Below are positions 1 to 64,000 of a stretch of 64,000 nt of DNA, piece after piece. Both the position numbers and the translations under genes were made by a program. How positions within the stretch are numbered: the first letter of the stretch is position 1; each line of letters starts with the position of its first letter. Location of the stretch: the NCBI RefSeq assembly GCF_021028975.2, contig NC_059434.1, forward strand, positions 70,494,001 through 70,558,000. Direction: 5' to 3'. The notes under the pieces were generated by a model. The model had not been told where the DNA came from. It did not search any database and worked only from the letters and a program-made list of their open reading frames with translations. Source of the DNA: Sphaerodactylus townsendi. Lineage: Eukaryota.

Positions 1-44
1 GGTATGTTTGTACAGAAGCTACTTTGATCCTAAACTTGTTTGTC

Positions 45-312
45 AAAGCTCTGCTCACAAACTGAGTTTAATCCCAATGGAAGTTGGTTTCTGGTAGCCT
101 GCTCAAGGTTGACTTAGCCTTCCATCTTTCCAGTGTTATTATAATGAGTTGAATACCCAGCTAGCTGGGAGTGAAAAGTAGATAACTAGGGAATAAAATG
201 GCAAACTACCTCATAAACATAGTTTGTCTAGTAAATGTCATGATGTGATGTCACCCCATGGGTCAGTAATGACCTGGTGCTTACACAGGGGACTACCTTT
301 ATCTTTTTACCT
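45..312 (+). mobile_element. Sauria-like SINE (degraded)
   Basis: Contains AAGGTTGACTTAGCCTTCCATC, an ATGGCAAACTACC body and a GGGGACTACCTTTATCTTTTTACC tail typical of Sauria/Bov-B-mobilised SINEs. Confidence 0.65.
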
Positions 313-761
313 TGTTTGCCAATATTATAATTCCTATGATACTGGTTTATCATAATTCTTATGAGCCTGGTTCTCAAGCATACAGGTAGGGCTGACTGAA
401 ACTTCATGATCATTTTCTTGAATGAGCCTTCACAGTTTTCAGACAGCCAATAAAATCCGATGCCACATCAGATCCAAAACTTTTCAATGAAATCATTTAT
501 TATATCTAGCTTTCCAGAGCCAATTATCATGTTAGATAATCAGGCAATGAGGAAAAAAGTGTGATATATTTATATGGGAACCACTATCAAGATGCTTGGG
601 TAATTTAAAAAAAAAAGGTAAATGACAGCAGTTCCATGCTGGTTTCTCCTGTCATCTGAATATTCAGATGAAACACAACATTTGTTCAAGAGTCCAAAGT
701 AAGAGTTTAGAATATGCATAACAGCTTTGGAAGTACTGCAAATTTAAAATGTATTTTGGGA

Positions 762-1173
762 AGCACAATCCAGAGGGGGCAAACCTCTGGAGGTGGTGCA
801 AGCACTTATGCTAGATGTGGGGCAAACCTGCCAGGGCTTGACCGCAGCAGGGCCCTGGGACTCCCAACTGTGGCACCCAGTTCCCTGCCAGCATGCCCAC
901 ACTGCCCAAAGCTACATCAGCATCCCAGGGGCATCCCGGAGGTGTTCCAGGTGATCAGGTTAACCTTAGTCAAGCTCAGAACCCTCGTGGCTCCCATTCG
1001 TTGGTGGGGTTGCTGCCAGAGATAGGCCACAAATTTTGCAGCATATCTCTATTCTCCTGTATGAGGGAGTTTCAAGCAGGATTTTCCCAATCTGTGGGAA
1101 AGCTCTCTGGAGCAGGCAGAGTGGCGCTCAAGTGGCGCCATCCCCACCTGCCAAACAGCTCTGGATTGAGCTG
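762..1173. mobile_element. Old non-autonomous DNA element (MITE)
   Basis: Terminal inverted repeats AGCACAATCCAGAG ... CTCTGGATTGAGCT with a GC-richer interior than the flanks. Confidence 0.5.
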
Positions 1174-1192
1174 TAAAACTTCTAGACTTTAT

Positions 1193-1332
1193 GGCCCCTT
1201 CCGCACACGGAAAATAATGCGTTTTCAAACCACTTTCATAACTGTTTGCAAGTGATTTTGCCATTCCGCACAGCTTCAAAGAGCATTGAAAGCAGTTTGA
1301 AAGTGCATTATTCTGCATGTGCGGAATGAGCC
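1193..1332. mobile_element. ~140-bp PIF/Harbinger-type MITE, family A
   Basis: Ends GGCCCCTTCCGCAC ... GTGCGGAATGAGCC, 3-bp TSD TAT/TAT, near-identical to copies at 21486, 53478, 59522 and 62338. Confidence 0.85.
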
Positions 1333-3080
1333 TATGTGCCCAGTTTTTATACACACTGGACATGGCCTAGATGTATCCCATAATTTAAAGCATTTGCTGA
1401 AAATACTGGCTCATTTGTAAAAATCCACGGATGCTTTTAATGTGGAATCTACAAATGTAGAATCCACAAACAGATGGTCCATTTTAATGGTACATTTCAA
1501 GCATTTTTGGAAATCAAAAACATTGTAATGGTCACTGAAAGTGGCAGAAACCTTTCATTACCTCATATTTTCAGCAGGCCTTAGGTTATAACTCTTAGCT
1601 TACAATGGGCATTCAGGCAGAGCCATTCTTCAGGAGACCACTCCTCAAATAATTATGGGGGGGAAAACGCTTCAGCATTCAAATAGCAAGATCTAAAACC
1701 ATTAAGTACAATTTTTTAAGCTTTCATGAGCCCTTCTACTACCCTCTATCCAATATTCCCAGCAGGAGGTGCATTGACTCAAGTGACTCAATTATTGCTC
1801 TTGTTATTTACTGTGCATTCTTAGTGCGCTGTGCAGCTTTCATGGCTGTTCTTCCGGCTGTAATTTCAACAGGGTAAATCACAATGGCAATTTGCACATA
1901 AAAGCCGATCCAAACACTCATTGTCCTTGTTTGACCTTCATGCGAGACTCTTTCCAGAGTATCGTTTTTCCTTTAGTCTTTCCAGGAAAATAAAACGTTG
2001 CCTACTGTTTTTGAACTCATTAGTCTCATTAATTCAGAGTTAATCTACTATACATTAAAAGCAGTGTCGTGTGTCATACCTGCAGCATTAATTATGCAAT
2101 GTGATATAAGAAACCGCATGACATAGAAGGGGTCTAATGGATTGAACTAGGCTCAGTTCAATGCCATGAAATCTTCTTCGCTGTCTTAAAACCACACTGC
2201 AGATTTGGGTTGGCTTGTAGCCGGATCAGTTGTGACGAGGCTAAAGGTACCTCAGGGAAACCATCCAAAACCAGTGCAAAGCAGCAATATTAAATGTTTG
2301 GTTTTGAAAATTATGTATGTTTTTATTAAAAGCAAAGTAAATTTTATTTTATTTTATTTATTATCATATTTATATACCGCCCCATCCCCTAAGGGCTTGT
2401 CAGTCTTACCAGCGCTTGAAATCACAGGCCACAAAGAGAGGAACACATTTCATTCTTACTGCGCACTTAAGTAGAACATTAAGATTAAGAGGAAGAGAAG
2501 AGAACTAGAATACCTGGAAATGGGTGAGACCCCTATAGGCTCCTATAGGCTATTTTCTAGGCTCACAACTTTTTAAATGAGGTTCATGCTGATTATCATC
2601 TTTTATACTTTTAAAGGGAGGAATTTAAAAATGTCACATTTTGTTTTTGTTTCAAGGCAAGCAAAGTCTGGATTTAAAGATAATTTTTGGTGCTGATTAT
2701 TATAATCTTTTTATGTAGTTTGGAAGTCTCTCACATAAAAGACTGTATCTCTATATTTAGATCTTGCTGATATGTTGCAATGTTCTAGACACCCTTTTCT
2801 CTGCCATCTGAGGTGAGGCAGGAGATTAAAAAAAGCAGGGTCATCTCAGGGTGGCACTGCTGCTATGAAACATTCCTCCCCTCTCCTCCCCTCCCCTCTG
2901 AAACAGGGACTGAAACTTTATTGTGAATCAATTCATTTAGAACAGGAACAGCCAACCAGATGTCCCAAGATGTGAGAATAATATTTTCCTTAACAGCAGT
3001 CTTCGATTTCAACTTGACCCTAAGCAACCTACACCCTTAAACGTCACTGAGGCGAAATGAGGTCTATAGCAGAGGACTGC

Positions 3081-3299
3081 NNNNNNNNNNNNNNNNNNNN
3101 NNNNNNNNNNNNNNNNNNNNNNNNNNNNNNNNNNNNNNNNNNNNNNNNNNNNNNNNNNNNNNNNNNNNNNNNNNNNNNNNNNNNNNNNNNNNNNNNNNNN
3201 NNNNNNNNNNNNNNNNNNNNNNNNNNNNNNNNNNNNNNNNNNNNNNNNNNNNNNNNNNNNNNNNNNNNNNNNNNNNNNNNNNNNNNNNNNNNNNNNNNN
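3081..3299. other. Assembly gap (219 N)
   Basis: Run of N bases. Confidence 1.
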
Positions 3300-3571
3300 C
3301 CCCTTTCTCTCCTGCAGGGGACTCAAAGGGGCTTACAATCTCCTTGCCCTTCCCCCCTCACAACAAACACCCTGTGAGGTAGGTGGGGCTGAGAGAGCTC
3401 CAAGAAGCTGTGACTAGCCCAAGGTCATCCAGCTGGCGTGTGTGGGAGTGTACAGGCTAATCTGAATTCCCCAGATAAGTCTCCACAGCTCAGGCTGCAG
3501 AGCTGGGAATCAAACCCGGTTCCTCCAGATTAGATACACGAGCTCTTAACCTCCTACGCCACTGCTGCTCC
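3300..3571 (-). mobile_element. tRNA-derived squamate SINE (Squam3-like), young subfamily
   Basis: Reverse complement begins GGAGCAGCAGTGGCGTAGGAGGTTAAGAGC (A box) ... GGTTTGATTCCC (B box). Nearly identical to 44147-44444 and 55505-55800. Confidence 0.85.
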
Positions 3572-5327
3572 AAGCAGAATAATTCTTAGGATGCAAGTCT
3601 GAGTTAATAGACAATATTTGTGGACCTTAAGATGGGAATACAGTTCAGAAACACTGGTTGGAATGACAGATGACTTTTGGAAAATTTTAAAAAAAAGTGA
3701 AGCCTGACTGAGACGATCTCCTTTGATTGTTCACTCACTTACCATATGCTAGTCATTAGTTCAATTTCATTTCTGGTTAGAACAGGGCAACATGAGTTAA
3801 TATATGTCATCATTTGATGAGTTCCAGAGTGACAGCTCTCCTAGACAGCACACCAAGAGCACGGCAATCACGCAGCGAGGGAGAGAGGTAGGAAGCCAAT
3901 TCTGTGCCAGTAGTTATCTCAGACCTTTGGCTAAGTTCCCGTAGATGGTGTAGCAGGCATCGACAACTGTGGGAAGCAGCTGACAGCCACATCAAAACCA
4001 GACTCGGACTCCACAGGAATCAGTCACTGAAAGCCGTGGTGCCTTCACAGATCCTCTGGTGGGATTTTTCAAGACAAAAGAGCCAAACAGCTTGCAATGT
4101 TCTCATTATTTGCAAAACAAAGCAGTTTAATAAGCGTGCCAAAACACTCCCTGTTTGCACTCTGATTGCTTCAGACCATACACTAACAAGGGAAGTTAAA
4201 CACTGTTGCCATTCTTAAAAGGAGTGTGCAATTTATTTACAGCTGTTCAAATCATAATACGTTTGAACATGTTTCATTCAACCATCTAGCATCACTATAT
4301 GAACAGACTAACGCTATCTTTTTCTATGAAAGGCAAAGGATATCAAAATAATTAATTTATCATAAAATTGTCTAGCTTTATCTGGAACCCAATCAAAAAA
4401 TACTGATTAGCTAGGAGGTGGGAACAGACACAGCCCAGCCTTATGCATTGGCAAAGAAATATTGGAAATTACCCAAATATGTCCATAGTTCCAGTCTATC
4501 ATTGTAGTAGAATGTTGCAGTGAAATCTCAGACCTGTGATACCAAAGAAAACAGAGGAAGAAAAGATGTTCTCTCCTGCACCCCCCCCTGCCCCCCGATA
4601 CTATAGAAAGTCAATAATTCCATGTGGAAATGCACATGAAAAGAATTCAGTATAACACCACAATGGTCATACTAAATTATTAAATAGAAAAGCTACAAAA
4701 TTCAAGACAATAAAAATGGAAACCGAAAAAAAAGTTGCATAACAAGAAGGTAACTACAATTTTTAATTCATAATATTTTTTAGCCAGTGTCTAAATGATT
4801 ACATGGCTAGTTCCACACACCCAAGAAATCTTTGGACTTATGTTTCTTGAAAAAGAACCCTAGCCTCCCTGTCTAATTTAAAGCCAGTTTCCAAAGCAGT
4901 TTGGCACAGGAGTTTATTGTTCAAAGGATTTGTTTTTAATCTCCTGGACATGACCAGTCAGTGGGACTGTACCTGTAGATGCATTGAAAAACTTTCTGGA
5001 CTCCAGCCGTATTTACAATAATCCTTAAAGTAGCAAAGCATTATACTTTTATTTTGTTTTTGCTTACAAGTTCCATGATAAATTAATACATTTAGTGCAT
5101 ATTCTGCACTCATGTTGGTAATCCAACGGAATTATTTTCAAGTGCCTCTCCATAGATTATTCTCTTTGACTTTCAGCTCCACACCACTGTATCGCATTTT
5201 AACATGTTGTTCTGCTTATATAGTTGAACAAAGAGTATGGTACAGGAGCAAGGAAGGTGAGAAACTGTGCCAAAGACTTTTCAGTCTCCATGGAGCTAGT
5301 GAATTGGTAGCCAGTTGGTGTGCTCAA

Positions 5328-6274
5328 TGTAACGAAAGGGCACTCATATATATAAGTTCTGCTTTCTGCGCTGCCACCAATAATATTTTTCCTCTATATA
5401 GCCCACTCAATCCTGATTTTCCACACGGCCACCACCCTGACTGGGGAACACCGACACACAGACAAATAAAAGACTGGAGAGGTTTTTATATAACAAAACC
5501 TTAAAACGTTTATTTGCTGGCTTTCACAAAGGCTTCTCCGGTAACTTTGAGAGGTTTAACGCTTGTTGGTTTCAGAATCAGTTTGTCTTAAGATGTTACT
5601 TCAGATTCATATGCACACCGACACACGCAGGTGTCTCTTAAGGGAAGATTTAGCTTTGAACTAATAAATTCCCTTACGCACACAGACACTATTCCTCACT
5701 GCTCCAATACCCTCTGATCACACCCAAGCACACAGTCCAAGCCCAGGAGATTCTGGCACACTTGGCCTCCCTCTCTCCCACTAGTCCTAATATGGCTTCA
5801 CTGCCTCTGGACTGGCTTCTCCCAGACTGGTGATTCTGGTGATACACACAGGGGCAAGGCTGACTAGATAGGTCTGGGCAGTTTTAAAACCGCCAAGCTC
5901 CTGAAGGGCACTTCAATCTGCACCCAGTCAGGGCCTCCTCTCTCTGTCAAGCATACACCGCTTAGACAGGGACTGGACTTCTGTCAGCCAACTCTGCTGA
6001 GACAGAATCCTTTTCTTCCAGAGCTGACAGACTCCTCTCTGCCAGACTCTCCTCTGCTCTCTCTGACCGACTCCTATCAGCACTCAACTCTCCTCTCAGT
6101 GCTGTAAGCCCACTGGCTCCCCCTAGCTCTTGCCAAACGTTACTGGACCTTTTTCAGCCAATCAGGTCGGTTCTCTCCTTGTGGAGCTTTTTTTCTTTTT
6201 CTGGCTGTTGCTAAGGCCTTCTCCCTTTGGCCTGCTGTACGCCAGCCCTTCAGGGTGGGGGCAAGTTCGTTACA
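5328..6274 (-). mobile_element. Solo LTR (947 bp)
   Basis: Terminal inverted repeats TGTAACGAA ... TTCGTTACA, perfect 5-bp TSD CTCAA (5323-5327 and 6275-6279), AATAAA on the minus strand near 5510. Confidence 0.85.
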
Positions 6275-7303
6275 CTCAACATACTGTAGTGCTGTTTATA
6301 ATAAGAAAGATGACCTATTCCGCATCCGCTATATGGGATGCCATCATACGTACATGGGTCTAAATTATTATGTACACTGCCTTGCAGCCTTCAGGATTGG
6401 ATTACGAGTACGTTCCTTTTCACAAGAGATGTTATTCTCCAAAAATACTGTTTTGGTTTGGCAATTTCTTTTGCATCCCAGCCCAAGTTGACCATTTTCA
6501 CTGGAAATTAACATTATTTCAATAAGAAGGTATGGTTCATTATGAAGAAAAGTATGAATTATCAAGAATCATTATAAGCGACTACAAATATCAGGTATTC
6601 CAGATGACGGTGATAACTTCAGAAAACTGTATTTCCATTTGCATGGCAGAATCTCTGCAATACGTTAACATGCAAATGTTGTGTTTGGATCCAGAGTGTG
6701 ATCACATTCATCTTTATATAGGTATTCAGTATCTAATTTATAACTTCTTTCACTCTTGAGTGAAAATGGGATGGGAAATTGTGGGTCTTGAATAAGAATG
6801 AAGGGGCAATGGAATTTAAGCCTTAAACCAATCTCTCCCCCCCCCCCCCCCGGAAATCAACCCTTTTGGCCTGAAGCAACAGGAGTGTGAAGAGAGGTGG
6901 TTACCACCCCCTTATCCTGAGACCCTTTCCAGGCCCAAGTGAGTGCAGAGTATGATGACTTCCCTTTCCGATTCCTCCCTGGTTCATTCAGCATCGTCCC
7001 TCAGTCTTAGCTCCTGTTTGACCTCACTCAGGGCTCTTTTACTCCCAATCCACTTCCAATTATTTGCCTTCCCTAACATTTCAAACTACTTCCTCCTATC
7101 TTCCTCTTATAACATCAGTACAGATTATTGGTGTACCTGGAGTGATAAGATTTGAAGCAAACGTTGAAGCTACTTCAAGCCTAGTACTGCATCCAACAAC
7201 TTCACTGACAATTAACAGCAACATGTGTTTTAACAAAGCACATAAGCAAGGAAGCTTTATGTAAGAACAGGTAGGAAATAACAAGGTTCCAATCTTTAAC
7301 TAA

Positions 7304-7762
7304 GGCTGTTTCTGCATGGGTGGGATACAGAGCCCCAGGGACACTAAAAACTGCATCCCTGGGGAAGGGGTTTGCACGGCCGACACTGCTGCATCGCAGC
7401 AGCACCAGCCTCGCCACCCCCGAGTGGCGCAAAGGTGCTGCTTCCAAACCCCGCTCCCTGAGCGAGGTTTTTCGGAAGCAGCGTCTTCAAACTGCTGCCG
7501 TGCTGTTTGATTTGGCCAATCAGAAAGCAGGCAACGGAGGCAGCCCACATATATTTTAAAGGAAAGGATTCACCGGGTGCCTCCTATTATGATATTACCG
7601 CTGTTTTAATGAAATTTAGTATGTTTTAATGTTGGAGCTTTTATGGGTTGTTGTTGTTTTAATTGTATGGTTTGCCCTCTAACTTGTTTGTATTAATTTT
7701 GTTGTACACCGTCCGGAGCCCTTTGGGGATAGGGCGGTATAAAAATTGAAATAATTAATTAA

Positions 7763-7801
<39 letters not shown>

Positions 7802-8019
7802 ATATGTGGGAGAGATCCTGGAAGAGCTTGTGGTGCTTAAGCTATGCTTAAAGGAAAGCCCCGGGCTTGTGGAAAATCTGTCACGGTTTCCCGCAGCGTC
7901 CCTGGTTGGAGAGAAGGAAGAGTTGGGGAGTTGTGGGGAACTATGAGCAGGGTGGGAAGCCTCGCAGCAGGTACGCTCCCGGATAAACCATGGGGAATTT
8001 TGAAAGTGCAAAATCAGCC
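7304..8019. mobile_element. Harbinger-like non-autonomous element interrupted by a LINE 3' end
   Basis: Ends GGCTGTTTCTGCA ... TGCAAAATCAGCC, CpG-rich arms, split at CCCACATAT/ATATGTGGG by an insert ending in (TAAA)n. Confidence 0.55.
7555..7803 (+). mobile_element. L2-like LINE 3' end with (TAAA)n tail
   Basis: T-rich UTR, then TGTACACCGTCCGGAGCCCTTTGGGGATAGGGCGGTATAAA and (TAAA)n. The same terminal motif occurs near 14700, 16680 and 25250, and on the minus strand near 2340, 47330 and 53220. Confidence 0.55.
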
Positions 8020-8933
8020 ATAGTTTAGTTTCAGGGCCTTTTGTTCTCTTTCAGATTTCTTTTCCTTCTTTTTACTTAACTCTCCCTCCTCCCTCTAGAG
8101 TTAGGAGCCGTTGAGATTTCCTAATTTCAGCCTTTCCATGATGGTCTCAATGGCCTTCTGTTGGATTCTGGCTAGCCAGAAGACCATTTTGAAATCATGC
8201 CTCATCGAGGACATTCAAGAGTCTCAGCATTAGTGGGAGTTATTTTGTATAACAGTCCACTCATGCATTCATAATAAAGCTTTTCACTTCACAAAAGAAA
8301 CGAGTCGCTCTGTATTTTGTATCCTGAATTTTCTGATGTGTACTTCAAAGCAATGGACTCTTCTAAACTCAAAGTCAATAGTGTGTAATAAACATTCAAT
8401 TAGCTGATTTCTCTCCCTTGCATCCCATGGTCACGTGCTAGCATCTGATTGAGCTCTTTCAATAAAATAATTTTTCTGGCATTAGAGGAACACTGGACTC
8501 TGTTAATAAGCTTTTTAAAATAAAGACCAACACACCTGCCTTCTTGTAATTCCACTGATATGAAGCCACGTCCGGGGGGGGGGGGGAGAGAACACAGAGT
8601 GTATTTGAATAATAAGAGGATTTGGCATAATGGAAATTCAGGTAATCAAGGATTTATTTGTGCTATTATTGGAGCTTACAAGCTCCTGAAAGTTAACGGC
8701 AACTTTTGTTCATATTGAGCTCAGTGAAATATAAGCAGGATGAAACAGGCGAATGGATGAGGCATTCACAGAAGTGAAGTCTTGATTTAGTGTCTTGCTT
8801 GTAAAATATATAAGGAAGGCATGGAGTAAAGGTGTCTATTATCCATACATCTCATATTTCAACTGTCCTATATATTGGACATGTTCTGTGCTCGTATAAC
8901 TGAGGATATGGATGTGATATCTGCTTTGTTCTG

Positions 8934-8935
<2 letters not shown>

Positions 8936-8984
<49 letters not shown>
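8936..8984. repeat. (CT)n microsatellite
   Basis: About 24 perfect CT units. Confidence 0.98.
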
Positions 8985-8988
<4 letters not shown>

Positions 8989-11040
8989 CTCCTGTGTTTT
9001 AAATGGGGGAGGCCTGACAAACCTAGCTATCCAGTTTCCCACACATGCCCATATCTCTTCATACAGCTCTGTTCCTGAAGCAGCCGTGCTTGTGGGAATG
9101 GATGGGAGTAGGCTGTTCAATAACATCAGGTGAGATGTCAGAAGACTTTAGTTTCAGGACTTGCTGAGATACTTAATCATCATCCACCAGTTCAGTTTTC
9201 AGGTGTGTGCCCAAACTGTAATTAGTCTGAAAAACTTGTTTCTTTTGAACTGTTCTAAATTGTGCAACCCCCCCACCCATATATTTCCATACTTTTCCAG
9301 CCCTCATACCTGCTGCCACAACAACTTCTCCACTCTACTTGCTGTTTGCCATATTTTAAACTACAGAAATATTAATATTTCACTGCTAGTGTGACTTGCA
9401 GTGACTTCTCTCTGCCCCCTACTCGCCAATTCATTAACAACAAGGATGTGAACTGTTTGAATCTGAAACAATGCACACACAGGGATTCTTGCCCTGGAAG
9501 CATACATTATTATGGTCTGTGTGATCTTTGTGTGCTTGGCCCATCGTGGCTGGTTAATTGGAAAAGCAAGCAAGCAACTGCAGAGGAGAAATAAAAGCAG
9601 CCCGTACACTGTAAGATTTTTAAATGATACATTCTAACTGTGCAGGTACAGAGGGGGCAAACTGCAAAGGAGCCTGTGCTTAAAAAGTAGGTCATCATAG
9701 TCACCCAACCATGACCCTGTAGGAAGATTCTGCCCACTGATTGCATAGGCATAAAAGCTATTGCAAGTTGCCACACATAAATTACACATGTAGCGTATTT
9801 ATCAAGGCCCAACCTTCTTGTGATCCTATGGCATTATGAAGCAATTTAAGACGGAAAGCTTGCAGAAGTCAAGAGGACACAGCTGCTACACTGAATGAGG
9901 CAGCTTTGGAGGTCCAAAGCTGCTCAAAGTGGTATTTGATTCAAACTGTGAACAAAACATTGAGGCAATCTTGAGATGGCCTTGAAGTGCATGAAACTGC
10001 CCAGTTTACACCTTGAGCATGTTTTTGTAAAGTTCACAGCATTTAACACCCTTGCAATGAAATACAGCCAGAAGAAACCACCACAGCAGCTTTATATTTA
10101 CACCCACAGCACAACCTTCTTGGAACACTCTAATTCTACAGAAATCTGCATACTGGAAAGCCTTCTTGAAGATTTTTTATTTCTTCATTGGACATTGTGA
10201 AACAAATGTGATTTTACAGAATTTGGGGGATGTTCTACAGAGGGAGCAATAGCAGACCACTGCTCATCTGCAGCACCTAAGCCCTTTCTACACAGCAAAT
10301 GTAAAGTGGGATGCAGCTGGGATAAATGAATCCAGCTTGGCCCCGGGCCATTCACATGGCTGGCTGTCCAGTGGAGGGTTCAAAGTACTTCGTAAAAACA
10401 TAAAGGCATACTTGTAAGAGCTGACTGCCAAAGAAGTGCTTTTAAAAAAATGTTTGTAGTTTGTTCTTCTGCCGTTTAACAAGAAAACGAGTGCATCAAT
10501 ACAAGCTGCCCTAAGATCTTCTTGATCAGGAAAGGGTGGGGTGAAAAAAAAACAAATCAGGAAGTCCATCCCCCCTCCCTTGGAGGAGAAGGGATTTGTG
10601 TCTTTGGTATGCATGTCATAAGTTCACTGTGAATAAGCAGTTAGGTGGACAGAAATAGAAAAGCTACTGAGAAATAATTATGTGGCGTGGACAACCATCC
10701 TCCTGTTTTTCTTTACCTTTGAGAAGTCATTCAACAAAATAATAAATAGGAACATTTAGAAACTCGCAGAAACCGTACATAGGTAATCCTGCAACTGAGC
10801 TTGATCCAGTCATTTGATGCATATATTTTACTCGTTTGTCTTCCGTCTCAATCTGTATTTTTTTAAAAAAATCCAGTAGAATTGGTGAATCTTCCATGGA
10901 AATAAATTACTTTACCAGAACTGATTTGACAGGGGGGAAATCGAATAGACAGGACAATATAATGAGCAAATGATAGCCAGTTTGTTGTTTTGCTAAAAAC
11001 GGTATGAAATAATTTAGGTGAAAGTGAATGCAACTGAAAA

Positions 11041-11125
11041 AGCGCAATTCTATGCAGAGTTACTCAAGTCTAAACTCATTGATTTCAGTGGGCTTACTTG
11101 GCTAACTGTGCATAGAATTGCACTG
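11041..11125. mobile_element. ~85-bp hairpin MITE (old family)
   Basis: GCAATTCTATGCAGAGTTA ... TAACTGTGCATAGAATTGC palindrome. Relatives near 43014-43280, 45468-45549 and 63848-63931. Confidence 0.65.
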
Positions 11126-13170
11126 TGAATTACTCAAATAGAAACAGCCAATGAGGGGGAAAAACTGTTAGACATATTTTTTTATTTTTTTCTTCTCCTG
11201 ATATCTCCAACAACTTGGAAAGGACAGGTTTGTAACTGCTCCTAACCCCTGTCGGAAATTACTAGCTACTCTGGAGATTACTCCAGATGATGGAAAGATA
11301 ATCTTCTGCCTCCTCACATCTGCATATCCATCTGCCCAACCTCTCAAGATCAGACACATTACTGATAAATGCCATTATAATTCTCTCTGTTTCTCCCCTC
11401 TCCCTGTTTCCCCTGGCCTTACCCTTTAGCACACTTTCACGCCTGATGAACTGCAGTGACTAGTAGGAAGATTATTTTTATATATGCAACTCAACATGGT
11501 TCACTCTCCAAAAGAACTCACTTATTTCATGGACATTTGTAATTTTGCATCAGAGCTGCAAAAATGTCCATAAACCTTGGCAGGGTAGAAAATAGATATT
11601 TTTGAATATGTCAGTGCTGCCAATGTGGATTCTGTCTGGAAAGCAGTGACCCTTGGTCTGTTTTTGGCTGTACAGAGAAAAGCAATCAAGTTCTACCCTA
11701 ACCATTGATGTCTTTTCTTTCGTTTGCAAAGCCGGCCCATTTGGGATGAGATGCAAAAACAGAGGTATGAGGAAAGCTCAAGTATCTCTCCTTCTTTTTC
11801 CTTCTGTCCTTAACCACATCTGAAATAAGTGTTTTTGCAATCCCAGCTTTTGGCAGACAACTTGCCCTTCGAAAAGCACATCCATGCACATAATTCAGCA
11901 CATGTCAAGTAATTCCCAATAACTTTGAAATTACAAGTGTGAACAGTTTATATCAAAGGGAGTGCCACAAGGGAAGAGAAAGGCAAATAAGATAATAAAG
12001 AAACCGTAAGACAGTTGCTTGCCCTAGTTGTATACTTTAAAGAACAGCTGACAACATCACACTTTTCACCATCTTGGCTGCCGGCCAGACACCTGGGAAA
12101 TTTCCAAGACTGCCATTTTCACATTTGTGCTACTGTGTGCTAATTTTCTGGAAATGTCCTTCCTACCTGGAAATGTCCACAATATTGTTATGGCCAATGG
12201 CTAAAACAATAAAACTGAACTGAAATTATCCATGATTGATGAAACATCAGTGCTAGTGGTGATGAAGACAAAGATGTAGAAAGTAAAGATGGTTGTTTGT
12301 GGATACAATTCATATCCTCTGGCAGAGCAAAGTATTTACTGTCACTGAATGCCCAGTCATGCTGCTCTTCCTTGGGATTGATCCCACTCGGCACCAAATG
12401 CGTAAAGGTCCAAACCTGATAATCTTTTTATATCTTGCAATAAATAATGATGTTAAACAAATGTCTTCAACTGAAGACAGAAATAAGAGTGCAGTGAATC
12501 CATGGCCTTGGGGAACACTTGGATTGTAGCCTAAAAGAGTGTCAGAGATCTGTTAGTACATACTGGTCTTTGTAATGAGAGTTACATTAGAAATAATTTA
12601 GAGAAACTCTGGGAAACATTTGGAGCTTAGAATCAAGTCTTTGTGTTGGGCTCGAAAAAGGTTTTCTGAAATAATAACTTATCTGGAGGTTATATTGTCC
12701 TGCCCTATATTTGGTTTTGAGAAGTACATTGTAACTTAATACATTGTTTTGTTAAGCAGAATACGTTTACATATAAACTTTTTGTTGTGTTTGATTAATG
12801 TGATGCCCAGTGATTGTAAGAGGCATTTGTACAGAATTTTTGTTGGTAAATTCCAAAAGAATTCAGAGAAAATATTAACTCTATATTTCTGTTTATTGAT
12901 AATATCATACAGCTTTCTTGATTGTTTTGAATTACTGCATGTTAGAAAGAACAAAAAAAAGTATTTAACATCATTATTTATTGTAAAATATATAAGGATT
13001 ATCAAGTTTGTGTAGCCCTTTACTCATTTGGTGTAGAGTGGGATTGATTCAACCTTTAGGTGCACCTATGCCAATATAGATATAGTATCCTTACTTGGGA
13101 AGTAAGAGTTTTTCAAATTGTATTGCCACCACTCCAGGGAACCAGTCTTAGGTGACTTAAAAATAAAACA

Positions 13171-13301
13171 TAATAAGAACATAGAACATTAGCAGTCCAA
13201 TCCAATGGTTCACAAAAAAAAGCATAATAAGAACGTAGAACATTAGCAGTCCAATCCAATGGTTCACACAGTCCAATCCAATCCACACAGTCCAATCCAA
13301 T
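13171..13301. repeat. Tandem duplication plus (CAGTCCAATCCAAT)-like minisatellite
   Basis: ATAATAAGAAC(A/G)TAGAACATTAGCAGTCCAATCCAATGGTTCACA occurs twice, followed by shorter CAGTCCAATCCAAT units. Confidence 0.85.
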
Positions 13302-14019
13302 ATGTGAGGATGGCACCATTTTGGTACTGGCTTGCCTCCTGCAAATGGCTTTCCCACAGTGCAGGAGGCCAAAAAAAAGTTTTAAAAAACTGTACACCAT
13401 AAAATCCCCCATCGGTGAGAATAGAGATACCCCACGATCTCCGCCTGCAGCTCTGCCAGTGCCCCAGGACCAAATGAGCACTAGACACTGACTAAAGTCG
13501 GCCCTGCCCTCGGCCCACCACTCAAACACCCTGGGCTGCTTCCAGGTCAGTTGCCCCTCTGATGGTGCATTTGCCCCTTTTGCTGGCCAAATGGGCACTG
13601 CAGAATGGGCACTCCAGAGGGGGATTCCCCCCCCCCGCATTTGGCTGCCAAACTTATAAATTAAAAGACAGACTTTTAAAAAATCTATAATTAAAAACTG
13701 ATTTTTTTAAAAAAACAAGATAATTGAGCAGCTTAAAATAACAGTTTTCAGACCAAAAGAACACTATACAATGGTGTTAAAAGATTAAAAGCCTGGTCAG
13801 CAGAAACTTTTTGGCCTGGGAAAAAGAGATTAAGGTAGGTGCCAGGCAAGACTCAAGGGAAAGATTATATAAGCCACTACTGAAAAAGCCGTCTCTGGTA
13901 GCCACCTGCCTCACCTCAGAAGGTGGGGACATGGAGAGCAGGGCTGGTGAGGCAGATCTTAACTTGTGGGCTAGTCAATATGGAAAGAGACAGTCCCCCA
14001 TGTACTCAAGCCCTTTAGG

Positions 14020-14167
14020 CAGTGGTGGGATTCAAATAATTTAACAACCGGTTCCACTTGTGGGATTGAAATAATTTAACATGGTGCTTGTAACTGGTTG
14101 TTTACAAGCACCATTTTTAACAACCGATTCGGCCGAAGTGGTGCGAACCTGCTGGATCCCACCACTG
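14020..14167. mobile_element. hAT-type MITE
   Basis: CAGTGGTGGGAT ... ATCCCACCACTG TIRs, perfect 8-bp TSD CCTTTAGG. Confidence 0.88.
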
Positions 14168-16675
14168 CCTTTAGGCTTTTTAGGGTTGCCAACCATGTCG
14201 GCTCTTATAAGGCAGAGCACGGAGAGGGAGTATCACTGATGCAGTAACATCACTTCTGGATAATCACCCAGAACTGAAATCACTGCACCTACCTGCTGTA
14301 GAAATTCCCCATATCTCTATGGTAAAGACAATAGAATTTGGGAAAATTCCCAGAGCACTCCTGCTACAGTAACTAGAAGTGATGTCACTGCATCTGTGAC
14401 ATCAACTTCCAATTTTTCTTCCACTGTCAGAGTGAAGGAGCATAAATGATATTGGCGATTGCCCACCAGAGCAGTGGGGAGCATTGTAGGCCTGGTACAA
14501 ATCAACATTTTGAACTGTGTGGTTGATGTTTCATCTGTGTGATTTAGGAGGAAATCTCTGAGTTCCAGTTCTAGTCCAATTTTGGTTTAGTGCTTCAGGG
14601 GGGTGGACTTGTTGCCATCTGTTTTATGTGTTTTATTTAATGAATTTTATTGAATTATTTGTATTGATGTTGCACTGTTGTACTGTTGGTCTCACAGTGT
14701 ACGCCACCCTGGGCCCTTCAGGGGAGGGTGGGTCATAAATACAATAAATAAATAAATAATCCCTTGTGACTTTATCCTAGACAAAAGTAGGCATATAGGG
14801 TATATCACACATATTCATATAAATTTGCCACCGCTGAGAGAGGAGGTTGCCCTTGCAATCTTGTCTTCCCATTTACATTTATTTCCCCCAATTAGAAGGT
14901 CTGAAAGGGGCTACTAATAGTCAATATGGAGAGTGTGGAGACCTAGTTCAAATAGCCCTTCTTAGCTTCATAAAGGGAAGCCAACTCTGGGGCGAGAAAT
15001 TCATGGAGATTTGGAGGTACTGTGGGATTTGGGGAGGGGAAAGACCACAGTGAGGTGCAATGCTATAAAGTCCATTCTACAAAGCAACCATATTCTCCCC
15101 CAAAAAATGCCCTCTGTAGTCTGAAGATCACATATAATTCCTGAAGATCTCCTGACCACACCTGGAGACTGACCACATTATTTCTGAGTGACCATGGGAC
15201 AGCAATTATCTCTTGGTCTAACCAGCTGACAGGGTCATCTAAGCACAAAATGAGAAACGTCTGTCTAGATCTTGAAGTTCAGGAAGAGTAAAGATGTAAT
15301 GATGATGATTCCAACCCATTCAGGTTTCTAGCCATAATATCACTCTGATTTCTGGTATTTCCAGGGCAGAATTTGGTGGAGTAGCCAGTCAATAGAGGGT
15401 GTAAAAGGACCCAGCTTTATGGAAGCACTTTAACATGCACAATTTGTTAGCAATTTAATTAAACAGGAAAAATCAGTCAAGTCATCTGAGAGAAAGCTTT
15501 AGCAATCAAACCACACACACACACACAAATTCAATTGAAGTTCTTATTTTAGTAATATGCCCAGGATAACACTGCATTAATTTGAACCAACCATGCACTG
15601 CAGTATAGCTAAATCTCAGTGAAGTGTTTAGAAAAAGAAAACTTTGGCATCCAACTTGAGAGACAGTGTTAACTCAGAATCCTAATTATGTACAATGTAA
15701 CATAAACTGTAGCGTTGGCATTTAACACGGTTTCTTAGCCCTGGGGACGTTGCCTCCATGAAGCTTGTAATAAGAGCTACTTTGCAATTCTAACAACAGT
15801 TTAAGGCACGTCAAGGTCAAAATTAAGAATCTGAAAATGGGAAACTGCAGAATTCCACAGATTTTGATGTGGAACTTCAGAAGAAACAACACATTAGGGC
15901 TTCCTGTGTTTGACTCCAGTGCTAACAAACATTCAAATATATTTCTGAACAGAGCCTGCACACGTACAGCTGAAATGTGTGTAGGTGATTTCTGCAGCTT
16001 GCATGAATTCAGTTCAGATTAATGTTTGGGAGCTAAGGTAAGGGACAGGATCTTACTTAGGGTTGTACAAATATGCCCCATTTTGTTTCTTCTGTTTCTT
16101 TAGTGGTGCTTCCAATCTGTGTGATTCTTCTATGATATTGTATGTCATTAATATAACACTCATATATCCTTTATACATTATAGTTTGTTTTTTTTACTGA
16201 GAGTTCTACATTGGCTATCTTTTTGTTTGGGGGGGGGGGTGTCTGCTTTTATATGGATGCTTCAGAATTGTAGGGAGAACACAATGAAGTTAGTGCTGAA
16301 AAAGTTCAGATTTGATTTAAAATCTACTTGCCTCCAAAAGATTTGTTGTTGCCATGAATGACACGTGCTTAAGGCCTGTTCTCCAAACAGTAGGAAATGT
16401 TACCCAATGTCATTCCTACAGACTTTTTGTGTATTATAAAACCACAAATTAATTTCCTGTTTTATCACTGAGCACTGTCATGCAACAACCCAAACATTTT
16501 GATTAGTACATAATACCCAACTGTTTTGAGGATGGGGTTGACAATTACTGGATTACTTAGTAGGGTTACCACGGTTCTGCAGGAAAATGTGCTTCTTCCT
16601 ACATGAACTAGTATGCTTGAAGCATTTTGAGTCACTTTCAGTATTTTTCTAGTTTATTCTAGTTTATTCTTCTAG

Positions 16676-16722
16676 TGTATTCTTCTGAGCCCTTCGGGGG
16701 TACGGTGGTTTATCAAATCGAA

Positions 16723-16777
<55 letters not shown>

Positions 16778-16779
16778 AA
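16676..16779 (+). repeat. LINE tail with (TAAA)n microsatellite
   Basis: CTGAGCCCTTCGGGGGTACGGTGG followed by about 14 TAAA units. Confidence 0.8.
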
Positions 16780-17364
16780 CATACTAGAACCAAAATAGCA
16801 TCCAGAAACAGACATGTATACCAGTTAATCAACCAAAGCTGAATCCAGTCCTACCAACACTAAAAATAAGATAGAGACAAAATGTTCTGTGGTAAAAGAA
16901 TCAATAAAATTATACAAAAAACATACATTCTTTGAGCTCTACGGCAAATGTGTTCAATCCAGTCTTGGGGATTTGGATGCCCCTGTTCCCATTTAACTTG
17001 TTAATGAATTAATAGGTATGTGATACGTGACTCTCATGGCAACTTTGAAAAATTGCACCCTAGAGGAAGAACTTAACTGTGGAGTGGACTGAATATTTTC
17101 CCCATATTCTAATGGTGGCCCAAAGCAGTTCAACATTTATCAGAGCTTCAGAATGTGGTTCTGTGCAACTGAATGAAATTTTGGAAAACAGAAGTATCTC
17201 TCTCCCCTGACAGATTTTCTTTGGAAGGAAGCCAGGGAGTTTATCAAAATGTTAACCAGAAAGATTACTGCTTGAAAAAGCATAGTCAAATGAAATTTAA
17301 TCACTTATACAGTGAAATTTTGATGTTGTGGGAGCTCGAAGTTAACGCGATGTATCGCGTGGCT

Positions 17365-17562
17365 AGCAGCATTCAGATGATCTCCTGATGTTTCCAGCCA
17401 CATGCATTTGTGGCTGGAACATGCCATTCAGATGATCCTCTGAAGATGCCAGCCACAGATGCAGGCGAAACGTCAGGAGAGAATGCTGCTAGAACACGGC
17501 CATACAGCCCGGAAACCACACAGCACCCAAGTGATTCCGGCCGTGAAAGCCTTCGACTATAC
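17365..17562 (+). mobile_element. Penelope-like element 3' terminal repeat with scrambled inverted 5' segment
   Basis: CCTCTGAAGATGCCAGCCACAGATGCAGGCGAAACGTCAGGAG ... GATTCCGGCCGTGAAAGCCTTCGAC. Upstream pieces TCTCCTGATGTTTC and TGCATTTGTGGCTGG are reverse complements of it. Confidence 0.75.
17436..17478 (+). ncRNA. Minimal type-I hammerhead ribozyme motif (Penelope-associated)
   Basis: Stem I TCCT/AGGA, core CTGAAGA (17440-17446), stem II GCC/GGC, GAAA (17467-17470), palindromic ACGT helix III, GTC cleavage triplet ending at 17474. Confidence 0.7.
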
Positions 17563-18236
17563 AGAAACTGCTCATATCAGAAGCAATATTTTGAAGAAAT
17601 TCCTTAAGCTAGTTTCTGCAAATGCAAACTTTAACTGGTAGAGGAATCAGAATTGACACTTTATTGTTTATTGCTCAAAACATACTAGAGCCAAAGTAGG
17701 CCCATAAAAGAACCGCATATACCAGTTAATCAACCAAAGCTAAATCCTACCAATACTAACTGTTAATTGTTAATTTAATTATTGAAGTCAATTGGTAATT
17801 AATAATTTAATCATTGAAGGCAAATTCTAATTGATTTGATTTACATACACACCTATATAACTGTAGTCATTTTTAAGTCTATATTTTTATTTATATGAAT
17901 TGTTGGTTAACTTTTTCATCTACATCTATGGGAAGGAAGATTTTCAGAAATTTCATCAGTTATGCAATGAAGATAAAAGCACCATCTTGTACATGTGGTG
18001 TTTGTGACTGCTTCTTTCAACCTTGCCAGTGTTTCAGACTGCACCAATTCACTCCAGGACTTAACGTGGGCAAGTACAGATAGGAAGGAAGTTGTTACTG
18101 CAGCTCCACAGGGAGAACTAACCCTGTCTTACGAAACTGTACTTGTGTTTAACGCTATACTGCTTCTTTATTTCAATGCCTAGTATTAATAACACAAGAA
18201 TAGCTACAACTCATCAACCACCATAAATATCTATAT

Positions 18237-18572
18237 CAGGTTTCCCCAAATATTTTGAGCCTGAGGGCACATTTGAAATTCTTACACAGCTTGATGGGTG
18301 CAGCAACAGAATAGTTGGCTCAAAATGTCTGGCACAGCAGGCAGAGCTGGCCACAGCTTAATTTCACTAATACAGTGCTGCTGTGGCAGTGGCTGCCAAA
18401 GCAATATTTACAAAAATCTACACTGCCAATCAAATCCTCAATGTCCAATCAGAAGCCTTTATGGGCAAAACCCCTATCTGGTTCCACCCATTTCCTAAAA
18501 ACACTTACTGGGCACCAGAAAAGGTATCAGAAGAAGCCATAACACCCACTGGGGCAATGTTGGGGACCGCTG
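18237..18572. mobile_element. hAT-type non-autonomous element
   Basis: CAGGTTTCCCCAA ... TTGGGGACCGCTG ends, degenerate 8-bp TSD ATCTATAT/ATCTGTAG. Confidence 0.6.
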
Positions 18573-18597
18573 ATCTGTAGGCTTCTAACTACTACCC

Positions 18598-19226
18598 TGT
18601 CATGGCCCCCTCTGCTGTGGCTGACAGTTCATCAGAGGAAGACTTGCCTGAGCTGCGCAGCGCCATACCAGTTGTGTCAGCAGAAGAGGAAGAAAAGACG
18701 GCTGTGAATCATCACGGGCCGAAGTTGCCAATCCGGGGGGGAGGGGGGGGAGGCGGAATTTTCCCGTTCCAACCTCAACAAGGGCGGAAACAGGCAGATG
18801 GCCATGTTGGGCCAGGGCAAGCGCCAGCACAGCAGCAACCACAAACCATGTCAGGAAATGGGGAGGGTGGCCCAAGCCTTTAAAGGGCCAAGCCCTCCTT
18901 TATGCCGGCCATGTGCTTCGGCCAGCTAGTGATTGCTCTTGTGGCCCCGTTGCTCTTGTGGCGGTTTTGGTGCATGGGTATTGATCTGGAAGGGCCAGAG
19001 AAAGGGAGTTATCAAGCTCGGGAATGGAAGCAAGGGGCAACTGCCCTGCCGAACAGGGTGTATGGGGAGCACCTCTTGCCTGGCAGAGCCCCACAGTGGA
19101 GCTTCGCTGTGATGCTTATATGATCAGATCAAGACCCACTGTTTCAAGATTCACTGTTCTATGTTATTGGTGGTATTTGAGAGAATAAATCAGCCATACT
19201 TGAGGCTTGCTGAGCCTCATCCTTAC
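18598..19226 (+). mobile_element. Probable solo LTR
   Basis: Starts TGTCATGG, GC-rich body, TTTAAA TATA-like motif near 18880, AATAAA near 19184. The 3' terminus and TSD are unclear. Confidence 0.45.
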
Positions 19227-19239
19227 CTCTATTAAACAG

Positions 19240-19412
19240 ACTATTTATATTCCACTTTTCTTTTTAATGAGGACTGGCATAATTTTCCTGTATGCCATTT
19301 TATCTTCACAATAACCCTGAGATGTAATTTAGGCTAAGAGAGAATGACAGACCCAAGGTCAGATAGTGAGCTTCTGTGGCACAGTGGTGATTTGAACCTT
19401 GGTTTTCTAGAT
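19240..19412 (-). mobile_element. Old tRNA-derived SINE fragment
   Basis: CACAATAACCCTGAGATGTA ... CCCAAGGTCA ... GATTTGAACC, related to the Squam3-like body. Confidence 0.55.
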
Positions 19413-21107
19413 CTTTGTTTTCCCCTTCCCAGATGTCACTAATGCCTAATATCTGCCCTTGGACCAATAATGGATATATTTTAAATTATCCATCCTTGTG
19501 GTAAACTCCAGCCCTCCGTTCAGTTTTCTCACATTACCCTAATTCTCTGGCCTTCTGTGCGAACATGTCTCAAATAAGGACAGCACTAAGGAATATCAAT
19601 ACTTCACAAAATGAGATACAGCCTGCTAGAATTCATTTAATGCTACAGAGGCAACAATCATGTGTTTCTGTGTATGTATGTGCTGGTGTGAGGGAATACA
19701 GGATATAAACAAGTCCACGTCCTTGTTTAACGGGATTTAAGAAGCAACATGTGGCAAGCTTTTCAAACAAGATTAGTTTATCCTTGAATAATCTTGGAGA
19801 CGAGTTAATTCCAGTGTACCAGAACAAAAGGTTATAATCTTCCACCTCAGGGTATAAGAACCCCAAAGAAGCTTAAAACATTTCTGAAAAGCTCGCCATT
19901 TGAGCCAACTGAAACTTTTCTGTAAAATCCAAGCCTCTGTTCCAGATGTTAAAGGCTGAGTGGTGTTTGGGCTGGAGCGATATTTGGACTGGAGAGAAGA
20001 GACAGTTGGCATTGCTCTGAGGAGTTATTTTATCTGGGGATGTTTTGATACAAATCTGAGGCAGAAACAGGGAAGGCAGGCATCTCTGACCACATCCCAG
20101 ATGCATTCTTGCACTCACTTTTTGAGAAATCTAGTGCAGAAATATAAGGAGTCTAAACCAGTCAATCAAAACCTTCATTATTTACCAAAATGTTCTTTTT
20201 GCTCCAGTAGAGTACAAGGAAAATAATTAGAAACTAATAATATTTAACATTTATACAGTACATTTCACATTCATTATCTCAGTTATCCTTACAACATACA
20301 TTAATGGATTCATGCAAATACCTTTTCATGTCTCTTAATGTTCATGCATGGGTAAAAAGACCAGCAAGACCATTTGTACCTATTGTCTTTGGCTAGTTTC
20401 TCTTTGTCATTGTTTCTGTCCCAGCATTTTGACACAATTTTACATGATGTGCTGTTTTTTAATGCTACTTATACACATTTATGCTGCTTTCTCACAACTG
20501 TTTCCCTCCCCCCTTCCCTGGCACTAATGCATATGGCACTGTTTCCAACTTAAAGGACATATTGTTAAAAGGGGGGAAATACATTACATTTTAACTTTTG
20601 TATGTGTTGAGGCTTATGTCTCTGTGCTTTATGACAGCATAACTCAGTGCACATTGGTGGCTTCTGAGATACATGGATTCAGCTTTGTCTGCAAATGCAT
20701 GTTATCACACGGATTTATGGAAGTTGTAGTTTATTCCTTCCCTGTCCTCCCTCCCACATCCATTAAAACTTGCTTTTAAAACTACAAATATGGGTGTGTC
20801 TTGGGGCATATCACAACAGACGTCTTGTGACTCACAGTGGCCACATTGACAACTAAATGGAATTCAAGCTGCACTGTCTAGATCACAGATATATTTGCAC
20901 GAAGAAAGAGCAAACCTATGTGACTTGTGCTTAAACTAAGTCAGTGTAGTGATTTCACTATGACTTTAGGGGCTATGTGCCATTTCCTCTAATGATCAAA
21001 AACATTGTTTGCCCACTTCACAGGTGCAAAGCCAGCTCCAGTACAGTACTTTTTATTCCACTGTTCCTCCAAAGAGCCCATGGTGGTATACATAATTCTC
21101 TTTTTGG

Positions 21108-21410
21108 TAGCCAGAATAGTGTAGTGGTTGAGAGCAGGTGGGCTCTAATCTGGAAGACCAGGTTTGATTCCCATTCCTCCAGATGAGCAGCAAAGGCTTA
21201 CCTGGTGAACCGGATTCGTTTCCCCGCTCCTGCATTCCTGCTGGATGATCTTGGGCTAGTCATGATTCTCTCAGAACTCTCTCAACTTCACCTACCTCAC
21301 AAAGGGTTCTCACTTTGTGAGGTAGGTGGGCGAAAGAAGTGTGTAAGCCCCTTTAAATCGCCTTCAGGACAGAAAGGAAGGTATAAATCCAAACTACTAC
21401 TCCTCTTCTA
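21108..21410 (+). mobile_element. tRNA-derived SINE (Squam3-like)
   Basis: TGTAGTGGTTGAGAGC ... GGTTTGATTCCC head, CACCTACCTCACA body, ATAAATCCAAACT tail. Confidence 0.8.
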
Positions 21411-21485
21411 TTTTATCCTCATAACAACCCTGTGAAGTAGGGTAAGTTAAAAAATGTGACTGGCTCCAAGTCACCTCATAACAGA

Positions 21486-21626
21486 GGCTCATTCTGCACA
21501 TGCAGAATAATGCACTTTCAAACTGCTTTCAGTGCTCTTTGAAGCTGTGCGGAATGGCAAAATCCACTTGCAAACAGTTGTGAAAGTGGTCTGAAAACAC
21601 ATTATTTTGCGTGTGCAGAAGGGGCC
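21486..21626. mobile_element. Harbinger-type MITE family A (opposite orientation), nested in a SINE fragment
   Basis: GGCTCATTCTGCAC ... GTGCAGAAGGGGCC, TSD AGA/AGA. Confidence 0.85.
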
Positions 21627-21656
21627 AGAGTGATGATTTGAACCTGCATCCCTCAG

Positions 21657-21856
21657 ACCCCAGATCTGGATGATCTGGGTTAGTCTAGCCTCATCAGATC
21701 TCAGAAATTAAGCAAGGTTGGCCATATTTTGTATTTGGATAGGAAACCACTAAGAAAATCCAGGGTCGTTACACAGAGGCAGGCAATGGCAAAACCACCT
21801 TTGTTTTTCTCTGAAAATCCTACAAGGATAAGTCAGTTGTGATTCAATGGCACTTC
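21657..21856 (+). mobile_element. 5S rRNA-derived SINE (degraded)
   Basis: CTCATCAGATCTCAGAAATTAAGCA ... TTGGATAGGAAACC resembles the 5S internal promoter, followed by a GGCAATGGCAAAACCACC RTE-type tail. Confidence 0.7.
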
Positions 21857-22904
21857 CTCCAGCCTAGATCCTCATCTGACATTAAATGACAAAGGCACGA
21901 CCAAGCCATGACTTCATAGCACAAGTGGCTATTATGTAGGCTTTTTCTGCATAGCAGAAATATAATGTATTGAGGGCATTTTAAAAAGCGTTTTGGGGAA
22001 GAAGTTTGCACAAATCTTGTTTCATCCTGTTGCTCCAACAGGCAGCAGACCTAATGTACAAACTTCTGTTCTCCATTCCCATGAGAAATGCCTGCCTTTG
22101 TCTTGGTAAGACTATTCTTTGTTGAGATGAAGAATCAGATGCATCAAGATAGAGTCTGGATCTGGAATTACCTCTTAGAGCATTTGTATGATCATCCCTT
22201 CATTCTGTCTTTCAGATCCCTTCTCAAAGCCCACCTTTGAATGAAAACCCACTTTTTCAATAGATACTGCAGCGCACACCCTTCCTAAGCCTAAGCAAAT
22301 GTAGCTAGAATGAGCATATATTCTTACCCTGTTTATCCTCATTTTTTTGTTGTGTTTTATCTTATGTAAGTCTTTGGATTGTAATTACATCCAAGCAGGG
22401 ATCTGATTTCTACTACTTTGTAAAGTGCCATGGCATAAAGTAAATACTAACAGTTTTTGTTAGTTTTGTTTTGTAGGCAGAGGGAGAAGTTCAGTTTAAA
22501 AACTGCTCTAAAATCAGCAACATTTAATAACTATTTTGGAGAACTGTTAAGAATACCTTTAGAATTTCTGTGTTTTAAAATTGGACCAGGCAGATGGAAG
22601 AATAAGATATTTTTAATGGCCCTGCCTCTGGTCCATACCCGCTCCAGTGCCAGAAGGGTGTGTGTGTGTGCAATTTCAATGCTTGCTCTGGGCTCTGTTT
22701 TCTATAGATATGCCCTTCTAGCCACACTTGTGTTCTTCATGCAGACCAAACACAAAAAGCCAAAACAGATCTTTAAAAAAAAATGTCTTCAGGATGTTTT
22801 ATTTCTTTTGTGCGGAAAAGACCAAAGCTATTCAGCTCAGCATTGAGTCGAGCATAATTACAGCAACATATATAAGGCCTTTGGTTTGCTGAAGAAAAGA
22901 ATAG

Positions 22905-23018
22905 CCGGGGAAAGCAATGGCAAACTACCCCACAGAAGAGGCTTGCCTATAAAATCACTGCTCGCAGTGGTACCCCAGGGTTGAACACGACTGAAGGGGA
23001 AGTTTTACCTTTTTACCA
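22905..23018 (+). mobile_element. Sauria-like SINE 3' fragment
   Basis: GCAATGGCAAACTACCCC ... ACACGACTGAAGGGG ... TTTTACCTTTTTACC. Confidence 0.55.
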
Positions 23019-23952
23019 CTAGATACGTTTGTAGCTGTCCTGAGCCAGTGCTTGGCTGCTTTGGGAACTGAAAATAAACTCCCCTAGAATGGAGCTCAAG
23101 TTCCCATACTCCACTTTCATTCAAAGCTTGTTATTCAGAGTTGATTCCCTTATGAATGGTAATCATGAATGGTAATCAACTAGTGCTTGTATATATGAAT
23201 GAGCCCTCATGGAACAAGCTACGTATGCAGTCGTTTCTTGTCCCATAACTTCAGATTCAAAGCTTTTCCATGATGTTAGTTCACATACATTCAAGCCGTG
23301 AGTCCAGGGTTGACTAATAGCAGTATATAAGGATCATCCCACAACTGGACGGGAGTTTTGGGGAAGCCAGTTACAAAACTTATCCAGCTCGTTTGAAAGT
23401 ACAGCAGAGGAATATAAAAAAAATCACTAGTAATAATCCATTCAGGGCACGATCTTTTGCTTCTTACATCAAAGTCTCAAACACTGAATGAATTCTTTCT
23501 CTGCTTCAGAAGGCCCAAGAGATGGGGAAAAAATTGCTATCAAATAAATCTCCAAGAACTGACACCCTTATTTTTCCACATAATTTTTTTTCCCCGATCC
23601 TTAAATTTAAATTATGCCAAACTATGGGTTGAGCACAGTGAGGCTAGTAGGATTTAACAATGCTCAGGCTGTTAGACCTTTTGGTATTCACAATGAAGGG
23701 ATTAAAATTCTAACTATAAAAGTGTAGTGCCAGATCAAAGTCTCAAACAGATTAAACGCTATAGACGTCAAGCCTTGAGATCTTGGGAAACCAAACCTCT
23801 AAAACTAATCAGAAATTAAACTGTAGATAGAGAAGAAGGATCTTGCATAAACAGACATTTGCTTGAGATGATCCTTGGCATTGAAATACATCTATGGCCA
23901 TTTACATACAGGGCTTCTCCACGTAGCAAACGTACCTTCTTGCTGAGACAGA

Positions 23953-24083
23953 GGCTGATTCCAAAAACAGCAGTGTGAAAACGGTGTGAAAATGGTGTAA
24001 AAAGGTTTAAAATGGTGTAAAAGGGTTTGTACTGTTTTCACACTGTTTTCACACTGCTGTTTTTGGCCCATCCGGAATCAGCC
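23953..24083. mobile_element. Harbinger-type hairpin MITE
   Basis: Perfect TIR GGCTGATTCC/GGAATCAGCC, TSD AGA/AGA, internal GTGTGAAAA / TTTTCACAC inverted subrepeats. Confidence 0.8.
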
Positions 24084-24629
24084 AGAGTTTCAGTTATGCA
24101 ATATATTAGCTACATTATCCAGGTATGATTTTCACTTACACAATGGTCCCAACGTGGCTGTGCTTTTGATGGGCAAAAGCACAGATCTTACCTATTCAGG
24201 CAAACTGAAACCTTTTCGGCCAGTTCTCCAAGAAGCTGGACCTGCGTAATTGTAGCATGCCTGCCTCAAGTTCGTTTTACTCCACCCTCCCATGATACTC
24301 TTTCCTTCCACCCAGCTCTCCTTGTGAGCACGCGCTAGCAATCAACGCAATAGTGTAGCTTCAAAGTCATGTTGATGTGTTCATCCAACTGCACAGCATG
24401 CACACAAAAAATTTAAGGCACCCCATGAACAACGTCATAAGCACTAGGCGGAAACCCAGGCCATCAAAAGTCAAATCCTCTGCAGAGAGTAATTGCCACC
24501 CCACAGCAGGTGTCAGGAAAAAGGCAATGGATAAGCGGAGAAAGGGGTAATTGATCTCCCAATGCCCCAGGGGAAAAAGCTTCTGAACAAAATACCACAA
24601 ACCTGTTGGCAATCAGTCCATAAATGGCT

Positions 24630-24958
24630 TATGCAGAGGGAGGGAGAGGGGGGGTGGCATGCAAGAGAAGGGGAGGGAGTGAGGGGTGGCATGCAAGGGA
24701 GGGAAGTGGGCCCGGCATCTGGACATGGCCCACCCACCCTAGTGGAGGGGGAGGAGGGAGAGGGGAGGGGTTGCATGCAAGGGAAGGGGAGTGAGGGATG
24801 GGTGGCATGCAAGGGAGGGGAGGGAGAGGGAGGGGGCCTGGCATCTGGACATGACCCACCCACCCTAGCGGAGGGAGGGGAAGGGGAGGGAGGGGTGGCA
24901 TGCAAAGGAAGGGGAGGGAGGGGTGGCATGCACAGGAGGGGAGGGAGGGGAAAGGGAA
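24630..24958. repeat. G-rich minisatellite with 126-bp higher-order repeat
   Basis: Repeated GGTGGCATGCAAGGGA units between G/A tracts. GGCATCTGGACATG..CCACCCACCCTAG occurs at 24714 and 24840. Confidence 0.85.
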
Positions 24959-27726
24959 CATCTAATGTACAGCTCTGTCCCCTACATGGTGGAATATGCT
25001 CCCAACTGAGATCAGGGCCCTGCGGGACTTGAATAATTTCCACAGGGTCTGTAAAACAGAGCTATTCCACCAGGCTTTCCCCAATGGCCAGTCAGGTTAA
25101 CAGCTATTTTGGCCTCCCAGGCGCGGGGTAGAGGAGGGAATACTGAATTTTGTAAGTCGCCATCTGGGTTTAGTTTTCAGCACTGTTTTATATTGTTTTA
25201 ATTTATTTAATACGATTTTATTGTGCCTGTTTTAAAAATGTTGTTGCTGCCCTGAGCCCTTTGGAGGAAGGGTGGGATAAAAAATTTGAAAATAAATAAA
25301 AATAAATACAATAAAAATAATGCAAGGCATTTATGTTTAGCAAAAGTGAAATATCAAGGCAAATATTCATTTTCTGCTTGCTTGTTTTCAAAAACTGGCC
25401 ACAATCCAACACAAAGTTATTGGTTGCAATTGCATATGTCATGCTGGTAATGTTGTTATGGTAATGCTGTTATGTTGAATCTAACCAGATTTTTCAGTCT
25501 TGGCTAATTCCCCTCTTTATTGTAGTCATTGTCCCATATGATTTTTGTCCATGCTAGTCACATGAGCCCCATCACAGCCTTTTTGGTGTCAAAGGAGATT
25601 TCACCAATGGAAAAGCTGGCTGGAGCCAATGCAACATACTTAGCATTTGTATAATATTTAGTTGCACAGGTCCAACAGGTAAGTTCAGCCTTGCAAGTAA
25701 TTATTTCCATGCAATCAGTACAGATCTGGATGCAGGCTTGCATTTGCAAAGCAAAGATAATCTAATCCCTGGCTCCTCTTGAGAATTCTGGCTATGTATA
25801 AGAAAAGATGGCCAACCTCTAACCATAATATGAAGCTGGTTAGATTCAACGTAACAACTTCTACCAATCATGGGTAGCACTAATTTTTTCAAAAATCAAT
25901 TTTATTCCATTTTCTAGCCAAAATTGACTCTCAAAATTATTTATCAGATTCTAAAAAAAACCCCAGTATCCAATATGAAAATCAATATTTTTCTGCAAAG
26001 GAATCTTAGTGGGTTGCACACACGAGTCAAATGATTGCCCAATTTAGACTAAATAGCAATTGCACTCAAAGCAATTACATGTAGCCTGGTTTCCCAGTAT
26101 ACATGGTATGAGTACTGGGAACAGAACAACTCAAAAGGGTTAACAAGAACATTCAGTGATTTTTTTTAGCTTCTTTCTGTGCTGTTCCTGTGTTAAGTCA
26201 CCCACTCAGTCCCTTTTCTTCCCATATGGTGAGCTATTCAAGGCAGTAATTTGATTCATAGGATCGGCAGCTTGTAAAGACCAAGAAGCCTTGCTTGGGG
26301 CAACAGCAGATAACTAACTTATCCGATGATCTGTGGATGCCTATTTCACTTTAGTACAAAACAAAAGTCCTCCTGGAAGCCAATTCCACTGTATTTCTTA
26401 CCTCTCCTCTTCCTCTGCAAACTGCATCCTCAGCACAGCTATTTGCTGTGTTGTAATGGCTTTAATTTTCCTTTGCAACTGCAAATACTTTGCCCTGATT
26501 TATTGGAAACCTAAAATACAAATTTATTCTTAACCAGGGGAGAGGGGGGGGGACCCCTGTTATTGTATGAGCCAACTAATATAGAAACTTATCAGCTGTT
26601 TCATGATTTGGAGTCTAACCAGTCCTATACAATTTGGACAACATTTGAATGTTGGGGAGACACAACCTGAATCTCAGACTTTATTGTGTCTGCTGTGCTA
26701 TTCTGTAACATTACTGAAGGCTGGCATTGTGCATTGACTGATAAAATACTAGTTCTCGTAGAAATTACAGTGGTCTCAGAAGCTATTTTCCTCATTTTTA
26801 TAGGCACAGCAGTAGGAAAAAGACTCTTGTAGGGATAAAAAGACACTGCTGATGAAACTATTATTAAAATGCCACAAGGAGCATGGAGCTGATTATGCCA
26901 TCTGACTGAGAGATCCCACTCTGTTTACACGCAAGCTAAGCTGTTACTAGAGGCATGACAAATCAGCCAAAGCAAAATGGAGGCATCTCTTAGCCCAGTG
27001 GGGAGATAATGCGGGTGGGAGGAGGATGAAGCTTGCCTGCATTTCTTAAGCAGAGAATAGAACATTTTGAAGCATATGACAGAATTAATAAAGCTTTGAA
27101 GGATATATTGAATAAAGCAAAACAAGGGGATAGCCATGAAAATATGCAAAGTTCTGTCATTCTTTTGTGCACATATATATGAGCAGACGATGTTCATACA
27201 GTGGGAAATGGAACTGTGGGCTCTCATCTCTGCATTTTTGTTGTCTATTTGTTTAGAAATTGTTAATGCTACCTCTTCAGAGACCTGTCCAAGCCAGTTC
27301 ACAAAAGCCAGATACAATCATAAAAAACATAGTTGTATCAAAATTTCCCCACCTCTGCTGGTTCAGCTCAAAAGAGTAGATTATGACATTGCTTCTCCTG
27401 TGCACAGCTTCAAAACACAAGCCTTGATCTTCATGCCATGTATTGTTTCCTTGGGGCATTTTTTTCCTGTTAAAAGAAACACATTTTTCCAACATTAATT
27501 TTGCATCACTTGTATATAAAAGGCATGTGTGAAATGAAAGAAACAGTTTAATCCCAAACTCCAGCAACTGATGTGGGCAGAATAAAAAGTCTCTTGCAAT
27601 AGTGGTGGCATCAGTGGAAAGAGCCACAAGATTAACCTAATCCAGGGGAGCTGTACAGTTGGAGTTTAAGTCAGTACTTACAGCCAAGTGTCAATGGCAG
27701 GGTCTTGTGCCATGGGTGTCCTGGCT

Positions 27727-27822
27727 ATGGTGGTGAACCTATGGCACTCCAGAACCTATGGCACCATCAGATGGGAACTGTAGTCCATGAACATCTGGAG
27801 TGCCATAGGTTCGCCACCACTG
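27727..27822. mobile_element. hAT-type hairpin MITE (internally rearranged)
   Basis: GGTGAACCTATGGCACTCCAGA ... TCTGGAGTGCCATAGGTTCGCCACCACTG, same family as 29053 and 42033. Confidence 0.7.
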
Positions 27823-28037
27823 CTATAGTGTATGTAAGGGGATGTGACAGCATGCAGTGTATGTACCTGGGTGCAGAGTGGTAGGACTGGCTACAGATTT
27901 AGCATCTCCAACTATGCAAGCCCTTGGCAGTGAAAAGGGGGAGGTGTGACTTCAGTGGCTTAAAAGGATGTCATTCTTTTTTAGGATTGCAATCTCATTT
28001 TCTAAAGACCTTAAAAAGGAACACAGTCTCTGAAACT

Positions 28038-28285
28038 GAGAGCCAGCATGATGTAAAGGTTAAGAGTGGTGGACTCTAATCTGGAGAACTGCATTCAGTT
28101 CCCCTCTCTTCCACATGAAGCTTGCTGGGTCACCTTGATCTAATCACAGTTCTCTCAGAACGCTTTCAACTACACCTACCTCACAAGGTGCCTGTTGTGG
28201 GGAGGGAGGTAAGGTGATTATAAACAACTTTGAGACTCCTTGAGGTATACAAAAGGTATATAAAACCAGCTTTTCTTCTCTTCTT
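28038..28285 (+). mobile_element. tRNA-derived SINE (Squam3-like)
   Basis: GAGAGCCAGC..GGTTAAGAGTGGTGGACTCTAATCTGGAGAAC head and CTT-rich tail. Confidence 0.8.
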
Positions 28286-29052
28286 TTCCACAAAGGATGC
28301 TTTAGCATAGCATTATAGAAAATATGCGAGACATCACCCCATGATGGACAGAATAAGGATCACCAAAGCATACTGCCAATTTAATTTTTGTTTGCATGTT
28401 TGGAATATCCATACCTAATTCAGCAGTTGAGTCAAATAGTTATGAATGGGTACATTTCTACAGGCTGCAGCCTGCAATTACCTTGGGGGGTGGGGGTTAT
28501 TTTTGTTTTTTGCTCAATTTTTGTGTTTGGCAGCCAACTGGTAAAATGATTTTCCTGACTTGCTATGCCCTGTGCTTTTTTGATATTTCATTTATCTCTC
28601 TCCAACCACAGCAAAATTCCCAAGCAGGCTCTGAGTTCACAAATAGATATACAATGCAATAAACTGTGACTGTTTCAAGATGGTTGGACAAATTGTCAAA
28701 GCGCAGTTTTAAACAATATGGTCTTGTTAGATACAGAAGAAAATTTGGGAGCTGTAATACATGTCTTGCATTGATGGAGAGCACTGCAGACTGCTGACAC
28801 TCGTGTTCTGACTGGTGTCCAGAAGCCCCAATTGCTTGTCTTAAAATGGTTCACTGGCACATCCAGGCTCTCCTCTGTAATATTAGTGAAATGGCTGTTC
28901 ACCTGAAGGCCTTGGTCTCCATTAGGCTTACTAAACTTACATATACCTCAAAGTCATCATAGACAGGTCCTTCATCGCTTAAAAACAGTGGTAGTTTGAA
29001 TGTGACCCTCAGTTAATGGTGTTTATGAATCAGTACCATTGATCATGTAGGT

Positions 29053-29183
29053 CCATTGTGGCGAACCTTTGGCACTCCAGATGTTATGGACTACAATTCC
29101 CATCAGCCCCTGCCAGTATGGCCCATGAGCTGATGGGAATTGTAGTCCATAACATCTGGAGTGCCAAAGGTTCACCACCACTG
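29053..29183. mobile_element. hAT-type hairpin MITE
   Basis: Long palindrome (GAACCTTTGGCACTCCAGATGTTATGGACTACAATTCCCATCAGC and its reverse complement), perfect 8-bp TSD ATGTAGGT. Confidence 0.88.
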
Positions 29184-29337
29184 ATGTAGGTGCATTCTCA
29201 GAACCTGGAGGTTTTTGAATTATTTGTAACTTGAGATTGCTTGATGTTTTAATATTTATATGGTTTATTGATATTGTTGTTGATATGATGTGAGCCACCC
29301 TGTGCCAAGAAGGGGAGGGGTGGCATAGTAAGTCTAA

Positions 29338-29417
<80 letters not shown>
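29338..29417. repeat. (GAT)n microsatellite at a LINE tail
   Basis: About 26 perfect ATG/GAT units following a TGTGAGCCACCCTG...GGGAGGGGTGGCATA terminal motif. Confidence 0.97.
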
Positions 29418-29418
<1 letters not shown>

Positions 29419-29817
29419 GTATAGTTCCCAAGCAACAGCACAAGAGTTCCCACAGTGATCCACTTACAATAGTTAACCATTGAACTGAGTTTATAGTCCT
29501 TGGCTGGGCAATCCCTGGGAGTAAAATAAAGGCAGAGACTTCAATAATCAGTGTCAGTGATACTTTGACATCACTTCCAGTTTTGAAACTAGAAGTGACA
29601 CCACAGCATTGATGCTTAAGGAATTCCCCAGATTACTATAGCTGTTAGATCACAGCATTGCTGATTTTTATCCCCCTTTTGCTCCCAGTGCTCTGGGGAG
29701 TGGCAGTGGGACTATGGATTGTCAAATAGGAGGTTGCTGTTGGACCATAGTGAAGCCCAGCCTCTGACTTTTAAACAAGGTTACTTGAAAGCATTACCCA
29801 CTTGTACGAACATACAA

Positions 29818-30108
29818 GGTCATTTCCCCACTTACCGCATCTGCTCGCTTGGCGCTACTCTCCCAAAGTAAGCGCTGAGGAGTCCCCGTGAAGCACTCCC
29901 CACTACAGGGGCGGCGACAACGCAGCAGCCCCGACGCTGCCACTCTCGCGCCCCCTCAGCGCGCGTCATTCCTGGCGCTCCTCAAATGGCGCCTTTTGAT
30001 GACCCCGTGCAGCGCAGGGTCATGGGGAAGCCCGGGAGTGCGCCAGAAATGACGCACACTGCGAGTAGCGCCCAGCAAAGGGTGGTTGAGGTAAGTGGGG
30101 AAACCACC
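29818..30108. mobile_element. CpG-rich Harbinger-like MITE
   Basis: GGTCATTTCCCCACTTACC ... GGTAAGTGGGGAAACCACC TIRs, internal inverted segments (GCGTCATTCCTGGCGC / GCGCCAGAAATGACGC). Confidence 0.7.
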
Positions 30109-31174
30109 ACACAGTTATTGGTTTTGCAGATGGGTATTTTGGTCCCAAACAATGAAGTAAAAAATACCCCCATTAGTCTTTGTTTTTTTCAGAAAACACT
30201 GATTCAAGGAAGTGTTGTTGACTTCCATGAATAGATACAATCCTTTTCACAAAAAAGTCTACCTATTATTCCAAAAAACTGGGGTGAGCTATTAGACATG
30301 CAAGAAAGGGATGGGGAATTTAAGCATAAGAAACATTCCATCTCATATGAATGCGTATATCTAGGCTTTGGGGTGTGTGAAACAGGCTCTGGGAAACACA
30401 TGGACTTCTGCCAGCAAAACCAGATTTTTTTTTTTAGTGTGATGGAACAGTTGGCTACCTCAAGACACATCAGGATTTGGCTTTGGTAGTGGATCATTGG
30501 ATAGTAGGATGGATGGTAGAGAGTAACAGTGCCAGCCATGCCAAACTAGTTCAAGAATGTTTGTGTGGAAAATATTTGTCATACAATTTACAACTATTCC
30601 GAGCATTCAAAAAATCATTTTTTTCCAGCATTCAGAGGCTTTGCATGCAAGTTGCAATCAACTCGCAATTTGAGCACAGAAGTGTTCGCTCTATTTTTGC
30701 TGGATTCAAAATCAGCCAGAGATAATACTTCTCAAGAGAAGATCGATTTATTACACTTCTTTAGTAGCAGCACAGTTTGCATATTTCCATAAATCTTTTT
30801 ATCAACCAAACAAAATCATCATGTGACTAAATAGACCACGATTTCTTCCCATCTGCGGAAGCTGTTCCTTTTATAATATATAGGCTCCCTCTGCGATCTA
30901 CGTTTGGGATATCCTTTTTTTTCTTTTTAAGCCATTCCCCTCAGCTGCCCTGTAGGTGTGGGGAGCTTGAACTGGGTTTGGGGAACCCAGATTCAATTCT
31001 TAAAAAAACTCCAACTAGTCTATCCTTGTAAGGATTTGCTTGTACAGGGAGTGTATCTTAGCTACACATCTGAGAGCCTAGAAATTAACAAGGAAGAGTG
31101 TGCTTGGTAAAATGAGAAACCCCCAGTTCAGTCTGAGGGACTTGATCAAGCAATCTATTTTTGGGGGGTATATG

Positions 31175-31612
31175 TCTGTTATCAAAGGTTTTTTTATGAC
31201 TGAATCAGCTGGCTATTGTGGGTTTTTCAGGCTGTGTGACCGTGCTCTGGTAGTTTTTGCTCCTAACATTTCACCCATTTATATGGCTGGCATCTTCAGA
31301 AGGCATGTCACGGTGAGATGTGTTTCTCTCTGTGGCACTATGGAAACATATCTCACTAAGGCTCCTTCTGCACATGCAGAATAATGCACTTTCACTCCAC
31401 TTTCACAATTGTTTGCAAGTGGATTTTGCTATTCGGCACAGTAAAATCCAGCTTCAAAATGCATTGAAAGTGGATTGAAAGTGCATTATTCTGCATGTGC
31501 ACAAGGGGCCCATGACATGCCCCTAAAGATGCCAGCTATAGATGCAGGTAAAACATTAGGAGCAAAAACTACCAGAACATGGTCATGCAACCCAGAAAGC
31601 CCACAACAGCCC
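31175..31612 (-). mobile_element. Penelope-derived inverted-repeat (hairpin) element interrupted by a MITE
   Basis: Left arm 31210-31330 is the reverse complement of the right arm (31343-31357 plus 31511-31612). Both arms match the 17436 repeat including a decayed hammerhead core. Confidence 0.7.
31360..31510. mobile_element. Harbinger-type MITE, family A variant
   Basis: GCACATGCAGAATAATGCACTTTCA at both ends in inverted orientation, GGC...GCC termini. Confidence 0.8.
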
Positions 31613-34600
31613 ATTTTCTTTAAAGTAAAGAGTTTGGGTCAAGGGTAGGTCATGGTCATGACTTTCTTTGGAACAAAACACTTTCCTCTGAAGGGAGTGT
31701 ATCAGCATTGCGTGTTGTGGGAAAGCTCCTTGAGTTGGAAAATGGTGCCTCTTTTATCTGAGCAGAGGGTTGGACGTAGCCTATGGTCCCTCCTTAAGAT
31801 AAATGGCCTCTTATGCAGGAAGCCTGTTAAGCTTAAATAAAACAGATTTTATAAATGTGTATTGGCATTACGATATTGTTTGCAATAATAATACTAATGC
31901 TCCGTTTTTGCAGTTACCTAGACTACCTTGCCTGACATCCCACTCCGATAATATCCTCCATCTGCTCTGCCGTGTCTGTCATTTCTTTCCTCTATAACAT
32001 ATTGTGACAGAGGCTTCATTTACCTAAACTTATCTTGGCAACTTGTACTTCATTAAAGAGAATCCTGCAATCATCAGTTAAAGCTTTCCCCCTCCTATCT
32101 GGCCATGCATAGCTAAGCTTCATAAATCATTCCTTCACTTTCCATTTTGCAGCTCCTGGAAAGGTAACATTATTGAATTCAGATCACTGCAATAGACCGG
32201 TACTAAAATGTTTACTGACCGCTTTTTAGGCACTGAGCTTTTGCTTTTGAATGCAGATGGTAATATTAGCTAAAGCTTTCAATTTTTTTAAAAAAATGGA
32301 TGTCACTAATATGTTTTATACATTGTTGTAAATACCTCTGATGGCAAGCCATTGGCACGAAACTGCCAGCAGAAAGCGTATAAAGTCTTCTTTTCTCCCA
32401 TGCTTCTCTGGTTCTTTACTCAGCCTAGAAGCGTTTGGTAGGAACACCTTTTGGTACAGATCCCTAAGTATATGAAAAAGCACTCTGTCCAACTTGTAGA
32501 ATGCAGGACTGTATTCATACCTGGATGTGTTCTCCATATATATGTGGATAGAATAATCTGGTGGTTGCAAAGACCTGCTACAGTGCCGTTGAGGCTGCCT
32601 TGAGCATAATGTTCCCAGACAACCTGGCAACTGGTGAGCGGGGGCTGCAAAGTTGCTCAAGAATTTGAAATAAGGGCAGCCTCATGAGCTTCCCAGAAGT
32701 CTTTAAAAGAAGTGACAAAGGGTAGTTCTGAAAATTCCAAAAATCCTATGTGAAACTATAGAGCTTCTGGTGATTCCTAGAGCTACCATTTGGTAAGAAC
32801 CTCTGGGGGTACATAAGGCTACAATTAAAAAAAAAACAATCCCACTGCCACTCCAAGGACCAATAGGCAATGATCTCTTTTTTTGCCTTCTAACAAAACT
32901 GGCAAGCCAAATGAGGGTTCTAGATTGGCAGGGTCAGGAACAAACCAGGCCCTTTGCCTTTCCCAGATCAACAGACCACTTCATTCTGCCTCAAGCTGAG
33001 GACTTCAGTCTCCTATCTCTCTAGCTTGTCCAGCACAGGCTTCAGGACTAGCTACCACCATGGATGTCAAAGATGTCCAATTGGCCATGACTGTTCCCTT
33101 GCAGTATTCAAACCTGGATGTTTCCAGAGACCGCATGGAAGGTCAAAGGGTCTTTCAGTCTGAGACAGCAAAATGCTATTCTATATTTAAATTTTTTATC
33201 TGAAAGCCTTGGCCACACAACCTGCTTTGAGTCACATTGAAGACAGATTGAAAAGCAGCTGCAGGAGGCACAGGTGGTGGCAGCCTGGAAGCAGAAGTAA
33301 TCCTTGCAGATGGTTTATATACTCCATACGGACCACAGTGGTATTTGATGATGACAGGGTTTCATGGCTTTAATTCTAACTTCTGTCCTGGAAACTTTAA
33401 GGAGTCCTCACCATTCTGTTGTTTGTCAAACAATGGCACAACTCAACCTGTTTCATATTGCAAACCCTTCAACAACAATAGGCTAGAAAGCAACTCAAAG
33501 GAGTCCAGTCCAAACACAAACACAGAGGCATAATCTCTTGTATCAAAAGCTTCCCACAGCAAATTAGCCAGTATATTTGGGCTAGTTCAAACACTGCTTG
33601 TTTAACGCTTGATAATATGCCTGGCAAAAATTTTCTCTTAAAGGAAATAGCCAAATATGGAAATCAGTTGGAGCACTGATTTAATCTACACCCAAGCACT
33701 CACAATCATCTTCAGATATGTGCTTACCAAGATATGAACCAAACATCCATACATATACCCAGCTACACTTCCTAAGATGGAACAATCAGCTCTTAACCAG
33801 CAGCTGCGATCACATGCTTTTTTTCTAAATTATTGAGTATGAGACTCATGGATTATGTTTCTTTAGATGAATGCATATCTAGGAAGGCTGGGACTGTTTT
33901 CATATAGACAAAATCAGCCCCATCCACTAACCATCCACCATCCACCAACCATCCAAATCAGCCCCATCCACTAACCGTGGGAGCTGAGACTCTTGAACCT
34001 GGAAAATCTTGTTGGTCTCCAAGATGCTTCTGATCTCAAATCTAGTTGATCCATTAATCCAGCCATTCAATTTCTATGAAGCAACAGTTTTTCTATTTGC
34101 AGAAGAGGGAATTTCTCCTCCCACGGCCAACTCCTCGATGGGCTGCTGCAGAAGGGAAAAGAACATCCCACTTTATGAAACCTGCAGATAATCTGCCAGT
34201 ATCTCCACACAACAAACAGTTTCCCTACTGGAGATGTGTAGAATGTCAATTTGCCTCTGCATCACAATACTTAGCCTTGCATGTCAAGTGTTTAGTTGCA
34301 TCTTTTGATGTGAACTGAGATGTGCATTCCCATCCAGGGTCACTAGTAATGGTGAATGAGAAAGTATAATTGGTCCCTGATAGCCTAAGCATGAATCTTC
34401 TTCGCCGAGTTCTTCACATTTTATGAGTACTCTAATGTTATTTTAGTTTCACCTTAGAATAAAAAAGGTGGATATTTTCTTTCAAGCAGAAAAAACTCTA
34501 CTTTCATTAAGTTGATCCTGTTTATGTCCTTTACAGTACTTCTTTGGATCTTGGCCAATATGCAAACAGCACAAATGTATATCATTTGCAAAATCTGCTA

Positions 34601-36799
34601 TCATCTCCTATAGCAATTTCCTCTGCAGTTAAGGTGCGTCTTTTTAATTGAATGTAATAATTATTGCAATTGGGGGATATTTGCTCGCTTGTTTTGCATG
34701 AAGCACTAGGCAGAGTTTGCAAAATCAGGCTTTTCTTTTTTAGGAAGCTATTATCTTTGGCCATTGAAACAATTATCTGCACCTTTTTTAAAAAAAACAC
34801 ATGCATTTGTATCTATGTCACATTGTTTCAGAGCATGGTAAATTGTTGGCATCAGCATTGATGACTGCTACAAGGGAGGGAGATATTTAGGAGAACCATC
34901 TTCAGGAAAAAAAAACCCCTTCTCGTATACAATTTTACTTGCAGGCAGAATTTATCCCAAGGATAAATAAAAATGCAAGCCAAGCAATAAGACTGTGTCT
35001 GCCAATTAGAATATATAGGTGAGATAATCCCTGCTATACGTGTGTATTTCTTCCCCGGGAAGTCTAGGCTAATTTTAGTGTTGATGGAAACAGTGTGAAA
35101 ATTAAATGTAAATTCTATTTAAAGGTACAGTGGATGCTGCTAAGGAAAAGCACACTTCCTCGGGACTTTCAGTTACCTGGATTTACTTGGTTCCCCCATC
35201 CTTCCCTACTCCCAGTCCATAATGGTTTTGCTTCAGGACAGGAAAGAGACCATGGTTGACCTGGACAAGACCTCTGCTGAAACCACTGGAAATGCACTGC
35301 TGCCTTTCAGAGTTGACAGTAGTTGACTAGATAAGTAAATAATCTTACTCAGAGTTTACTGCACATGACCTTGCAAGTGTGGAAATCAATGCTTTTAGAT
35401 AAGCCTTCCAGTTAGAGCTCCCACCTAGCAGCCCCAGTTCCCTGGTAGGGTAATGGAGGGATAAGAGGGGGGGGGGACTTGTGCTATCAATCTCATGGAG
35501 CAACATCACTTCAGTATACAATGAGAAATGACATCATGATGCTCTAGGATTCATCTACCACCCCCATTGCTTCTGGTGCCCTCCCTCTGCTCAGCCACCA
35601 CCATTCCTGCTGCTTGGCCACCACTTCCGCTGCTCGCCTGCCGCTTCTGCCAGCCCGCCGCTTCTACTGCCCCCTGCTGCTCACCTGCCACTTCTGCCAC
35701 TTGCCCGCTGCTTCTGCTGCTCAGCCACCAGTTTGGTTGCCTCCCTGCTAGTGACCTCCCAATTTTTGTACTTGTCCCAGGTGCCATTTTCAGGAGGTCT
35801 GCCTGGTACACTTGAGCAACAGAGCCTTGACACTTTCATGAGCTTTATAGTGTAGCAAAATTATGCTAAATCTTTTTTTAAAATACCCAAAAAAGGTGGG
35901 AGGTTGCATGGAAAGACTAAGAAAGTGGCAGGCAGGCAAAACGGCAGCTTGGCTGGGGGCACTTCACAGCAGGACGAACCCTGTTTATACAAAAAAAGCA
36001 GGAAAACCCCACTGTGAAATAGACAGCTGCACAGGAAGCAGCAAATTGGGGGATATGGGCAAAAATGCCCATAATCTAACATTTGCCTTCTCTAGTCTCT
36101 GTCCCTAAGGTTATATATAGTAAACATTCTTTTCCAGGCCCATCAGCATAGCTAAGCACTGAAGGCTTCTGTGCTTGGGAAAGCATTGACTTGTCTCCCA
36201 TGGTTTTTATTTTGCCAGTCATTCACCATCATTAAAGCTTCTGGAACACGTGTAGAATCCAGTCACAATTTTTGAAAATGACTTCTTTCATGCAACACAT
36301 TTCTCCGTAGAGCAATACTCAAGAAGTGATCGTAGCACATCAAATAGTAACATCCTGTGTGCCTCATAGCTGGTGGTTGGAGGGTGGGATATGACAATGG
36401 AACTTCCTTAAATTAAACTACTCAATCCAACCAGTAGCCTTGAGCAGTATCACACCAATAAAGTTAAAAACAATCCCAATAACCTGACTCCAGACTCAGA
36501 CTCATTATTTATTCATATTATTATATTTTGCTGTAGCTTGGGGGGGAAAAAACTTTGCAATAGCTAAAGTGGCTTCATGTTCAATACCTGCTAGGAGCAC
36601 TCTCATTTTCTCCCCAATAAGTAGTATTTGCCCTCCCATCAACAAACAGCAAAATCTATCATTCTCTTATACCAGACTAAAGAAACACATTACACAAGAC
36701 AATGCTCCAATGCATCAATTCAAACTGATTGACACAAACATAATCTATTTGATTGAGGAAGCTTCTTATAACGATCTCCCATTACCAAAGAAGTTTTAA

Positions 36800-37030
36800 T
36801 CTAGTGGTTAACAGCAGCAGGTGCTAATCTGGTTAAACTAGATTTGATTCCCCACTCCTATGCATGATGCCTTCTGGGTGACCCTGGGGCAGTCATAGTT
36901 CTCACAGAACTCTCTCAGTCCTACCTACCTCTGTTGTGGAGAGAGGAAGGGATTGTGATTGTAAGCTGCTTTGAGACTTCTTAAAGGTAAAGAAAAGTAG
37001 GGCAAAAAACCAACTGTTCTACTGCTACTC
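36800..37030 (+). mobile_element. tRNA-derived SINE (Squam3-like, older)
   Basis: TAGTGGTTAA ... TTTGATTCCCCACTCC ... AGAACTCTCTCAG ... CTTTGAGACT. Confidence 0.75.
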
Positions 37031-37271
37031 TATCGTGAGACAGCTAAATATTTGAAATATTCATGAAAGGGTCTTGGACATGGCAAACCTAAATAAAGGG
37101 GGGAGCAAACTCTGTATGCTCTGTTCATACAAACAGCTCAAAATTAACATTTGAACAGCTTCCCTTCCTAATGTCTTGAAGGAGAGGGGAGGGCAAAGAA
37201 CTAACTGTGTGGTTTCTAATCTCTGTCATACCCAATAAAGTATAACCCAGCCCTTAGTTTATAGATTCAAC

Positions 37272-38194
37272 TGTGATGGACTACACAGATAAATAAGGTT
37301 TGGGAGTGCAGTCAGCGGAAGAATGTGCAGTCTCATACAGTGCAAAGAAAAAAACACCCTAGGAACTGGCCAGTAAGATTGGGTAAGCTGGCTTGTGCTC
37401 TGATTAATGGAGCAACCAGCTGATTACCAGAGGGAGGAGATATCTTTTTCAGAGAGACAATATTGAAAACCTTTTTGGATTTGGACCTGCATCAAGCTGT
37501 GTGTGAAAATCTATGTTGAGAGGATTTCAGTCAGAGAGTGAGTCTGATTTGAAATTTGGTGTGTGTCTATGTATGCTAAGAGCAGAAATACAAAGATAAA
37601 AGAACTGGAAGTTTAACCATTGGTCAAGGTAGAGGTGAAACAGAAGCTTTCCACAGTAACCATAAATAAAGGGTGAGGGGAATATATCTTCTGGGAGATA
37701 GAAGAATTCCTAAGCCAGTGAAAAAGGGAATTATACTCAAAGTAAGATTCCCTGTCTGGTGTATTATGATCTGCTCAAGATTTCTGTAGAGTGGGTGTCT
37801 AACAGTGGAGAAGCCATGTGTACTGAGATAAAGAATCCAGCCTGTTAGAACCTGAAGTCTTTTTGAATCCATATGTCAGTGACATGTCAGTGATATCTAA
37901 GAGTAACTCAAGACAAAACTGCACCTTCACATAAAATATAACATCTAAGAAATGGAGAAACCTAGAAAGCTTGATAAAATCCTGTGCCTGTGACAGAAAC
38001 CTAGGATTGTACATAGCTTACTCCTGCCTAATTTTCTTAACAATTCCAACTTTGTTCAATAAATTTTCTTTTCAATTTGTTTGAATCTGCCTCAGTTCTC
38101 CGGCGCCATTTTAAATAGGATTCATTTGAAAGGGAAAGGGCATTTTGCATGTTAGGGAGGCACAATATTAGAACTATAGCCTGAAATCATCACA
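37272..38194 (+). mobile_element. Probable solo LTR (older)
   Basis: TGTGATG ... CATCACA termini, AATAAA near 38058, no clean TSD. Confidence 0.5.
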
Positions 38195-38946
38195 CACTAT
38201 CAGAAAGATTATTCGTCCCAAAAGGGACCCAAAAAGGCAAAAGGTGGGAAAATTTGCCTTACAGTCAATGTTCCCTGTAAGCTGGACAGTCACCATATTG
38301 GTACCACACATATTGGATAGCCCCACCCAGCAGGTGGCTCAGTTCTGCTCAGGAGCTCTCCAAGGTGGCTCAGTTTCACTCAGTGGTAGGGAACTTCTGT
38401 GCAGTGGTAGAGAACACTTAGAGGGACTATTTCTTACAGTGATAAAAATGTGTAGAGAGGCAGGGAGACACCACACCTGCTATGTATCCTCTTCCTGTCC
38501 AGATACATTAATAGTTGACAGCCATCTTAGTGCCTTTTCCAAGGTTTTTCATTCAGAAAAGATATCTAAGTGAAGAATATGAGGATGGTTGATTATAGAG
38601 GAAATATCAAGCACAATGACTCTGCTCTGAAACTTGTAACATTATGCCTTAATATTTTCTCCTACATTATAAAAGCCTACAGAAATCTTTCAGTCAATTG
38701 TTCCTCTTAAAGGAAACATGCAAATACTGAAATTAATATGCTACAAAGCAGCAGAAGCAGATTTTCCTCTGGATGATCTTGAACGCAAGAATTTTTTTTG
38801 AAAAAATATGCAAATATGCTTTTTGTAGTCAACAGTCTGAAGTGTATTTTTAATGGGAAAAGGAAAGAGGAAGAGATATAAAATTTTATTTAGATTTTAA
38901 GTACATGTATCACTGAATGAAGGGCTATAATGTAAATCTGAGTGTC

Positions 38947-40327
38947 CAGAGGCGTTTCTCCCATTGGGCAAAGTGGGCAGATGCCCAGGGCACCCCCTTG
39001 TGGTGGGCGTCAAAAATGCAGGTTCGTTTGTGGGTTTTTTCTATTTTCCGTTTTTGGTCTGCGGGGGGGGGGGGCAGGTTTTAGGCTATCAACACCAAAA
39101 TTTCAGAGATGTTTTGGGACACTCTCCTGATAATACCACTCAGGTTTGGTGAAGTTTGGTTCATGGGGTCCAAAGTTATGGACCCTCAAAGGGGGTGCCC
39201 CATCTCCCATTATTTCCAATGGGAGCTAATAGTAGGTGGGGCTACCCTTTTGAGGATCCATAACTTTGGACTCCCTGAACCAAACTTCACTAAACTTAGT
39301 TGGTATCATTAAGATAGTCTCCTGCTGATATTGCCCAGGTTTGGTGACATTTGGTTCAGGGGGTCAAATTTATGGACTCCCAAAGGGGGTGCCCAATCCC
39401 CCATTGTTTCCTATGGGAGCTATAAGAGATGGGGGCTACACCTTTGAGAGTCCATAACTTTGGACCCCTTGAACCAAACTTCACCAAACCTGGTATCATC
39501 AATAGCATCTCACGAATATACTCTGAAATTTTGGTGTTGTTATCTTAATAATTGCACCCCTGACAGCAGGCAACCCCTAATTTTCCCCAGATTCTCCTTT
39601 TAAATCCACCCCCTTCCTGCCAATGCTTGTTTTCTTTCTTTCTTTTATTCTCTCAATGCCTAAGAAAGGTTATTATTATTATTAAATCCACCCCCTTTGG
39701 CATGGATTTAAAGGGCAAATATGAGGTCCCCAGTTTAAACACTGAAAGTGATGCTGTTTCAGGGTAGAGAAGAATCCTCCCCAAAATAGCATCAATTTCA
39801 ATGTTGTTTAAACTGGGGAGCCCAGATTCTCCCTTTAAGGTGGATTTAAAAGGAGAATCTGGACTCCCTAGTTTAAATACCATTGAAAATGATGCTGTTT
39901 GGGGGTGGATTCCAGCATCACTTGATTAAACCCAGATTCTCCTTTTAAACCCACCTTAAAGGGAGAATCTGGGGTCCCCAGTTTAAATAACATTGAAAGT
40001 GATGCTGTTTCCCCCAATTAGGGGGACTAGATACAACACCATAAAATGTTTTCATAGCAGTAATAAAACATTTTGAAAGCATTTTGAAAATGTTTTCCCA
40101 AAATTATTTCTGCTGTGTGACATGGCCTATTACTGTGTTCAGGTTTGTGAGTTGGGGCATGTTCTATAATGTGATTGTGACTTGGAAATGACCTGGTGGA
40201 AAAAATCATTGTTTGATCACGGTGGAGGAGGGTGGAGGAGGAGGGTGGAGGAGGAGGGTGGCCCCCCATGGGGGGGCATCAAACTCAAGTTTTGCCCAGG
40301 GCTCCAGTTTTCCTAAGTACGCCACTG
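38947..40327. mobile_element. hAT-like non-autonomous element with internal hairpins
   Basis: CAGAGGCGT ... ACGCCACTG termini, subterminal TGCCCAGGG motifs, two ~160-bp internal palindromes and repeated CCCAGATTCTCC/GGAGAATCTGG units. Confidence 0.7.
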
Positions 40328-40589
40328 ACTGGGACCATTATCATCCTAAAAAATAAAAACTCAGACATGTGTTTCAACAGTTATTTTGCCCCAGATCTAC
40401 GATTTTGGAAAGGGGACTTTTTTTTTCCTTTTTCCACACAGCCCTGTGGTGCATTTGTGCATCTTTCGGGACTTTTCAGGCTTCTCCTGATTTTTCTCAA
40501 ACCTACTTTGCTCTTCATGGATGGCTGCCGTGTGAGAGGAAAATTTGAATTTTCATTGTCCCATCCATACAACAATCATTTCCACAGGG

Positions 40590-40785
40590 ATGCCAGATCT
40601 GGATCGAGAAATACCTGTAGATTTTGGGGTTGTACCTTGAGGAGAGAGAAATTGGGAAAGGGAGGGACTTCAGCGGGATATAATGTCACAGAGTCCGCCT
40701 TCAACGTGGTCATTTTCTCCTGACACCTGGAGATCAGTAGTAATCCCAGGAAATCTCCAGCCACTACCTGGCAATTGGCAACCCT
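40590..40785. mobile_element. Old GGGTTGCCA...TGGCAACCC-type DNA element
   Basis: AGGGATGCCA ... TTGGCAACCCT, similar to 14975-15180. Confidence 0.5.
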
Positions 40786-42032
40786 GTCTTTACACATTGA
40801 TCGCCAGTTCCTCTTTCTTCTGCAGAGGAGAGTTTTCAACAGGTCATTTCACAGAGATTTAGTGATACACCATTATACTAAAATATGTATTGGCTTCTCT
40901 AAATTCCCAGGTTGCATTTTTTTTAAAGAAAAGTGACAAGCCACTTTCAATGCATTTTGCTGCTGGATGTTACTGTGTGAAATGGCAAAATCCTCTTGTA
41001 AACAATCATTAAAGTGCAGTGAAAGTGGACTAAAAGTACATTATTCAGCATGTGTGAAAATGCCTTAAGTTTCCACCCCATTGGCGGCAGGTACATATAT
41101 CTCTGCCATCAAATGTGTCAAAAATGAAAGCTATTCTGATAACTGGATGGATATTTTGGCCTAATGGTATATCTATATAATCTTGCACATCACAGATTTT
41201 GAAAGAAACTGTTGCAGGAAACTGCTGTGCAGGCATCTTTTGAATTTTGGGGCAGGCTGCTGGGTGCCATCGCCAAACGGCTGCCAAAGGAGGCAGAAGA
41301 AAAGGGGATTAGGAATATAAACGCACACAAATTCACACAAGAAGCCCAGAGGGGATAGTAAGCTCACAGAGGAAAAAGGCCAGTAAGGAGGAGGGAAAAT
41401 AAAGCACACACAGAGGCAAAGGGAGAGAGACTCTCCTCCAGCTCCACTGGCTTGCCCTCCACTGCTTTGCTGGGTATTTCTGGCAGGCCTCCCCTGGCCT
41501 CTGAATGGGCAAGGGAAGGGGATTGCACCACCCTACTCTTCCACTTGGATTACAGCTCTTGCAGTGTCAGAGTAGTGTCCTCCTATCCTTCTCAGCCTTT
41601 CTCCGTAACCCACCTTTAAAGGTCCAAAATAGTCCCACCCCTTCCCTGGGCATACCTGGCTTTTCTCTGTTCACCTCTTTGTTAACCTGTGGGGTGTGGT
41701 GAGGGTGTTGTGGGTGCGTGGCGGGGCAAGATGGGGGCATTCCAGGGCGGGTTGGGGGCAGAGGACGCACTAGTACACCAGGCGCTTTCTCCCCTTGCTA
41801 CGCCTCTGCTTGTTCTGTCTTCACGATGGCTCTCCCTACTTTTCTGAAGTATATGGGAAAGCGCCTAGAGAACAGCCCCCCCCCCCCATGGGCACCATGT
41901 TGGGAACTGTAGTACATCTTGCAAATGCAAGTAAAACAGACTTTTGAGCCTCATGTCAGAGTCAAGTTCAAAAATGTTGGAGTAACAAAAAAAATCACCA
42001 TGAGAACAGCTGTCCTTGCTAAAGGTCTAAGG

Positions 42033-42137
42033 CAGTGGTGGTGAACCTTTGGCAGGCCTCCCAATTGGCCATGCTGGCAGGGGCTGATGGGAATTGTAGT
42101 CCATAACATCTCGAGTACCAAAGGTTCGCCACCACGG
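42033..42137. mobile_element. hAT-type hairpin MITE (left arm deleted)
   Basis: CAGTGGTGGTGAACC ... GGTTCGCCACCACGG, perfect 8-bp TSD GTCTAAGG. Confidence 0.85.
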
Positions 42138-43040
42138 GTCTAAGGTAAACTGATCCACACCTTGAGGCAAACTGATAAACTCTGATAGCACTTTGTACCT
42201 CTGTTTCTACCATTTATGTAACTCCTCTGAATTTCACATGATAGTATTGCTCAATCAGATACTGATTAACAATGGAATCAAGTTGTATTTCTCTGCGAAC
42301 TTTCCAGTTTTAACTTTATAATAACCAAATCCACAGTTCACGTCCAGTGATCCTTTCCTCCTTTTGAACATTGCCCATGAAAAAGCATATCTCACTGTGT
42401 TAAATAAGCATCAGTCAGACCAAAAAACGTGTCACATTAAGTCCTGGAGCCAGTCGGCCCTTATGTTCTTGTGTGAAGGCAGAGCTCTCCAGATTTGCTA
42501 AGACTACAAATTACAGTTTGCCATAGGTTAGCAAAATCCTTAAAACCTTTGAGAATCAAGACATATTGAAAAATCCATTTTGCTAGCTTCATAAGGGGAA
42601 AAAACCCTTAAAAGCATTCTTTGTGCCAAGTAGAGAAAATGCAAGGAAGGTGGAAAGACATTATTACTGAGGGCAAGTATTTGCCTTTTAACTGGAATTC
42701 TCTGCTTGTCATTAAACATCTTTTTTTTTCATTGACATTGATTTTTTTTCTCATGATAAAAGCCCTGGATGTCATTATATAACTTGAAAGAATTGTCATA
42801 GCTGTGCTTCAGCTTTAACATAGATCCCGGTGCCATGTGAATATTTCACTGATGTGATGGTCCTTACTCAATTGTTACCTACCAGGTTTTCTCTGCAGTC
42901 ATTATTTAGCCATAAAGGTTGCTAAAGCTAACTGTACGTTCATCATTTTCTTTTCATATTATCCAATTTCATCCCCTCAGCTCTGGAATGCAAAACAGAC
43001 CCAAGTGTACCTATAGTGAAATCCTAATCAGAGTTACACC

Positions 43041-43232
43041 CAGTGGTGGGATCCAAAAAATTTAATAACAGGTTCCGATGGTGGTGGGATTCAAACAGTG
43101 GCATCGCCACACATACGCACCTCCAGTCCCTATTGGGCAGGGAGGTTGCTTTAGTAACCGCTTCTCAGCACTCAGAAAAAATTAGTAACCACTTCTAGAG
43201 AAGTGGTGAGAACTGGTTGGATCCCACCTCTG
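43041..43232. mobile_element. hAT-type MITE nested in an older hairpin MITE
   Basis: CAGTGGTGGGATCC ... GGATCCCACCTCTG. The flanks AGTGAAATCCTAA (43015) and TTAGGATTTCACT (about 43287) are the host element's inverted arms. Confidence 0.75.
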
Positions 43233-43574
43233 GTTGGATCCCACTAAGCCCATTAAATTCGGTGGACTTAAAGGGCATAACTTTGTTTAGGATTTCACTG
43301 CTAGTCAGCTTTTCTGATCCCAGAGTACAAGTCCATTATCCACCATACTAGAGGGGCTAACCCATAAACAGAGGCATGCTTCACTCCTCTAATTTTGAAC
43401 AATCCCATTTTACTTGCTACCCTTCTAGTTTTCCCTCCTGTTAAGGCTTTCTTGCATCTGCTACTACAGCCTGTACCTTTTCTGTATTGCTTCCCACCCT
43501 ATGGAATCTGCTCTCTAAGAAGGCATGGTGGGGCAGTGTTTTCAAGAGGCACTGTGCAGCCATTAAGAAAGAAG

Positions 43575-43762
43575 GCAGAATGGTAAAACCCAATCTCATC
43601 AGATTTTGAAAGCTAAGCAAGATCAGTATTTGGATGGGAGACCACCATGGAAAATTGTGCAGAGGAAGGTAACGGCAAAGCACCTCTGCTTCACCCTTGC
43701 CTTGAAAGACCCTTGATGGGGTCGTCATAGGATGCTACCCAATGGCACTTACATACATACAT
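43575..43762 (+). mobile_element. 5S rRNA-derived SINE (short subfamily)
   Basis: CCAATCTCATCAGAT..AAGCTAAGCA..GTATTTGGATGGGAGACCACC, an RTE-type tail and a (CATA)n end. Confidence 0.75.
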
Positions 43763-43811
43763 AAGGTGATTTTAGTGGTTAATAATGTTTAAGAGGCAGG
43801 TATTTGGGAGG

Positions 43812-44134
43812 CCGGGGCAGCATGGCATAGACCAATCTCAACAGATCTCAACCACCAAAGAAGATTTTGCAGAGGAAGGCAATGCCTTTTATGCCCCCAA
43901 ATTAAATGGAGTTAGAGGCTTGATGTGTAGTGTCATCCTAAGTAGGGTTATACCTTTTTAAGTCAGTTGAAATTAATTGGCTTAGATGTATGCTTAAGGT
44001 TACTGTGTTATAAGGTCAGAAAAAAACACTCTGTCTTGTGTCTGGGCAGAATTTTAGTGAACCCATTGCCTTGAAAGTTCCTTGCTGTGGTCACTGTAAG
44101 TCAGTTGCAATTTGATGGAACTTACATATATACA
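43812..44134 (+). mobile_element. 5S-derived SINE split by an inverted local duplication
   Basis: 5' half ends GCAGAGGAAGGCAATG (43884) and 3' half resumes TTGCCTTGAAAG (44066). Collinear with the neighbouring copy at 43575. Confidence 0.7.
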
Positions 44135-44146
44135 TTTGGGGGTGGG

Positions 44147-44444
44147 GGAGCAGCAGTGGCATAGGAGGTTAAGAGCTCGTGTATCTAATCTGGAAGAACT
44201 GGGTTTGATTCCCAGCTCTGCCACCTGAGCTGTGGAGGCTTATCTGGGGAATTCAGATTAGCCTGTACACTCCCACACACGCCAGCTGGGTGACCTTGGG
44301 CTAGTCACAGCTTCTCGGAGCTCTCTCAGCCCCATCTACCTCACAGGGTGTTTGTTGTGAGGGGGGAAGGGCAAGGAGATTGCAAGCCCCTTTGAGTCTC
44401 CTACAGGAGAGAAAAGGGGGATAGAAATCCAAACTCTTCTTCTT
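44147..44444 (+). mobile_element. tRNA-derived SINE (Squam3-like), young subfamily, full length
   Basis: A box TGGCATAGGAGG, B box GGTTTGATTCCC, (CTT)n tail. Confidence 0.88.
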
Positions 44445-44558
44445 ATCTTGCCTGCTTGGAATTGTCACAGCCTTGAGCCACAAGGCAGAAGTGGAGTATA
44501 AATATTTTAATACATAAATGAAATAAATAAACAATTTGATTTTCAAACTCCACAAAGA

Positions 44559-44831
44559 CCTTCACGGCCAGATTCAACTGGTTCTGGTGGGTTTTCCGAG
44601 CTGTGTGGCCGTGTTCTGGTGGATTTTGTTCCTAACGTTTCACCTGTATCACAGAGAAAAGTCTGTTTCATACTGTGTCTAAGTGAGAAGGGAAAGTTTA
44701 TACCACAATATACCACACTAAACTCTGTGATACACCTCTGAAGATGCCAGCCACAGATGCAGGTGAAATGTTAGGAAGAAAATCCACCAGACCACGGCCA
44801 CACAGCCCGGAAAACCCACCAGAACCAGCTG
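44559..44831 (-). mobile_element. 273-bp Penelope-derived inverted-repeat element
   Basis: Arms 44575-44656 and 44723-44831 are reverse complements. Hammerhead core CTGAAGA at 44738-44744. 9-bp TSD CCACAAAGA (44550-44558 and 44832-44840). Confidence 0.78.
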
Positions 44832-45852
44832 CCACAAAGAGATTAATCTGAACAGGACAAGACAGTGGGCACATTGCCACCACATTTGAATAACCTCTTT
44901 CTATTAACCATTTGGACACATCACTAGGAGACCAGTGTAAACAGCACATTATCTCAGCAAACACTGAACCACATACAACTGGGCTGTGAATTATGCCTAC
45001 TGCTTCTATACCACCCAGCAGCTGCAGTCTACAAACATAGATGTAAAGGAAAGCCTCTAAAATGTTTGCTGTACTGTCATTTTTGTATGTGCTTTGCTTT
45101 TGAATCAACTCCCTCACAAGTGTACAAACCTTTCAACAGTTTAAATCCAAAATACAAGCCTGTGTATGTTTTCCCATCTTCTTCCCATACCTTGAATTCA
45201 TATCTTTCTCGAGTACTTGGATAAAGATACAGTGTGAAATGCTCATGCATACACATTGCAGAAAATGAGCATAGTTGCGCTGCCATCTTTCTAGATCTGT
45301 TCCAGGAAAACACTTTAGCTACACACTTAACTTCAGATCAGGCATCCCAATGATGCTAAAAGGGTCTACTCTTAGTCCTTGACTTGATCAGGATGCAAAT
45401 AAATATATGGGTTCACTAAAATTCTGCCCAGACACAAGAACAGAGCGAGTTTTTCTGACCTTATAACACAGTAATCCTAAGCATACATCTCTAAGCCAAT
45501 TAATTTCAACTGACTTTAAAAGGTATAACCCTACTTAGGATGACACTACACATCAGGCTTCTAACTCCATTTAATTTGGGGACATAAAAGGCAGAACAAC
45601 AATTATCCCAACTTTTTATCACTATGTATTTTGTATTGTTACGATGAAATATTATCCCTGTAGTGGCTACGGATGAGATAGTGTTTCTGCTGTCTCTTTT
45701 TACTGTTTTTCACGGTTAGTTAAATATTGTTTTAGTGCCTAAGTTTTTATTATCAGATTTGACTTCTTTTTTTAGAGATAGTTTACTACAGCTTTGTACA
45801 TTTCAGAAGCAAGTAAAATGAATTTACCTGTTAGGAAGGTTAGTTTACAATT

Positions 45853-46002
45853 CAGGGACGTAGGTAAGGGGGGGGGCGTTTCTCTGGTTCAAACCCCTCC
45901 TATTACATGTCTGGCTTGCTTGAAACAATGCATGGAATGGAACAGCCAGAAAGCCCTCAATCACCAAACCCACCCCATAAAAAATCTATACCTACGTCAC
46001 TG
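45853..46002. mobile_element. hAT-like MITE
   Basis: CAGGGACGTAGGTA ... TACCTACGTCACTG, flanks GTTTACAATT / GTTTACAT. Confidence 0.65.
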
Positions 46003-46354
46003 GTTTACATTAGCATTGTCATGAGGGGTTGGGATTTCTTTTTCTGAAATTCACTTTTTGACAAATACATACATTTTGACAAATATACATACATATATAT
46101 CAAACCACTGATTTCTCGTATTCCTTTTTCCCTATTAAAAGAAGGACTTCTCTTTCATTTCTTGGTGTAGAGAAAGCAATACACCCTTTCGTAACTTAAT
46201 TCCTTGTTATTTTATACGACAAATCTCATGGGGAATGCTCTAAAAGGGGATGTGAAGGCTTGGGAAGGCAATCTGTTTCTGAGCATCTACAGACTGAAAT
46301 TGTCTCCCTTCCTGTTGCTCTTCTCTTTACATTTATCCTCAATTAAAACAGAAT

Positions 46355-47246
46355 TGAACAGCTTTTCTCCATCTCCCATTTCATTAGAACGTGGGGTCAT
46401 CCCCTGCAGTTGTATGGTGGGTGAGTCAGGACAGACAAAAGGTAGTCCTTCACACAGCACATAGTTACATTCTGAAAAATTCTGAAACTTGCTGCCATAG
46501 AATGTGGTGATGGCAGCCAACTTGGAAGGTTTTTAAAGGGGAGTGGATAAATTTAGTGAGGATGGGGCTCTCTTTGGTTGTTAGTCATGCTGGATATCTA
46601 CTTCCCCTAGCACCAGAGTCAATAAGCTTTTTTACATCAGTTGCTGCCTCTTTCTACATAACCAAAATAAAACATTTTGTGGCAGGAAATAAAACACTGT
46701 TGTGAGGAATTCCACAATGTTGTTAGCCCAAAATGTTTTATTTCTAGCCTCAAAATGATGTTAAATGCATCCTCGATTTTAGTGATTCCTTTGTTGAAAC
46801 ATTTTCACAACATTTTGGCTTTAAAACATTTTCCTCACCTCTCCTCTGTCCCCAGTTTTCCTCCTCGGCACTATTTTATGAGCTCGGTCTATCATCTCAC
46901 TGTTTATTTTCATCAGTTTGGTTTATTTGGGAGGGGGTGATATTTTCAATGCTTTGAGTGCACAGCCTATGACAAGTTGTCACCCAAGCCTTTGGAGCAT
47001 CAATGCATCAGACCCAAAAGACATTTTAAAAAGGAATAAGCACAAAATGACAGCCAGAAATCATTTCGAGGGGGGTGAGTGCAAACAAGCAAAGAGAACT
47101 GAAAACATTTTGCAAATATTTTGCGAACGTTTTTAATGACTTGAGCAGAAAGGGCTGCTGGGAGCACAGGTGGGAGGATGCCGTGGCAGTCATCAGGTGT
47201 GTGGTCATTTGGTCTGATCCAGCAAGGCACTTGTCATGTTCTTATC
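46355..47246 (+). mobile_element. CR1 LINE 3' end (decayed ORF2 C-terminus and 3' UTR) interrupted by a MITE
   Basis: Decayed RTWGHP..L..G..RTDKR..FTQ......LP..VVMA.NL.GF motif and a terminal CTGATCCAGCAAGGC..ATGTTCTTAT. A palindromic insert lies at about 46646-47155, flanked by TGCT. Confidence 0.72.
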
Positions 47247-48807
47247 ATTAGATATGGATTCCATATACCTAAAATGAGGAAAATAAAAATGATTGTCGGG
47301 ATTCTGGGATACATTGGGTAGAGATATTTTATTTATTTATTTATTATTTAAATTTATAGACCACCCAATCCCCAAGGGATTGTACCAACCCTAGTTCACA
47401 TCCCTCAGTTTTATCTGAAGGTGAAAGATGGCACAGCTTAGAATTCTAAGGAGAAACCTGAAATGAAGAGCTGGTTCAGATGTGCAGACATTCAACACGG
47501 TTCAGTCCTTTATTTGAGATGGCAGATGTACAATTCCAGGTTTGAGTGCTCCCAGTTGTCAAATGTAATTTCATACATGAAGGGGGAATATCAAAGATAA
47601 GACTTCCAACCTTACTCTCTCCCTTGCTCTATATTCTAAATTGGCAGTGTGCCTATTATAGTAATTGGTGAAAATCAACAGCGCATCAATTCTATGGCCT
47701 TATCAAATATTGGTCAGTAGATGGATAGATGGGGAAACCATACATGAAAATAGCTCAACCATAAAGTTGCCATGATGATGAGCGGGATATAAGAAATAAG
47801 CAGAACAGATGAGAGCTATTTGGAGTACGGTATCATCTGGCAGAATGATTTAACTGCAAGTTTCACTTCTGTGTAATCTGCAAATTAAAAAAGTTAATGA
47901 TTGAAACCCCCAGATGGAATCATATCTAACACATAAGCATAAGCAAATGTTAATAGGCATATTTTGAAACAACAGAAATAACATGTCCTTTGGGTACCCA
48001 TGTGTTATTATTTGAGTACCCATCCATATTATTTGCTAGGGAACCTAACATTTACATTTTTTTGTTAAGTAGCACTTCCCCCAACCCCCAGTATATCTTT
48101 GATGCATATTGAAAGATAGCCTTCATGGAATTAATGTGTACTACAAGCAATCAAAAAGCATCAACAATATAGTCAGCCTCAGTGAATGTCATGAAATGTG
48201 AAGAATCGCCTTATACCCTTTTGCAACCATATTATCCATTCAATAGTCTATCTTCTCAAACTAATTACAGGGTAGTTGCAGGAACAGGTGCATATTTCGA
48301 GCTCTGGTAAGCACTAAAGTTTTTAAGTGTCTCTCCGGACTGATGACTGATGTGTCACCAGCCGCTGGGAACTACCAAAATATTCGGTAAATAATCTGGA
48401 CAGATTCCCCTCGACCTTTTCCCTGTACCTCTGTCAGCAATTACTTAACATTAAAGGTTCCTCTAATTAAACTATGCAGTTCAGGGCTAAAACTGTAAAT
48501 AGAATTGACCACCCAGACTTTGCTGAGTAAACAGACAATATATAGCAGGCAGGCAAATTTCAGTGAGTCGTGGATGAGTAGTATCAGCTAGGGTTCCCCA
48601 GCAAAGACCTGGCAGTTGTGTTTGCTGTGAAGAACTCCTTGACAATTTCCCAGGCAAGAAAAAAAGTCTTCTTGTCTCTGAACACAAGGAAACGCCAATG
48701 AATCAAACAAGCAAAAACAGAATTCAGGGCATGCCTCGCCCACCCAATTATTATCTTGAGGGTCTCACTTAACATTTTATCTGAGCTGGTGGTGGGAAGA
48801 GCTGGCA

Positions 48808-48990
48808 AATTGCAGCCCGCTTATGGTGATGTCATAGGGGTTTCAAAACAAGAGACATTCAGAGGTGGTTGGCCATTGCCTACCTCTGCATTGTGATCTT
48901 GGTAGTCTCTGATCCAAATACTAACCAGGGCCAAACCCTGCTTACCAGCCAAGATCTGATGAGTTCAGGATTGCCTGGACAACCCAGGTT
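48808..48990 (-). mobile_element. 5S rRNA-derived SINE
   Basis: Reverse complement has CTCATCAGATC..TAAGCAGGG..GCCCTGGTTAGTATTTGGAT..GAGAC and GGCAATGGCCAACCACCTCTG. Confidence 0.72.
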
Positions 48991-49043
48991 AAGAATTTAT
49001 TTAAGTTAACATTTTTATATTTAATTTTTTACATGTGTTAGGC

Positions 49044-49280
49044 CAGGGGTCAGCAACCTTTACCACCCAAAGAGCCATTTGGACCCATTTTCCATGGCCC
49101 CGAAGATCTACCGAGCCAGAGAGGTGGCTCCGTATGGAGCTGCCTCCAGTTTGGCCCCTCCACTCACCTTTCTTGGAGGGACATGCCCATGCTACCTTCC
49201 GACCTCCAGGCCATGCGGAGCCACAGTATAAGGCTGAAAGAGCCGCATGCAGCTCCAGAGTCATGGGTTGCGGACCCCTG
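49044..49280. mobile_element. hAT (Charlie-like) MITE
   Basis: CAGGGGTCAGCAACC ... GGTTGCGGACCCCTG, perfect 8-bp TSD TGTTAGGC. Confidence 0.88.
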
Positions 49281-49327
49281 TGTTAGGCCAATAAAAACAG
49301 ATTTATTTATAAATATTCTAGGTGTGT

Positions 49328-49349
49328 TCTTTCTTTCTTTCTTTCTTTT

Positions 49350-49413
<64 letters not shown>

Positions 49414-49415
49414 TC
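49328..49415. repeat. (TTTC)n microsatellite
   Basis: About 21 TTTC units. Confidence 0.97.
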
Positions 49416-51189
49416 ATTGGGCTGAATCCTGACTACATTTTCCATCAACAGTATGGTAATTCCCTGCCTCCCTCCATCATTGTAGACCACCAATATCTAT
49501 GAAATGCTTCTCCCTGAGGGTAGGTGAACCTAAGGAACTACATGAGGCCAGGCTACAGTGGAAAGGGGGAAAGGTTGAAATTGCCAGTATAAGTCCAGAA
49601 TCCAACCCAGTATACAACAATGGCTTCATATCATTTGTGAAGACCTACTTACTTCTTGAATGAGAATTCTGCCTCTGTGGACAGGGACATTTAGCTTTAT
49701 ATGACCAAACAGTTACAGTTTAATGAATAGCCTACATCCATGGATTAAAAAAAACAACAACCTGTGTTTGCCTTATAAAGAACCTGTTCAAATTGAAGGG
49801 AAAAAATGTGCCATTATTAATGCACTGACCTTGAAATCTGGGGAAAGCATAGTCATGGAGCCAGACAGGAAAACAGGCAATTTTCAACGTGTGTTATGCT
49901 ATCATTTATTTCAGAATAATATGCCAGAAGGAACCTTCCAAAGGAACAGCTGTAGGAAACATCCATCTATTCCTTATGCAGGAAATGTGCCAAAATACCT
50001 ACAAGTCTGAGATTGCAGTGCATAGATTCATATGTTCAAAACCAAACAAGGCTTAATTTTCTTTCCCATGTAATTAAGAAACTCAAGTTGATATACAAGG
50101 TGGGGGGTTGTTTTTAGAGAGTGAGAAAATTTAATAACTTGCTTCCTATGCTATTTTAAAATCACAGGTTAAGCTGCCATTCAACCAAGAAATAAATAAG
50201 TTACTAAACAGTTAATCACTTTGGGCTAGTTCTCACTGTCATTTAACTGAGGATGGCCTGGTCCTTTTCAAGCCTGGATTATGTATTTTTCCCACAGTGA
50301 AATGATTATGTGAGGTTTCCAACAGTGGTCAAGATTACAGGTTGGCATAGCCTTAGTCAGTTTATAATCACACCGTCCATTTGAGAAGATTTTCAATAGG
50401 GTGATAAGCCTCAAATCAAGTAGAGACAGAGTCTCTCTAAAAGTGGACATTTAAAGTGGTTGGGAAAAGACTGAAAGCATGTTGATATGGATGATAAAAT
50501 ATCCATGAAAGGAAAGGAGCCGAAACACATCATTATGGTCTTTGCTAAGGGCGACCTGTATAGTCAACCTGGGGGTTCCTCCTTTAGCAAAGTACCAGTA
50601 GAATTTCAAGGGAAGCAGGAAGAACTGAGCACAAAACTTGCACAAAATTTTAACAATAGAAAGCATAGTAATAACAAATTATTTATATCCTCCCCCCACA
50701 GCAGGGCTCATGGTGGTTTACATCCGAAATAAAAGAAATCTTCAACAATAGCAGATAGTAAAATATGCAACACAAGTAAATTAGAACTCTAAAATACACT
50801 CTCTAAAGTAATGGTACTTTAACATCTGGCAACCCCAAAGGCTGAAACATCCACCATCTGGCCACCTCAAAGGCTGAAATTTCTAATCCGCATCAGTGGA
50901 ACCTGCCCCAAACTCTGGTGGTTTATCAGAATCCAATCTAGAGCTGTCTGCAGAAGCAGCAATGGACAGGACGTTAGCAGGAACCCTAAACGAATAATAG
51001 ACAGTTACATGAAAACTGAAAAAAATATATATAACCAAACAATCCTAATGAATGCAAGCCTCTAGTGCACAAACATTTAGCAGCCCTAAAGGTGAAACAA
51101 GTGTCCTCATGGGTAATCCACTGCAGAATTTCTACACACTTGGAACTAGTACAAACCAGATCCATGTCTCATTTGTCCCATGTGTTCAA

Positions 51190-51793
51190 TGTGGCACAAT
51201 GGTTAAGAGCAGTGGATTCTAAGCTGGAGAGCTGGGTCCACTCGAACAGTGGACACTGACCAGGATTGATTCCCCACCCCTCCACATGCAGTAGCATACC
51301 ATGAGGGAAGAGCAGAGGGGACTGACCCCCAGGCGCCACTTGTGGGCATCACGGGGGGGGGGGCATTCGGCCGCCCCTTTCCCCACCACTCCCCACTGCT
51401 CGCTTTGTCCACCATTTGCTCGCCTGCTTGCTTGTTTCTTTTTCTACAAGCCACTGTTCACTGCTGCTTCTGTCCACTGTTTGCTTGCTGCTGCTTCTGC
51501 CTGCCTGTGCTCTGCTTATCCTGGCTGTTTGTGTGAGGGAGGGCTGGCAGCTTTGGGGGAGTGCCATTTCATAATGATACGCCCCTGTCCACATAAGCAA
51601 TGGACTCTAATTTGTTGAACCAGGTTTGTTTCTCTCATCCTACACATGAAGCCTGCTGGGTGACCATGGGCTAGCCACAGTTATCTCTCAGCTCCACCTA
51701 CCTAACAAGTAGGTGTCTGGTGTAGGGAAAGGAAGGAAAGGAGTTTCTAAGCCACTTGGAGACTCCTTACAGTATAAATCCAAACTCTTCTTC
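51190..51793 (+). mobile_element. Squam3-like SINE(s) with a nested hAT element
   Basis: SINE head at 51190-51288, SINE sequence resumes at about 51596-51793. Confidence 0.65.
51289..51587. mobile_element. hAT-type non-autonomous element
   Basis: CAGTAGCATA ... TACGCCCCTG, TSD TCCACATG/TCCACATA (7 of 8 match). Confidence 0.7.
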
Positions 51794-53477
51794 ATATATT
51801 AGAAACTGAATTTCAAGTACATACTTAAAAAATGTGCCTTACTTCCTTTGCAAAGCACACTCTAGGGTACAAACTGTGAATTGCCCTTCAGATTACAATT
51901 CATAAAATACATCTTGTGCAATTGTTATAGTTAAATTCATGGAGACTGACCACCCTTCCAGATTTATATGCTTTCTTAAGTGCTTTGCTGGATCACAGTC
52001 TCAGTCAATAAGCTACACTAGAATTATTTATTGTTATATTTAAATTATTTTGGCTTTTAAGTCATATATTGTAATATTTCAGTTATTAAAGTCTGGAGAT
52101 TTTCTTCTAGAAAGCCTTTCGATGAAACAAACTCAGAAAAACCAACTCAAATAATTGAGAGAAATTATGCTGATTGTGCAAGAAAAGTCCCCACCGCAGC
52201 AGATCAAAGCATTCCTTGTATTGCTTTGTGATTGTTTGCCACACCATCAGGGTTGTGCACGCACACCCTCCAGAGTCCCTCTTGGAGTCCTTGACAGGAG
52301 TCAGTCTGGAGAAGGGAAGGGGTTAACAATCTCCCTGGTCTACCTCCTTTTTTTCTGTTGGCTTCCCTTGGTCAGCCATCAGAGTCCCTGGTCTTCATGT
52401 AAGAGACATCCTCAGATATGGCCACCCCTTCTTCTTCCTGCTTCTATGAGGGTTGCCTGCCCTTTTGGGTTGATTAGTAGAAGCTGTTACTAATTGGGCA
52501 TGACTGGGCCAGGCCCCCCCTCTCTCTCCAACCAGCTGGTGCTGGTATATCAAGGCTCAGAGCCACTGCATAGGCAGCTGTTCCTTTCTTGCCTAGGTCT
52601 GCTGGCTGACTATGCCACAAATCTTATGGATAGGCCCTGCTCCAACAGATCTCCCACCAGGAGACAGTCTGCCCTGCCTTATTGACTTATAGAAGTTGGG
52701 CCAAATTCTGCTGTGTGTCCTATATGTATATTTACATAACAAGTCCAAAGCAGCTTTCAAAACAATAGATAATCAAATGGCAAGTCAATATAAAAACCAA
52801 CAGGCCTACCAACTAGAGACTCTGGCCTGCCCTGGTCCCTTCTCCATGGCACATATCCTCCCTTAAACATTTTCTATTTGCCACTACTCAATAAAACATT
52901 GGTAAAAGGATGAGGAGGAAATTGATGCCATGGCAATACCATGATAGTTATTCTGATGTCAAGCCAGCAGTGACAGCATTGTAGCAGTGTGACATTCTAG
53001 GATTTCACTAAAACTCTATTGTAAAACTGCAATATTTCTGTAATCTATAAAATGTTGTGGAATCCTAATATCCCTTCTGAGTTCACACTGGAAGTGATTT
53101 CATGGCATCCCTGTGAAACCTATTTTCCCCATTTACAGGTACTCGCTCTCTACCCGCCATATACTTGACTGGCAACCCACGTCCAGATGCAAAAAATTTG
53201 AAAGTGCTGGGTCAGGACTTCATTTATTTATTAGATTTTTATCCCGTCTTTTCTGGCATAGGCCAGGCACAGAGCAGCTTATAACAATACAATACATTAC
53301 ATTAATCGATAACTTAGAACAGATCATAAAGTACAAATATATCTATACCTATTTTAATGTAAAATCTTTTTTTAAAATAAACTAAAAGGAACTAAAATGC
53401 TGGAACATGCTGAAAACAGTTCTAAGAGCCTCTTTACTCACTGAATCCTCTTTTAGGTATGAGATGTGAGAAACTAT

Positions 53478-53618
53478 GGCCCCTTCCGCACACGCAAAAT
53501 AATACGTTTTCAAACCACTTTCACAACTGTTTGCAAGTGTATTTTGCTATTCCGCACAGCTTCAAAGAGCACTGAAAGCAGTTTGAAAGTGCATTATTCT
53601 GCATGTGTGGAATGAGCC
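53478..53618. mobile_element. Harbinger-type MITE family A
   Basis: Same ~140-bp sequence, TSD TAT/TAT. Confidence 0.87.
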
Positions 53619-53782
53619 TATCAGTCTCACTTACTTGACTAGAAGATCACTAGTGTATATGGTGTAAGTCTCAATACCTGCGTGGATTTTCTACTACAAC
53701 AACAATTGATATTTTTTTACTGGTATTTGAATTAATGCCTGGAGGTAACCTAATAAAGTGCTCCTCTGTTCCACATCTCTAA

Positions 53783-54382
53783 GGCCGTTTCCGCACGGCC
53801 AAAAGCAGCGACGCGATGACGTCGCAAATTGCGACGCATACGAAAAAAAGCGTTCACACAGACAGGCGGAGCTGCGGGCGTCCGCAGCCCCGCAGAAATG
53901 TGACGGTTCGCACTGAAGCGCTGCGGAAGTGGCGTCTCGCGACGTTGCGCCTGCGCACTTGCGAAGCCGTGCAGGCCCGACGTCATGCCCACGCAGCAGT
54001 GCGATGGACAACGTGACTGCCCTGATGTCCTGCCCGTCCCCCATCTGTCAGTGCCTCCCCTCCCAGCTACTGTCAGTCCCAGTGCATGGGTCTGGGAAAG
54101 GTGCTTGGCCATGCAGGGAAAGCACCAGGGACAAACGTGTGTGTGTGTGGGGGGAAAAGGTGACCCAGCTTGGCCGTCTGGCAGTCGCCATTTTGAAGAC
54201 GGCTCCCTTGCGGCTGTTTAAAAGTGTTTAAAGCGTTTTCTGAATACGGCGTCTTCGCGCCGGTTTAGCGTTTCCGCGACGGCGCGAATGCGCACCTCCG
54301 CCGCTGCGCGTGCGAACGCTCTCGCTATGGCGGTTCTTTTACCGTTGCCACGACGTCATATTTCGCCCGTGCGGAAACGGCC
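53783..54382. mobile_element. Young CpG-rich 600-bp Harbinger-like element
   Basis: Perfect 16-bp TIR GGCCGTTTCCGCACGG/CCGTGCGGAAACGGCC, flanks TAA and TTA, CpGs not decayed. Confidence 0.82.
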
Positions 54383-55504
54383 TTAGCTACTGTATAACCC
54401 CTTTGTGTCAGATACAGTCACAGGTATAGTATCTGTAGCAGTGGCTTCTCTCCACACAGAAAATTGGCACATCAGTGGAGAGGCTGTTTGACTTCAAGTG
54501 CCAGTGGTGTTGGTGTGGTTGGATGAGACAGATGTAGCTGGGGGAAAGAGGTAATAAGTATAAAGGCTGGATATCAAGAGCTCTCTGCGGCTAGAAATGT
54601 GTGAACAATTTCAGTGTACAATTTCCAAACACTCTGAAGCAGAACCTCCAGGCAGACCTGGCAATGCTGGCCTTCTTGTCTGAAAACTGTACAGTATCTT
54701 GTTCTGCCAGCCAGCTGGACAGAATCAAAGAAATAGAGGGAGCAGACTTGATGAAGAACTACATCTAGTATGGAAAGGAGTGCCATTAACGGTATTAACA
54801 AAAGCAACCTTGAAAGATACTTTCCAAGCAATGAAACTTATTTAAATAGGTCGAGCACATTTGACCCATTATACTGTTACCCATTATAGTGTTAACCAAC
54901 TTGACACCCACCACCATATCGAAATACATCTTAAGGCATAGGACAAGTTTTCACTGAGGTCTGTATAACTGAATTCCCTTCTAGGCTAAAACGTCCATCC
55001 CGATTTAAAATGGGCATGTCAGTGGAGAGGTCTTATCAATATCCCCTGATGCTCTCTTCGGATAGAACTGTTACATGGAAAATAGTCACTGCTACAGATA
55101 CCAAACCCATGGTTGCTAGCTGAAGTCATATATTGCCCATGTACAGGTTTGACTTGTCACTGAGAAGTCAGTCATACTAAGCTGGAAATAATGGTAATTA
55201 TAAATGCAAGCTAGAATCAAACTTCCACTGGCAAAGTTCACTAATTCAGAGGAAGTCACTGGCTTATGAAGTACAAATATATTCTTGTGTTAGTCTACTT
55301 TAATTAAAGAGTCAAAGGCCTTAATATTCAAGCTTTTCTTAGTTCATAATACTGTTTAAAAATTAAAAATAGCAGTTCCTAACTTGATTAACCATCTGTA
55401 GGCTAAGTAATATTTTATTATTATTATTTTGGTCTGACTTGGTACACTAAATGTGACTTTTAGTAACATACTATAGATTTGTCCATATTTCATTGCAGAT
55501 GTAA

Positions 55505-55800
55505 AGAAGAAGGAGGAGGAGGAGGAGGAGGAGGGGTTGGATTTATATCCCCCCCTTTCTCTCCTGTAGGAGACTCAAAGGGGCTTAAAATCTCCTTGCC
55601 CTTCCCCCCTCACAACAAACACCCTGTGAGGTGGGTGGGGCTGTGACTAGCCCAAGGTCACCCAGATGGCGTGTGTGGGAGTGTATAGGTTAATCTGAAT
55701 TCCCCAGATAAGCCTCCACAGCTCAGGCGGCAGAGCGGGGAATCAAATCCGGTTCCTCCAGATTAGAATGCACCTGCTTTTTACCTACTATGCCACTGCA
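55505..55800 (-). mobile_element. tRNA-derived SINE (Squam3-like)
   Basis: Reverse complement matches the 44147 copy, with a (CTC/CTT)n tail. Confidence 0.85.
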
Positions 55801-55946
55801 GTTCCTTGGATCAGCAGTAAACATATCATTTTAATCTGGGTTGTAAAAGGTATATAACATATACATAAACTGTACACAGCAAGACAAATTATAATTATGA
55901 CATCTTTTTAATAACAGAAAGGGTAAATTGCTTTTATCCTCTAAAT

Positions 55947-56111
55947 GTAGAAGAAGAAGAAAAGGAGAAAGAGGAGGAGTAGTTTGGATTTATACCCCGC
56001 CTTTTAGTCTTGTAAGGAGTCTAAAAGTGGCTTTAAAACTCCTTCTTTTCCTCTACCCACAACTGACACCTTGTGAGGTAGGTGGGGCTGAGAGAGTTCT
56101 GTGAGAACTGT
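55947..56111 (-). mobile_element. Squam3-like SINE 3' half
   Basis: Tail and body match the family. The head is replaced by unrelated repeat sequence starting near 56112. Confidence 0.75.
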
Positions 56112-56485
56112 GGTGGATTCTGCACAGGCTAAATATAGGTGTAGGATGTGATATAAACCATTTGGGGGGGACACTTCGCACAGGTCCCATTTGGGGGGAA
56201 CTTCACACAGATTCCGTTCCCAAAATGGTTTTGCCCTGTGTTATTACCATCAACCCAGGAGTTTTGAAGATCACTAAACTAGCAACTCCAAGCTCTCCTC
56301 AGATTTTCTCCATAGAAACCAAACTGTAAGAAATGGTGCTTAACGGTGTTGTAAAAATGGTGTTATAATGCCAACAGAGTTTTTTTTAAAAAAAATGACT
56401 GCAGTGATTTTTTCAGATGGTGTGGAAGTCATCTAGTAGTATTGCTTCTAACATTTCACCCACTACTACAGTCAGCATCTTCAGA

Positions 56486-57231
56486 CTGCTCTCATGGTGC
56501 AGGGAAAATAACCTGGTTCTTAACACTAACAAGACAAAGGAGCTCATAGTGGACTATAGAAGGAATAGCTCAGAAATTCAGCCCTTGACTATAAATGGAG
56601 ATCAAGTGGAGCGGGTGGCTAGTTTTAAATTTCTGGGCGTTATGATTAAAGAGGACTTGACCTGGGGCGTACAGACTGCCGCGGTGGTTAAGAAAGCCCA
56701 GCAAAGACTGTACTTTCTGAGACTTTTAAGGAAGCAACAACTAGATGGAAAACTTCTGGTGTCCTATAGAGAGTGTCCTAACCTACTGCATCTGTGTATG
56801 GTTCTCCAGTTGCACAGTGGCGAATAGGAAGGCGCTCCAAAGGGTGATCACTACTGCACAAAGGATTATCGGCTGCCCTCTTCCCTCCTTGGAAGAAATC
56901 TATAATTCCCGAAGCCTAAATAAAGCCCAAAATATTCTGAGGGACCCGTCTCATCCAGCACACTCTCTTTTTAAACTGTTACCATCTGGCAGACGATACA
57001 GGGCCCTCAGAACTAGGACAAAGAGGCTTAGAGACAGCTTCTACTCTAGAGCTGTGGCTATGCTAAACTCCGCTGCTTCATATTGATGTATTTGGGGCTG
57101 TGTAGGGATGGGTGGAGGAAGGGGAAAGTGTGGATGATGTATGAGTCTGAAATTGTGTGCATCGAGGAATGCTGCTGTAAATTTCGTTGTGCGTGCGCAA
57201 TGACAATAAAATGCTTATGCTTATGCTTATG
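56486..57231 (+). mobile_element. Rex1/Babar LINE, 5'-truncated (RT C-terminus and 3' UTR)
   Basis: WCRENNLVLNTNKTKELIVDYRR...FKFLGV...KKAQQRLYFLRLL, one frameshift near 56765, then IESVLTYCICVW...DPSHPAHSLFKLLPSGRRYR...RLRDSFY. Stop at 57086, AATAAA and (ATGCTT)n tail, flanked by CAGA on both sides. Confidence 0.88.
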
Positions 57232-57401
57232 CAGAGGCACATCACAGTAAGATGTGTTTCTCTTCATGGCATATTGTAGACTGAATGGGTGATGGAGTAC
57301 ATGTTTTGTCCACCTCACAAGTAGAGTGTGGGGAGAGGTGACGAGCATTTGCATGTGCTTGAGTAGAGTTAATTTGCATCTGTATTTGCATTAGCAAGTA
57401 T

Positions 57402-57826
57402 TGTCAAGCCCCTGTCAAGATTGCAGCTCTTTCCTGACTCTTGTCATGAGACTGTGGGGTGGGGTGGGAGAGGGTGGCACAGTGAGAGCCTAGCTTGTCA
57501 TGTCATCATCCCTGTGCTTATGTACTTTCACTTTTAGGTGCATAGCAACTCTTCTTACACTTCAAGACAGTCTGCACTTGGTCCTTATCTTTTTCCTTGA
57601 CCTTGGAGGCTTCATAGAGCCTGAGAATGCTTCCACTTTTACCCCACTGGGATGGCAAGTGAGGGGTTGGAGAGGTATTTGGGAAAGGTATCCTAATTGA
57701 AAGATGAGTAGTAGAACTCAGTTCTAGCAAAGACTTGCTTGTATACTATTCTCACACTTTTTGTCAATAAACTAAATTCTGAACCCAGGGGTCTGGTTAT
57801 TGTGAGGAGGTTGACAGATCCTGACA
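57402..57826 (+). mobile_element. Probable solo LTR nested in the Penelope remnant
   Basis: TGTCAAG ... CCTGACA termini (start at 57402 or 57413), AATAAA at 57766, possible decayed TSD AGTAT/GGTGT. Confidence 0.55.
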
Positions 57827-59340
57827 GGTGTCCAAGCAGAGTCCATTTGCAGTTGCATTTGAATGTCTCTGTTTTTGTTTTGGTGTTTTTTTAGTACCAG
57901 TAGTCAGGTTTTGTTGATTTTCAAGCTGACTTCCTTTTTGTTGAAACTGTCCTGGTGTTTTCAGATTTCAGTGGCTTCCTTGTACAGTCTGACATGGTAG
58001 CTGTTGGAGTGTCAAGAATGTCTATGTCTTCAAATAAGATCCTATGTCCAGATTAGTTTACAGCATGTTCTGCTAATGCTGGTTTCCCAAGTTGGATTGG
58101 TCACCAATGCCTTTCATGTTCACAAAGATGTTCATGTTCACTCCCTCCCCACCCAGGACACTGAGGTAATAAATGATAATTTCTAAACACTGCAACTTCA
58201 AAAATAAGTAACTTATCCTTAGTCTAGCCATCTCATAGGGCATGTGCAAAAGCAGAAAGGAAGATTTGTGGTTATATCACTTTTTGTTTGATCCTTGTTC
58301 AGTTTGCTGAGTAAATAGACCATGGGGCACACTTTGATTACTTCATTAAAATTCTTTTTAATTTAATTGCTGGTAGCCTGATCTAATTCAATCATGCTTA
58401 TCTGGCAGAAAGGCCAGGGGTGGCTATAGATCTCTTCATCTCCACAGTATGCAAGTGTGCATGCTAGTCCTCCTCATAGTAGTTGGTGAGTATGAAGTGA
58501 GACACAAGGCAAAGATGAGAAGCCCTTAAATGGCACTGTGGTAGGCAGTTCTGAAATGGTGGTCCTGCTGCAGAAAATATTCCTTAAGTTTGCAAAGTTG
58601 CAGCCAAAATACCCAGAAAGAACTAAGTATCATGTGAGTAAGGGAAACGTGGGTCGCGAGCATTATTTTTCCCATATTTGGAAAGAGGTGAATGTTTATT
58701 TTATGTGTTGCTTATTCATACAATTCCTACCACCAAATAGATGGACAGCAGAAATAAAATCAAAGTCTCTAGGTTGACCAAAAGCCCCTACTGAACAATA
58801 CCATCGTTATATCATGTTCTGACAGATAAATGGTTTTATTAGCACAAATGTGTGAAATATCTGCCATCTAACATTCCCTTGAGCTATCACCTTTCTGCAA
58901 GGTGCAAGGGAAGTGAGCAAAGTATGTATTTCATTGTTAAGGATCTTATTTCTTGAGCATTCGCCGTCTTACAAGCTATGGTACAATTAATGTAAAACTT
59001 TAAGTAGCACATTCTTAACCTTTGCTAAGCACAAGAAAAACATAGGAAAATGATTGTTGCCAGATGAATTTGACCCATTTGATGCACTTGAATATCAGCA
59101 ACTCACAGTGCAGAAAAACTAGAGGCAATATGGACAGTGTGAAGGTTCAAACTAGAAAAGGGGGAAATATTCTAGTAGTCAGAAATAATGGCACCAGAGC
59201 CTTGCAGAAGTCTTTGATACTCTGATATAGTGTCCTAAGAATGGGGTGAAAGCTAAACTTCGGATTCCTTCTAGGACAAAAGGGTTTCAGAAATATAGTA
59301 AGTGGCAGTCAATCAATTTGCATACACTACCATAAGATAA

Positions 59341-59517
59341 ATGTGAGGGTGATCTGGCTGAAATCTGTCACCCCAATGATCACTAGGGTTGATACAGCTG
59401 ACCTGGCTGGCATCCCTCTCAAAACTGTGCACTTGGTGAAAGAGGACAACCATCCCTGATAGGAGTGTATTATTCTTCAATCAAATTACACAGCTCCCCT
59501 GCAAGTATCTCCAGAAA
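59341..59517 (+). pseudogene. RN7SK: 7SK snRNA pseudogene, internally deleted and 3'-truncated
   Basis: ATGTGAGGGTGATCTGGCTG..ATCTGTCACCCCAATGATCACTAGGGTTGAT..GCTGACCTGGCTGGC, then AGAGGACAACCATCCCTGATAG ... GCTCCCCTGC..CTCCA, match the recalled vertebrate 7SK sequence with CpG decay. Confidence 0.85.
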
Positions 59518-59521
59518 CTTA

Positions 59522-59662
59522 GGCCCCTTTCGCACACGCAAAATAATGTGTTTTCAAACCACTTTCACAACTGTTTGCAAGTGGATTTTGCTATTCTGCA
59601 CAGCTTCAAAGAGCACTGAAAGTAGTTTGAAAGTGCATTATTCTGCATGTGCGGAATGAGCC
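59522..59662. mobile_element. Harbinger-type MITE family A
   Basis: Same ~140-bp sequence, TSD TTA/TTA. Confidence 0.87.
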
Positions 59663-59689
59663 TTAGTAAATGAAAAGCAAGTGAAAAGG

Positions 59690-59900
59690 GCTTTGCTTCT
59701 TCAATGGTAATCTCGCCATTGTTCACTTGGAGCTCCTCTTGGGCATCTTTTGAATTGGAGTCATATGTGGTGGTCAGACCTGATTGGCTGAGGGTTTCTC
59801 GAAAACGTTCAGTCAACCTTTTGTTCTGCTCATCTTGGGTGGTTAGAAGCTTTCCATTCTTGTCCCTAATCAGAACATTAGAGCTGTTCATTTTAATTAC
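59690..59900 (-). mobile_element. RTE-clade LINE ORF fragment (endonuclease-RT linker)
   Basis: IRDKNGKLLTTQDEQNKRLTERFRETL...EITIEE resembles the IKDK.G.LL...EQ..RW.EHF..LN...IT.EE motif. Confidence 0.65.
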
Positions 59901-60096
59901 CACTTCATGATGTAACTGCACAAAGTAACACTAGAGTGTCTGTGCAAAAGAAAAAAAGGAACAATACATTTTCAATACATTGTGAAATCAATGCAACTGA
60001 AGAGACAAGGGGGAAATCCCAAAATGATGGAGGAAAAGGAGACCTGCAGAATGATTTCAAAGAAAGTGTTTCTAACATACAGAGTTTGACCATTAG

Positions 60097-60212
60097 AAAA
60101 ATCTGTGGTAAACTGTGCATGTGAAAAATGGCCTTATGTCTTATCTGTGGTAAACTGTGCATGTGAAATCTGTGGTAAACTGTGCATATGAAAAATGCCC
60201 TTATGTCTTATC
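60097..60212. repeat. Compound tandem duplication
   Basis: ATCTGTGGTAAACTGTGCAT(G/A)TGAAA three times, AAATG.CCTTATGTCTTATC twice. Confidence 0.9.
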
Positions 60213-62337
60213 CTGACCTAAGTTACTGTAACATATTGTGGAAATTGTGAGGTACAGTAGCTGGTGTGCAGTAACATAAGCGACAAAGCAGTAAATAACA
60301 AAAGAAGAAATTGTATCCCCGCTCACCCCCATGTGGCTTACTTAACTGACGAAGTCTGTGCAAAAAGCAGAATTTGGTTTCATATCAGGTGTCTCCATAG
60401 TATTAGGTTATCTCGGTTATGCAGACATGCTCTTGCTAAATCAGTTTGAGTTACATGCTGTATTTCATCAATTCCAAGGGAACAAGCACGGCTTGTTTAA
60501 TCAAAACACTCCAGAACTAGCATAAAACTATCCTGCCTTCAAATCTAAAGCAGACACAGGGCCTCAGAACTCATATTATTTCAAAGCGTCAGAGTACTAT
60601 CCTTAAACATATGTTGCAAGACTAAAAGTCTGTTATTTTAAGACAGTTATCAACCAGTAATCTGAAGATAGGCAAAAACATTCATTTTTAAGGCTTTCGC
60701 AGACAGATGGAACAGAAAGAAACATTTTTTTACTTTTCTAAAATAGTCAATACACTGACATTGCATGGCCTGTGCATTAGATCAGACAGCAAATTGGATA
60801 TTGATAGAGCTATTCTGAACAGTCGATAAGCTTTTTGATGACTGATACCTTTAGGCTGGCTGGTAATATCCATATCACTATTTGGAAACTAGAGAAAGAC
60901 ACTGTAAAGTAATATTCTCTTTGTGGTATCCTTAAGGGTAACTCAAGCTCACAAACCGAGCCCATTGCCAGGCTCTGGGGTTTTCATTAACTTCTCTTTA
61001 ACAGTAATGGGTTGAACAGAAAATTAATCCTCTTGCTGCTCTTTGTACACCAATAACAAACAGAAAAATGAAGGCAGAAAAGAGATGGCCCATCACGCAG
61101 AGAATCTGAGTGCATGCAAACAAAGGAGCAAGCAAACAAAATTATGTGAAGATTTCACAATCAGAAACTGCAGTTTGTCACTGACTTCTGCCAGATTGTG
61201 TTCTATTAAGTTGATTTGTTCATTAAATTTATAGGTTGCTTTTCACTGAATTAAAAACACTCAGCACAATACTCAACTATTTCACTTTACTCCGCTCCTT
61301 GCTTAGAGCACCTATGCCTTGTCTCTTTTGTTCAGGCAAATCACCTGATTCCCAATATAGTCTCTGGGGTGGCTAAAGTAAACTCCTCCTTACTTTTAAA
61401 TTAGCACAAAAGTTCTAACCCAGTGCACAGTAGAAAACAACAGAAATTCAACAATTTTGTTTTAAAACAACTACAAACTGTAGGGAAGCACATGAAACTA
61501 CTTCGTTTTATGGATAGGAGACTATTGTTGTTGTTTGCTCAAACTAGGGAAGGGGGGATTCCTGTTGATTTCTGTTTACTGAATGTCATTTTTACAGGCC
61601 TGGGGGGAAAATGTAGCATCTGGGATTTTATCCTCATGGTGAAATAAGCAGTATAAAATCGCTCTTTTTCATTAGTGTCAGAAACTATTGTTTCTGGGGG
61701 AAGAGGGCTTCCTTTAAAAACCTTTGAATGTCCCCTCCTAAGAATTGTAGATTACCTCCTGAGGGACCATATGGCCCTAGTTAATAATCATTGGTTTTTT
61801 AATTTAGTGATCAAATCAACATTTCTGAGAGCCATTTCTGAAAGCCATGTGAAAACTCAGGTGAAAAAGATAGCCAGAGCTTTGCACCAATTGTAGCTTC
61901 AGAATAGTTAACAAGGCAAAGCCCATGTACAGAAAATTACCAACGTAACCATGAAGTTGCAGATGTATGGATGCCAGTCACCAAATCAAATTATAAAATA
62001 TGAGATTGAACTACTTCTTTAGGAACCAAGATTTCACAATTAATACCATATTAAAACGTTCACACTTCCCTGACAGAAAGCCACATTTACCCATTGCAAA
62101 ATGCTGTTAGATTTAGTAGAGAAAATATCAGAGTTCAATCAAGGACTGCTAAATTTCTGCCCCTTCCTGCCATATGCCAGTTTTTGAAATATTTTTCTCA
62201 CAGTCTAGCTCTGTTCTCAAAAGTCAGCTGGGATTCGACAAAGGTATGGTGAGGGCAAAGGAGTGGGGGAGTTAACTCCATTTTTATTAAAATAGATTCC
62301 CCACACTTGAGGATCATGAGAACTCATGGTTTCCTTT

Positions 62338-62478
62338 GGCCCCTTCCGCACACACAAAATAATGCGTTTTCAAACCACTTTCACAACTGTTTGCAAGTGG
62401 ATTTTGCCATTCCGCACAGCTTCAATGAGCACTGAAAGCAGTTTGAAAGTGCATTATTCTGCATGTGTGGAATGAGCC
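62338..62478. mobile_element. Harbinger-type MITE family A
   Basis: Same ~140-bp sequence, TSD TTT/TTT. Confidence 0.87.
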
Positions 62479-62969
62479 TTTGTCTGTTGTAGCTCAAAAT
62501 AGAGATCTTACCTATTATTTCTAAAACGCTGTCAGGGACTGTTCCTTGAATGAATCTTGCAGTTCCCAAAGGATATCATTTCAACATGGTGGGAAGTTTA
62601 AAAAAAATTACAGGTGTAGATGTGTTTCCCAACAACATGAAAAATTTGAAATAGTTGTAAAAACTAGAATCAAGAAAACAAACATGGAATATGAAAGAAT
62701 ATTAATATAAAATTATTTTAAAGCTCATTAAACTGTTCACATTTGGTCACTGTGGGAATGCTGGAATTAGCAACCCGCAGGACTGGATCCCACAAGCTTT
62801 TTTCTGCTGAAAAGAGAGGAAGGTGTCACCTTTGACCACTTAAATGGCTGTGCTGGGGCTCACGAGACCCATAAACAATGTGGAAAGGGATTTGTAGTAT
62901 CAAACTGATACTGAATGAGAAAATGGGCTGGATCCAACACATAAGGTTCCCTGTTCTAAAGCCACTGCT

Positions 62970-63187
62970 GCCCTGATCTGGATGGCCCAGGCTAGCCTGA
63001 TCTCATCAGATCTCAGAAGCTAAACAGAGTGGGCCCTGGTAAGTACTTGGATGGGAGACCACCGAGGAATACCAAGGTTGCTATACAGAGGAAGGCAATG
63101 GCAAACCTCCTCTGAATGTCTCTTGCCATGAAAACTCTACTTGGTTGCCAAAAGTCAGTTGCAGTTTGATGGCACTTTACACACACG
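62970..63187 (+). mobile_element. 5S rRNA-derived SINE, best-preserved copy
   Basis: GCCTGATCTCATCAGATCTCAGAAGCTAAACAG..GGGCCCTGGTAAGTACTTGGATGGGAGACC..GGAATACC (5S A box, IE, C box) plus a GGCAATGGCAAACC tail ending (AC)n. Confidence 0.85.
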
Positions 63188-64000
63188 ACACTGTATGTTC
63201 CAGGATACTTAGGCTTATCGCCATGACATTCTGTTCACAAGTTGCAAACACTGCTGCAAAGTGCCTTATGTAACCACAGGGTAGAAGAAGCTTTTCATAA
63301 ATCATTGCCAGAGGAATTGAGTAGGCTATGCTGTGCTATGGAACTCCACGTAGTATGTAGTCTAATTTGTTTGTTGCTTGCTATTATGTTGTTCAGCCTC
63401 TTTTTCTAATGCAAAGTTAATGAATACACAACACTTTGGCGTATTAAGGAGAAGTTAAAGAACATGTGTGGGAAAATGAATAAACATAAATTCTCCACTG
63501 AGAGAGGATGGGAACATAATAGAAACTCTGTGAACCCCTCCCACACACATCACAATAGAAACCGTTGTGGGCCAACAAAGAAATTGAAATTAAACAGGAA
63601 AAGAAATGAACAGAATTTCTTCTGAAAGAAATGGAAGAACTGTGTATAATTAAAGATAATCATCTGCTGACAGGGAGGGAGGAGGCGTAGGTAATGTACT
63701 ATTTGTTTTTTTTGTCTTGAGAATCAATAAACGCTTAACTTGCAGTTGTGTGTTCCCATTGACATGAGTAGGTGTGTGCCATTACTTAGTGGTTTGGGTC
63801 AATGGCACCCAAGCCATCATTCTACTTGCAACTCCCATAAGTCTAACATTGTGATCCTAAGCAGAGCTAGATCCTTTCACATTTACTGGAATCAACGAGC
63901 AGAGAAATCCGTAACTTAGCTGAGAACTGCATTATAAGTTACCTGCTGTGAAGGGCTGTCAAAGGCCACTACAGATCTACAGGCAAAAATTCCCTTTGGG

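Follow-up and report, generated by a model that had tools for sequence, protein, structure and literature searches.

The stretch of DNA considered here (the window: 64,000 nt of the forward strand of Sphaerodactylus townsendi contig NC_059434.1, positions 70,494,001–70,558,000) contains on its + strand, at 17436–17478, a motif that its sequence, a type-I descriptor and its match to the Anolis element Poseidon_Ac (PAc) mark as a minimal type-I hammerhead ribozyme of a Poseidon-clade Penelope-like element (PLE). The CUGANGA, GAAA and NUH segments occur in type-I order. Stem I is made up of TCCT (17436–17439) and AGGA (17475–17478); the stretch from C3 to A9 is CTGAAGA (CUGAAGA in RNA, 17440–17446), and is followed by an extra unpaired U (17447) between positions 9 and 10.1. 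Stem II comprises GCC (17448–17450) and GGC (17464–17466), and folding indicates that it can be extended to five pairs across an A.A mismatch, giving a stem-loop at 17448–17466 (GCCAGC/GCAGGC) with a 7-nt loop. GAAA (17467–17470), CG (17471–17472) and TC (17473–17474) complete the core, and within this region (17467–17474), which includes the GUC triplet, the palindrome ACGU (17470–17473) takes the place of helix III. A preliminary description of this DNA had listed the same parts, from TCCT through AGGA, and when checked in the sequence all of them lie where it had put them; its view that ACGU stands in for helix III agrees with both the sequence and the identity to PAc. Short stem I, a G10.1–C11.1 pair closing stem II, the extra base after A9 and the palindrome are the traits of PLE minimal hammerheads (min-HHRs), and on these sequence features the motif belongs to that already published class.

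The ATG of the element's open reading frame (ORF) lies inside the ribozyme, at 17446–17448, where it overlaps A9, the extra U and G10.1. The same ATG is used in two longer copies of the element, L051 and L131 (see below), and it is in the register of PAc. The predicted cut, after 17474, falls 26 nt past this ATG, and codons 1–11 (MPATDAGETSG) double as the 3' part of the ribozyme.

In the window the type-I descriptor has this motif as its sole match, and 100 dinucleotide shuffles of the window, searched on both strands, gave two loose but no strict matches, so the motif is not a product of chance. Searching with hammerhead models, as had been proposed in the preliminary description, gave a divided result: the descriptor finds the motif, whereas the Rfam hammerhead families had no match at E ≤ 5 over 12000–23000, none at gathering score in the window, and none at E ≤ 10 in two parent elements. 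(Matches to Rfam miRNA models in the parent elements were below gathering score, and reflect inverted arms.) Because the Rfam models do not detect the motif, its identification as a hammerhead rests on descriptor and homology together; min-HHRs were originally defined by an RNAmotif descriptor (Cervera and de la Pena, 2014, PMC4209133), and we do not regard an Rfam match as a defining trait of those in PLEs.

The sequence 17440–17478 occurs unchanged 10,485 times in the 1.81-Gb genome (0 times for the reversed pattern used as a control), and some of its copies belong to elements with long ORFs. L131 (4299–6758) has an uninterrupted ORF of 819 aa that opens at the ATG inside the ribozyme; L051 has a broken 612-aa reverse transcriptase (RT) ORF from the same ATG, with the motif in both of its direct flanking repeats (at 2916 and 5621) and an inverted arm at 2779–2886. 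In several loci TATATA is found about 40 nt 5' of the ATG, as a TATA-like box of the pLTR. The 819-aa ORF scores against RVT_1 in Pfam (E 1.1e-12) and carries YVDD and GVY-VYIG motifs. Pfam gave no GIY-YIG match in this ORF or in four fragments, although its GIY-YIG-type motif GVYRIPCSCGQVYIG is identical in an Anolis protein, and among its homologues one carries PF01541 and another is named GIY-YIG. The best relative is a protein of Anolis carolinensis (690/816 residues identical, 85%), and the N-terminus of that protein agrees with the PAc template given by Frangieh et al. (2024, PMC11167929); by this route, a sequence comparison, the parent is assigned to the Penelope/Poseidon clade of endonuclease-bearing (EN+) PLEs. 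The preliminary description's placing of the motif in a Penelope terminal repeat was thus well founded, the motif lying within the repeat of a Poseidon element. Relatives beyond the Anolis proteins fall to 56–62% identity, the named ones being from beetles, and horizontal transfer of the L131-type parent is possible. Elsewhere in the window, on the minus strand, a fragment at 57902–58121 is 73% identical to the endonuclease region of L051.

The copy in the window is far from complete. Its forward arm (17434–17557, + strand), delimited by comparison with L131 and L051, by the RT starts of PAc and by the 3' ends of other arms, covers only –12 to +112, counted from the ATG. Over the 122 nt from –10 to +112 it does not differ from L131, and over –12 to +112 it has one difference from L051. 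This 124-nt stub, which is the 5' end of the ORF and stops in the distal ('tail') RT start region, has no promoter, none of the upstream part of the repeat with the TATA-like box, and no further ORF. It is preceded, head to head, by an inverted arm on the minus strand (17313–17433, located by nhmmer and by two contigs, X1 and X2), which runs from a proximal end near +88 back through the hammerhead; the nhmmer match itself covers 17436–17318. The preliminary description had overlooked this arm, as well as the shortness of the stub with its lack of a promoter and the 10,485-fold occurrence of the motif. The insertion is bounded on the right by an AT-rich target-site duplication, TATACAGAAACT (17558–17569), and on the left by its counterpart at 17306–17312, which is TATACAG in the window and 12 nt long in X1 and X2. 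The insertion site is also flanked by two direct copies of a short sequence (16775–16850 and 17675–17750), which have diverged, are separated by some 900 bp and are unrelated to the stub.

The left arm as assembled is odd: when the window's inverted arm is aligned to the forward arm, only 87 of 104 columns are identical and gaps are numerous. The X1 and X2 contigs equal the window throughout the left flank, but after 17312 they have, in place of the letters seen in the window, an inverted arm that is almost perfect, which implies the 12-nt duplication. Might the scrambled arm nevertheless be a real allele, produced by repeated template switching or by repair of the polymerase-theta type? It does read as short pieces of the element patched together in either orientation, patchwork spacers are found at other junctions (e.g. 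in L051), and the individual from which the window derives is not established as sample S1. Against this, a clean arm with its duplication follows a flank without differences in X1 and X2, and the window's 17325–17362 has no cover in any of the runs. Moreover, kilobase-scale poly-G/poly-C stretches stand at three other inverted Poseidon junctions of the same assembly (L007, L035 and L132; about 5 kb in L132); these are likely to be sequencing or assembly artefacts of hairpins, and they indicate that the assembly has trouble with such structures. We therefore consider a real scrambled allele rather unlikely, and take the scrambled arm to be very probably an assembly error. A 1,853-aa frame that might have been read as a fused ORF was rejected, as it is poly-G/C filler.

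The insertion is recent. Contigs from five sequencing runs were surveyed for the site: X1 and X2, which come from one sample, carry the insertion, and the other three runs are empty, with a single copy of the target, in another sample of the same species (X3) and in two other organisms (X4 and X5). The contigs spanning the empty site match the flanks with few differences. Both CpGs of the hammerhead are intact, as the preliminary description had noted, and we attribute this to recent insertion rather than to selection or to anything special about the copy. The intactness of the motif might otherwise suggest a ribozyme taken over and maintained by the host, for which the conserved intronic hammerheads of amniotes provide a model. 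The orthologous site is empty in a conspecific individual and in the two other organisms, however, and the motif is identical to thousands of siblings; unless the empty contigs are paralogous, the empty sites exclude an exapted host ribozyme, and we give this explanation next to no weight.

To place the copy within its family, we sampled 1.424 Mb (the window, 160 kb of neighbouring sequence and 120 stretches of 10 kb each, evenly spaced). These contain 99 arms, which extrapolates to about 125,000 in the genome; 58 of the 99 form 29 head-to-head pairs, and the other 41 are single. Arm 3' ends fall into two clusters, at +83 to +92 and +114 to +122, and a pair generally combines an end from each, so that one arm is long and the other short. 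This holds for 20 of 23 pairs whose two ends both lie at defined sites, and for 29 of 31 in a second, partly selected set that overlaps the first. The two lengths agree with the pair of RT start sites in PAc (PMC11167929) and with the published tail on one side only (PMC8557442 and PMC3846280). Eighty-five of the 99 arms span the cut site, so most templates were evidently uncut. Arm 5' ends cluster at –35 to –30 (18/99) and at –14 to –10 (15/99) from the ATG; the latter cluster coincides with a GATC palindrome and a sequence that we take to be an initiator-like motif, downstream of the TATA-like box. Related Poseidon subfamilies have older copies in the window at 31179–31620, 44553–44831 and 56390–56486 (two head-to-head pairs and one single arm), and the hammerheads of these copies show CpG decay.

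The descriptor is still matched by 13 of 64 motif-spanning arms, and the departures from it are mostly at CpGs, as expected for neutral decay. Intact motifs are found in 9 of 31 paired and 4 of 33 single arms, a comparison confounded by age. Covariation in stems I and II had been named in the preliminary description as a mark of a working ribozyme, and none is apparent above the level of shuffles. In the alignment (of the 64 motif-spanning arms, 55 without deletion relative to the reference, less three with insertions), 52 copies (46 distinct) have 87.4% of stem I and II cells paired, compared with 87.0% when shuffled, and a covariation score of 0.111 that is reached by 64 of 500 shuffles, the copies being too young and too alike for the comparison to have much power. 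Against PAc, there is one change from G.U to G–C and one from U.G to A.A. Divergence outside CpGs is 0.037 in the core and 0.079 in the flanks, but is confounded by the mixing of subfamilies and so is not evidence of selection.

Among the side branches of the family, subfamilies B and C (e.g. L129:3274–3317 and L082:1965–2008) have GUU for GUC (24 of 25 and 10 of 10 copies, respectively) and only three stem I pairs; because of these two features their cleavage may be poorer or lacking altogether. When other types of stem II were sought by descriptor, there were 71 matches, compared with 322 in the reversed control, so that the count alone is not evidence for such types. Several low-copy, hammerhead-like motifs (L135, L138, L139 and L158–L162) are unrelated to the Poseidon family and have an A after the core and different paired stem II sequences; 8 of 22 non-Poseidon loci have at least four pairs, and L138 and L139 combine this with a stem I of 4 bp. 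Possibly these represent older PLE families.

Could the copy in the window cut? The preliminary description had supposed that it could cleave + strand transcripts, probably only when paired with a second copy. Folded in isolation, the motif forms stem II with a probability of 0.96 and stem I with one of only 0.08–0.13 (0.03–0.13 over the folds that leave out the inverted arm), and the overall stability is about that of shuffled sequences (z –0.45). The head-to-head layout means that an antisense arm would be transcribed first, whichever strand is read. For the whole insertion the predicted probability of stems I and II is 0.0 (minimum free energy –110.6 kcal/mol, computed with the window's left arm, which is probably misassembled), and it is likewise 0.0 in an equilibrium prediction for a nascent transcript ending at the ribozyme; 17355–17500 folds at z –10.3. 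If the real antisense arm covers the motif, the hammerhead of this copy is thus predicted to be trapped in a hairpin. For the near-identical PAc ribozyme, PMC11167929 reports cleavage only in the presence of the protein of its element, and RNA-seq showed no ends at the cut site. The dimer model published for min-HHRs involves low activity (PMC4209133). Given the stem probabilities, the protein needed by PAc and the poor cutting of min-HHR dimers, cleavage by this copy is most likely absent, and the supposition that it could cut + strand transcripts is not borne out.

In the view of the preliminary description, the copy would act in trans, cutting host + strand transcripts after 17474 when paired with a second copy. 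The core, both CpGs and the 4-bp stem I are intact, and the family offers upwards of 10,000 identical copies with which it might pair; min-HHR dimers and trimers have low activity in vitro (PMC4209133), and a double-hammerhead fold of two copies is energetically allowed, at –15.7 kcal/mol. That fold lies 7.5 kcal/mol above the cofold minimum (–23.2), however, and the improbability of stem I and the behaviour of PAc count against trans activity too. Nor was a host gene, or its strand, found around the insertion by Pfam searches of the frames in the window: none of 291 stop-free frames of at least 62 aa has a host-gene domain, although this is a weak test for short exons. The only Pfam match above cut-off (ALKBH8_N, E 4.6e-12) is in a 139-aa frame at 56408–56827 that looks like the end of a LINE-type RT, not a host exon. 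(Rfam matches elsewhere in the window, to 7SK at 59347–59604 with 52.7 bits and to 5S rRNA at 62978–63089 with 49.6 bits, probably represent pseudogenes or the heads of SINEs, and a further repeat lies within the 7SK-like copy.) We consider an active, trans-pairing ribozyme at this locus very unlikely. The reading that we favour, with a probability of roughly 0.87, is that a Poseidon PLE of very high abundance is the source of this intact hammerhead, which is carried in a young, polymorphic head-to-head stub as a probably silent, non-cutting passenger. One observation goes slightly against a silent passenger: arms whose 5' end lies no more than 2 nt from the cut site appear slightly over-represented (3 of 25 in an unbiased set, p 0.29; 5 of 25 at selected loci, p 0.037; 8 of 50 combined, p 0.033), these values being against a flat expectation and for a range chosen after the data had been seen.

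How might such a stub arise? By analogy with PAc, for which PMC11167929 reports nicking and extension of both strands and reverse transcription that begins within the RNA, at +111 to +118, the element's protein would nick both strands of an AT-rich target, the nicks being about 12 nt apart. Two copies could then be made of the uncut 5' end of the element's RNA, one from a distal start at about +112 to +118 and the other from a proximal start at about +88, and the two short cDNAs would be linked through their 5' ends immediately upstream of stem I. A read-through transcript of the product, having the antisense arm followed by the sense hammerhead, would be expected to zip into a long hairpin. 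Candidate target-site duplications of 10–16 nt accompany about 14 of 40 pairs. Those seen at L001–L030 and in the sampled pairs are rich in A and T, and many run a few bases into the ends of the element, a hint that microhomology plays a part in priming; PAc was primed without homology in vitro (PMC11167929). In the intact parent element, the ribozyme is likely to be a slow switch that needs the element's protein and probably a second copy, engaged through the ACGU palindrome. A cut 26 nt into the ORF of its own mRNA would stop translation rather than release a template, so the ribozyme might serve the parent as an off-switch. In PMC11167929, ribozyme mutants of PAc were unaffected in insertion in vitro, the ribozyme not being required.

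Taken singly, the locus matters little, being one young copy of a published ribozyme class of which a near-identical member has been assayed. A wider proposal, which we regard as unlikely, is that some 10,000 or more hammerheads are intact in this genome, with head-to-head insertion acting as an antisense lock against the cutting of host transcripts, and that a minority of stubs are fossils of cleavage in vivo. Such a lock, if real, would feed small-RNA silencing, and stubs beginning at the cut site would record a cleavage in vivo that the Anolis RNA-seq failed to show. Since polymorphic copies provide both filled and empty alleles, a direct test is possible, and together with the more than 10,000 identical copies they are convenient material for testing both cutting in cells and its suppression by the inverted arm. 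In practice, the locus also serves as a caution that the assembly of this genome is probably faulty at palindromic Poseidon insertions.

Of known systems, the nearest is PAc (Frangieh et al., 2024, PMC11167929), with which 17436–17478 agrees at 37 of 43 bases (compared by eye with the template given in the Methods). The two share the catalytic core, the extra U, the ACGU palindrome and the GUC triplet, the ATG within the ribozyme with a cut 26 nt after it, and two 3'-end sites about 30 nt apart, in addition to the kinship of the parent proteins noted above (85%). They differ at six bases, which lie at the end of stem I (four pairs here, three in PAc), at N7 (A here, G in PAc), in stem II (three differences: an A.A mismatch and a G–C pair here, U.G and G.U in PAc) and in loop II. 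Unlike PAc, the present copy is a promoter-less, 124-nt stub behind its own antisense arm.

The layout of the stub recalls the inverted pLTR insertions of EN+ PLEs in PMC8557442 and PMC3846280, which have the same head-to-head arms, a tail of 30–40 bp at one end, a target-site duplication, an empty allelic site and similar difficulties of assembly. The stub differs in that both of its arms are only about 100–125 nt long with no ORF body between them; and the self-priming on the antisense template that PMC3846280 prefers for head-to-head junctions is a different route from the two-primer model proposed above. The non-LTR retrozymes of animals (bioRxiv 10.64898/2026.07.22.740005) likewise have a type-I hammerhead of PLE origin and are non-coding. 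They are tandem, head-to-tail arrays, whereas the stub is head-to-head; no tandem array was found over the motif, and an assignment to the retrozymes was therefore rejected.

The metazoan PLE min-HHRs, as described in PMC4209133, are of the same type I without stem-loop III, have palindromic positions 15.2–16.2, the additional base between 9 and 10.1 and the G10.1–C11.1 pair, and for the most part lie dispersed, one by one, as remains of truncated PLEs; pairs on opposite strands, 100–700 bp apart, are also described. Searches of the literature showed that the ribozyme class, the assay in Anolis and the layout of inverted arms with a tail have all been described before. Where PMC4209133 stresses high variability within a genome, though, S. 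townsendi presents one young subfamily with more than 10,000 identical copies.

Follow-up and report, generated by a model that had tools for sequence, protein, structure and literature searches.

The inserted unit and its target site

The window analysed here is a 64,000-nucleotide stretch of the Sphaerodactylus townsendi genome, and the feature of interest is a unit inserted at 44548-44840. Inverted arms at 44575-44650 and 44756-44831 (76 nt, 92% complementary) and a second inverted pair at 44645-44665 and 44714-44734 (21 nt, 81%) give a hairpin fold of -149.9 kcal/mol (z -17), a stability equalled by 0 of 200 shuffles, and the sequence CCACAAAGA flanks both inverted arms at 44550-58 and 44832-40. 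A sequence-only reading had proposed a hairpin of two inverted Penelope arms; the complementarity, the fold and the flanking repeats show it to be real.

Element positions are counted from the A of the parent ORF start codon (0 = window 44744). From left to right, the unit begins with one copy of the target-site duplication (TSD; 44548..44558, + strand), which has 11 of 12 nt, one G being missing in the assembly. The left arm (44559..44700, - strand) is an antisense copy of the element 3' end from +103 to -65, as placed by blastn against a long copy, L096, and by a 22-locus alignment. It alone carries a partial 'tail' (44559..44577, - strand; +103 to +85, 19 nt), the full family tail being about 34 nt (+85 to +118) and reaching about +118. 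The junction patch (44701..44722, + strand) consists of a 6-nt repeat and sense element sequence from -77 (44707-44724, to about -60/-62), and can equally be read as the right arm extending beyond a 38-nt internal deletion. The right arm (44723..44828, + strand) is a sense copy of the element 3' end without a tail, from -21 to +84, and includes the ORF start codon at 44744. The full 12-bp right TSD copy (44829..44840, + strand), placed from the sequence and an empty site, closes the unit. The supposed unique spacer of about 65 bp is thus element sequence throughout when aligned to L096, and the two arms are not symmetric, the part-tail being on the left arm only. The left-arm deletion of about 27 bp was read correctly: 27 nt are absent between 44644 and 44645, removing the CTGAAGA half of the hammerhead. 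So was the lack of coding capacity: apart from the opening 28 codons of the parent ORF, the unit has no intact reading frame. Of 235 sites scored, 7 depart from the family majority in this copy, close to the family mean of 3.6%.

The right arm carries a putative minimal type I hammerhead motif (44735..44775, + strand), with stem I CCT/AGG, CTGAAGA at 44738-44, GAAA at 44765-68 and a predicted cut after 44772. The motif claimed for the + strand is therefore present but not canonical, having C>T substitutions at +20 (stem II) and +25 (stem III) that give GAAATGTT. The Rfam hammerhead family was not among 16 matches at E<=1, the isolated motif folds with z 0.66, and by a strict pattern neither strand of the 44548-44840 unit has an intact core.

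The TSD had been put at 9 bp. The duplication stands, since CCACAAAGA is on both sides, but its length is 12 bp, CTGCCACAAAGA (44829-40), of which the left copy (44548-58) lacks one G. Contigs from four public sequencing runs were compared with the region. In organism C, one contig in one run (run X5, record 17) joins 44444-44547 directly to 44829-44922. This is the empty orthologous site expected in a relative if the unit inserted in one piece, and it holds a single CTGCCACAAAGA, from which the 12-bp length follows. Organism B contigs span both outer junctions, and one retains the G that is absent from the left TSD copy. Flank divergence is about 3% from organism C and 10 of 599 letters from organism B. 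With the site empty in C and the junctions occupied in B, on single contigs each, the insertion is likely to be younger than the split from organism C and older than that from organism B.

The hairpin unit and a SINE-like piece are enclosed by inverted arms of about 184 bp (43883-44066 and 45407-45593; 90-100% complementary, 1340 nt apart), possibly a larger inverted-repeat element or a local inversion. Elsewhere in the window, a second Poseidon-like family, by eye nearer Poseidon_Ac, is represented by its 3' end at 17437-17563 (+), which has a full tail, a GUC hammerhead and a patchwork 5' junction. At about 31178-31604 lies another head-to-head unit, older and from a related subfamily that matches the reference at about 77%, interrupted by a short MITE-looking insertion with inverted ends, and 57886-58121 (-) is an endonuclease-region fragment 74% identical to a long copy. 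At 59347-59604 and 62978-63089 (+) Rfam gives 7SK-like and 5S-like matches that are degenerate but exceed the gathering score; they are probably pseudogenes or SINE heads.

The parent element and its sampled relatives

A genome search with the hairpin unit returned 3491 candidates, of which 40 were scored. Locus L058 has an identical layout and a TSD, and its sense arm runs out to -679, into the putative endonuclease region, and encodes a C-terminus resembling GIY-YIG. Upstream walking gave seven long copies, all with broken ORFs, so that no intact full-length copy was found among the seven. In L096 a reverse transcriptase domain is recognizable (PF00078, E 1.7e-10, L096:3874-4911), and this copy terminates in the same terminal repeat and tail, 95% identical to the right arm. 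Translations of the endonuclease region show Cys/His residues and a GVY...YIG motif, suggestive of a GIY-YIG endonuclease; Pfam gave only T5orf172, at E 0.016 and 0.044, below the cut-off. The start of the parent ORF lies in hammerhead stem II, and over the first 38 codons it aligns without gaps to Poseidon_Ac, 19 being identical in a by-eye comparison. A pLTR with a minimal type I hammerhead and an ORF starting in stem II is likewise the layout in the accessible text of PMC11167929. These sequence comparisons support the view that the hairpin is one insertion, truncated at its 5' end, of a Penelope-like element with kinship to Poseidon_Ac.

How constant is the arrangement across the family? 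The 1.8-Gb genome holds 3503 exact matches of a 29-mer, and 779 and 252 of two 34-mer tail variants. Tail-selected set 1 consisted of the first 100 of the 779 exact matches to the tail pattern and set 2 of the first 100 of the 252 matches to the variant. The first 70 of the 3503 matches formed a tail-blind sample, reduced to 69 by dropping one that was another's partner arm; six overlap earlier loci. A head-to-head second arm without a tail was present at 69/100 loci in set 1 and 73/100 in set 2 (142/200 together); a tailed sense piece took the place of the tailless arm at three loci in set 1 and none in set 2, and the remainder had one arm within 1.5 kb. The median unit is 252 bp in set 1 and 246 bp in set 2. 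TSDs of at least 9 bp flank 51/69 and 56/73 units respectively (107/142, mode 12), against 4 of 4692 shuffled flank pairs (set 1 only). In the tail-blind sample 38 of 69 loci were two-armed, and 37 of these 38 have the tail on exactly one arm, none being tailless; the other was scored as having two tails, with arms 1.07 kb apart and no TSD.

Outer arm ends fall at +108..+118 for tailed arms, which were selected to be at least 108, and at +80..+89 for tailless ones. Sequence around the TSD end (n=102) favours A-A-A 16-14 nt before it (57, 66 and 55%) and G-T-T-T just after it (43, 61, 61 and 55%), making the target roughly two-fold symmetric around a 12-13-nt core. The junction between the arms could be scored in 131 of 142 units: 44 show overlap, 8 are blunt, 45 have 1-7 extra nt, 30 have 8-90 nt and 4 have longer inserts. 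At least 8 nt of element sequence is held by 18 of the 30 inserts of 8-90 nt, against 5.2 expected. Such overlaps and templated patches are what is expected of microhomology-mediated end-joining. Both arms belong to the same subfamily at 53 of the 59 loci callable for both, of 79. Arm lengths show a weak correlation, with rho 0.21 (p 0.08) and rho 0.24 (p 0.043).

Inner arm ends cluster 40-49 nt before the ATG in all three samples. In set 1, 31 of the 69 arms reaching -40..-49 end there, in a bin chosen after seeing the data; in set 2, with the bin fixed beforehand, 24 of 51 do so (background 131/1361, p 7e-12), and in the tail-blind sample 25 of 42. With subfamily-matched references the stop rate climbs from -20 to a maximum of 41/124 at -40..-44 and is down to 2/61 at -55..-59. 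The peak is not a subfamily artefact, since it persists in both subfamilies when tested with the reference and 21 long real arms. As evidence for a start site, the initiator-like TCACTT around -50 was set aside, because the second subfamily lacks it. Splicing around -40 was rejected: sequences beyond the -40..-49 ends differ between loci by eye, so that no upstream exon is seen. The copy at 44548-44840 extends beyond this zone, to -65 and -77.

Some sampled loci contain other DNA. Different MITE-like elements sit at one and the same terminal-repeat site (-48/-44), a TTA/TAA-type target, in at least three unlinked copies (L036, L058 and L210). In L051 (oriented 1586-2352) the arms are separated by about 770 bp that does not belong to the element and is bordered by a short repeated piece of it, and in L094 terminal repeats flank an ORF with foreign DNA in between. 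Either capture or later insertion could account for the foreign DNA in L051 and L094.

Origin of the head-to-head arms

The hairpin is very probably a single truncated Penelope-like insertion in which two element ends were joined head to head inside a 12-bp TSD, and twin priming is its likely origin. The endonuclease would nick both target strands 12-13 nt apart. Reverse transcription would be primed by one target 3' end at the end of the RNA tail (+103 to +118) and by the second near +84, after which the short cDNAs would be fused by host end-joining. We infer this order of events, and end-joining as the origin of the junction patches, from the finished insertions. That sister stumps carry the tail on exactly one arm suggests a separate RNA start site for each strand, the two cut DNA strands likely priming at different positions on the RNA. 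Twin priming would not be the sole outcome, or else partner arms have been lost or lie further away, because at 31 of the 69 loci in the tail-blind sample a second arm is missing within 1.5 kb. The weak correlation of arm lengths also counts against twin priming.

The available portion of PMC11167929 describes an Anolis enzyme, predicted to be a dimer, that in vitro cuts and extends both strands and uses two RNA start sites. These sites bound the tail of Poseidon_Ac, the outer one at 111-118, and the outer ends of the present family fit them. No difference in start site between the strands was seen in vitro (PMC11167929), a point against twin priming, but the molecules were pooled, so those data are not a direct test of it.

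What sets the inner ends? The ramp-then-cliff stop profile fits slightly trimmed run-off products from a possible 5' end of the RNA; a reverse transcriptase pause, or the near-palindrome at -44..-36, are alternatives. The Drosophila Penelope pLTR contains an internal promoter (PMC2377424). Whether many of the stumps are run-off copies of an RNA 5' leader ending near -45 we regard as evenly balanced. We lean somewhat against, and put forward tentatively, a more specific scheme in which a dimeric enzyme at a symmetric site, with a 12-13-nt stagger and start sites strictly one per strand, primes on the 5' terminal-repeat copy, so that both cDNAs run off near -45 (a 'strong-stop') and are end-joined into a hairpin. 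If this scheme were true, the stumps would record a missing step of Penelope integration, and the family's insertions would mostly derive from the leader of the mRNA and not from its 3' end.

An inverted arm could also come from single priming followed by fold-back or self-priming, with an extended DNA or antisense-RNA hairpin yielding the second arm. Palindromes at inverted junctions of rotifer Penelope elements are taken as self-priming on an antisense template in the accessible text of PMC3846280, and near-perfect palindromic junctions occur here in L099 and L127. Self-priming, however, predicts a second arm that never reaches further 5' than the first, whereas here either arm can be far the longer (L058, +19/-679; L149, +66/-261; L134, -173/+23), which is why it fits less well than twin priming. 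It also predicts matching ends, but in 37 of the 38 two-armed tail-blind loci the second arm ends at about +84 and not at the tail end. We consider it improbable.

The origin preferred in the sequence-only reading, a non-autonomous, ribozyme-processed mini-element, taken here as a fixed fold-back RNA that ribozymes process on each strand and the Penelope enzyme copies whole, is very unlikely. Units are indeed short (124 of the 142 two-armed ones are at most 350 bp) with constant outer ends and TSDs, and there are unlinked pairs with near-identical junctions (L052/L156, L142/L181, L218/L257, L099/L190, L204/L254). Against this, the 44-nt junction of the hairpin has one match in the 1.8-Gb genome at up to 2 mismatches, in place of the many copies with a shared junction that a fixed unit should have, and 22 distinct best look-alikes agree at their outer ends and all differ in their centres. 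When 138 junction strings were compared with 200 loci, that of the hairpin matched none, and the 14 near-matches involved a few pairs. None of the 142 two-armed relatives has breakpoints near those of the 44548-44840 copy, and the largest group with similar breakpoints has 4 of 142 members, with differing junction letters. A recurring joint that also occurs mirrored (L153/L240) points to microhomology. The only pair sharing a long junction patch, L223 and L224 (C3, 85 kb apart), also shares flanks and TSD and is one insertion carried by a segmental duplication. The unique junction and locus-specific breakpoints instead support the other origin that the same reading had offered, an extremely truncated Penelope insertion. 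Many dispersed copies with one internal structure, as a MITE-like amplified element would have, were likewise not found, the junction being unique and the largest cluster 4/142, and this candidate was rejected. Locus pairs with matching breakpoints slightly exceed permutation (exact, 4 vs 1.35, with 7 of 200 permutations reaching 4; +-1, 15 vs 10.2, and +-2, 32 vs 25, each reached by 19/200), so whole hairpins may on rare occasions have been re-mobilised.

By the strict pattern only 4 of 200 loci retain intact cores in the two arms; arm ends are not enriched around the ribozyme cut, +24..+33 (9/131 and 9/130, about background); and no ADAR-type one-strand A>G scar was found in the 194 loci scored of 200+1. 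The Anolis relative, Poseidon_Ac, inserts in vitro without ribozyme cleavage, according to the available text of PMC11167929. The ribozyme would appear to be a passenger in these insertions.

It is hardly credible that a long insertion with inverted pLTRs on both sides lost its middle and left this unit behind: the 44548-44840 copy has one internal deletion of 27 nt and possibly another of 38 nt, and microhomology deletions are reported in Penelope copies in the accessible part of PMC3846280, but such a loss leaves both the recurrent -40..-49 stop zone on both arms and the templated junction patches unexplained.

Comparison with known systems

Poseidon_Ac of Anolis carolinensis (Penelope/Poseidon clade), as described in the accessible text of PMC11167929, resembles the present family in having an ORF that starts in hammerhead stem II, a reverse transcriptase followed by GIY-YIG, the latter putative in the present family, and a tail between two reverse transcription start sites that ends about 111-118 nt into the ORF. 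The cleavage triplet of Poseidon_Ac is GUC, whereas the majority of the family here has GUU, which marks a distinct family. That text was found to mention neither inverted insertions nor a rule of one tail per insertion.

The family here resembles EN+ Penelope-like elements such as Pen2a_Av in having a reverse transcriptase domain, a one-sided tail and an inverted 5'-truncated copy with a TSD. In the available portions of PMC3846280, PMC8557442 and PMC2377424 the published units likewise combine a head-to-head inverted 5'-truncated copy with frequent 5' truncation, a 30-40-bp tail at one end only and a TSD of about 8-10 bp, an arrangement reported there from rotifer and fly Penelope-like elements, among others. 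The hairpin is accordingly not the undescribed system suggested at first, its layout being already published in PMC3846280 and PMC8557442. Compared with the published units, both arms are truncated here, the coding region is gone and TSDs are most often 12 bp long; in the accessible text of these three sources no preferred stop zone at -40..-49 was found.

Non-LTR retrozymes, to judge from the parts available of PMC7229834 and bioRxiv 10.64898/2026.07.22.740005, are like the hairpin in being small, non-coding, related to Penelope pLTRs and equipped with a type I hammerhead. They are direct tandem repeats with at least two ribozymes on the same strand, whereas the hairpin is inverted, with its ribozymes on opposite strands, one of them damaged and the other deleted. 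With inverted arms and no intact core on either strand, it was rejected as a retrozyme. The hairpin is not a self-spreading ribozyme element; it is a one-off shortened insertion of a known kind of retrotransposon, in itself ordinary dead retrotransposon DNA. Penelope stumps of this sort can mimic MITEs, miRNA hairpins or retrozymes, and caution is needed in annotating them.

In the twin priming of L1, the element RNA is primed by both target strands, the result is an inversion whose junction is end-joined, and the two cDNAs cover different parts of the RNA. In the present family, in contrast, both cDNAs start at fixed sites within about 35 nt of each other, and the same sequence is copied twice. 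Our literature search found no twin-priming reading of Penelope inverted units, and the available text of PMC8557442 names the formation of Penelope inverted repeats and of the one-sided tail as an open question. The one-tail rule (37/38), the stop zone at -40..-49, the symmetry of the target and its 12-13-bp stagger turn this question into concrete predictions for the in vitro Poseidon system.
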